DNA from: Octopus bimaculoides
Taxonomy: Eukaryota
Assembly (NCBI RefSeq): GCF_001194135.2
Contig: NC_068983.1
Span: forward strand, 16,280,340 to 16,330,046
DNA: 49,707 bases
Direction: 5' to 3'
The notes beneath the pieces were generated by a model. It was not told where the DNA came from, did not search any database, and saw only the letters and a list, made by a program, of their open reading frames with translations. The position numbers and the translations under genes are program-made. Each line of letters opens with the position of its first letter. Within the stretch, counting starts at the first letter, position 1. Of the stretch, positions 1-49,707 are shown piece by piece.

Positions 1-1004
1 TATATATATATATATATATATATTGCTCACTACATTTACAGTCCTTACAGTTAGAGACTCATGGTGGTAAGTGGATAAGAGTAGATATATATTGTTTAAG
101 AGATCAAGGTTGATAGCTTTAGTTACACAGGATTAAAAACAAAAAAAAAAAAAGGAAAAACATTAGAAACAAGTAGTGGTCAGTGTTGCCCAAAATTATT
201 CACTGGAGTATTTGACAATCTAGGATTGTCCCTTCCTCTGAAAGAGATAACAAGACAGCCCTTCCTCCTTCCCCCACTCCTACCAATGTACACACTTCAC
301 TATAATTACACTACTACTACTACTACTAAGTCAAAGTAAATGGAGTTGTCATTTTTGGCAATGAGGGTTCAGTTGTCTCTATCAACTCAATTGCCAGCTG
401 ACTGAATTTAGCAAGTGAGTGGCTGAGTATTTCAGATGGACATGTGTAGCTTTAATGTTATTCTGAGGCAGAATCAGTATAATACTGTGTATGACAAGAC
501 TGTATTGTTGAATTACTAGTACAATCCATCTAATGGGCTTCCACAAAGTTTTTGTCTAACCATTTTCACTCACAAGGAAATAGTAAAAAAATACTTGCCT
601 AAGATGCCATATTGTGAAAGGTGGACCTCATGATTGCAGAGTATACTTTTTAACTATTCAATTATACTGCATCTGTACTACTACCACATCACTACTTCAG
701 TATGTAATATTTATTTTAATTATAAACCTGAGTTTAAAGAACTTAAATACATAAACATCTCCCAAATATATACGGTAATACTTTTCCATAAGAGTTGGTA
801 ACAGGAAGGGCATTCAGCCTCAATGCAAGTATGGATAAGTGGACATTAAAATGGTGACAATGATTTTTTTAAACAGTTTCAAATAAAGGAAGCACATACC
901 AATGTTATTTTGCATATTTTTGAACAAATAATGTTGAACAAATAACAGAACCTAACAAAGTCTTCTAAATTAAATTACATCGTTAACAACTATATAATGC
1001 AATA

Positions 1005-1545
1005 ATGCTGCTAACAGTTCTGTATGGTAGTGAAACATAGAGAGTGCCAGCAAAGGTGGCCATGAAGCTGGATATGTCCTACCAATGATGTCTACAGAAG
1101 ATCTTCAAAGTCATTTGGCGAGATAGAATTACAAACGTGGAAATTATTCTCAGAAGCAAATCCTAGCCCCTACAAAACATTAGGACACCGCATTGGTTTT
1201 GCTTGGCAGATCACAATTTACACCTGCTCAACATACAATGACATAAAAAAACTGCAATGACATGGGCACCAAAAACAGAAAAACAAGAGAAGGGACAGCC
1301 CCAAAATACATGGAGATGGATAGTCCAGGAAGACCTCAAATACACAAGAACTAGTTGGACAAGACATCAAAAAAAGAAAAAGAAAAACAGATGAAGAGCC
1401 AACCCAAGAACATCAGGAGCTGGATAGTCCATGAAGACCTCAAATGCACAAGAACCAGCTGCACAAGAGAAAAAAGAATTATAGTACATTGGCCACACAG
1501 GATGAATCTTGTTGTCTTCTGCATCTCACAAAAAGCCTAAATAGT
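1005..1545 (+). mobile_element. RTE-clade LINE remnant (post-RT C-terminal region)
   Basis: VLYGSET*RVPAKVAMKLD...CLQKIFKVIWRDRITNVEII, then AMTWAPK...GQPQNTWRWIVQEDLK..TSW, matching the RTE pattern LYGxETW / CLRxI / WxDxITN / GRPKxTW. Contains stops and frameshifts. Confidence 0.85.
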
Positions 1546-1804
1546 AGACGTATACATTACATATCATTAAATCCAAAATGTTCAAAAGGAAAAGAATTAA
1601 CATTCTATTTAACAAAATACTTTAAATTTTTCAATTTACTTTTGATTTTTAACAATTACAATTGAAAAAATATATATACAAAACCACAGTTAGCAACTTT
1701 ATCTCCTGGGTGAGCAAAAAGCTACCTCCTGATAGGGAAGCCCTTTTGTAAGGTATTGTGTGACATAGTCTGGAACTAAGAATAATATATTTAGAGAATA
1801 TATT

Positions 1805-2000
1805 TGTTGTTGTTTAGCCACATACCAGTCCTGACTGAGAAGACCTATGATGAAAAGTGTTCAAGCAATGACTATTCCAACTGGATTTTAGATAGTGTAT
1901 CTAGGGGTATATAATTTAATATACCTTTGTGATTTAAGGGAGGTTTGACTGCTGTGTCTGGCAAGTTGAGCAATGGGAATAGAAGCTCCTTCGCTGGTTC
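1805..2000 (-). mobile_element. Unclassified interspersed repeat with an (AAC)n tail
   Basis: GTTGTTGTTTAGCC...ACCTATGAT...GGGAGGTTTGACTGCT.. recurs at about 4445-4645 (opposite strand), 5770-5895 and 26770-26952. Confidence 0.6.
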
Positions 2001-3154
2001 ATAGGAAATATTGTTTGTTAACACTGGCAAAATGTAAAGATAGAGACTACATAATGTTGTCTGGCTGCAACAATAAGTGGCAAAATAACCTATTTCTCTT
2101 TATGAAGTTTGACAGTTTACCAATTAGACTAACTTCATTATTTGGTAAAATAATGAAAATGAATGGATTTTTACTCCATCAATGTGAAACAGTTATTACA
2201 ATTAATGAAAGGAATCAGTTGAAGAAATTAAGTTTTAGCTTCCATATACTGTAGGTCCAAAAACCATAGTCCTAATAATAAAACGTTACATTCTGATAAG
2301 AAAGTTTCAATTAAAAGAGCAATGCTAAGGTTTCAACTGATATTTGTTAGTTGTGTTTAACATGTAAAAAAGGTCTGGTGCTAGATGTAAGCATTTACTT
2401 TGATGAGAATATGGGAAAAGAGTTCATTGAAGATAAACGTGGCACCATGTGAAATTGAGGAAGAAATATAAACAGCACTAGGAGAGCCATCTTTATCCTG
2501 AAGATCACATTACTAATTTGCAATAGTTTTTCTTCAATTGTCTTAACTCAGAATTTTTATCTGATTTAGGTCTACTTTCATTCTCACCCATTTCAATGCT
2601 AACCAGATTCACATTCTTTTCACAATATAGAATCTATAGAATCTATTTTTACCAAGCACAAAACATTAATTTTGAAGAGATGAGTACACAGTTAATAAAA
2701 GTGGTCCCTAGTATATTACTGTTGAGAGTTTCAGTTATGACTAGGATATCAAATAGCTGTCTGTGAAGATCTAAAACCTTCTACTACATCACTAGCACTG
2801 CATTAATGCCAACATACTAACACTCGAAAAGAAAAGAAAAAAAAGAAAAAATAGCACAGGCCAGGTTGCTGTAAATTGATACCATAAATAAAGCTTATTT
2901 TGTTACAAACAACAGGAACATTCTACCATTGACCTAACATGTGTACTTATTGGTTTGTAATACTTAAATTAAATCCTACAGTTTGGAAAGCATCCTGGAT
3001 ACATTACATGAAGACAAAGTCTTCTGTGTTGACTTGGCAATTAAATAAGACTCTTCTTCATGGTTGGCACACATAATCAAGCATAAATTGGTAGAAGCTA
3101 TTTTTCTTTTTTAATATATACAGTGAAAGAACTTTAGAGATGTTTTGCTCCTTT

Positions 3155-3460
3155 TTAGGATTACAGACCAAAGGTATTTGCATAACCCTGACCACAGGTT
3201 TTGTAGAATACTGCTGGCCAACCTGGTGTAGAGAATCTTGCTCTAGCCTTTCCTCTTCTTTCTTCTTGCTCCATCAAGTTCAATGCCGCAATATTTATTT
3301 CTGCCACTGTTTGCAGTCAGTTGCTGTCTACTCCCATGCAGTCACAATCAGGCCACTCATTTCATTGGAATGTTGTTTGATGACATCTTAATAACAGAGT
3401 TTCAGACTCCGCTTTGATAGCTTCTGCATATTTTTCATGGAACTCACCCATATCATATTA
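3155..3460 (-). mobile_element. RTE (BovB-type) LINE C-terminal remnant with decayed zinc finger
   Basis: Minus strand KLCY*DVIKQH...AWE*TATDCKQWQK and FYKTCGQGYANTFGL*S resemble KxRYKDxxK / WExxAxDRxxW and the terminal CxxC..GLxSH. Confidence 0.6.
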
Positions 3461-5374
3461 CAGATGATATATTATCAAATGTAAATGGTGAAAGGTAAAA
3501 TAAAATTTACTGCAAGTTATAATAAGAATTGTGACATATCCAGCTTGTTAGAATTTGAACCACCACCCACCTACACATCATAGTGAACCCTTCTTGGTTC
3601 TATCGCTGGCCACCATATAGTAAAAATGTAAGTATGGAGAAGATTCTAGGGAGCCATGTTCTGGGAAGAAAGGACTGAGTATAGTGGCTAGTGCAGGGCT
3701 GATGGGGAGGTTAGATGCAACAAAAGAGATGAAAAGTGGAAAGTAAGCTGAGAGTTACGAGATCAGCTAACTACAAGGAACAGAAGCTATTATAATAGTG
3801 ACAGAAAAGACAGAGAGAAGGGACAGCACACCTGTAGGCTTGAGCCTGGCATGTGCCTGTTAATAGAAAAATAGCTAAGACTCTACTTTCATTAAAGAAG
3901 TGGCTATGCTCAAAATGATAGGTAAAATAGATATCATATGTGGCGGATGCATATGAATACTTAGCAGTAAAATGCACATGAAATCAATTCCTTCAGGTGG
4001 TCAGAAAGGTTTCTAGAATTAGTCAATAGATTTTATTACCTAGGTGCTCTAATTAACAATGGAGCATTCTGAAAACAAAGCTGTCAGAATAAGGATCATC
4101 ATCACAGGACAGAAAGGACTCTTTAAATCTTATGTGAGATAAAATAATTTCTCTAATGATGGTGCAACAATAAAATGCACTTAACATGTTCTGTAATGTG
4201 GCTGGGTAGAGGAAGGGCAACCAGCCATATAAACTATACCAAAAAGTGTAACATATAAACAAGATTTAGTCCTTGGCTCAGTTAGGACAGTAACTCCAAA
4301 TGTGATCTGACTTGGTCGTAATGACCTATCCAACATATGCTAACATGGAAAGGTGGAAGTAAAACAATGATGGTAAATGTAAGTTAACTCAAAATTAGAT
4401 TCAGTAATGAAAAGTATTAAGAACAGACTTCATCCCACATCCTGTGAGTGAGCTGCTTGTCCTATTTGAAATAGCAACAAAATCTCCCATAAATCAAAGC
4501 CACCCACTTAAAAAAAAAAAAGAAACATTATGAATAATGTAGTCTTGGATAGACTATGTCTGTTAAAATGAGATGAACAGTTATAGCTTGAACACTTTTG
4601 ATGAAAGGTCGGCTTAATCATGGCTGACTTGGGCTAAACAACATCCATTGAAAAGAGGCCATTAATATAACTAGGTAATAGAAATAGTTTAAATGAATGA
4701 TAGTTCATAAAGGTATGTACAGAGCTGAACCAGATATACAAACAAGAAAGAAGATTAAAAAGGACATAAAAATATGCATTGAGTGATTACTAATTGGATC
4801 AATGAACATCAGTTTTATAATAACCCTTCTCAAAACTATGGACATTGTAAACCTTACAATGATTTCATAGAAAGATGATGTTAGAGATAAATATCTCCAT
4901 GACAGCCACTTATCATAGAGGCTTAGAAGCAGGATTTGTTGCATATTTCTAAAGGAAAAACCTATAGGCTGTGGGATTTTCACTGACGTTAAATCAAACA
5001 TAAAGCATGCAGTATACAGAGTACCATGAAGTTGTGATGGAATCTTTAATTTGAAGAAAGATGGTTTGAGAAAAACAAATAAACAAATACCTGGAACTAT
5101 AATCTATAGTGAAACAACTTTCGGAGTAACATGTGGTAGTTAAAACTTTGTGAAATATGATTGAGAAGTCCACTTAAATGGGTTGCTCAAATAGTTAACT
5201 TAGCAGTACAAGGAGGTACATGAAAGAAAGAGGACAATTATTCAAGGGCAAGATTATTTGAATTTAAAAGCTAAACTATATCTAAGTTGAAAGATTATAT
5301 GTGACAATGTAGCAGTGATTGTTTTAGTAACAATAAAATTGATGGTCATAGTTTTACAATGCTCACTAAACATT

Positions 5375-5409
<35 letters not shown>

Positions 5410-5419
5410 NNNNNNNNNN

Positions 5420-5449
<30 letters not shown>

Positions 5450-5452
<3 letters not shown>

Positions 5453-5742
5453 TAATCCTTTGACTATTGCAGGTGTTATGTTCCAAAAACCCCTGCGATA
5501 GGTGAAAATCTGCAAAGTAGAAACAGTATTCATCATCATCATAATCGTCATTTAGCATCCGCTTTCCATGCTGGCATGGGTTGGATAGTTTGACTGAGGA
5601 CTGGCAAGCCAGAAGGCTGTACCAGGCTCCAAAATTATTTTTATAATTTGTATATATCTATTTTATTACAAATGCAAAACAACACCACAGAGGAATCGAT
5701 GTAAGCTTAAATAATAAACTGTGATATGGCGAAGGATTACTG
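5450..5742. mobile_element. TA-flanked pogo/Tigger-like MITE, interrupted by a (GAT)n-tailed retroposon fragment (about 5531-5630)
   Basis: TA|GAGTAATCCTTTG at left and CGAAGGATTACTG|TA at right, consistent with a CAGTAATCCTT TIR. Confidence 0.65.
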
Positions 5743-7011
5743 TATAGTCATACCATCTTTATCATAGGCTTTTCATGTCTATGACTACCAATGAGAACAC
5801 CTACTTTTTTCAAAGAGTTGGGTGTAACTTGAAGGAGAGTTGACTGCTATTTCTAACAAACTGATGCATTACAAAGAGGCTTCCCTACTGGCTCATTAGT
5901 TCTGGTGTTGGTGTCAGAACTGACCATGCCAGTCTATATCTACATTGATTTGAAAAGGTACAACTGTACTGTGCAATGTGAAGCATGCATATTGGCATGT
6001 AAAATAATTTATTATACACTGAAATTATTATTACACGATGAAGGCTGCGAAATGGCTGTAATCCGGCAGATGTGAAGTAGTCAGATATATTCCCCTCTCA
6101 AATCTCCTGATTTTTTTTTATGCTCTATATATTCCTCATGAAATAATTCCATTGAATGAATCTCTTGGATTTCAGCTGCAGAGAACTCTGCATTACACTC
6201 CTCAGTATTGGATTACTATGCAATGAATCCATATACTGCACTACAAATTTATATGTGTATATATATATAATTGAAAAAATTGGAGTCTACAAGATGGGGT
6301 ATGGTAGGACATTTTTTAATCACTACAATTGTTTCCATGCAACGTAGTTCTCCAGGTGTGCAGGTTCTTGATTATGCAACTGTTTGCCTGCATTATGAGA
6401 TCTAGTTGTGTTTCCTCAGGCGATATGTAAGTTTAAAATTGTCTCTGTAAGTTTAAAATCCTTGATTTCAAGAACATCCTCTCTGTCTGTCATGGCCTGA
6501 ATTTAGTAGTAGTCACTGAGTTTATCAGGGTGTATTGTTGCTGATGGGCCATTGGCAAACTGCTTTGAAGGTGTAGATGTAGTTGGATGGTGATTCTGTT
6601 ACTGTTAAAAGTGGTTGCCATTTTAAAAAGATTGGCATTTTTTCAATTATCTATTCACACATGACAAATGCCCAAACACAAACCTGGAAATACATATAAT
6701 ACTATTACTGGATAGTACAGGGTAGATCAGGGTGGATGAACTTCAAACTATACTGTACTACATTCTTAACAGAATATACCATAACTATATATATATATAT
6801 ATATNNNNNNNNNNNNNNNNNNNNNNNNNNNNNNNNNNNNNNNNNNNNNNNNNNNNNNNNNNNNNNNNNNNNNNNNNNNNNNNNNNNNNNNNNNNNNNNN
6901 NNNNNNNNNNNNNNNNNNNNNNNNNNNNNNNNNNNNNNNNNNNNNNNNNNNNNNNNNNNNNNNNNNNNNNNNNNNNNNNNNNNNNNNNNNNNNNNNNNNN
7001 NNNNNNNNNNN

Positions 7012-7054
<43 letters not shown>

Positions 7055-9486
7055 GATACATATATATATGTACAATAAGTTTCTTTCAGTTTACATCTAA
7101 TAAAATCCACGCACAAGGTTTTGGTTTGGGTTATACTAGAAGACTCTTGTCCAAGGTGCTGCACAGTAGGACTGAACCCAAGAGCTCATGGCTGGGAAGC
7201 AACTACATATATTTGCTATATAGAATAAGAAGATTTTTGTTTGCTAAAATGTGAAAATGCTACAAGTGAGAGGTACCAGCTGTCCCATAACAATGAGGAA
7301 CAAAGGCCTCAGATTCCCTTACCAAATTGAGGTAGTAACATTTTATAGGGTCATAAAGCACCGAGCTTCAATAAGAGATAATAGAACTCTGAATTAATTA
7401 TGATTTGCTGGGGTGTTTAAAACATACATTAAAATACTATTTCAACAGTATTGATATGAATAAAGATGTAGATAAGTTATATGTCAACACAGAGAGGCCA
7501 GGATAGGCTGCTGCAAGTAAATAGAGAATGAAAAATAAAAAAAATGATAACATTCCAAAGATAATTCAAATGCTTTACTCTAAGTTATATAGTGTGTGCT
7601 AGGTTAGGTTCACATGTACCCAAAGCTTGCAGACAAACATCTTATGTTAACATAGGAAGCAAACTGATAATAAATCAGTTAAAATTCACTCATGACATGG
7701 CACAATATTAAACCAGTATCACTTCATATTCTAGCAAATGGACAAGAATTGATTAGATTCTTTGTCTTAATATATTTTAAAAATGATAAATAAATAAATA
7801 AACGGTACAAAAGCTAACAGAAGTAATTCTATTAAATAATATATAATATAAGAGCAAACAAAAATAGACTCAATAACACAATAATTATTGATATGAAGAG
7901 TTTTATAACAGAACACATATTGCTGACATGCAATCCCTAGATAAATCAAAAAGAACTGATGTAGTCAGACAACAGGAGAAAGCTAAGCAACAAACTTGTC
8001 TCTCCCAAACAAACTGATTCATATCTTGCAATCATTTAAGGATTCCATAAAATTCCACCTAGCCATTATTGGCCTCGTTCAGAATAGAAAACCAAACAGG
8101 AAAATAACCTATTAAATATATGGCTTTTTGGTAATAACTGTTTCTACAATATAGGCACAAAGCCTGCAATTTTAGGGAATGGAGTAAGTTAATTGCATAG
8201 ACCCCAGTGCTCAACTGGTGCATATTTTGATTAATCCTGGAAAAAAAAAAAAAAAGAAAAAAATTAATGGGAAAAGTTGATCTCAGTGGGATTTGAACTC
8301 AGAACATAAAGAGCTGAAAGACATGCCACTAAGCATTTTGTATGACACACCAATAATCCTGCCAGCTTGCTACCTTATAAAAGTAGTAAAAATTACCACC
8401 GCCACCACTGCTACTGCCACCACTCTGCCACAGCCACCACCATTACCATCATCATCTGCTTTACCATGCTTGTATTGGTCAGACATGATTCACTGAGACA
8501 GGTTTTCTACAGCCAGCTGCTCTTCCTCTTTCCAGGCAAGGTAATATCCCTCCCCCTCTGTCCAAACATGTTTTCAAAGAAGATTGAAAATAAACGTCAC
8601 CACTTGTATGAAGGATGAAGTTTGTTTACATTTAGCATGTGATGCCAAGCCAAGGAGACATGCACTTTCTCTCTCTCTCTCTCTCTCACATATGCACACA
8701 CATATATGTGAATATTCCTATGTATGCATGTATATATCTACTCATACATACACACATACGTACATACATACATACATACATACAAACAATGGGCTCATTT
8801 CAGCTCCACCTATCATATCTACTCACAAGGCTTTGGTCAATCCAGGGCTATAGTTAGAAGACACTTGCCCAAGATGTCATGCAGTGGGACAGAACCCAAA
8901 ACCACTTATTTGAAGCCTGTATCTTTTCCTATTTTGCCAGTAACCTTGAGAAAGGCATGAATGTCACACAATTTCATTGTCTTCTCTTCTACTGAGATAT
9001 TTTGCATAGCAGTTTTTTGACATCCTCATCTTTCATTCTGAGTTCAAACACCATCAAGGTGAACTCTACCTTTCATCCTTCCAGAGGCAATGAAAATGTA
9101 CCATTCCTGGGTGGTGCACTGACAAGACTGTAAAAACATCAGATCAGATGCTTGATGGTATTTTCCCAGGTTCTTTGTGTTCCAAGTTCAAATCCCACCA
9201 CAGCCTACTTCAGTGGATGGAGCTAATCTGTTGCCTGAATTTGCACCATCTTTGGACACCTCGAGTACCTTTAACAAAGCCCTCTCTGTTGCAAGCATTT
9301 GCACCAGGTCTCCAGTTTGGGGACACAGTTCTCTCTGTCTGGCTGACTTACTCACTCTCTTTCACTCTCTCTACTTCTCCTTCCCCCCATCCCTCCATTT
9401 TAGAGGCTCTGTAAAGAGTCAGGGCACTGCCTTTCCTCTGACTAAAACAAAAAAAGAACTATTAAACAAAAATTGTTAATCAAATG

Positions 9487-9643
9487 GAAGTGTGGCTGTG
9501 CAGTTAAGGAGCTTGCTTCCCAACCATGTGGTTTTGGGTTCAGTCCCACTGTATGGCACTTGGGCAAGTGTCTATTATTATATCTCTGAGCTGATCAAAG
9601 CCTTGTGAATGGATTTGATAAATGGAAAACTGAAAGAAGCCTG

Positions 9644-9679
<36 letters not shown>

Positions 9680-10085
9680 ACACGAGGATTGTAAATGAGC
9701 ATCACTGTTATACAAATGTTGTTGTTTGTTTCTAGTCATCCATAAAAAACATGCCTAACCATGGGGAAATACCTCGTTTGAAAACAGGTGAGGGTTAGCA
9801 ACAGGAAAGGGATCCAGCCGTGGAAAAAAAAGTATCTCAACAAATTTCTTTTGACCTAAGTAAGCATGGAAGAAAAGGCATTAACCCATTAACATATCCA
9901 GCGAAAATATTCTACCTGTTTTATGCTCAAACCAACTAGATCTGGTCTGTCACACCTACCCTACAACGTCATTCTAAAAAGTAAAGAATCAAATCGTGCA
10001 TGATTAATTCAAGACAGTGTGAATAAAGAAGGTATTATATTTGACAGAGTAATTAGACTGCTAAAGGGTTAAATGATGATGCTAT
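9487..10085 (+). mobile_element. Family A SINE with the alternative (GAT)n tail, carrying a MITE insertion
   Basis: Same head and core, then (TG)n, then ...GGTTAGCAACAGGAAAGGGATCCAGCC...GCATGGAAG...[MITE]ATGATGAT. Confidence 0.8.
9881..10072. mobile_element. MITE family 1 copy inserted in a SINE tail
   Basis: TTAACCCATT...CTAAAGGGTTAA with the same interior as 10151-10379; it splits a ...TTAAATGATGAT tail. Confidence 0.8.
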
Positions 10086-10150
10086 TGAAGCTGGATGATA
10101 GGCAGAATCAGTAGAGAACAACAGGCAAAAATCTACTATAGCATCCTTCC

Positions 10151-10379
10151 TTAACCCTTTAGTATTCAAACCAGCCACATCCGGCCAAAATATTTAGCTT
10201 ATTTTATGTTGAAGCTGGTTAGATCCAGCTTCTCACCTCAATCCTACAATGTCATTCTAAAACTAAACAATCACATCATTGAAGTCTCAAAGCTATGAGA
10301 TAATGTAGGATTTAATTCCAAACAATATAAATAAACAAACATTATATCTGACAGAGTAATCTGAATACTAAAGGGTTAA
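10151..10379. mobile_element. TTAA-flanked MITE family 1 (piggyBac-like termini)
   Basis: Perfect 18-bp inverted ends including the TSD: TTAACCCTTTAGTATTCA ... TGAATACTAAAGGGTTAA. Confidence 0.85.
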
Positions 10380-11089
10380 AATGTGTGCCTATGTTAGAAA
10401 TCATTATGAACCAGACTATTATTAGTAAATTCATCTTCAATGCTTGTGTTTTTTATTCACATGATGTTTCCTTCACTCAGTTAAATGTCCAATTGTTTTC
10501 TAGCATATTTCTGCTGCTTAGCTATTTTTTTTATATAATACATTCACAGCTAACAACCAGTGCTGGCACTCATCAAACCTCTCACGGATTATTTATTTAT
10601 TTCTCGGTTTTGTAACAAATTTTCCAAAACATAAAAGTTTTTCAGCCATACAATTCCTCTCCCTCTACATAAAAATTTTGTTCGTTTGCAGATCAAATTA
10701 AAGTGTCTTAAAAGCCACTCTAATGGAAATAATAAAAACATAAAAAATAGATGAAAAAAAAAAAACAGTTATCTGGTTTTAAGTTATAATTTGGTAAAAT
10801 TAAAAACAATGAATGCATTTAAATTCATAAATTATAAGATCTGAACAATAAAATAAAAAGGAAAAAATAAAAAAATAAACAAAATAGAGAATTCATTCTT
10901 CAACATAACATTTGGCAACCATTTTTACATGCAGTTGAAAAATTTTGAAGCAAATATTGATAATACATGTTTATTCCGTTTATAAAAACAAGAGATGATA
11001 AGGTCTAGCCAGAAGCACTGGACAAAATAATTGATTATCTAATGCACACAAGTATAATGTTTCTAGCCTTAGCCTTCGCACTATAGATT

Positions 11090-11128
<39 letters not shown>

Positions 11129-11152
11129 NNNNNNNNNNNNNNNNNNNNNNNN

Positions 11153-11210
<58 letters not shown>

Positions 11211-11544
11211 TGATGTAGTAACAATACCTCCCTGGTTGATTGCTGGAAACATTAAACACACATGCAGTCTGTATTGGTCCCACCACCACCACTACCATCA
11301 TCATCACTCTCTTGTATTATCTACAAAGCATTTTTAGCACAAATCCCACACTTATTCCAATAATAACACGAGCATGCTATTATAAAGAATATATCTACTA
11401 AACATTCTTAAGCAGCTTAGATAGTTCCTTGATTAAATTAACAAATTTCTGACACAAGTTTGGATTATTTATAAATAATAATTGTTATTATTTCCTGCAA
11501 TGGCAACAATAGAATGGCCATTATTACATATAGCAATAACTGTT

Positions 11545-12125
11545 AAGAATTTTGATACAAGGCCCAGTAATTGTGTGCATGTGTGGGGAGGCTGCTGACT
11601 ACATCAACCCCAGTACTTTGCTGATACTTGATTCTGCCAATATTCCAAAAGGATGAAAGGCAAAGTTGACTGCAGCAGGATTTGAGCTTAGCATGCATGT
11701 CACATAGAATGATTTTTGATTTTAGGCAAAAAGATAGGATTTTTTCGGGAAGGATTAGTTGATACCATTGATCTCAGTACTTGGCTAGTAGTTTAATTTA
11801 TCAACCCTGGAGGTTGGGATGACCTCAATGGGATTTGAACTCAGATCGTATAGAGACAATAGAAAAACCACGAAGCATTTTTTCCAGTACTATAAATATT
11901 CTGTTAGCTAGCTACCTTCAACAAATAATTTAAACACAAAGCCAACAATTTTGAAGGGAAAGAGGGATAATCAGTCACATCAGTGCCAGGACTTGACTGG
12001 ATCTTTATATTAACCCTGAAAGGATGAAATTCAAAGTTGACTTTAGCAGGATTTGAACTCAGAACCATAATTAAATATTGCAAAGCATTTTGTTTGATGC
12101 TCTAACACTTCTGCCATTCCACACA
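11545..12125 (-). mobile_element. Cluster of three same-orientation family B SINE copies
   Basis: Repeated GGATGAAAGGCAAAGTTGACT...GGATTTGAACTCAGA...AAGCATTTT blocks. Confidence 0.75.
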
Positions 12126-12982
12126 ATGCAGCAACAACAATCTTCATAAGTTATAAAAAATACTCTGAGTTTTAAAATCAATGATAGATTTCTAAAACAT
12201 ATTTAATTAATGTTCAAAAACACCCTAGAACCAGATGTAGACTCCGTAATAGGTTAATAAGAATTCAGAAGTTAGTGGACAATCTTCCACTAACTAGTGC
12301 ATGGGATCATACAAGGCTGTAGCAGCTAATTACTTTTTACCATATAAATTAAAATGAAATATATTAAGTATCCATGGCACTTTTAGAATCTTGGGTGCCA
12401 AATCATTATCAGTGACAGTGAAAGTGGTGTCATTTCACAGTTACTCTTCCATGCCAGTATGTATTGGATTGGTTTTCTGAGATGGTGTTTAATGGCCAGA
12501 TGCCCTTCTTGTTAGCAACCCTTTTAGCTGCCCTTGCAACATACTGATTCTAGAGCCAAGATATGCACAGTACTTTTACAGTATCAATGATTGCAATGCA
12601 ATTCTCTAAAAAGAGATTCACCTGGAAGTTGACAATAATCATTCTTGAAAGCTAGATTCTAGTCAAGAGTTTTATCTGCAAGCCTCCATGCTTGAAGAGT
12701 TGAAAAAAATGCCACATCTCAAATCACTTGTGTTTGCATAACAATGTGTTTAATCACATTTTGTACATTTGGTTGTCTGTTGTTTCTGAAGCAGCATGGC
12801 TTGGATGAGAATTGATTTTTAGACAGAATTTTACAGCAAGATGCTCTTCCTGATGTCACTTCTAATCTGTTTATCAGTTAAAAAGATTTATATATTCCAC
12901 AGGTCTTTGAACGTGCAGAGCAACTGGTTACAATGTCAAGATCAGCACTGCTCCACTCAAACACTGACACGTCAAATATCAA

Positions 12983-12986
<4 letters not shown>

Positions 12987-13063
<77 letters not shown>

Positions 13064-13084
13064 ACTCACTCTCTCTCTCTCTCT
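12987..13084. repeat. Compound (CA)n/(CT)n microsatellite
   Basis: Directly visible. Many other (TA)n, (CA)n, (GA)n and (AAT)n tracts occur, e.g. 1-23, 11095-11208, 17474-17493, 20729-20787, 23565-23634, 46413-46477, 47320-47391 and 47933-48015. Confidence 0.97.
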
Positions 13085-14365
13085 TTTACCTTGCCACAGC
13101 AAGACAAATACCTTAATACTTCATGCTAAGGCTCTGATAAAGCTACATGATGTCACACTGACATTTCACTCTGGGTGCACAGTTCCATAGAGCCCTAACA
13201 GCAGTAAGCTAATGAAGGTGACAACATAACTCAGTCTTTTATCATTCATTTATGTATAAACCATTATCATTTAATGTCCATTTTCATGCTAGTATGGGTT
13301 AGAGAATTTGATAGGATCTGGCAAGCTGCAGGGCTGCATTGAGCTCCAGTATCAGCTTTGGTATGGTTTCTCCAGCTAGATGCCCTTCCTAATGCCAACA
13401 ACTTTACAATGTGTTTTGGGTGATATTTTTGTGCCACCAGCACTAATAAGGTTACAAGATAACTTGCAAAACAAAAAAGAACAAGGAAAGGAAAAAATCC
13501 TCTTAAGTAAGTCAGAGGCTGGGAGGTGGGGTACTGAGGTGGAGTGGAGGAGATGGTTGTAAGCCAAGTGTTGAGAAGTTAAAAATATGACAAGAGTCCA
13601 GGTGTCTTGCTATAAAGGACATACATAACTACCCTGTAGTATATAGGAGTGGGAGTACCTGGAATGAAGGTAGAGATGGTGGTGACTAGAGCATCTCTAG
13701 ATACAAGAAGGTAAATATTTATCTATATATATACACAGATGAAGGGCTTCATATAGTTTCCAGCTACTGAATCCATTCACAAAGCAATAAAATAACATAA
13801 TCATTGTGTTGGCATGTTTGATGAAATTGTCTTGCAATTGGTGCTGGATTCAAAGACAATTGTAAACTTTGTGACAGAAGAAAAATTAAAGTTAACTATT
13901 TTTGTTGTGAAAAAGTTTAATGAAAGAGAATTGGAAACCATGAAACTGCACTGAACTACAGGTATCTCAATACTATGAGATGGACAATCACATCAAAGGA
14001 ACAGCAGACTTAGAGTGTGTGTGTGTGTATAAATAAAACACTCGGATTGTATTTAATTGTAAACAACTTAATTAAGTGAACAATCACAACAATGAATGTA
14101 AAAATACATAAAATATAAATAAAAATAAATATATTGAACTGTATACAACATGCTTTGGTGTACAATAGCATTAGTGCAGATTTATGTCGTATATATTGTT
14201 ATACTTCACTCAACTTCACTAGGTGGACATTTACATCCAAGTTACAGCAGATTTATTATATAGCAAATGAATACAAGGAACTGACAAGTTGCATTTAACT
14301 ATAGGCGTCTTAATGAAATGAGCAGTTACATCAAAGTAACACTCACTCTCTCTTGCTCTCTCTCT

Positions 14366-14399
<34 letters not shown>

Positions 14400-14401
<2 letters not shown>

Positions 14402-14703
14402 GCACTCTGTCAGTTGCAATGACAAGGGTTCCAGCTGATCTGATCAAGAGAACAGCCTGCTCATGAAATTAATGTGTAAGTAGCTGAGCACTCCACAGAC
14501 ATGTGTACACTAAACATAGTTCTCAGAGAGAGATCCAGCATGACACAGAATGTGTCAGAACTGAGTTGTACAGGTACAACTCAGTTTTACCAGCTGAGCA
14601 GACTGGAGCAGCATAAAATAAAGTGTGTCGCACAAGGACACAATGTGCCACCAGAAATCAAACTCATGACTGTGAGCCAAATACCCTAACCACTAAGCCA
14701 CAC
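14400..14703 (-). mobile_element. Related SINE sharing the OR-type head and tail but with a CORE-like centre (OR2-like), diverged
   Basis: Tail GGCACTCTGTC...GAGCACTCCACAGACATGTGTAC is shared with the young family. The centre reads TGTGTCCTTGTGCGACACACTTTATTT on the minus strand. Confidence 0.7.
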
Positions 14704-14719
14704 TTTTTCATATATCTTT

Positions 14720-14930
14720 GAGCCAGGTAACCACACACGTGCTGTTTGGGATATTTTTCATTTTCTTGACTTTCCATTTTCCTTTCTGATGAAGAGCTAT
14801 GCTTAAAATATCAAAAACCCTCTCTCTTTTTTCCACCTTTACCGAGCATCAAGCTAATACATTCCACATGCACATCCACTTGTTTTGTTATCGTTAGTTT
14901 TAATATTTGATTATTTGATTTCACTATATA
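14720..14930 (+). mobile_element. Older Penelope-like terminal copy with decayed hammerhead-like motif (14781-14817)
   Basis: CCTTT-CTGATGA-A-GAGC-TAT-GCTT-AAAA-TATC-AAAAA. Downstream TTACCGAGCATCAAGCTAATACATTC matches TTCCTGAGCGTTAAATTAATACATTC of the 46.6 kb copy. Confidence 0.55.
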
Positions 14931-15120
14931 TAAATAGAGAGAGAGACAGACAGACATACAGACAGATATACACACATATATACATAAATATATAGAGAGC
15001 AGGCATGGCCTTGTAGTTAAGAAGTTTGCTTCCCAACCACATAGTCATTAATGGCAAGGATATTTAAGTACAAGTAACACATGAGACATTAATGAAAATT
15101 CGAGTCAGCTATTTAGACAC

Positions 15121-15183
15121 CCTTCAATTGTTCTAAATTCATGACCCTCTGACAAAAACTTAACAGCACAATGCTCCCAAACT
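15121..15183 (-). CDS. Possible further exon (VWEHCAVKFLSEGHEFRTIEG)
   Basis: Acceptor ctgctaatgtttcag with a CTAAT branch-like motif; 63 bp, phase 2-2 if the weak donor gtgtct is used. Otherwise it reads on to a stop at 15105-15107. Confidence 0.3.
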
Positions 15184-15744
15184 CTGAAACATTAGCAGGT
15201 TTCAAACAGTTACTACAGACAAACCATCACACGCTATTATATAGCCTCATGATGTTGGTGGATTGGCAATATCACTGGAGTATTAGAGAAAATGCCATGT
15301 GGTATATTATGGCTCTGGGTTCAAATCTCACTGATGTGTCAGCATTGCCTGTCGCCCTTTTGAGACTCAATAAAATAAAGTACCAGTCAAGTACTGGAGT
15401 TAGCAGTACTAACTAACCCTCCTCCCTTCAAAATTTGAAACCTTGTGTAACTATATCCAAAACAATTATAAAGGGAGAGGAATGGCAGAATCGTTAAAAC
15501 ATTGATCAAAATGTCTTGCAGTATCTGTTCTGGCTTTTTTATGTTCTGAGTTCAAACCCAGCAAGGACAACTTTGCTTTCATCCTTCTGGGGTTACAAAA
15601 TAAAGTACCAGTTAGACATTTCAGGATTTGTACCTATGCTAGTTTCAATTATTATATGACTTCATTATTCTGAACCTACTCTTTCTAATAAATAACAAGA
15701 TATCAGAATCAAGTTTCATTTGTTAAACATATACGAAGAAGACC

Positions 15745-16072
15745 CCATTTGGTTATGAATGACTATGAGATTGCACCTCAAAAGTTCCCCTCTGAGGTAC
15801 AAGTCCAAGCAAGATTGTTATGGAAGACCAGCAGTCACCCAAGCTTACCAGCCTCTCCTCTCCTTGCCAATGATGTTATCCAAGGGAAAGGCAAAGTCCA
15901 ATACAGCTTGGCACTAGTGATGTCGCAACTCATTTCTACAGCTGAATAAACTGGAGCAACATAAAATAAAGTGTCTTGCTCAAGAATACTACACACAGCC
16001 CAGTCCGGGAATCGGACTCATTACCTCATGGTTGTGAGCCCAACGTTCTAACCACTGAGCCATGCATCTTCA
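15745..16072 (-). mobile_element. SINE with OR-type head, CORE-like centre and a different tail
   Basis: Head ...CTAACCACTGAGCCATGC and centre AAATAAAGTGTCTTGCTCAAG (plus strand). The tail CCATTTGG..ATGAATGAC..GATTGCACCT is also seen at 44928-45130. Confidence 0.7.
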
Positions 16073-16139
16073 CTATAAACACACGCACACAAACACACCA
16101 CACACACACACACACATAGTAAATTAGAAGAAATTATTA

Positions 16140-16930
16140 AGGCCAGAAATTTGTTGGGGAAGAGGTTGTCCAACTACATTGACTCCAGTACTTGTCTAAT
16201 GCCTTATCAAAATTGGAAGGATGAAAGGCAAAGTTAACTTCAGCAGGAATTGAAATCAGAATGTAGAGACTTGGAGCAAATACAAGACATTTTGTCCAAC
16301 ACTCTAACAATTCTACCAATCCAAAAACAACAACAATAATAATAATAATAATTCTTTCTACTACAGGTGCAAGGCCTGAAATTTTGGTAGGAGGGAGCTA
16401 GTCAATTACATCAACCCTAAATGGATGAAAGACAAGATTGACATTAGCAAGATTTGAACACACAACATAAAGAGTCATAAGAAATGCAGCTAAGCTATTT
16501 TTCTGACACTAAAGATTCAGCAAGCTCACTACCTTAATAATGATACTAATAATCCTTTCTACTATAGGTACACGGCCTGAAATTTTGTGGGAGGGAGCTA
16601 GTAGATCGCATCAACCCCTGTGCTCAACCAGTACTTATTTTACCAATCTCAAAAGAATGAATGGCAAAGTCAACTTCAGTGATATTTGAACTCAGGATGT
16701 AATGCTGAAAGAAGACTGCTAAGCATTTTGTCTGGCATAGTAGCTATTCTGCCAGCTCACTGCCTTTCCTCCTCCTCCTCCTCCGCTGCCGCCACCGCCA
16801 CCACCACCACCACCACCATTACTGATGACGATTTCAAATTTCGCCTCAAGGTCAGCAATTTTGGGGGAAAGAGTAAATCAATTACATCAACTGGTACTTA
16901 TTTTATCAACCCTGAAAGGATGAAAGAATA
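16140..16930 (-). mobile_element. Cluster of four same-orientation SINE 'family B' copies
   Basis: Four occurrences of G(G)ATGAAAG...AAAGT(T/C)AACTTCAG...ATTTGAACTCAG-type blocks, separated by (AAC)n/(AAT)n and trinucleotide runs. Confidence 0.75.
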
Positions 16931-16976
16931 ATAATAAAAACCAAAATCAGACATGACCGAATAGGACAGCACCTAC

Positions 16977-17084
16977 ATTGGGACATCTGTTGTCCTTATG
17001 ACATTCTTATTCCTAAAAAACTGGTATGAACACAAGTTACAGACAGTAATGTAGTTACTATTCTGAGGGACTTTAGCATCCATA
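16977..17084 (-). CDS. Candidate internal exon (SMDAKVPQNSNYITVCNLCSYQFFRNKNVIRTTDVP)
   Basis: Acceptor catttatctgtcag and donor AT|gtaggt; 108 bp, phase 2-2. The preceding 60-nt intron contains in-frame TGA TGA TAA TAA. Confidence 0.45.
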
Positions 17085-17144
17085 CTGACAGATAAATGCC
17101 AATAGACCTGATATTATTATCATCAGTGATCCTTAACAAAATAC

Positions 17145-17222
17145 CTGCTATCAGATATGATAGTACCAGCTGACCAAAATATATGAGTGAAAGAATTCGA
17201 AAAGATAGCATAACACAAGGAC
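17145..17222 (-). CDS. Candidate internal exon (RSLCYAIFSNSFTHIFWSAGTIISDS)
   Basis: Acceptor ttttcagtttccacattctag and donor CAG|gtattt; 78 bp, phase 2-2, in frame with the previous exon across a 131-nt intron. Confidence 0.55.
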
Positions 17223-17353
17223 CTAGAATGTGGAAACTGAAAACCGAAGCACTAGAGTAGGAGTAATAGGCATGGTTAAAAAAGGGGCTTCAAACTTCAT
17301 TGATAAACTATCTGGAAAATCAAATATACACAATATCCAAAAGATTCACTAAC

Positions 17354-17458
17354 CTCAACAGCCCATCTCTTGAGAAAATTCCTATTGTTATAACACTGTT
17401 ACTAGCCGTTGGTCTCAGGTAGAGACCTGGCTCATATCTAAAATGCCCCGAAATCAAG
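17354..17458 (-). CDS. Candidate internal exon of an unidentified host gene (LISGHFRYEPGLYLRPTASNSVITIGIFSRDGLL)
   Basis: Acceptor tatattttatattttag and donor AG|gttagt; 105 bp, phase 2-2, open frame. An in-frame alternative acceptor at 17437 gives 84 bp. Confidence 0.55.
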
Positions 17459-17595
17459 CTAAAATATAAAATATAATAATAATAATAATAATAATGTGTT
17501 ACTAAATGGAGAGAAATAGCACATGACAGCTTTAAAGTAATATGGTTTAAGTTTTTGTAAAGATTCAAAAGAAAGAAAATTATACACATGTGCAC

Positions 17596-17633
<38 letters not shown>

Positions 17634-19841
17634 GTGTAAATACACATATCCCTGCATATTTTAAATGCACATTCAGGTACACATGTCCCTGCATATTGTA
17701 AGAAGTGATTAAAAGGATTGGCAGCAGAAAGAGCATTCAACTGTAAAATATTATCTCAAAAATTTCCATCCATGCCAAACCATCATGAAAAAGTGGACAT
17801 TAAAACAATGCTAAGGATGATATGTGTATATACACACACACACACACTCATTTGAAAATGATGTGTCACACTCTCACTACTATGAGTGTCTTTCTTCTGT
17901 GTGTTTGTTCAGGCAATACAATGCTTGTAAGCATTTGTTTATTGCTTACTAAGAAATACACCATAATGACTTAAAATTACTAGATAAACTCTTGTATGCA
18001 TATTGAGTACTTTTTCTCTTGATGGAAAACCATACAACACAGATCATATATGTGAGTGTGAGCATGTATATGGTGTGTTATGTGTGTGTCTTATTAACAA
18101 TGCATCATCAAGCATTTCTGTTTGGATTACAGAAGATGCAATGGATCAAATCGTGCAGGCAGCTTTCCACTCCCCACCCAATCCAAAGGGTTTTTAATAT
18201 ATTTATTACAACCTATTATTTATAACCAAATTCACTTTAAAATACATCAGTTTTTCAACATTCATATTCTAAACATAACATTTTAAAGTGATTGCATTAA
18301 ATATTATTTCTATAAACAACTTTAAAAAAAAAACCCAAAAACTCTGATCAATTTGTTCAATACAAGAAAAATGGACTTACTTTAATGTTTTCAGCATAAA
18401 ACAATACAAGTTACTAGAAACATACTCTTATCCTTCAAGACATTTCTCTCGCATTTAATTTTTAACTCACTCAGCTTTACACAGTGATTTCTCAAGCACT
18501 TATTAGTAGATCCACAAATAAACTAAACAATGACCTGAATGTGAATTTAAGCACGGATGGATGGGTAAAACTACATTAAGTTAAAGTTGAGAGCAAAGAG
18601 AGGAGAGAGAATGAGTGTATGTGTGTGAGTGCGCGTGTGTATGTGTGTGAGTGCGCGTGTGTATGTGTGAGTGAGAGAGAGAGAGAGAGAAAGGGAGAGA
18701 TGGTGTTTGTGTCGATGTGTATACAGTAAGATGACAGAGTGAGCACAGCATGTATATATCCTAAATGTCTATACACAAGTCTTAGAAAAGCAGAACAAGC
18801 AGGAACAAAGGCCAGTTCATAGAGCTGGGGCATGAGTCACACGTGTACGTGGAAAAGTGAGTGTAGGGGAGCATGCAGGAGAGACGGTGTACACGCCACT
18901 TGCCATGGCAGAGACATGCACCAACACAGTTGTGCCAACAGCAGCAAGCCTTTCACCTAGTAAGTTCACAAATATTGTCCAACATTCTCAAACATGACAG
19001 ACAGCCAGGCAGGCAGAAAAGAGACAGTCACCCCCAACCACCCCCATATACACCCACACACACAAACTTACTCATTCTTGTACATAGGAATAAGGGGAAA
19101 GGTTGGGGGCATGAGAGTTCTTCTTTCCACCCATCCCTGCTGCCCTTCAAAGCACTTTTCTTCTTCTAGCAGGAACAGAAAAAAACTTCCTGTCAGTAAA
19201 GTCAGGCCCCAAACACTGGGCATATCTTGGAAAATACACATAATACTCCCCCACCCCCCACACACACACCTCCATCACCACCACCACCAGACACAAAATA
19301 CCTTGACAAGCATTTGATCAGCAGGTATCATTTACTAAGCCAACCAGCTGCGATGTGTTTAAAAGCCCTCTTGCTCCCACTTACAGCTAATATTACCAAC
19401 TAACTGATGTCAACAACTTATAGATTAAATGGCCAGTGGACAAATTTCATATATAAACAATTTCTAAAAAAATGTAATTAATAAATAAAACTTCAAAAAA
19501 AAAAAAAGACCAAAATTTTAAAATTTCACAGTCAGTTTACTTCATGAGGTGACAAAATTTTCATCACACCACTGTAAACTGGTCACTGTGTCAGTTCCAC
19601 TGTGTCTGTGACCAGGTCAATGTGATGAAAATTTTGATGCTTCATTAAATAAACTAAAAGTAACTTTAACTCATTTTTTTTTGTGCATTTTAAAAGACTA
19701 AAGAGAGAGAGACGTTTGCTAAGAGACGACAAACAGAACTCAGTATGTGCGTGTGTGTGTGATTTTAATTATGAGGATCTAGAATTCTTGAAGACAGTTC
19801 TCCAGCCTGATTGAAGTCAAATGACTAAAACCAGTAAGAAA

Positions 19842-20005
19842 GGGTGTATGCCCATGCAAAGGGTGTATGCCCATGCAAAGGGTGTACACCTTGCAAACTA
19901 GAGGGTGTATGCCCATGCAAAGGGTGTACACCTTGCAAACTAGAGGGTGTATGCCCATGCAAAGGGTGTACACCTTGCAAACTAGAGGGTGTATGCCCAG
20001 GCAAA
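19842..20005. repeat. Minisatellite with a 42-bp higher-order unit (19-bp A + 23-bp B)
   Basis: A = GGGTGTATGCCCATGCAAA and B = GGGTGTACACCTTGCAAACTAGA, in the order A A B A B A B A'. Confidence 0.95.
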
Positions 20006-20725
20006 TTATCTTAGATATATGTGTGTGATACTCTTGCATAGTAAGGTTTTTGCTATCAACTAGTCAAGGAATTCCTTTAATTGGGAGACCATACACTCAA
20101 CAGATTTTAAAATAAAATTCTTTAATGTTGGCTCCAGGACATGTTGCAAAAATAGAGATTTAAAATTTACAGTCTCCAGACTTAATACCTTTATAGATTT
20201 TTAATGCACAAAAGAGAAAAGAAATATTGCTGTAATCCTCTACCAGCACCACAAAGGAATCAGTGTGTAGATCAATAAAGTTGTCACAGTCAAGCAGCAG
20301 GTACTTTCTCACTTTGCAGTACTCTTTGGCTTTAAGGAAATCTATCAAACCAAACAATTCAGGCGATTTTGAATTTGCAACACACTTCCAAATCAAGCAT
20401 AACAAAACAAAACAAAACAAAACAAAATGCATGTAAAATATTTAAAGAAAGTAATTTTGTTGCCAAAATAGCAAGTAATAACTGAAATTTTAATTGGATG
20501 TCAGTTTATGAGAGGCAAGTTTAACTATTAAATGAAATTTCACTTCCTACAGCTGTCTATTGCCTGATGAGTGATGTAATTTTATAGCTAATAATGATTT
20601 ATTAATTAGGATTGGAGCTTCATTCATAAAGAGTTAAGTGTCTTCAGCAAGGACTCATTGCAAAGCTAACAGCAGGAACTGGCTTAATGACCTAACAGTC
20701 AGGTATTTGTTACCTCACTTTTTTC

Positions 20726-20769
<44 letters not shown>

Positions 20770-21504
20770 GAGAGAGAGATAGAGAGAAAAGATGTGACTC
20801 CCATGGTCAAACTGTAGGTCTGCATCATTGTCTTTAAGTCCACTTTTCCCATGCTGGCAAGGTTGACTAAAACTACTTGAGGCAGTATTCTACTAGATAC
20901 CCTTCTGGATGCTGACTCTTGGTTTTAAGTCAGCTTCTTTATCCTACATCACACATCAAACTATTGCCAAACATTTTATTTACGGAAGGTACAGACAATG
21001 TCATCCCTAACTGGAGCAGCATCTGTGCAAAAACTAAGGAAAACACAAACACACATCCACACCCCTCAAACACACACATACAAGAGGCTTCTATACAGTT
21101 ACTGTCTACCAAATAATTGTATTCAGAAGGAATTGGTCAACTAAAAGCTACAGGAGACACAGTAAGAGAGACCCTGAAACCATGTGGTTATGAAGTGATC
21201 TTTTTAACCCGAGGTAAGACTAGTGATGTTAAGTCTCCAAAATTATTTCCATCACTGAACTTGTCCTAGTGAGGTAGATTTTCCCATTAGGGAATCTGAA
21301 TCCAGCACTAAAACCTAACAAAATATATGTTATTTATACAATGCCTTCCCCTCACTGTTTAAAGTAAAATAACCACACCTCTCCATAAAACTGGAGTAAA
21401 CTCATTCCTGATGCAGCCACACAAGGGATAGTGGAAACAGTAAGGTGGACAGCTGAAAACTTAGATTAGTATAATTGAGTAGGACCTTAAATTAGTATCT
21501 GGTC

Positions 21505-21629
21505 CTAATGTCATTCTAAAAATAATCACGTCATGAAAATCATGAAGTTACTACATAATGCGTTATTACTTCAAAACAATATGAATAAATATTATACTTG
21601 ACAAAGTAATCTGAATGCTAAAGGATTAA
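21505..21629. mobile_element. MITE family 1 right-hand fragment
   Basis: AATGTCATTCTAAAAATAATCAC...GTAATCTGAATGCTAAAGGATTAA. Confidence 0.65.
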
Positions 21630-21791
21630 GTGATTTTACTAATAAAATAAATGGATGTTCATTGGTTTCAGGCATTGAATTAGCAAGTAAGTAGTGGAGC
21701 AATCTACAGACTCCAATAACCTTAACCCTTTTATTACCATATTCCTCTTGAAATTCATAGTCTTTATTTCAGTTAATTTGAAAATAATGTA

Positions 21792-22929
21792 GGATTTTTC
21801 TATCTACTTAATAATCTTTGCAACCATCTGAATAATCTTTGCAGCCAAGTGAATAATTTTTGCAAGCAATTTAATAATCTTTGCAAGCAATTTAATAATT
21901 TTTGCAAGCAATTTGATAATAAAAATTAGAAAAATTTTAAACATACACTTCTGTACAATTTATAAAACAAGGTAGTTCTTATGGAATAAAATTCTAAATT
22001 TGAAAAAGTTTGAAATATATTTGATCAAAGCACCCTAGACTGATATTGAAACTAAACTGTTTTAAATTCTAAAAAGTTCAAGAAAATAGATTTTTTTTTG
22101 TCTATAAAAATAGACAAAAAACCTTTCTAATTGGGTCTTGGAGACATTTGGCATTCAAGTATCAATAAGTACTATTGATAGAAACCTTTGCCAGTTTCAT
22201 TATACTTTAAAAACGGTCATGCTCGTTTCTCAGGGAGGCATATGCCATTGCTTATTGGAATCTTGAAGCGGATAATAATAAGAACTTTGGTCTTGTTACC
22301 ACCTAAAACCCTACTTCATCTAAAAAGACAAACAGAGGTTGTAATAGGAGTGGGCAATCAACATATGTATCTGTACTGGCTGCTCAAAGCAGAAGCATTT
22401 CTGTTGTAGTGGCCATGAATAAATATAGTATGATATACCATAAAATCTATAAGAAGACAGTAAATGAAGATTTTAAGAGATCTCTCCAAGAATTAAAGGC
22501 ATAAGAAATCCAGTATTTATTATGGATGATGCCAGAATTCACCACTACAGGGGGCTGTCTGAAGATTTGGAAGTAGCTACTTATAACATTAGGTATCTTC
22601 CACCATATTCCCCTTTTCTCAACCCAACAGAAAATATATTCTTTTTGGCAGAATTTGGTAATAAGGGGAAGTGCTATTAATGTAGAGGTCTTAGGGCACT
22701 TATTGAAAATAAGTTTGGGGGAATAACAGCAGAACACTGTGGGGCCCTTTTACAGAAAAATGTTGGGCTGTCTAATACATTCTGCAAAGCGAGAAATAAT
22801 TCTTGAATGAATTTATTTTCAATTCTTTTTATATAAATTTTTATTATTATATTGCTTGCAAAAATTATTAAATTGCTTGCAAAGATTATTCAAATAGTTG
22901 CAAAGATTATTAAGTAGGTAGAAAAATCC
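21792..22929 (+). mobile_element. IS630/Tc1/mariner-superfamily DNA transposon (D34E spacing, Gambol/IS630-like), internally decayed, long TIRs, TA target duplication
   Basis: Ends read TA|GGATTTTTCTATCTACTTAATAATCTTTGCAAC (21792) and its reverse complement ending ...GTAGGTAGAAAAATCC|TA (22929). Both arms carry 21-bp direct repeats. Transposase remnants lie between them. Confidence 0.88.
22080..22810 (+). pseudogene. Frameshifted DDE transposase (IS630/Tc1-like)
   Basis: Manual translation gives WVLETFGIQVSISTIDRNLCQFHYTLK, then SRSISVVVAMNKYSMIYHKI, then GIRNPVFIMDDARIHHYRGLSEDLEVATYNIRYLPPYSPFLNPTENIF, then FYRKMLGCLIHSAKREIILE* (stop 22808-22810). Asp at 22525 and Glu at 22630 are separated by 34 residues. 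The first catalytic Asp could not be located and appears deleted. Confidence 0.88.
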
Positions 22930-23564
22930 TATAAATAATTTGTTAAAATAATTGTTATTAAGCTGGAGTTTGAAACAAAAATTAAAGGGGGGGAAATTTT
23001 GCTGGTAAGTTTTAATTAAAACAATACAGTGGGATGAAACCTGAGAGCTCATAATAGCTAAATGAACTTCATAATGAGTTGAACATTCTGAGTCCAGTGA
23101 TTTTATGAGGGACACAATGAAATACTGGTAAAAGGAAATAAAAATGACCAGTTGGATGGCATATTGCCTGGTCTAGGATCTCATTGTAACACTACAAGGT
23201 AAAACGGATAAAAAAGAAAAGCTTTCCATGGTGATCATCATACAATGTCAAAGAAATGTTAGAAATTTAAAAAAGAAATATTGATTTATAAGACAGAGAG
23301 GGAGACGTGGTGAGCAGTAATGATATAGGCGAAATGCATTCGTTATAATCAGGAATCAAAATAGGACTTGCTCCAAATCAGCTTACCTCCTACTTACACA
23401 CACACACACACACACACACACAAGCAAGCACATAAATGCAAAACAAGGTGGAAAAAAATACTCAAATACCAAAGGAAGAGTAATGTGATTTTATTAAAGC
23501 TGAAAAAAATCTGTGAAACTGAGTAACAGTTTGTGAAGATTTTTTCAGTTTCATGTCTATGAGA

Positions 23565-23620
<56 letters not shown>

Positions 23621-25817
23621 ACACACACACACACATGTATATATTCCTTCCTTTTTTTTGCTCATACAAAAATAGAAACAGTAATGGAGAAAGTGGTAAA
23701 AAAATTCTCGACACCACCTCCTGACCTTGACATACAAACACACACATACTGTATCCACTAATGTGAAAAGAAAAGAATATGAACTGATGACTACACCACA
23801 ACAAATCCACAGTTTTGGAGATCAGTCATGTATGTGAGGCAAAAATAGACTTTTAACTATTAATCATAAAGTGCTAATCTCTGCTGAAATGGCTTGTTAT
23901 AATTAACAAAGGAACTTTTTTGTCGTTTTGTTTATGGCTAGCTTTCACTGCTGTTGTGGCTGCCATTGCAGCTGTATGAATCTTATCCTTCTTCCAATTC
24001 AAAAGTTTGATATGCAAGAGATATTTTAGTGATGACTGAATAATAAAAAAACTAGCAGAAATAATTCAGTATGAAAATTATGTGGTGTAAAATTACCATC
24101 AGTTAGTACATAAGTACAGAGATAGAAGAAAATTAAAATAAACATTTTGAATATAGTTTCTTGGTGGCAAGGTCACTGCATTAAAAAAAAAATTTTTAAT
24201 TTTAAAAAACTGTAGCACATATACAGAAACAAAAAGTCACATTGATATATGCATGTATAAATACATCTAAATGTATTCAAGACGTCACATATAGACACAC
24301 ATACATACATTCAGTCAGTCAGTCAGTCACACATATAAATACACATTAAAATCATTGCTGAAAATTTAGAGCTTTCTTTTTGTTTTTTTTTTCAAAAATT
24401 AACATAACTAGTTTATTTTTTTTTGTTTTAGTATATGAATTTCAAAACAAGGATACTTAGTTCAATACCACCAGATGGTTACTATGATACAATCATTGTA
24501 CACCTGCCTGATGTCAGTAAACAAAATGTAAGCTGAAAGTCCATGGAAAACGTGTAGGTTTTTAAAAGCTAGTGAGAAAACCATAAAGGTCTTAGACCAT
24601 CATGTTTATTTTTTACGTATTAGTCCACAGCCTCTCTCTTTTCATTTCTTTCTTTTCTCCTCTCTCTCCTTTCTTGAGTGTGAGTGATTCAAAGAATCAA
24701 AAAGATCTCACATTAAGCTCTCTGCCAAGTGCACGGCTAACAAGAATAAACAGCTATTCTCTCAACTCACTTCTCTTCTCTCTTCTATTTACACGCACAC
24801 CAGTTTGGATTTAAAGAAATTGCTGAGTTCTATCTATACTGCCAAAAGTAAACGGCATAGAACTGAAATAAGTTCTCAACAAGCCATGACAAAATTTTTA
24901 TTCCTGACTGCAACCATTTTATCTAACAAGCCAATGCAGGAGGCCTCTATGTGGTTACTCAACCTGTTTGAAACAGCCAAATCTTTCTAAAATTACTAAG
25001 TACTGTCTTAAAAAAGAAAACAGTAATTGGATAACCATGTCAGAAAAATGATGATGGTCAAGGTTGGAATGCTTTTGATAATAGGTATGCTTGGTTATGG
25101 GCTGATTTGGGGGATAAAAGCAACAACATATGTAGCATCAACTTTAAAACTTTTCGTTATCGTTTTAAAACTAAATAAGGTTAATTGCCCATTAATAGAT
25201 ACTGCTGACAGTAGGTGTTGAGTGTTTGCATAACTACTTAAAGTGGAACTAAAACTTCCATGAAATCAATTGGAAAGATGATATCAGTTGGCATGATGAC
25301 ATCAACAGTCATTATGCCATCAATTGACATGATGGCATCAACTGACCAGTAAAATTAGCCTTAACATTTTTACAGTTAAAACCAAGTTTTAAGTTCTAAA
25401 TCTTAAACTATGTTCTGCAATAAAAAATGGGATGGTCATAACTAAAAATACTGATCGAACAGAGATTGACTCAAATTAACATGCTGAATAATTATATTCT
25501 GATTAAACAAAGATGATCAAGACTACGCAACAACAACAAACAAATACTTTGCCCCTATCAAACATCTACAAGCAATATCCAAACAACTCTCATCATTTTT
25601 ATCGAAACAAATCTCATCATTTTTATGCAATCCTGGGAGAAGGTATGAAAACTTATGTAAAATAATAGCAAAAAGTATCATAACAGTATCAAGTGCCTCA
25701 CAATGTAACTACCTAGTTAAATTAACCGTTTTGGTACCAACATGCCCAGAATAATTTCTAGATTAAAAAAAACAAAAAATTGTATTTTGAAGTGTTTAAA
25801 TTGAAATTAATACTTTC

Positions 25818-25975
25818 CATGGCTGTGTAGTTAAGAAGCTTGCTTCCCAACCACATGGTCTTAAGTTCAGTCCCACTGCATAGCACTTTGGGCAAGTGTC
25901 TTCTACTATAACCTTGGACTGAACAAAGCCTTGTGAGTCGATTTGGTAGACAGAAACCAAGAGGAGCTCATTGTG
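25818..25975 (+). mobile_element. Family A SINE head and core only
   Basis: CATGGCTGTGTAGTTAAGAAGCTTGCTTCCCAACCACATGG...GCACTTTGGGCAAGTGTCTTCTACTATA. Similar partial copies lie at about 535-680 (-), 7075-7205 (-), 8788-8905 (-), 33595-33750 (-) and 47172-47305 (-). Confidence 0.8.
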
Positions 25976-27456
25976 TGTATGTGTGTCCACTCATTACAAA
26001 TATGGAGATGAGTTAAGAGAGGTTGTGGGCTCATTTCATGTAAAGCTCTAAGAAAAGAACTTAAAAACTCATTTCAGTGTGAAGAACGAATTGAGGTTCC
26101 TGTGTTGTAATAGAATTGGAAATGGTTTTTGTAATTACAAATATTAAAGTGAAGAGATAGTAATGTCAAAATTAATTTAGCTCTTTTGAAGTAGATTCCT
26201 TCCATTGCAGCTTAGTAGACTACAAAGTCATAGATTTTGTTGTTAGATTAGTTACTTTGTTTAGATTGAATTAGAGATGTGTGAGAACTCTATTCCTCTT
26301 ATTGATTGTCTGATGTTTGGAACTTAACCACTTAATTCTTCTGTGGCCAAGTTTCTAAGTGCTTCAATTAATTTTTAAAATAATCATGAATTGTGATGGA
26401 TTTAGTAAAATAACTAATTCTGTCACTATTAATCTAGTGATCAGAATATAACAAATATTCTTTTTATTTAAAATTTTTTTTTTTATCCGTTTTAATCATT
26501 AGACTGCAGTCATACTTGGACACTGCCTTGACAGGTTTAGTTAAATAAATTGACCTTGTTATTTGTTTTTAAAATCTGGTGCTTATTCAATTGCTCTCCT
26601 TTGTTGAATTGCTAAGTTACAGGGTTGTAAACAAAGCAACACAGGTTGTCAAGCAGGGCAACCTATATTTCTAGTGAGCAGACAATCTATGTATTTCAAA
26701 TGATTTTCATAGAAGTCAAAATTTAAGAGGGCTATGCTAAAATACTTGCAACTTTATATAGTGAGGCATTAATTTAGCCCCAGGTCAGCTATATGACCAA
26801 AAGAGATACATCTTGATTACGCCATAATTTTGATTATAACAAACAGTCTACATTAACATATCCTATTTTAAAAGAAATGGACATGACTTGGGAGAGATTT
26901 AGCTGTTATTTTTAGTAGGTCGATCAACTGCATAGAGGAACTTTCATTGACTCATTTATATAATGGTATGTAAAGCTGTTGTGTTGACCAACAGAAATCT
27001 CACAATATTGTTCACAGGAAGTCTCAGGGGCCTTGGTATTAAAAATTTTAAGCCAACACAGTGATACTTTATCAACTCAGACATATTGTTATAGCAAAAT
27101 CTACACAATATCTAATCAATGTCAAATAATAAACAAAATAAAAGATTATTCTGCAGCTTATTCAATCAGTGAAACCGTAGAGCAGGCATTCTTCTACATA
27201 CATATATTGTAATAAGGAATATCATTTCAAATTTTGGCACAAGATCAGAAATTTTAGGGGAAGGTGTAGGCGATTATATTGACTAGTACTTTATTTTATT
27301 GACTTCGAAAAAAGGAAGAGCCAAGTTAACTTCAGTGGCATTTGAACTGAGAATGTAGAGCTGAAAGAAATGCTGCTAAGCATTTTGTCCAACAGGGTAA
27401 ACAACTCTGTCAGCTCAATGCTTTTTTGTAACAAGATCACTAGATAGTATATGTAA

Positions 27457-27764
27457 TGTTGGCACTCCGTCGCTTACGACGTCGAGGGTTCCAGTTGATC
27501 CGATCAACAGAACAGCCTGCTCGTGAAATTAACGTGCAAGTGGCTGAGCACTCCACAGACACGTGTACCCTTAACGTAGTTCTCGGGGATATTCAGCGTG
27601 ACACAGTGTGACAAGGCTGACTCTTTGAATTACGGGTACAACAGAAACAGGAAGTAAGAGTGAGAGAAAGTTGTGGTGGAAGAGTACAGCAGGGTTCACG
27701 ACCATCCCCTGCCGGAGCCTCGTGGAGCTTTAGGTGTTTTCGCTCAATAGGCACTCACAACGCC
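27457..27764 (-). mobile_element. Same young SINE family, head lost in the assembly gap
   Basis: Near-identical to the two full copies up to the N-run at 27765. Confidence 0.88.
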
Positions 27765-28206
27765 NNNNNNNNNNNNNNNNNNNNNNNNNNNNNNNNNNNN
27801 NNNNNNNNNNNNNNNNNNNNNNNNNNNNNNNNNNNNNNNNNNNNNNNNNNNNNNNNNNNNNNNNNNNNNNNNNNNNNNNNNNNNNNNNNNNNNNNNNNNN
27901 NNNNNNNNNNNNNNNNNNNNNNNNNNNNNNNNNNNNNNNNNNNNNNNNNNNNNNNNNNNNNNNNNNNNNNNNNNNNNNNNNNNNNNNNNNNNNNNNNNNN
28001 NNNNNNNNNNNNNNNNNNNNNNNNNNNNNNNNNNNNNNNNNNNNNNNNNNNNNNNNNNNNNNNNNNNNNNNNNNNNNNNNNNNNNNNNNNNNNNNNNNNN
28101 NNNNNNNNNNNNNNNNNNNNNNNNNNNNNNNNNNNNNNNNNNNNNNNNNNNNNNNNNNNNNNNNNNNNNNNNNNNNNNNNNNNNNNNNNNNNNNNNNNNN
28201 NNNNNN
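27765..28206. other. Scaffold gap
   Basis: N-run. The other gaps are 5410-5419, 6805-7011, 11129-11152 and 43755-43802; three of them sit in microsatellites. Confidence 0.99.
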
Positions 28207-28226
28207 TATTGAAATACACTTCTCTT

Positions 28227-28603
28227 CATCATCACCGTCGTTTAACGTCCGCTTTCCATGCTAGCATGGGTTGGACGATTTGACTGAGGACTGGTGAAAC
28301 CAGATAGCTACACCAGGCTCCAATCTGATTTGGCAGAGTTTCTACAGCTGGATGCCCTTCCTAACGCCAACCACTCAGAGAGTGTAGAGGGTGATTTTAC
28401 GTGCCACTGGCACGAAGGCCAGTCAGGCGGTACTGGCAACGGCCACGCTCAAAATGGTGTATTTTATGTGCCACCCACACAAGAGCCAGTCCAGGGGCAC
28501 TGGCAACGACCTCGCTCAAAAGTCCTTACACATGACGCAGGCACAAGTGCCAGAAAGGCGATACTGGGCACAGGTGCCATCACAATTTCGCTTTCGCTTG
28601 CCC
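28227..28603 (-). mobile_element. (GAT)n-tailed retroposon 3' module (LINE 3' UTR or LINE-related SINE tail) with internal GTGGCAC(G/A)TAAAA repeats
   Basis: Plus strand CATCATC..CGTTTAACGTCCGCTTTCCATGCTAGCATGGG...GGATGCCCTTCCTAACGCCAACC. Related pieces lie at 5531-5630, 12440-12525, 13263-13700, 37530-37720, 42978-43219 and 46835-47115 (+). Confidence 0.75.
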
Positions 28604-28611
28604 CAATAAGT

Positions 28612-28788
28612 CTTCTCTTGTTTCAATAATTTTTGAAAATAATGAAGAAATTAGTAAATTAACTATTCCAATATTAAGTTGGTGTTAAATTGACCAGTGG
28701 TGGACAATTTTAATTGAGATCACTTTAAAACAGGGAGTTTGTATCAGAATAGTTTGGTATTGAAAGAGTAACCTTTTGAAAGGGTTAA
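28612..28788. mobile_element. MITE family 2 partial copy
   Basis: GAAAATAATGAAGAAATTAGTAAATTAAC...GATCACTTTAAAACAGG...GAAAGGGTTAA. Confidence 0.65.
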
Positions 28789-28851
28789 CTCTTCCAATAC
28801 CAAACTACATGATACACAGGACCTATTTTCTTGGCATTCATGCATGATATA

Positions 28852-29069
28852 TACTCTTTTCTCTTTTACTCTTTTACTTGTTTCAGTCATTTGACTGCGG
28901 CCATGCTGGAGCACCACCTTTTTGTCGAACAAATCGACCCCAGAACTTATTCTTTATAAGCCTAGTACTTATTCTATCGGTCTCTTTTTGCCGAACCGCT
29001 AAGTTACAGGGACGTAAACACACCAGCATCGGTTGTCAAGCAATGGTGGGGGACAATCACAGACACACA

Positions 29070-29101
<32 letters not shown>

Positions 29102-29264
29102 CGACGGGCTTCTTTCAGTTTCCGTCTACCAAATCCACTCACAAGGCTTTGGTCGGCCCGAGGCTATAGTAGAAGACACTTGCCCAACGTGCCACGCAGT
29201 GAGACTGAACTCGGAACCATGTGGTTTGTAAGCAAGCTACTTACCACACAGCCACTCCTATGCC
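28852..29264 (-). mobile_element. tRNA-head CORE-like SINE ('family A') with internal (TA)n and a (GTAAAAGA)n-type tail
   Basis: Minus strand GGAGTGGCTGTGTGGTAAG...GAGTTCAGTCTC (A/B boxes), GGCACGTTGGGCAAGTGTCTTCTACTATAGCC (CORE-like), a microsatellite, then the tail ending GACTGAAACAAGTAAAAGAGTAAAAGAG. Confidence 0.85.
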
Positions 29265-29474
29265 TGATTTTTTTCCATCACCAGAGTAACTTGGGACTTA
29301 TGAAAGGAAAAGCTTTATATTATCCAGAACATATGAAACAAGGGCTTTTAAAAGTCTGAAAACAAGCATGGACATTTAGAAAAAACTTATGAAAATGCAT
29401 TGGACAGCCAAAGGGTCAACTGGGGACAGGGATAAAAATCAAAGCAAAGAAAGAAGGCAGTCGTAAGAGAGCAG

Positions 29475-29709
29475 AAGTGATCTCCAGCAAGATTGTACAC
29501 TTTCACTAACCCTGTTCAACAAGGTGATCAACTGTGTATTTGTGTCAAACACTAATCTAATTAAGTGCCAGCAAGTCCTGTACCAAGGTACAATGATCGA
29601 TGACCTTGATGACACTGCTCTCCACATCCCACAGGATAAGCTTAGAGATGATTCGAAAAGAGTTGGTCTGATAAATAATACAGCCAGAGTTATTATGTCT
29701 TATCAGTGA
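29475..29709 (+). mobile_element. Non-LTR reverse transcriptase core remnant (RTE-like)
   Basis: SDLQQDCTLSLTLFNKVIN (cf. GVRQGCxLSPxLFN), IDDLDDTAL (cf. DLDYADDIAL) and SKRVGLINNTARVIM (cf. GLxINxxKTKVM). Confidence 0.75.
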
Positions 29710-30582
29710 GCTTTAGAAGTGAATAAAATGTCTCTTTACCTTCAACAATATTCAATTACAGGAAGTATGAGATTGATAGACACACAAACTTAGTTCACTC
29801 TGCTTTCAAGTAAGCACTCAGTCAATGGCATGGTTCCAAAGAAAGATCTAACTCTGCATCAAGATTCATGTTTTCTAAACACACTGATATACTTCAATTC
29901 TTGTATTTGTCAGCATTATAGCATTATAGAAAAAGTTTAAGCTAACATTAATATTAGTTCAGATAGTGTTTTATTAATTGCCACATGTAATAACATGCTT
30001 TTTTTTTTTCATAGGAACACCATAAAGGTATTTCAGACATTTGTTTTGTTAATTTTTTTTTTTTTGTTCAAGATGGCAAGATTTATTTTTAACCATACAG
30101 ACACAGAATATTTAACTCAATTCATAGTTTAAATAAATTACTTTATAGTATTTTCTTGTTTTCAGACAACAGAGACTACCTGTACAACAGAACAAAAATA
30201 CTAAAAATAAAAGACACCTGCATATGCAATGAACAGTTTGTTGTCATAGTAAACCCTTACATCCACAGATGCTGCCATTACATAAAACATGACTTTCAAA
30301 TACCTAAATATATATATACACAACAATCCAGAATGTAACAACCTCATCATAAAAAAATATCTCTTTTACTCAGCATATACAAACATAAAAAAAAACCCCA
30401 ATATATACTCAGAAATAAATGCAATTTGATAGCTTTGTTAATCCTACATATTATTGGGAAGTTTACTACCAAAATTAAGAGTAAGGGAACAGCAACTATC
30501 TCGCTCTGAGCAAGTTCATCTTTCCCAACTTTACTGTGGCACTAAGTGACTTCACATTGGGTAACACAGACCTTAAACATAC

Positions 30583-30655
30583 ATTGAAAAAAATGCAAAG
30601 GTTATGGCTCCCCTTTGATAAAGGTTGACAACAACAACAGGTGGAATGACGTAGA
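30583..30655 (-). CDS. Possible exon (YVIPPVVVVNLYQRGAITFAFFS)
   Basis: Acceptor tactctctccag and donor AT|gtatgt; 73 bp, phase 1-2, open frame in unique non-repeat sequence. Confidence 0.33.
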
Positions 30656-31000
30656 CTGGAGAGAGTACGTGTCCAGACTGTCATACTGAGTCCTGTATGA
30701 TTCACTGTTGTATTTCATGCAGTAGTTTATTATCCATATTTTCTTCTGCTATTCTATATGGTAAATGCTTCAAGTTAGATATTTATGTGAACAAGTACTT
30801 GAAGTTAGATTTTTATGAAAATTACTAAAACAGGCAAATACTTACATAATGAAATTATATTGGACCTTAGTATATTATCAGTCATGTTTCAGCTCACTGA
30901 TAACACAATATCTAACTCATACTTTATCATCATCAGATATTGAAGATTATAAAAACTTACTTTTTTTAAAAAAATTGTTTAAAATAGGTATTGTACCTGA

Positions 31001-31231
31001 TTTACCTCTTTTGATATCAACCTGTCTAGGACTCCCCAGATTCTATGATACAAAGTTCATGTTTTAAAGTGATCTATATTAAAATCTTCCATCAAAACTT
31101 CATGCTAATTTATGTTCCAAACAGTAGCTTAACATTGACAAAGTTATTTTGATAAATTCTTCGTTAGTTTCAAAATTAATTTAAACAAGGACAGTGTATT
31201 TCATCAGAAATATGGTAACAAAAAAGGTTAA
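31001..31231. mobile_element. TTAA-type MITE family 2
   Basis: Ends TTTACCTCTTTTGATATCAA and TGGTAACAAAAAAGGTTAA. The interior is the reverse complement of 28612-28788 and of the pieces flanking 21792-22929. Confidence 0.7.
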
Positions 31232-32677
31232 ATATTTTATTTCTAAGGAAGATGTCAATCTCTCTCAACACCCAGTGTCTCCTCCATGACATCTGCTTCC
31301 CACTAGTGAGCTTAGATTGCCCTCAAGGAAATGCTATCATCCAAGTTAAGAACTACTGTTTTGACCTCAGAAACTGAATGTAGTGAGGTGTGTGAGGAAA
31401 GAGAACTAAGAAGAGATTGTTGACAGCTATTCCCCACCAAACCCTGAAACTATTTACCATTTTGACATATCCATTTTAAGATTCAACAATCCAGGATAAT
31501 TTTTTCCCTTCTCAAATGCAATTATTGGAAATTATTTCAAACCTGTCTTTCAGGTTTTACAATATTTCACAATACAAACAACTCTAACTTTTTAAACAGA
31601 ACAAAGAAAAGAATTTAGTACATAAACCATGACGCCTGAGAATTTTAGATGAGAAATAGGAACAAAAAGTGACAGTCATACATTTTTTTAAAGAGAGAGA
31701 GAGGGGTGGATTAGGGGTGTAATTGAAATGAAATGCTGGAAATCAAATCCTGCTCATAAGCTCAGTTTATTAACCAAGAGCTGGGAACAAAAAAATAAAA
31801 AAACTCATTGAAACTGTTGCAGTTTGTTCCATTCATTGAAGTTGGATTAAATTTTCCTTTCATCTAGAAACGACAGAAAAGTTGAAGCAATTTCAACTAA
31901 GCAAGCAACCTGAGCTTAGGAACAATATTAACTATTAAGCAGGTGGCAACCTAGACCACCACAGAAATCAATACAAACAGGCAATCTGAGAAGAGTAACA
32001 GAACAAATCTATTTTTAGTACTATTGGCAATTCTCAGGCAATTTCCCCCCCCCCCCCACTAAAATAGACTCTGACCCTATATGCAGTACACAGAAGTATT
32101 GCAGCTATTATAAGTAAAGGAAATAGAAACTAAATAAATACACAGAGAAACACACGCATGCACGCACACACGAAGCTGCATCAATTAGTCTATATTGCTA
32201 AGCAACCGAAGCATCTGTTAGAGTAGTGATATGCAGCAACAAGTATCAACATGCAACAAAGCTGTTTAAGAGAAAACAGTTTTAAAAATATGGAAGCTGT
32301 GAAGTAGGTATCGGGAGGCAAAAAAAAAAAAAAAAAAAAAAAACAAACTAGTTGAATGACACTAAATATAAGCTGACAAGTGCTCAGGTTGATTAGAAGA
32401 AATGCTTATTTGGTTTAAACACACCCACATACACAGAAAGGGATTATAATTGTCAAAATTGCTTAAAGTAAGATAAGTAGCCTTTTTTAAAAAAAAAGAG
32501 CGGCAGCATTTTAATTGATAACTGAGTCACTAAGTACTTCCCTTTGATAAGCATATTGATAAAATGATGCTCAAATACTCAAAGAATATCATCACATATG
32601 TAAGCTGACCTTAGTGAGATTTGAACTCAGATTGCAAGGTACAGGAAGAAATACCATAAGGCATTTTGTCTGACATT

Positions 32678-33059
32678 GTTGGCACTCCGTCGCTTACGGC
32701 GTCGAAAGTTCCAGTTGATCCGATCAACGGAACAGCTTGCTCGTGAAATTAACGTGCAAGTGGCTGAGCACTCCACAGACACGTGTCCCCTTAATGTAGT
32801 TCTCGGGGATATTCAGCGTGACACAGTGTGACAAGGCTGACCCTTTGAATTACAGGCACAACAGAAACAGGAAGTAAGAGTGAGAGAAAGTTGTGGTGGA
32901 AGAGTACAGCAGGGTTCGCCACCATCCCCTGTCGGAGCCTCGTGGAGCTTTTAGGTGTTTTTGCTCAATAAACACTCACAACGCCCGGTCTGGGAATTGA
33001 AACCACGATCCTATGACTGCAAGTCCGCTGCCCTAACCACTGGGCCATTGCACCTCCAC
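32678..33059 (-). mobile_element. Full-length young tRNA-derived SINE (octopus OR1-like), 382 bp
   Basis: Minus-strand head GGAGGTGCAATGGCCCAGTGGTTAGGG (A box) ... GGTTTCAATTCCC (B-box-like). Perfect 12-bp TSD TTGTCTGACATT at 32666-32677 and 33060-33071. The family name is recalled, not checked. Confidence 0.9.
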
Positions 33060-33169
33060 TTGTCTGACATTAACAACAACTAATCTACGACTTTGAACAA
33101 GTTTAAACATTTTTAACATTTGTACGAACTGTTGCTACAAAAAATCCTTAAATCCCACCCTAAATTTTG

Positions 33170-33541
33170 CCTTTCCAACCCGAAATGAGTGTGTTATCTT
33201 TTTACCGTTATGCTGGCTTAAGTATGTAAAGTTTCATTGAAGGGCACAACAGATAACCAATTCCATATTTTGCGTTTGCAGCTCCGTTGGTGGCTAATGA
33301 GCCCTACTCTTGACAAGCATACACGACTGCAAACATTGCAGATTAAGCTTTCCCCATTCACTATACGAGCCGTGTGCTTTTGCGCAACTCGCTTAAGTTC
33401 TTCATGCTTGATACGTGCTCTCTCAAAAGTGTCGATCCCCTCCTTAACCTGCTCCCTCCATCCGCAGTGATGACAGGCATTGTTCTCCCAGTCAGTGTCC
33501 TGCATATCAAAGGCCTTTAATGAGGACTTGACACAGTCCTG

Positions 33542-33542
<1 letters not shown>
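33170..33542 (-). mobile_element. RTE (BovB-type) LINE 3' fragment with intact C-terminal zinc finger
   Basis: QDCVKSSLKAFDMQDTDWENNACHHCGWREQVKEGIDTFE...LICNVCSRVCLSRVGLISHQRSC. The 5' break abuts a (TA)n tract. Confidence 0.9.
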
Positions 33543-33574
<32 letters not shown>

Positions 33575-35710
33575 TACACACATAAATATATATACAAGCT
33601 TCTTTCAATTTCTATCAACCAAATCCAGTCATAAGGCCTGTGATCAACCTCGGGTTATAGTACAAGAAGACAGTTGCCCAAGGTGCTATGCAGTAGACTG
33701 AACCCAAGACCACATAGTTGTGAAACAAGGTTCTTAACCACACAGCCATAATTATTGTTTTGATAACAGAAAATTAAATAGCAATGAAGATGATGATAAT
33801 GAAGGTACAATTTTAGATCCACTTTGCTATGGCTTCATGGTTTTTGTTAAAGTTACATATTACATGTAGAAATTCATTCTACTATTAATCTCTCAACTTT
33901 GTCAGATAGGTAAACTAAAGCAAGCTAAGTCCTATACTTTGTCCACAGGCAAAACAGCTGTTGGTTGTAGTAAGGGTTGAACTCAGAACAATATATAATT
34001 GAATACATAAAATGATTTGGGAAATACAGCATCCTCTTCTCAAACATCTCCATTTCACTCTTTTAGTTATCACTTTCTTCTATTAATTTCAATCACATTT
34101 GCCTTGAAAGAATGAATACAATACAGAGAAGAAAGAACACTTTTATTCATGCAGGGGACAAGGCTACAATAAAATGCACCTAGTACAAGCAGTATAGTCT
34201 TTAGTTTTGCAGAGAACAATAGTAATCTCACTAGTGCTAATGATATGACAAAATGCAGCCAATACACACTGTGAAGTGACTGGTGTGAAGGAGGGTATCT
34301 AGCCATAGAAACCACTATAAAAAGAAAAATGTTTGAGTAAGAAGTGATTCCCCAATCCATTTAAGAGGGCTGTTATTCCAAATAAGAACTGACTCCAATC
34401 ATCATATGTCTGTTTTCTATGCCAGCATCCAAAACAGACATAATTGTGATAGCATGGCCCTCTGACAGGAGAGCACTATTTCCAAATAAGAATGGCTCCA
34501 GGCTGTGACAATCCATTCAGCCCATCCAATGTGGAAAACAGACATGATGATGATGATTGTAGTGGTGGTCCTTTTCTTTTCAAAATAATGTTCAATAAGG
34601 AAATCTGGGGGAATGGTTTGTCTATGGCATAAAAGTTTCCACTTTAACTCTGATGACAATATAATGATAGTTTATAAACCCAGAACTTAGCTCCAATGCT
34701 AGAAATCAAAGAAAACTGATAGCAGCATAAAACCAAACCCATTTATTTCCATGGATGTGGAGCAAAATGTATCTCTATTCTTTGGAATATATTGTTCATC
34801 CTGTTTACGAAACTATTCCAAAAAGCTTTATAGAGAAACAATAGATCAATCGAGCAACAAATCCAAAATTCCAAGAAAATTACACTACGATTATAGAATT
34901 CAATGTATTCATTTCTGAATCATTTTTGTAATTTTTAGCCAATTAAGTCATCTGGCAATTTATTATAACTATTTAATATCATTTTCTATGGTGGAATTTT
35001 TTCCCCTTTCTAAATTTAAATATTTGCATATAAATTGTTGGAAGAAGCATTTTTACAGTTGGATGCCTTTCCGAGCACTAACCGCGCTCAATTAGGAAAT
35101 AGAAGTAGCATCTATTTTCAGCCAGCCATTCTGATACAAGCAGCAGAGTAGTAATATGCATCTCCACACAATGGTAGTAGGAAAGTTTGGGTCAGTTACA
35201 CAACACCTTAACCTCAAAGATAAAAATATTATTATTACTGTTATTGTTGTTTTTATTATTATTATTATTATTATTAATCATCAGCATCATCAGATAAATA
35301 TCCTGCTTTACATAATTCTGCTCTGTGCTTATTAAAAAAAAAAAATCATTATCTTTGTTATTAGAATCAATACGGCTAACATATAAGAATACTGACATAA
35401 ATACATTGCAGTATTAAATTTCATCTTGCAGCACTTGGTTCAAATCCTACATAAGTCATATTGGTTTTTTTATTTTTCAGAATCCACAGAAAAAAAACAA
35501 AAAAACTCATCATCATTATTATTATTCAATTCAACGAGGGTAGAGCAAGGAACAAAATGCCTTGCTGTATTTAGTTATCTGCTTTACATGCTTGACTTGC
35601 CCTTCCACCTATCAGTAAGTACCAGTCAAGTTCTGGGTGGCTGATATAATAGACTGTCTTTTAGTGCTCAAAATTTTGTCTCTTGTGCCTGTTTTATATA
35701 TCAATATCAA

Positions 35711-35905
35711 AGTTGTGAGCTGGCAGAATTGTTAGCATGAAGGGCAAAATGCTTAGCAGCATTTTGTCTGTCTTTGCCAAGGTCAACTTTGCTTTTCATC
35801 CTTTCAAGGTCGATAAAATAGATACCAGTTGAACATGTGAATCAATGTAATCCACTTATCCCTCCCCTGAAATTTCTGTTCTTGTACCAAGATTCGAAAT
35901 CAATA
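35711..35905 (+). mobile_element. Family B SINE
   Basis: GAGCTGGCAGAATTGTTAGCA...GGTCAACTTTGCTTTTCATCCTTTCAAGGTCGATAAAATAGATACCAG. Other copies lie at about 8155-8378 (-), 9000-9110 (+), 15318-15615 (+), 27228-27420 (-) and 32605-32675 (-). Confidence 0.75.
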
Positions 35906-36055
35906 TTATTGGATTCAACTTATTGATTTGTATAGATACTGACTTAGTGATTTGTCAAACAAAATTATTCTTATTTGATATAGATGAGAATATTTTTGGC
36001 CATTCACTGAAATGATGAAGTAGGAAAGTAATGAGACAAAAATTACAGAGTACAT

Positions 36056-36450
36056 CAGGCATGACTGCGTGATTAAGAAATTCACCCGATAACCATGTGT
36101 TTTTAAGTTCAATCCCACTACAAGTTACTTTGGGCAAGTGTCTTCTATTATAGCTCTGGAGTCAACCAGAACCTTGTGAATGAATTTGATAGGCAGAAAC
36201 TGAAAAGTAGCTCATTGTATATGTGTGCATTTCTGTCATCTTGTCTTGAAACCACATGCTAATAGTAAACAAATGTCACCATTCTACAAGCAGTGTTGTT
36301 TGTTTGCAGTGCCCCATGACCAGGGGAAAATATTACATTGCCTGAAAACAAGTCAGGGCTGATGACAGGAAGAACTGTAGAACTCTACTCCAATGCAATC
36401 TGCATACCACATGTAAGCAAGGCAAAGTAGATGTTAAAACAATGATATAG
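36056..36450 (+). mobile_element. Diverged family A SINE with the (GAT)n-type tail
   Basis: Head and core, plus a tail homologous to 9680-9880. Confidence 0.7.
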
Positions 36451-36496
36451 AGTGAAGACAATCTAACAATATAGGAAGTAACTTGTGTTGTGTAGT

Positions 36497-36880
36497 TGTT
36501 GTTGGCACTCCGTCGCTTACGACGTCGAGGGTTCCAGTTGATCCGATCAACGGAACAGCTTGCTCATGAAATTAACGTGCAATTGGTTGAGCACTCCACA
36601 GACACGTGTACCCTTAACGTAGTTCTTGGGGATATTCAGCGTGACACAGTGTGACAAGGCTGGCCCTTTGAATTACAGGCGCAACAGAAACAGGAAGTAA
36701 GAGTGAGAGAAAGTTGTGGTGAAAGAGTACAACAGGGTTCGCCACCACCCCCTGCCGGAGCCGCGTGGAGCTTTAGGTGTCTTCGCTCAATAAACACTCA
36801 CAACGCCCGGTCTGGAAATTGAAACCGCGATACTATGACCACGAATCCGCTGCCCTAATCACTGGGCCATTGCGCCTCCA
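36497..36880 (-). mobile_element. Full-length young SINE of the same family
   Basis: Near-identical to 32678-33059; TSD GTGTTGTGTAGT / GTGTTCTGTAGT (11 of 12 match). Confidence 0.9.
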
Positions 36881-36961
36881 GTGTTCTGTAGTATGCATAA
36901 CAAAAAAATACTTGAGCAAGGAAACAAGATAAAAATATGAAGTATGTGAGAGGGAGAGCAG

Positions 36962-36993
<32 letters not shown>

Positions 36994-38239
36994 CAGGGGG
37001 GAGAGAAAGATAGAAAAGAAGGCAAGAGGGAGATAGAGAGATAGACAGAGAGAAAACAACCAGGAAGAAGCAGTTGTATGGTTGCATTGAGAAAGTTGTG
37101 AACTTATATAGTAAACAATCAGTGTCAGGTCTGTTAAACAGAAATAATAGCTTTATTTATATTGTATTTACATTTATGTACGTTCAGTACATCAGTTCTA
37201 ATGTTAGCGAAATTCATGGCTTTAACCCACTTCAGTTACTTCCCTTAGCTTTTTTTATTTTATTTCTTTTATTATTTACATTGTATACAAATAAGGATAA
37301 GAGGTTGATGGAGTCTTGTTGAAGAAGTAAAGGGTAGATTCAGGTGTTACTACAGAAAATAGGGTGGAAGTCAGGGGTAGATTCAGTGTTACTACAGAAA
37401 GTATTTACACACACAAGCACATAGACCAGCGTTTCCCAGCCAATGATTCTTTGGAACACTAAGATTCCGCATAAGGTCTCTAGAAGTTCTACAAAAAGTT
37501 GCTAAAGTTTCACATGAAACAGCAATCATTATCCTCATCATCATTTAATTTCCATTTTCCAAGCTGGCATGGTTTCTATAGCTGGATGCCCTTCCTAATG
37601 CCAACTACTTTACAGAGTGTACCAGATGCTTTTTACATGGCACCAACAAGGTCACCAAATTACAGACAAGACCAGATCTCCTCAACTAAGGGTGGAGTAG
37701 TACTGAGGTAGGTAGCTTATATAAGCTAATGATATTCATACACACACACACACACATTTAGTGCTAAGAGTCAGAAAAAAGAGTACTCAATACCATAGCA
37801 GAGCAGTAGAGATTAATAATATTTTTTATTTAGGTTGAGTCAGTTTCTTGCTACTCTGTAGACATAAAGGATCTCCAAGCAAGTTAAGACTAACCCAACC
37901 AAAATAAATATATGTGTGTGTGTATATATACATACATATATATATTCACACACACACACAAAGATACATAGAGAGAAAGAGAGAGGGGGATGGGCTAATT
38001 ATATGCAAATTCATTTTAAATGTGTTTAATCCTATAGTCATAATTTTATGTGTAGAATATTCCATAGGGTAGCAAGGAGACCCCAGAAGAAAATGAAGTC
38101 CTAATAGAGAATTGTAAGAGAATTTAGCTTAAACAAGATCTCAGGTTAAGATGAAATTCCTTACACCTTTTTGTGACATCTTAGGTACTTGGCACTGTCA
38201 AACCATTCAAAGACAGTTTTACGATTTGTTTAATTTGTT

Positions 38240-38817
38240 ATGATAAAATGTCAGATCAAATGATTTTGGGGAATAATTGGTTTTTACCATAAGTTCGTGC
38301 AAAATTTTTCTACAATTGCGGAACTGTTGACAAATTTGTTGAAAAGACCCAAACCATGAAGTGGTCCTCAGAGTGTGAAACAGCTTTTGAGAAACTTAAG
38401 TTGGTTTTACAAAATTCCCTGGTTTTAAAAGCGCCTGATTTTGAGAAACCATTCTCATTGATGACTGATGCATCCAATGTAGGTACTGGCACGGTTTCAT
38501 TACAAGCATGCCAATCTGGAGTAGATTGTCCAGTGGCATACTTTTCTAGGAAGTTTAATTCTTGTCAGAAGAATTATTCTACTGTTGGGAAAGAGTGTTT
38601 AGCTCTTGTGTGGGCAGTTCAGCACTTTCAAATCTATATAGGTTTAAATCCCACCACTGTCTACACAGATCACAATCCCTTAGTTTTCATTAATAAGGTG
38701 AAAGGTACTAATCAGAGGATTCTGAGGTGGAGCTTGTACCTGCAACAGTTTAGTTTGAATATTTGTCATATTGCAGAAAATGATAATTTACTTGCAGATG
38801 CACTATCCAGGTGTTAG
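38240..38817 (+). pseudogene. pol: Ty3/gypsy pol fragment: RT thumb/connection plus RNase H-like domain, ending in a stop directly after RNase H
   Basis: QIK*FWGIIGFYHKFVQNFSTIAELLTNLLK (38252-38344), a 1-nt frameshift, then ORF 38356-38817 with KWSSECETAFEKLK, PDFEKPFSLMTDASNVG, PVAYFSRKF, NYSTVGKECLALVWAV, VYTDHNPL, RWSLYLQ and ADALSRC*. Confidence 0.95.
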
Positions 38818-38928
38818 CACTTACCATGTATATATTTTATGTACAAGTACATATTTGACTTCTGTATTTTCTGGATGATATTGTATCTTTCTGAAAATTG
38901 TTTATTGTGTATAAGAATTTTCCCTTTT

Positions 38929-40088
38929 AAGAGGAAAGGAATGTTAGGAAATTATAAATTATAATGTTGTTAGACAGGTAAACAGACAGTTTTTCATGCT
39001 GCAGTGTAAGGTCAGGATGAAGTCCATTGTCAAAATGGGGGAAGCTAGGTGTTACTAGCCAAAACTGTGAAACTATAACAAATTTGCTAGACCTTGGCAA
39101 ACCTTTATAAGCAGAGATAATTGTACACCCCAGTTTTTTGTGACAGTTTTTTCTGTGAAACAAAGTTGTTCAATTGGATTCTGGAAGCTATGATTACCTG
39201 TTTAGTTTATGCACTTTGTGCTTTGTGTTAGGCATTTATGGATTTATTTTATGCTCCAGGAATTCGCCAGAACTTTTGTCAGATTTAAAACAATTTCTGT
39301 GTCACATCTGAATGAGTACAAAAAAATCTCTCAAGTTATGTTATAATATTTATGTGAATTTCGAACCCTGCATTTGTGGCAGGTTGTGTAGTAATTTTGC
39401 TAGCTATTTTCTGTTAAGATAAATGTTAACATTTATATAAATAGCTAATGGGTGTATGGATTAATTTTTCATGTAGCCAAATTTTTGTATTAGACAACTA
39501 ACTGTAAATTTTGTCTAATGGTTACTCAGCATGCTTGTATGAAGCAGTTTTGTATGAATTTAAAGCAAACTAGTTTTTTGTTTGACTATCTAATTTTTTA
39601 ACTATAGTTATTGGTGTAATCCGGCAGCTGTTTTGTGTCATGAACTTTTAGTTTAAATAGTTGCTTTGACATTAGATTTATCTATGTTTAGATCCAAGGT
39701 TCGACATCCAAGGTTCAAAAACCGAATTTGTACTAAAATGGAAATCCAGATTTTATGAAATCCAAATTTTTGGAATGCACATTTTTGAAAAACCAAATTT
39801 GTGAGGCCAGGTTTTGCGTGAGGCCAATTTTGGTGAAACCAAAAATTGAGATTCAGAGCCCGAATTTCTGAACTGTATATATATTTACCTTTGTAAATAT
39901 TTTGACTGCACATCTGGTGTGGCATTTGCTTTTTGTTTGTGTATATATTTGTTTTGCATGTAAGCTGTTTTTCCATGCTGACAATTGTTAATAATATTTT
40001 ACAAAAAATTTCATCGTGTGTTGTTGTTTTGGGTTCGCCCCATCCTCGTTGATTCTGTAAATTCAGGTTATGGTCACCAGGTTGTAAT
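38929..40088 (+). mobile_element. Polypurine tract (38929-38941) and probable 3' LTR starting TGTTAGG at 38942
   Basis: AAGAGGAAAGGAA is immediately followed by TG, about 110 nt after the pol stop. The right boundary is guessed at ...GGTTGTAATA (possible decayed TAACA) near 40088 and is uncertain. Confidence 0.6.
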
Positions 40089-40688
40089 AAATTGATTTAA
40101 CTTTATGAAAGAAAAAGAAAAGGAATTATAAAGATATAGTTGTTATGTAAATGTTCCCTGAGATATGGAGTATATTTCAAGGGATTCCCAAGGGTAAAGC
40201 AGACACTAACATAAATAGTATTCTTTCTATATCATTTTGTAGGCATTGAATGTACACGCGGACACCAAAGGAAGAGAGAGAGAGAGAGAGAGAGAATGAC
40301 TAAGAAAGGTTGTACATAAGTGCATGTGTTTGTTTACTCATGCATCTCTTTAGCCTATGATGTTTGAACACATCAGTGAATTAGGCAACAACTACAAAAA
40401 GACAGCAGAATATCATACACAATACCACAGACATGTTTCTCACAATGGGACAGATAAACTATGCAGTTTCAGCTTTTAGGAACGAGAAGCTCTTCTATCA
40501 TGGTCAGTGACCTTCTAAGAGTCTATTTGGTATTTTCAAACAGAATTAAGAACAATAATCTAAAACCTAGTCTAATAAAGAAACAGAGTATGAAGAAGTT
40601 TCTGAACATTCAGCCATGGATTTTAAGCATCAAAAACATCAACATAAAACAAGAACAAAGTACAAGACAGAAAGATGATATCTAGTGG

Positions 40689-40724
<36 letters not shown>

Positions 40725-41164
40725 CATATCATCGTTTTAACATCTACTATTTCATGCTCACATGGGTAAGACAGAATTTATCAAGGCAGATTTTTTTTAT
40801 AGTTAGATACCCTCCCTGACACCACCCTCACCTGTTTCCAAATAAGGTAATATTTCTCCCATGATCAGACATGTCATCATGGAAGAGTGGATATGAAGGA
40901 CAATGCTTGAATGATGTTGACACTCATTTACAACTATCACACAAAGCCAAGGCAACAAGACAGCAATGCCCCCCCACACACATACACACACACCAGTACC
41001 TTGTGAGTGAATATGATAGATGGATACTGTGTGAAAGCCATCATAAGTGTATACATATATGCATCTGTATTTGCCTTTCACCACTTGACAATCAGTATTG
41101 GTTTCTTTACATTCCTACAACACAGCAGAATGGCAAAAAGAATCCGATAGAATAAGTATCAGGC

Positions 41165-41398
41165 TTAACTCCTTAGCATTTAAACAGGCCATATCCAGCC
41201 AAAATACTCATATCTGTTTTATGTTCAACCTGGCCAAATCTGACCCCTCACACCTACTCTACAATGGCATTCTAAAATAAACCACCACATCATCAAAATC
41301 TTGATGATATGAGGTTAATTCATGATTAATTCAAGTCAAAACAATGTGAATAAATAAGCATTACATTTGACAGAGTATTCTAAATACTAAAGGGTTAG
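41165..41398. mobile_element. MITE family 1 copy inserted in a SINE tail
   Basis: TTAACTCCTTAGCATT...TACTAAAGGGTTAG; the flanks rejoin as the tail seen intact near 42430-42470. Confidence 0.8.
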
Positions 41399-41678
41399 AA
41401 TGAGTACTGGGGTTGACTTGATTGATTAAAAAAGGTAGAACTCCAGTATGGTCACAAACAAATGACTGAGAAAAGTAAACAAATAAAGGATCACAAAAGC
41501 TTGCAGGAACAGTTAAAAGTAGTGAGTCAATGATTAACCCATTGTAAACCTGTAACGAATAACTTCATTGTTCACAAGTGCATGACATAAATATATAGAA
41601 AAAACAACAACTTTTTTTTTATGTGATGTTAGCAATTTCACATCAAAAGTAATTCCTGATGTTTTATTGTTATCATCA

Positions 41679-41862
41679 GAGAGATCAATACATTGGTATG
41701 GATAACTAACATGAATGGATGATGCAAGCTGACTTCAGAAGAAATAAACTGAAGAAGACTTGTGAAGTATTTACATCACATCTGAGAGCATTGAGTCTTA
41801 CAGACCAGATGAAATAGGATCAAGACATATAAAGAGATGTATTGGTACAGGTACATCAATTG
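41679..41862 (+). mobile_element. Heavily decayed RTE-like LINE C-terminal remnant
   Basis: RSIHWYG*LT*MDDAS...KKTCEVFTSHLRALSLTDQMK*DQDI*RDVL resembles RLRWYGHVxRM...KTWxEVxxxDL...DRxxWR. Confidence 0.55.
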
Positions 41863-42175
41863 CATATGAGAATTTGAAAAAACAAAAAAAATGACAAGAA
41901 GGGGGAGAATAAAGATGACAATATGTGTTTACAATATAATTCTAGTATATTTTAACATCACAAGAAGTGTTGAAAGTTATCTGTCGATATGTCAATACTA
42001 ATCAAAAGCAAACGTATTGGGTTCTCACATTTCTTCAGATCCTTTGTCTCAGAAAATCATTTAAGTATTTCTTATCCTGAAATGAAATCTAACTAAATTT
42101 TATCTCAATGGTCAAAGGTTATAGTTAACTTGGGATGACACCACAAAACAGTTTGGACTTTCCATTAACTGAACA

Positions 42176-42545
42176 TGTGTTGTTGAGAAACTTGCTTCCC
42201 AACCATGTGACCTTGAGTTCAATCCCACAGCATAGCACTTTGGGCAAGTGTCTTCTACTACAGTGTTGGGTTGACCAAAGTGTTGTGAGTGGATTCGATA
42301 GATGGAAACTGACAAGAAGCCCATGATATGTGTGTGCTTATCCCATGGTATGTGTGTGCCTACGACTTGACAACCAGTGCTGGTTTGTTTACATCCCTGT
42401 AACTTAGTGGTTCAGCAAAAGAGACCAGTAGAATAAGTACCAGGCTTTAAAAATAAGTACTAGGGGTCGATTTGTTTAACTTAATCCTTCAAAGTGATGC
42501 TTCAGCATGGCCACAGTCCAATGACTGAAACAATTAAAAGATATA
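42176..42545 (+). mobile_element. Family A SINE with the same tail type as 28852-29264
   Basis: CTTGCTTCCCAACCATGTG...GCACTTTGGGCAAGTGTCTTCTACTA...GACAACCAGTGCTGG...GACTGAAACAATTAAAAG. Confidence 0.8.
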
Positions 42546-43301
42546 ATACATATCTAGATAAGTTCAAATATGATAGACATAATTTCTGAGATAGCCTAAC
42601 CACTGATTAGATATATTTTGTTTTTATAATTTAGTTTGGGGAGGGGAGGAGTGCACGGCCTGTTTAGGACTTCACAAATTCTTAAGACTGATGACCAACT
42701 TTTTTTTTTGTTCTTTTTCTTTGTCGTTTAGACAGAAAAGCAATGCCCATGACCTTTTATTTTTCCAGATTCTACGAGACAAGAAAGAGGAAGGAATGAA
42801 ATTATCCTGAAGCCAGAGACCCAGCTTTATTGCTTGCAACACAGGACCAGGTGATGATGCTAAGTCAGACAGTGGGCTAAGTTCCCTGCCTCAGAACTCT
42901 TTTCCTGAACCACTAGGTTATGGAGACGTGAACACCCGGGTTCAGTCACACTGTAAGGCACCTTGGGCAAGTGTCTTCTACAGCTGGATGCCCTTCCTAA
43001 TGCCAACCACTCTGAGTGTATAGTGGGTGCTTTTACGTGCCACCGGCACTAGGGCCGGTCTGGTGGTACTGACAACAGTCATGCTCAAATGGTGTTTTTT
43101 ACATGCCACCAGCATAAGTCCCAGTAAGGTGACGCTGGTAACGATCACGCTCAAATGGTGCTTTTTAAATGCCACCAGCATGGAAGCCAGACAGCTGCTC
43201 TGGCAGTGATCCTGCTCGGATATATATATACATGGTCTGATGAACAATATCCAGACCATGGGCATAGTAAAGCTACTTGGCATGGATTGACCTTGAACTG
43301 T

Positions 43302-44255
43302 GGTCATCATCATCATCATCATCGTTTAACGTCCGCCTTCCATGCTAGCATGGGTTGGACAATTTGACTGAGGACTGGTGAAACCGGATGGCAACACCAG
43401 GCTCCAATCTAATTTGGCAGAGTTTCTACAGCTGGATGCCCTTCCTAACGCCAACCACTCAGAGAGTGTAGTGGGTGCTTTTACGTGTCACCCGCACGAA
43501 AACGGCCATGCTCGAAATGGTGACTTTTATGTGCCACCCGCACAAGAGCCAGTCCAGGGGCACTGGCAACGATCTCGCTCGAAAAACCTCATGTGTCACC
43601 CGCACAAGAGCCAGCCCAGGGGCACCGGCAACGATCCCGCTCGGAAGATTTCATGTGGTGTGCATGTATACTAAGATTTAATGTTCTAGCTCACTTCTGT
43701 TGAGTAGAGAATCTGCATCAAATTTTGCCAACAGTTTGGCATGAGCAGCCTATGNNNNNNNNNNNNNNNNNNNNNNNNNNNNNNNNNNNNNNNNNNNNNN
43801 NNGGTCATCATCATCATCATCATCGTTTAACGTCCGCCTTCCATGCTAGCATGGGTTGGACAATTTGACTGAGGACTGGTGAAACCGGATGGCAACACCA
43901 GGCTCCAATCTAATTTGGCAGAGTTTCTACAGCTGGATGCCCTTCCTAACGCCAACCACTCAGAGAGTGTAGTGGGTGCTTTTACGTGTCACCCGCACGA
44001 AAACGGCCATGCTCGAAATGGTGACTTTTATGTGCCACCCGCACAAGAGCCAGTCCAGGGGCACTGGCAACGATCTCGCTCGAAAAACCTCATGTGTCAC
44101 CCGCACAAGAGCCAGCCCAGGGGCACCGGCAACGATCCCGCTCGGAAGATTTCATGTGGTGTGCATGTATACTAAGATTTAATGTTCTAGCTCACTTCTG
44201 TTGAGTAGAGAATCTGCATCAAATTTTGCCAACAGTTTGGCATGAGCAGCCTATG
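43302..44255. other. 453-bp tandem duplication on either side of a 48-N gap (probable assembly artefact)
   Basis: 43302-43754 and 43803-44255 look identical (offset 501; identical ORF translations) and both end or start exactly at the gap. Confidence 0.85.
43305..43653 (-). mobile_element. 5'-truncated young copy of the (GAT)n-tailed module with a 6-bp TSD
   Basis: Flanked by TGTGGT at 43299-43304 and 43654-43659; inserted in the left arm of the mariner derivative. Confidence 0.85.
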
Positions 44256-44261
44256 CAAAGT

Positions 44262-44688
44262 TTTCAAAAAGTTTTCATCACTCTCAACACAATCAAAGAG
44301 GTCTTGGGAAACTGAAACCCGAGTGTCTTTTTGGTCAGCTGGAAGCAGTTTTGGCACAAACTTGGCAGACACGCGTCTCATATCCAAACCTTCAATGATA
44401 ATGGACTGAACTGAACCATAACTAAACTGGACATCCTCTGATAACACATGGATGGTGATTGGATGAGTACCCCTCACAGCTGCACACACACATCTGCGAT
44501 GTTTTTCTCAGTTCCGTTGGTTGCAGGTCTCCCAGAACGTTTGGCAATATTGACATTTTTTTGGCTATTTTGGAAACGTCTAAGTCACTCGTACACTTGT
44601 GTGCAGCTCACACACCCCACACCATATACTTTCTGCAACTTTGTGTAGGCCTCTGAGCAGGTATCACAATGAAAACATTCTCTGTCAT
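44262..44688 (-). pseudogene. Mariner transposase N-terminal half (HTH region to the VPKLL/WVP-equivalent linker), decayed
   Basis: Reads DTCSEAYTKLQKVYG...QVYE*LRRF...RSGRPAT...ITIHVLSEDVQFSYGSVQSIIIEGLDMRRVSAKFVPKLL...RVSVSQDLFDCVESDENFLKT and breaks just before the first catalytic Asp (TGDE). Confidence 0.9.
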
Positions 44689-44885
44689 GGTCAATGCAAC
44701 GATCACATGCTACACACCTTCCTTCCAAGTACTGCTGTAAACAGCAGAAGTGACCTCGAATGTTGAAACTTAGTGCGTATGCACAGCAAAGTTCACGGTC
44801 AATCTTTGCCAAGTGGCTTCACTTTGCTTGCTTTAGCTTTGTTACTATGGCAGCAGTCCGGATACTTATTGATCAGACCGTGTAT

Positions 44886-44916
<31 letters not shown>

Positions 44917-44927
44917 AAAAGGGTAAT

Positions 44928-45130
44928 GACTCCATTTGGTCATGAATGACCATGGGATTGCACCTAGGGAAAAGCAAAGGCTAATACAGCTTGGCACCAG
45001 TGACATCACTGAGTGAACTGAGGCAACATAAAGTGTCTTGCTCAAGAACATAACACACAACCTGGTCTGGGAATCAAACTCACTATCTCATGATCATAAG
45101 CCTGATACTCTAACCATTAAGCCATGCACC
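44928..45130 (-). mobile_element. Internally deleted copy of the family at 15745-16072
   Basis: Shares the head, the centre and the tail start. Confidence 0.65.
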
Positions 45131-45841
45131 CGGATATACATATTTGCAAGTACATTCATGCTCAGTCATCAGTAGAGAAAGAGTCAATTGGAAAGTGGCA
45201 AAGGGTCTTTTGCTGAAGTTTATATAGTACTACGCCTCTGTGCATGCATGTGTTTGCTCATGTGCATGTGTGTAAGATCAGTAGATTCAAGAGGAAAGTA
45301 TTTGGAATATTATACAGATATTCACTGTCTTACTGATTGATTGATTAACTGTGAATGATGCAAGTCAGTTTTTTTCAGTAGAGGCTCCACCCAGTCTAAG
45401 TATGCATTTTATGGTATGTCTACTGTCTGCATTTATGTATGTATGCATGTGGGGGTGTGTGTGAGAGAGAGAGAGAGAGATACTTCATGACAAAACAATA
45501 AGGGGAAATAGAAAAAGCCATACAGTAATAAACAAAAAAAAAAAAAAGGTAGAGTCTGGTTATTTGTATGAAACTAATAATAATGTCAATCTTTGCAGAA
45601 TGCAAACTGATTTGATTGCTGTCAGAATAAGGTCAAGACACAGAAAAGACCTGAAGTTTCCTTCAATCTGTTTATAATAGATTGTTTACACACTTCAGTA
45701 AAAATGTTTATCCCACTCTTAGACATACACACAAACAACATTCACAAACTAGCATACAAATACAATTTCAGTAATTCATACATACAAGACTTCATTTAAA
45801 TACTAAGCATAAAAAAGCATATGCAAAAACACATACTTGAT

Positions 45842-45875
<34 letters not shown>

Positions 45876-46415
45876 ATGGATGAGTGTATTTTATTCAGAA
45901 GCTACTGCTTTTTTCAGATTAGCTATTAACTTGCTTCATATTCACAGTGCCCTAATCCAATACACCATGGCAAGGGAGCCAATATATCTGTAACTTGCTA
46001 TATATACATATATATATATATATACATATATATATCTGTCAGAAGCTCTACATTGGGTTCAAGAGATGGGCCACACAACATGTCAGTGGGTCCCAAACCT
46101 TTACTAAAAAGCTTTTCCCACACATGCATGCACATACGTGCACACACATACATACAAACTTTTTTTTCAAAGAAAATTTAATGTACTGGTGGGTCACTGA
46201 ACAGTTGATAGCTTTTAGATAATCTTTGTGCCATGATCTAATTTTCACTTATATAAAGATTCCTGGCTTTCACCCCGACATAGGAATGAAACATTCAATA
46301 TGTACATGCACAACTGTGTGGTTCAGTCTCTCTAAGTGGTATCTTGGGCAAATGTCTTCTCCTATAGCTCTCGGTTGACACATAGGGCAAAGTCATTTCA
46401 AAGTTCCCCTGTATG

Positions 46416-46478
<63 letters not shown>

Positions 46479-46574
46479 TCTTCCTAAGTGTCAAAGTAAT
46501 ACACCGTCTTGTTGTTTCTTTACCTGTCTTTTGTTTCCTGTAATTTCGAACTATATATATATATATATATATAT

Positions 46575-46830
46575 GGGAGAATTTACGAAAAAAACAACAA
46601 CAGACGAGGACAGGTGGTGTAAGCAACAAAAGAATGTATTAATTTAACGCTCAGGAATAGAGAAAGTCTTTAACGTTTCGAGCTATGCTCTTCAACAGAA
46701 AGAATAAGGAGAAAACAAGGAGAAAAACACAGAAAAAAAAAAATTGGGAGAAAAAAAACAACGGAGAAAAAAAAAACGGGAGAAAAAAAATTTGAATGTT
46801 GTGGTCAGCGATCTATCATGGCATATATAT
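46575..46830 (-). mobile_element. Penelope-like element terminal (pLTR-like) sequence
   Basis: Contains the hammerhead-like motif CTGTTGAAGAGCATAGCTCGAAACGTT, which I associate with PLE terminal repeats from general knowledge. It ends in a (TA)n tract and is homologous to 14720-14930. Confidence 0.6.
46667..46703 (-). ncRNA. Minimal type-I hammerhead-ribozyme-like motif (variant core)
   Basis: Minus strand TCTTT-CTGTTGA-A-GAGC-ATA-GCTC-GAA-ACGTT-AAAGA: stem I TCTTT/AAAGA, stem II GAGC/GCTC, palindromic AACGTT in place of stem III. Core has U instead of A6. Confidence 0.55.
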
Positions 46831-47318
46831 ATATATGCAAAGCACTCATGACAGTGCCATGCAAAAGTGCCCATGCCTGTGTGGTGCAACGTAAAAGCAC
46901 CTACACACATACAGTGCCACATAAAAGTGCTCATGGGGAAACATGCGAAAGGGCTGTGCGGTGCTACATAAGAGTACCCATGCAGCAACACACAAAAGCG
47001 CCTGTGCAGCAACATGTAAAAGCACCCATGCAGTGTCACATAAAAGCATCCAGCACACACTGTAAAGTAGTTTATGTTAGGAAGAGCATCCGGCCATAGA
47101 AACCATGCCAAATCTTCTTACCACACAGCCACGCCTGTGCGTAAAAATACATATACACACACACACACATGCAAGGCTTCTTTCATTTTTTTTGTGTAAT
47201 GGATTCATTCACAAGGCTTCAGTCAGCCCCAAGCTATGGTGCTGTTCAGCAGGACTGAACTCAAAGTGACATGGTTGGGAAGCAAACTTTTTAACCACAC
47301 AGCCACACCACCACCTTA

Positions 47319-47390
<72 letters not shown>

Positions 47391-47928
47391 ATGTGGTAAT
47401 GTTTCAACAAGAAAAGTATTCGATCAGCTAAGAGGGTGAAGATAATGTTATAATAAAAGAAAAAGCACAAATCTTGTTAAATACAGCTGCCCAAGATTTC
47501 CTGGTTGAAATGATAATCTATTTTGCTGTTTATCAAGCTGAGAACAAGACATACATGCATACATACATATTTAAACAGACAGACAGATACTTTCCTATTA
47601 TTTAATTGGCAGAAATTACAAAAGTGATTTGAAGATTTCATGCATGGCATGTGTGTGTGCATGACTGAGTGTACATTCCATCTCATTGTCACGTGTTCTG
47701 ATTGGAAGCAAAAGCCTCACCATTCATACAAATGGCATTGCTTGCAATCCCTCCATGAAACCATGTCTCGATTGTTTCTTCTTCAATAGATGGGGACAAA
47801 TCATTAGCTTGCTTGGAAACAGAGGAGACTGGAATCAGCATGAGTATCCAGTCATAAAAATTTCTGCCTCAACAAAGTCTCGTCTTACCCATGCAAGCAT
47901 GGGAAGTGGACGTTTAATGATAATGATA

Positions 47929-48010
<82 letters not shown>

Positions 48011-49521
48011 TATTATGACCAGGTTCCAACCTGGGCCAAAATTATTTGCCATCAGCTACATCTGTCCCATCAGGGTCTGAAGATGCAGTGTCGTAAGTGC
48101 ATACATGTGCATACATTTCGTGTATTCATGTGTAATCAGTGTATTTTCTCACATTTGTATGTATGTATGTATGTATGTATAAATATATAAATGATTTAGA
48201 ATGAAAGTAAACTTCCAGCCTGCTTTGCACCTTCCCCTTTTTCCTTTCACTCTTCTTTATTCTCTCCACTCTGTCTTTTTCTCAATTTTTCTCCCCTCTA
48301 TCAATCCTCTTTCACCTAAATGAACTACAAGTGACTATATGTTTTGTGAATTATTAAAAATATAACTTAAGGACTTACAAAGTCCATAATAAAGCTCAAG
48401 GGTCTTGAAAAAGCAAAATTTATAATTTTGTTAAACTCAAATATGAGTCAAAAAGTAAATTCAACAATAGGTTTCTACACATTTTGTTAAACTTAACACT
48501 GAAGCTTTGTCTTAAAGTTTCCATGTAACATGTACCATTAATGTGTAAATCCCCTGTGAAGTGTACCACTAACTTTTGTCCTGTATATTACAAGTTTGAA
48601 AAGACTGAGAACCAGTGCTCTAATTTTTCATCTTCAAAGACCTAATGCACACATTTTCTCATTCTGTTTACATAATTAGAACCTCACAAACAGATGAAAC
48701 TTTCTGCAAAGAGACAAAATTTTCTTCTTCTGCCATCTAAATTGATTTATGAAATTAAATTTTGGGGTTATTAATTTGGAGAAAGTTGTATGAAGAAAAA
48801 TAAGTTACTTCAAATATATCTTTGTAAATGGAAAAGATACATATTTTTCTACTAATTGACACAACATAGAATGCTTATACAATTTCATTTTCCATAACAT
48901 ATGTGCAATATCTTGCGCGTGTTTTAAGGGAAACCTAATGAACCAACAAAACTAAAGAAAAAGAAAAAAAATTAAAAAAGGGGATAAAATGGACTTTTTA
49001 AAATAAAAATTATACAGATTTTTGACAGGTTAATTCAAACAGATTACTTGTTTCCAAAGAGTTAATTACAATCTTTAACACCTGTGAAATAAAAAGTTAG
49101 AACAAAAAAAGGCACATACAAAATTACAAGAATAGTAGAAGACAAGGATGAATAAAGTTTACTTTGTTTAAGAAGGTGATATAAAATATAGATGAGTTCA
49201 CTATCATAAATGATTTTTATTGAAATCATATGTCTTACATTTTAACTGTTACTATGTAAACACACAGGCATAGTTACAGATTCAGTCCAATTGCATTGCA
49301 CCTTGGGCAAGTGTTTCATGGCAATAAAGGACTTTTCACAGTCATAATTCTTTTTCCTCTTTTAGTTTAATCGAAAATATTTCCGCTGATTTTAATAATT
49401 CTCTTGCTTCTTTATTTAAACTAGAATTTTTTTTTGTCTATTATTCATTTGCAATATTGAAAATGAATTAAGAATTCATGTACATTCTGAACAATCATTT
49501 GGCTGAAGTAATTTAAAGTAT

Positions 49522-49674
49522 AGGCCTGGCTGTGCGGTAAGAAGCTTGTTTCCCAACCACATGGTTCTGAGTTCAGTTCCTCTGTGTGGAACCTTGGGCA
49601 AATATCTTCTACTGTAGCCTAGGGCCAACCAAAGCCTTGTGAGTGGATCTGGTAGAGAGAAACTGAAAGAAGCT

Positions 49675-49680
<6 letters not shown>
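49522..49680 (+). mobile_element. Family A SINE head and core running into (TA)n at the window end
   Basis: GGCCTGGCTGTGCGGTAAGAAGCTTGTTTCCCAACCACATGGTTCTGAGTTCAGTTCC...CCTTGGGCAAATATCTTCTACTGTAGCC. Confidence 0.85.

Positions 49681-49707
<27 letters not shown>

What the first reader, a model, noticed from the sequence alone, without database searches (positions are those of the whole stretch)
21792..22929. IS630/Gambol-like D34E transposon, invisible to the ORF track and nested in a MITE
A 1138-bp TA-flanked element encodes a frameshifted transposase with IMD(N)ARIHH...YLPPYSPFLNP.E and exact 34-residue D-E spacing. Its motifs (VSISTIDR..FHYTLK, LPPYSPFLNP, long TIRs) look closer to IS630-like/Gambol proteins than to classical Tc1 (WPSQSPDLNPIE). 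From memory, similar proteins occur in small parasitic eukaryotes such as microsporidia and myxozoans; this is unverified. Here the element sits inside a host MITE, so it is a real integration and not a contaminant contig. That makes it a candidate horizontal transfer.
Basis: partly seen in the sequence, partly recalled or inferred. Interest (0 to 1): 0.75.

Follow-up and report, generated by a model that had tools for sequence, protein, structure and literature searches.

The report
Dead IS630-like transposon copy
This is a real but long-dead, single copy of a cut-and-paste DNA transposon from a known, widespread IS630-like branch of the Tc1/mariner group, which is ordinary, and horizontal transfer is possible but not shown.

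Summary
The element is real. Window 21790-21931 carries about 140-nt terminal inverted repeats (TIRs; the best 89-nt arms are 91% complementary), TA at both ends, and a broken DDE_3 transposase with D-34-E spacing.

The first catalytic D is present but lies in a 47-bp internal inversion. About 115 N-terminal residues are deleted. There are five frameshifts.

Intact relatives (58-60% amino-acid identity at best) form a well-supported eukaryotic clade, separate from the Tc1-like reference sequences. Full-length members pass NCBI's IS630 model. The clade includes four microsporidian genera, Marteilia, Octopus sinensis and many unnamed environmental eukaryotes. Anopheles DD34E proteins (probably Gambol) are a weakly supported sister group.

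Across the clade the ends share a TA-TAGGGTTT terminus and TIRs built from tandem 21-bp units.

"Nested in a MITE" is only partly supported. The joined flanks match one other place in the window (about 160 bp, 72%), but that repeat shows no MITE hallmarks.

Horizontal transfer is not demonstrated.

Verdict: an ordinary decayed transposon, a new member of a known kind.

The parts
21788..21791 (.). Left junction TGTA.
   Evidence: Ten ends of five relatives all read TA-TAGGG.
21790..21927 (+). Left terminal inverted repeat: terminus TAGGATTTTTCTATC followed by 5.4 tandem 21-nt units (21808-21920, consensus TTTGCAAGCAATTTAATAATC).
21928..22116 (+). Residual 5' internal region with no recognisable coding. 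Relatives have about 475 bp here, so about 285 bp are missing, including the start codon and residues 1 to about 115 (first helix-turn-helix). Contains a perfect 10-bp-stem palindrome at 22097-22120.
   Evidence: sequence.
22117..22233 (+). Coding remnant A: KNLSNWVLETFGIQVSISTIDRNLCQFHYTLKTVMLVSQ. It corresponds to residues 116-154 of P0003 (second helix-turn-helix).
22229..22285 (+). Coding remnant B (LREAYAIAYWNLEADNNKN), in another frame. About 29 bp are deleted between A and B.
22286..22332 (-). In-place 47-bp inversion, bounded by TTTG/CAAA. It encodes FVFLDEVGF*VVTRP on the minus strand. The first catalytic D is at 22318-22320 (minus strand), and the block carries one nonsense codon.
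   Evidence: Flipping it restores one reading frame with both flanks.
22333..22501 (+). Coding remnant C: (N)RGCNRSGQSTYVSVLAAQSRSISVVVAMNKYSMIYHKIYKKTVNEDFKRSLQELKA.
22498..22641 (+). Coding remnant D: GIRNPVFIMDDARIHHYRGLSEDLEVATYNIRYLPPYSPFLNPTENIF. Second catalytic D at 22525-22527, catalytic E at 22630-22632, 34 residues between them.
22640..22810 (+). C-terminal remnants in three frame segments (22640-22711, 22708-22743, 22742-22807), then the family's own stop codon at 22808-22810. It ends ...REIILE* like the relatives.
22836..22931 (-). Right terminal inverted repeat: 3.4 tandem 21-nt units (22843-22913) and the terminus ...GATAGGTAGAAAAATCCTA.
22930..22933 (.). Right junction TATA, holding the TA target-site duplication under either boundary model.
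21722..21789 (.). Left half of the interrupted host sequence. Together with 22932-23016 it aligns to window 31078-31231 (minus strand).
22932..23016 (.). Right half of the interrupted host sequence.
31078..31231 (-). Uninterrupted paralogue of the insertion site (72% identity over about 160 bp). It serves as an approximate empty site.

Best explanation
Window 21790-22931 is one decayed, non-autonomous copy of a cut-and-paste DNA transposon of the IS630-Tc1-mariner group.

It belongs to a eukaryotic DD34E lineage that is distinct from Tc1. Its intact members encode a transposase of about 340-390 aa with a paired-like double helix-turn-helix and an RNase-H-fold DDE domain.

Inferred mechanism: the DNA-binding domain recognises the 21-bp units that are tandemly repeated in each long TIR. 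The 21-bp period equals two helical turns, which would place all sites on one face of the DNA. The paired ends are then cut and integrated at a TA, which is duplicated.

This copy inserted into a repeated host sequence and then died in place. It lost the 5' third of the gene, suffered a 47-bp inversion across the first catalytic aspartate, and accumulated five frameshifts and a nonsense codon. It can make no transposase. Because both termini and at least three units per end survive, it could at most be moved in trans by an intact relative. None is seen in the window.
For: Shown:
- TIRs and TA flanks.
- Pfam DDE_3 at E=8.9e-16.
- D-34-E spacing, and invariant D, D, E columns in 35 relatives.
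- The lesions mapped against three relatives.
- Structure model of relative P0003 (pLDDT 83). It matches full-length Mos1 (E=5e-15), the Sleeping Beauty catalytic domain (TM-score 0.73) and the Pax paired domain.
- NJ tree with 200 bootstraps: core clade containing the window 90%, all eukaryotic IS630-like sequences 75%, Tc1-like references a separate 90% clade.
- The IS630 HMM gives 150 bits for full-length relatives.
- The TIR is alignable at DNA level to relatives from a soil metagenome, an ENA eukaryote and Octopus: 75-79% over about 130 nt.
- Period-21 arrays occur in 9 of 10 family elements. The unit sequence differs in Marteilia and in L119, but the period does not.
- The TA-TAGGGTTT terminus is shared.
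- Only one copy lies in the window.

Inferred: that the 21-bp units are the transposase binding sites, and that the copy could be moved in trans.
Against: - The tree is a neighbour-joining tree on 129 columns, and branching inside the core clade is poorly supported (<55%).
- The position of the family relative to bacterial IS630 is unresolved (33-46%).
- On the catalytic domain alone, the IS630 model separates this family from Sleeping Beauty only modestly (73 vs 52 bits).
- No binding or transposition data exist for any member.
Confidence: 0.9

Rival explanations
1. The copy, or its lineage in this host, arrived by horizontal transfer from an intracellular parasite (a microsporidian or a paramyxid) or from another aquatic invertebrate.
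For: - The core clade mixes four microsporidian genera, Marteilia, Octopus sinensis, a transposon-rich ENA eukaryote and soil metagenome sequences, in no organismal order.
- The window's 21-bp unit matches the Cucumispora unit at 19 of 21 positions and the Hamiltosporidium unit at 18 of 21.
- Parisot et al. 2014 (PMC4202319) documented exchange between microsporidia and metazoans for other transposon families.
- The element's GC content is 30.6% against 34.9% for its flanks.
Against: - No close partner exists. The best protein identity is 58-60%, and DNA identity is at most about 82% over patches under 140 bp.
- Giant-virus contigs hold only relatives at 23-25% identity.
- The copy is old (TIR arms 9% diverged, many lesions).
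- Internal tree nodes are unsupported.
- The parasite bias in named hits is partly due to annotation and word-index effects. The profile search added Octopus, Anopheles and Tetranychus.
- The host is unknown, so no dS or congruence test is possible.
Confidence: 0.25
2. It is a member of the described DD34E/Gambol superfamily rather than of a separate lineage.
For: - As described in PMC7386202, Gambol is DD34E, has TA duplications, falls outside Tc1 and may derive independently from IS630. All of this fits.
- Anopheles gambiae, funestus and arabiensis encode DD34E non-Tc1 relatives (P0311, P0324, P0335) that are sister to the core clade.
- The An. gambiae element has very long TIRs of about 0.5-0.8 kb, in line with the long Gambol TIRs implied in PMC3212995.
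Against: - The sister relationship has only 37% support.
- Identity to the window copy is 30-32%.
- The An. gambiae element lacks 21-bp arrays.
- No authenticated Gambol sequence could be retrieved.
- Two sequences labelled DD34E-Aa and DD34E-Ag in the Sailor paper's alignment, which may or may not be Gambol, fall with Tc1.
Confidence: 0.35
3. It is a contaminant or an assembly artefact, not a true insertion in this genome.
For: The window has five N gaps and one exact 453-bp duplicate across a gap, so the assembly is imperfect.
Against: - The element lies more than 4.8 kb from the nearest N gap.
- Its two flanks join into a sequence that has a paralogue 8 kb away in the same window.
- Its heavy decay is typical of a resident fossil.
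Confidence: 0.03

Closest known systems
Microsporidian 'independent' Mariner/Tc1 group of Parisot et al. 2014 (PMC4202319), and the DDE-like endonuclease genes annotated in Hamiltosporidium, Cucumispora and Dictyocoela
   Same: - DDE_3 transposase of the same clade: 53-56% identity to the window remnant, and the core clade has 90% support.
- The Cucumispora and Hamiltosporidium elements fetched here share the TA-TAGGGTTT terminus and near-identical 21-bp TIR units.
- Parisot et al. described their group as lying outside Tc1, mariner and maT and as clustering with a cyanobacterial sequence.
   Different: The window copy sits in a large, repeat-rich genome of animal type and is dead. That Parisot's group is the same clade is inferred from their description. 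Their sequences were not compared here.
Bacterial IS630 family (NCBIfam NF033545)
   Same: Full-length relatives match the whole model at 150 bits against a cut-off of 100. They share DD34E-35E chemistry and the TA target.
   Different: - The best prokaryotic relatives are only 21-36% identical.
- The eukaryotic clade is separate (75%), and its link to the sampled IS630 sequences is unresolved.
- The long array-type TIRs are not an IS630 feature. That last point is from general knowledge and was not tested.
DD34E/Gambol (Coy and Tu 2005, as summarised in PMC7386202)
   Same: DD34E, TA duplication, long TIRs, outside Tc1. Anopheles relatives are the nearest named outgroup.
   Different: About 30-40% identity, no 21-bp arrays in the An. 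gambiae element examined, and membership not testable here.
Tc1 / Sleeping Beauty (DD34E/Tc1)
   Same: Same fold and the same D-34-E spacing. Both have binding sites inside long inverted repeats; this IR/DR analogy is from general knowledge.
   Different: - Sequence similarity is marginal (E=0.11 to SB100X).
- The motifs differ: MDNARIHH and LPPYSPFLNPIE here, against QDNDPKH and WPSQSPDLNPIE in Tc1.
- It forms a separate clade.
- It has 3-16 tandem units per end rather than two sites.

Membership tests
IS630-Tc1-mariner (ITm) group | Terminal inverted repeats and a TA target-site duplication | tested here: met
   Arms of 89 nt at 91%. TA lies on both sides under one boundary model, or TA and TG under the other.
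IS630-Tc1-mariner (ITm) group | DDE/D triad in an RNase-H-fold domain, preceded by a paired-like helix-turn-helix domain | tested here: met
   All three catalytic residues are found, the first one inside an inversion. Pfam DDE_3. The model of a relative matches Mos1, SB and Pax. In the window copy the first helix-turn-helix is deleted.
DD34E/Tc1 family | 34 residues between the second D and the E | tested here: met
DD34E/Tc1 family | Groups with Tc1 reference transposases | tested here: not met
   The Tc1, TR, IC, TRT and IT references form a 90% clade that excludes it. SB100X scores only E=0.11.
Bacterial IS630 family | Scores above the NF033545 cut-off (100 bits) | tested here: inconclusive
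   Intact relatives score 150 bits. The window's catalytic remnant scores 47.6 bits, because it is partial and decayed. The Sleeping Beauty catalytic domain also scores 52 bits.
Bacterial IS630 family | Clusters with prokaryotic IS630 transposases | tested here: inconclusive
   Identity is 21-36%. The branching order among IS630, Tc1 and this clade is unsupported, at 33-46%.
DD34E/Gambol superfamily | DD34E, TA duplication, phylogenetically outside Tc1/mariner | tested here: met
DD34E/Gambol superfamily | Monophyletic with authenticated Gambol transposases | not testable with these tools
   No Gambol sequence could be retrieved. Probable Gambol proxies from Anopheles are a sister group with 37% support.
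Unnamed 21-bp-array clade (microsporidia, Marteilia, Octopus, environmental sequences) | Transposase falls inside the clade | tested here: met
   90% bootstrap.
Unnamed 21-bp-array clade (microsporidia, Marteilia, Octopus, environmental sequences) | Terminus TA-TAGGGTTT and TIRs made of tandem 21-bp units | tested here: met
   The window has TAGGATTT (one change) and 5.4 / 3.4 units.
MITE (as the host of the insertion) | Short element with its own TIRs, a target-site duplication and many copies | tested here: not met
   There is no inverted repeat between the flanks. Only one other copy lies in 49.7 kb, at 72% identity. The genome-wide copy number is unknown.
Horizontally transferred transposon | Similarity between carriers higher than host divergence allows; tree incongruence; patchy distribution | tested here: inconclusive
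   The distribution looks patchy, but there is no close partner, the internal nodes are unsupported, and the host is unknown.

The most novel reading that the evidence does not exclude
The copy may be a fossil of an as yet unnamed ITm lineage with three defining features: a TA-TAGGGTTT terminus, TIRs built from helically phased 21-bp binding-site arrays, and an IS630-like DD34E transposase. On this reading the lineage circulates by horizontal transfer between aquatic invertebrates (this host, Octopus) and their intracellular parasites (microsporidia, Marteilia).
Probability: 0.25. Interest if true: 0.5.

Novelty: new member of a known kind. Interest (0 to 1): 0.27.

Why it matters
For this window it matters little. 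It is one dead transposon copy with no sign of function.

At family level, the shared terminus and the fixed 21-bp period are a clean, testable architecture for how an ITm transposase reads its ends. The period holds even where the unit sequence differs between subfamilies.

The mix of parasite and host carriers makes the clade a reasonable place to look for host-parasite transposon exchange. The 47-bp inversion shows how a catalytic motif can hide from strand-wise reading.

Tried and rejected
No reads could be laid, so the junctions and the host could not be checked that way, and I did not try another route.
- Host identification through the window's RT/RNase H ORF failed. The best named hits were about 50% identical: Holothuria, Stylophora, Macrobrachium.
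- A 21-kb Octopus sinensis locus and two ENA eukaryote loci share no repeats with the window.
- Rfam found nothing in the window.
- Authenticated Gambol sequences were sought in four papers' supplements without success. The accession strings of the best-hit samples occur in no paper.
- My first reading that the first catalytic D was deleted was wrong. It is inverted.
- My first flip of the inversion (22285-22332) left the block out of frame. Flipping 22286-22332 is right.
- The first bootstrap run timed out.
- The support labels of the first tree may have been displaced by re-rooting. It suggested IS630 plus this family at 74%. The recomputed split supports do not resolve that node, and I rely.
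- The unfiltered self-BLAST was swamped by microsatellites and was redone with masking.
- The listing of cluster members gave no organism names.

Full report
**What is there.** Window 21790-22931 is bounded by inverted arms of 89 nt that are 91% complementary (21790-21878 and 22843-22931). The terminal 33-mer occurs only at these two places, with none expected by chance. Each arm is a terminus (TAGGATTTTTCTATC) followed by tandem 21-nt units. There are 5.4 units on the left (21808-21920) and 3.4 on the right (22843-22913). TA lies directly outside GGATT.../...AATCC on both sides. No ORF above 96 aa exists in the element, so an ORF track would miss it. A stitch of three reading frames gives a 234-aa pseudo-protein that hits Pfam DDE_3 at E=8.9e-16. 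The second aspartate (22525-22527) and the glutamate (22630-22632) are separated by exactly 34 residues.

I mapped three intact relatives onto the DNA. They show the following.
- The first 115 or so residues and the start codon are gone. Only 189 bp separate the left TIR from residue 116, where relatives have about 475 bp.
- About 29 bp are deleted at 22232.
- There are five frame changes on the + strand.
- The motif holding the first catalytic aspartate, FVFLDEVGF*VVTRP, is present but on the minus strand.

Flipping 22286-22332 (47 bp, bounded by TTTG/CAAA) restores one continuous frame...NNKNFVFLDEVGF*VVTRPNRGCNRSGQ.... Four relatives match this block at DNA level in reverse orientation. With the inversion restored, all three catalytic residues are accounted for. 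The copy is nevertheless clearly dead.

**Insertion site.** The two flanks, joined, align contiguously across the insertion point to window 31078-31231 on the minus strand (about 160 bp, 72%). So the element interrupted a sequence that has a paralogue 8 kb away. This argues for a genuine integration. That sequence shows no inverted repeats and has no other copies in the window. Calling it a MITE is therefore unsupported.

**Relatives.** A first protein search found 113 relatives. The best were 53-54% identical, or 58-60% once the inversion is restored. They come from Logan, JGI and ENA contigs of about element size. A profile search with 35 full-length members (alignment A2) widened this to Octopus sinensis LOC115231855 (51.5% to the window), Anopheles gambiae, funestus and arabiensis (30-32%), Tetranychus and a cyprinid fish. 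A full scan of 1.84 billion cluster representatives found 213 clusters at E<=1e-30 and 1741 at E<=1e-10. The family is therefore large and diverse, and the parasite-only picture was partly an artefact. Two members lie on 200-400-kb contigs of a transposon-rich ENA eukaryote assembly.

**Classification.**
- Full-length relatives match NCBIfam's IS630 model end to end at 150 bits, against a cut-off of 100. Sleeping Beauty is only marginally similar by sequence (E=0.11).
- As a control, on the catalytic domain alone the IS630 model gives 73 bits to P0003, 47.6 to the window remnant and 52 to Sleeping Beauty. Discrimination there is modest.
- Prokaryotic genomes hold only relatives at 21-36% identity, and giant-virus contigs only at 23-25%.
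- I built a neighbour-joining tree of the catalytic domain (129 columns, 200 bootstraps). References came from the Sailor paper's alignment (PMC8533490).
  - The core clade containing the window has 90% support.
  - All eukaryotic IS630-like sequences together have 75% support.
  - The Tc1, TR, IC, TRT and IT references form a separate clade at 90%.
  - The Anopheles proteins are sister to the core clade at only 37%.
  - The order among IS630, Tc1 and this lineage is unresolved.
- An earlier tree suggested a link to IS630, but its support labels are unreliable.
- As summarised in PMC7386202, Gambol is DD34E, has TA duplications and falls outside Tc1. The Anopheles proteins are therefore probably Gambol, but I could not obtain authenticated Gambol sequences.
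- Parisot et al. 2014 (PMC4202319) already reported a microsporidian Mariner/Tc1 group lying outside Tc1, mariner and maT and clustering with a cyanobacterial sequence. That is most likely this lineage.

**Family architecture.** I examined elements from a soil metagenome (L002, L003), the ENA eukaryote (L118, L119), Octopus sinensis (L120), Cucumispora (L122), Hamiltosporidium (L123) and Marteilia (L124).
- The window's TIR aligns at DNA level to L002/L003, L118 and L120 at 75-79% over about 130 nt.
- The ends examined (L002, L120, L122, L123, L124) all read TA-TAGGGTTT.
- All of these elements carry tandem arrays of period 21 in their TIRs, from 3 to 16 units.
- The unit sequence is TTTGCAA(T/G)CAAT(A/T)TAATAATC in the window, Cucumispora and Hamiltosporidium (18-20 of 21 positions shared).
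- The unit is unrelated in Marteilia and in L119, yet the period stays at 21.
- The An. gambiae element has 0.5-0.8-kb TIRs without such arrays.

Because the family terminus itself begins with TA, the window element's ends are ambiguous by 2 bp. They are either 21792-22929 with TA on both sides, or 21790-22931 with TA on the right and a mutated TG on the left.

**Mechanism.** The AlphaFold model of P0003 (pLDDT 83) matches full-length Mos1 (E=5e-15), the Sleeping Beauty and Metnase catalytic domains (TM-score 0.73-0.80) and the Pax paired domain. The family therefore works as a canonical cut-and-paste ITm transposase. I infer that the paired-like domain binds the 21-bp units, and that the two-turn period places the sites on one face of the DNA. 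This is untested. The window copy encodes nothing. It keeps both termini and at least three units per end, so trans-mobilisation is conceivable. No intact partner lies in the window.

**Horizontal transfer.** The clade's carriers do not follow organismal phylogeny, and several are intracellular parasites of aquatic invertebrates. That is suggestive. However, internal nodes have under 55% support. No relative is closer than 58-60% in protein, or about 75-82% in DNA over patches under 140 bp. The copy is old, and the host is unidentified. It is not met as stated, but a molluscan member does exist. Horizontal transfer remains a possibility, not a finding.

**Verdict.** This is a real, correctly spotted but ordinary transposon fossil: a new member of a known IS630-like / Gambol-related kind. 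The inversion and the family-wide 21-bp array architecture are the only points of some interest.

Noticed in passing
window 22286-22332: A 47-bp in-place inversion inside the transposase remnant, bounded by TTTG/CAAA, hides the first catalytic D motif on the opposite strand. It may be a template-switch or hairpin-mediated event.
   Followed up: yes
window 22097-22120: A perfect palindrome, TTTTGTCTAT-AAAA-ATAGACAAAA, lies exactly where the 5' coding deletion ends. It may be a scar of abortive gap repair.
   Followed up: no
L002, L003, L118, L119, L120, L122, L123, L124 (TIR regions): Every core-clade element examined has TIRs made of tandem 21-bp units (3-16 copies). The unit sequence differs in Marteilia (CCGAGCATTAACGACACGTTG) and in L119, but the period is always 21. 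In Cucumispora two unit variants alternate, giving a 41-42-nt super-period.
   Followed up: partly
L121 797-1596 and 3224-3945 (Anopheles gambiae OX030908.1): The An. gambiae relative (LOC133393386, probably a Gambol element) has inverted repeats of 489 nt (99%) plus 218 nt (97%) and no 21-bp arrays.
   Followed up: partly
L004 (JBOHYH010000264.1, 'Arenimonas sp.' MAG, 1363-bp contig): This short contig, binned as a bacterium, encodes a transposase that groups with the eukaryotic clade rather than with bacterial IS630. It may be eukaryotic contamination of the bin.
   Followed up: no
window 43302-43754 and 43803-44255: Two 453-bp stretches are 100% identical and separated only by an N run (43755-43802). 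This looks like an assembly or gap-filling duplication.
   Followed up: no
window 38356-38817 (+): An ORF with the RT_RNaseH and RT_RNaseH_2 domains of an LTR retrotransposon (E=1e-34). Its closest database proteins are only 74% identical.
   Followed up: partly
window 27457-27764, 32676-33058, 36499-36880: Three copies of a 310-380-bp repeat at 93-94% identity, the youngest repeat family in the window.
   Followed up: no
window 8746-8905, 9492-9673, 25819-25986, 29074-29261, 33582-33748, 36091-36227, 42176-42336, 49520-49707: Eight copies of a repeat of about 150 bp (74-87% identity). Several sit next to (TA)n or (CA)n microsatellites, and they may be a SINE- or MITE-like family.
   Followed up: no
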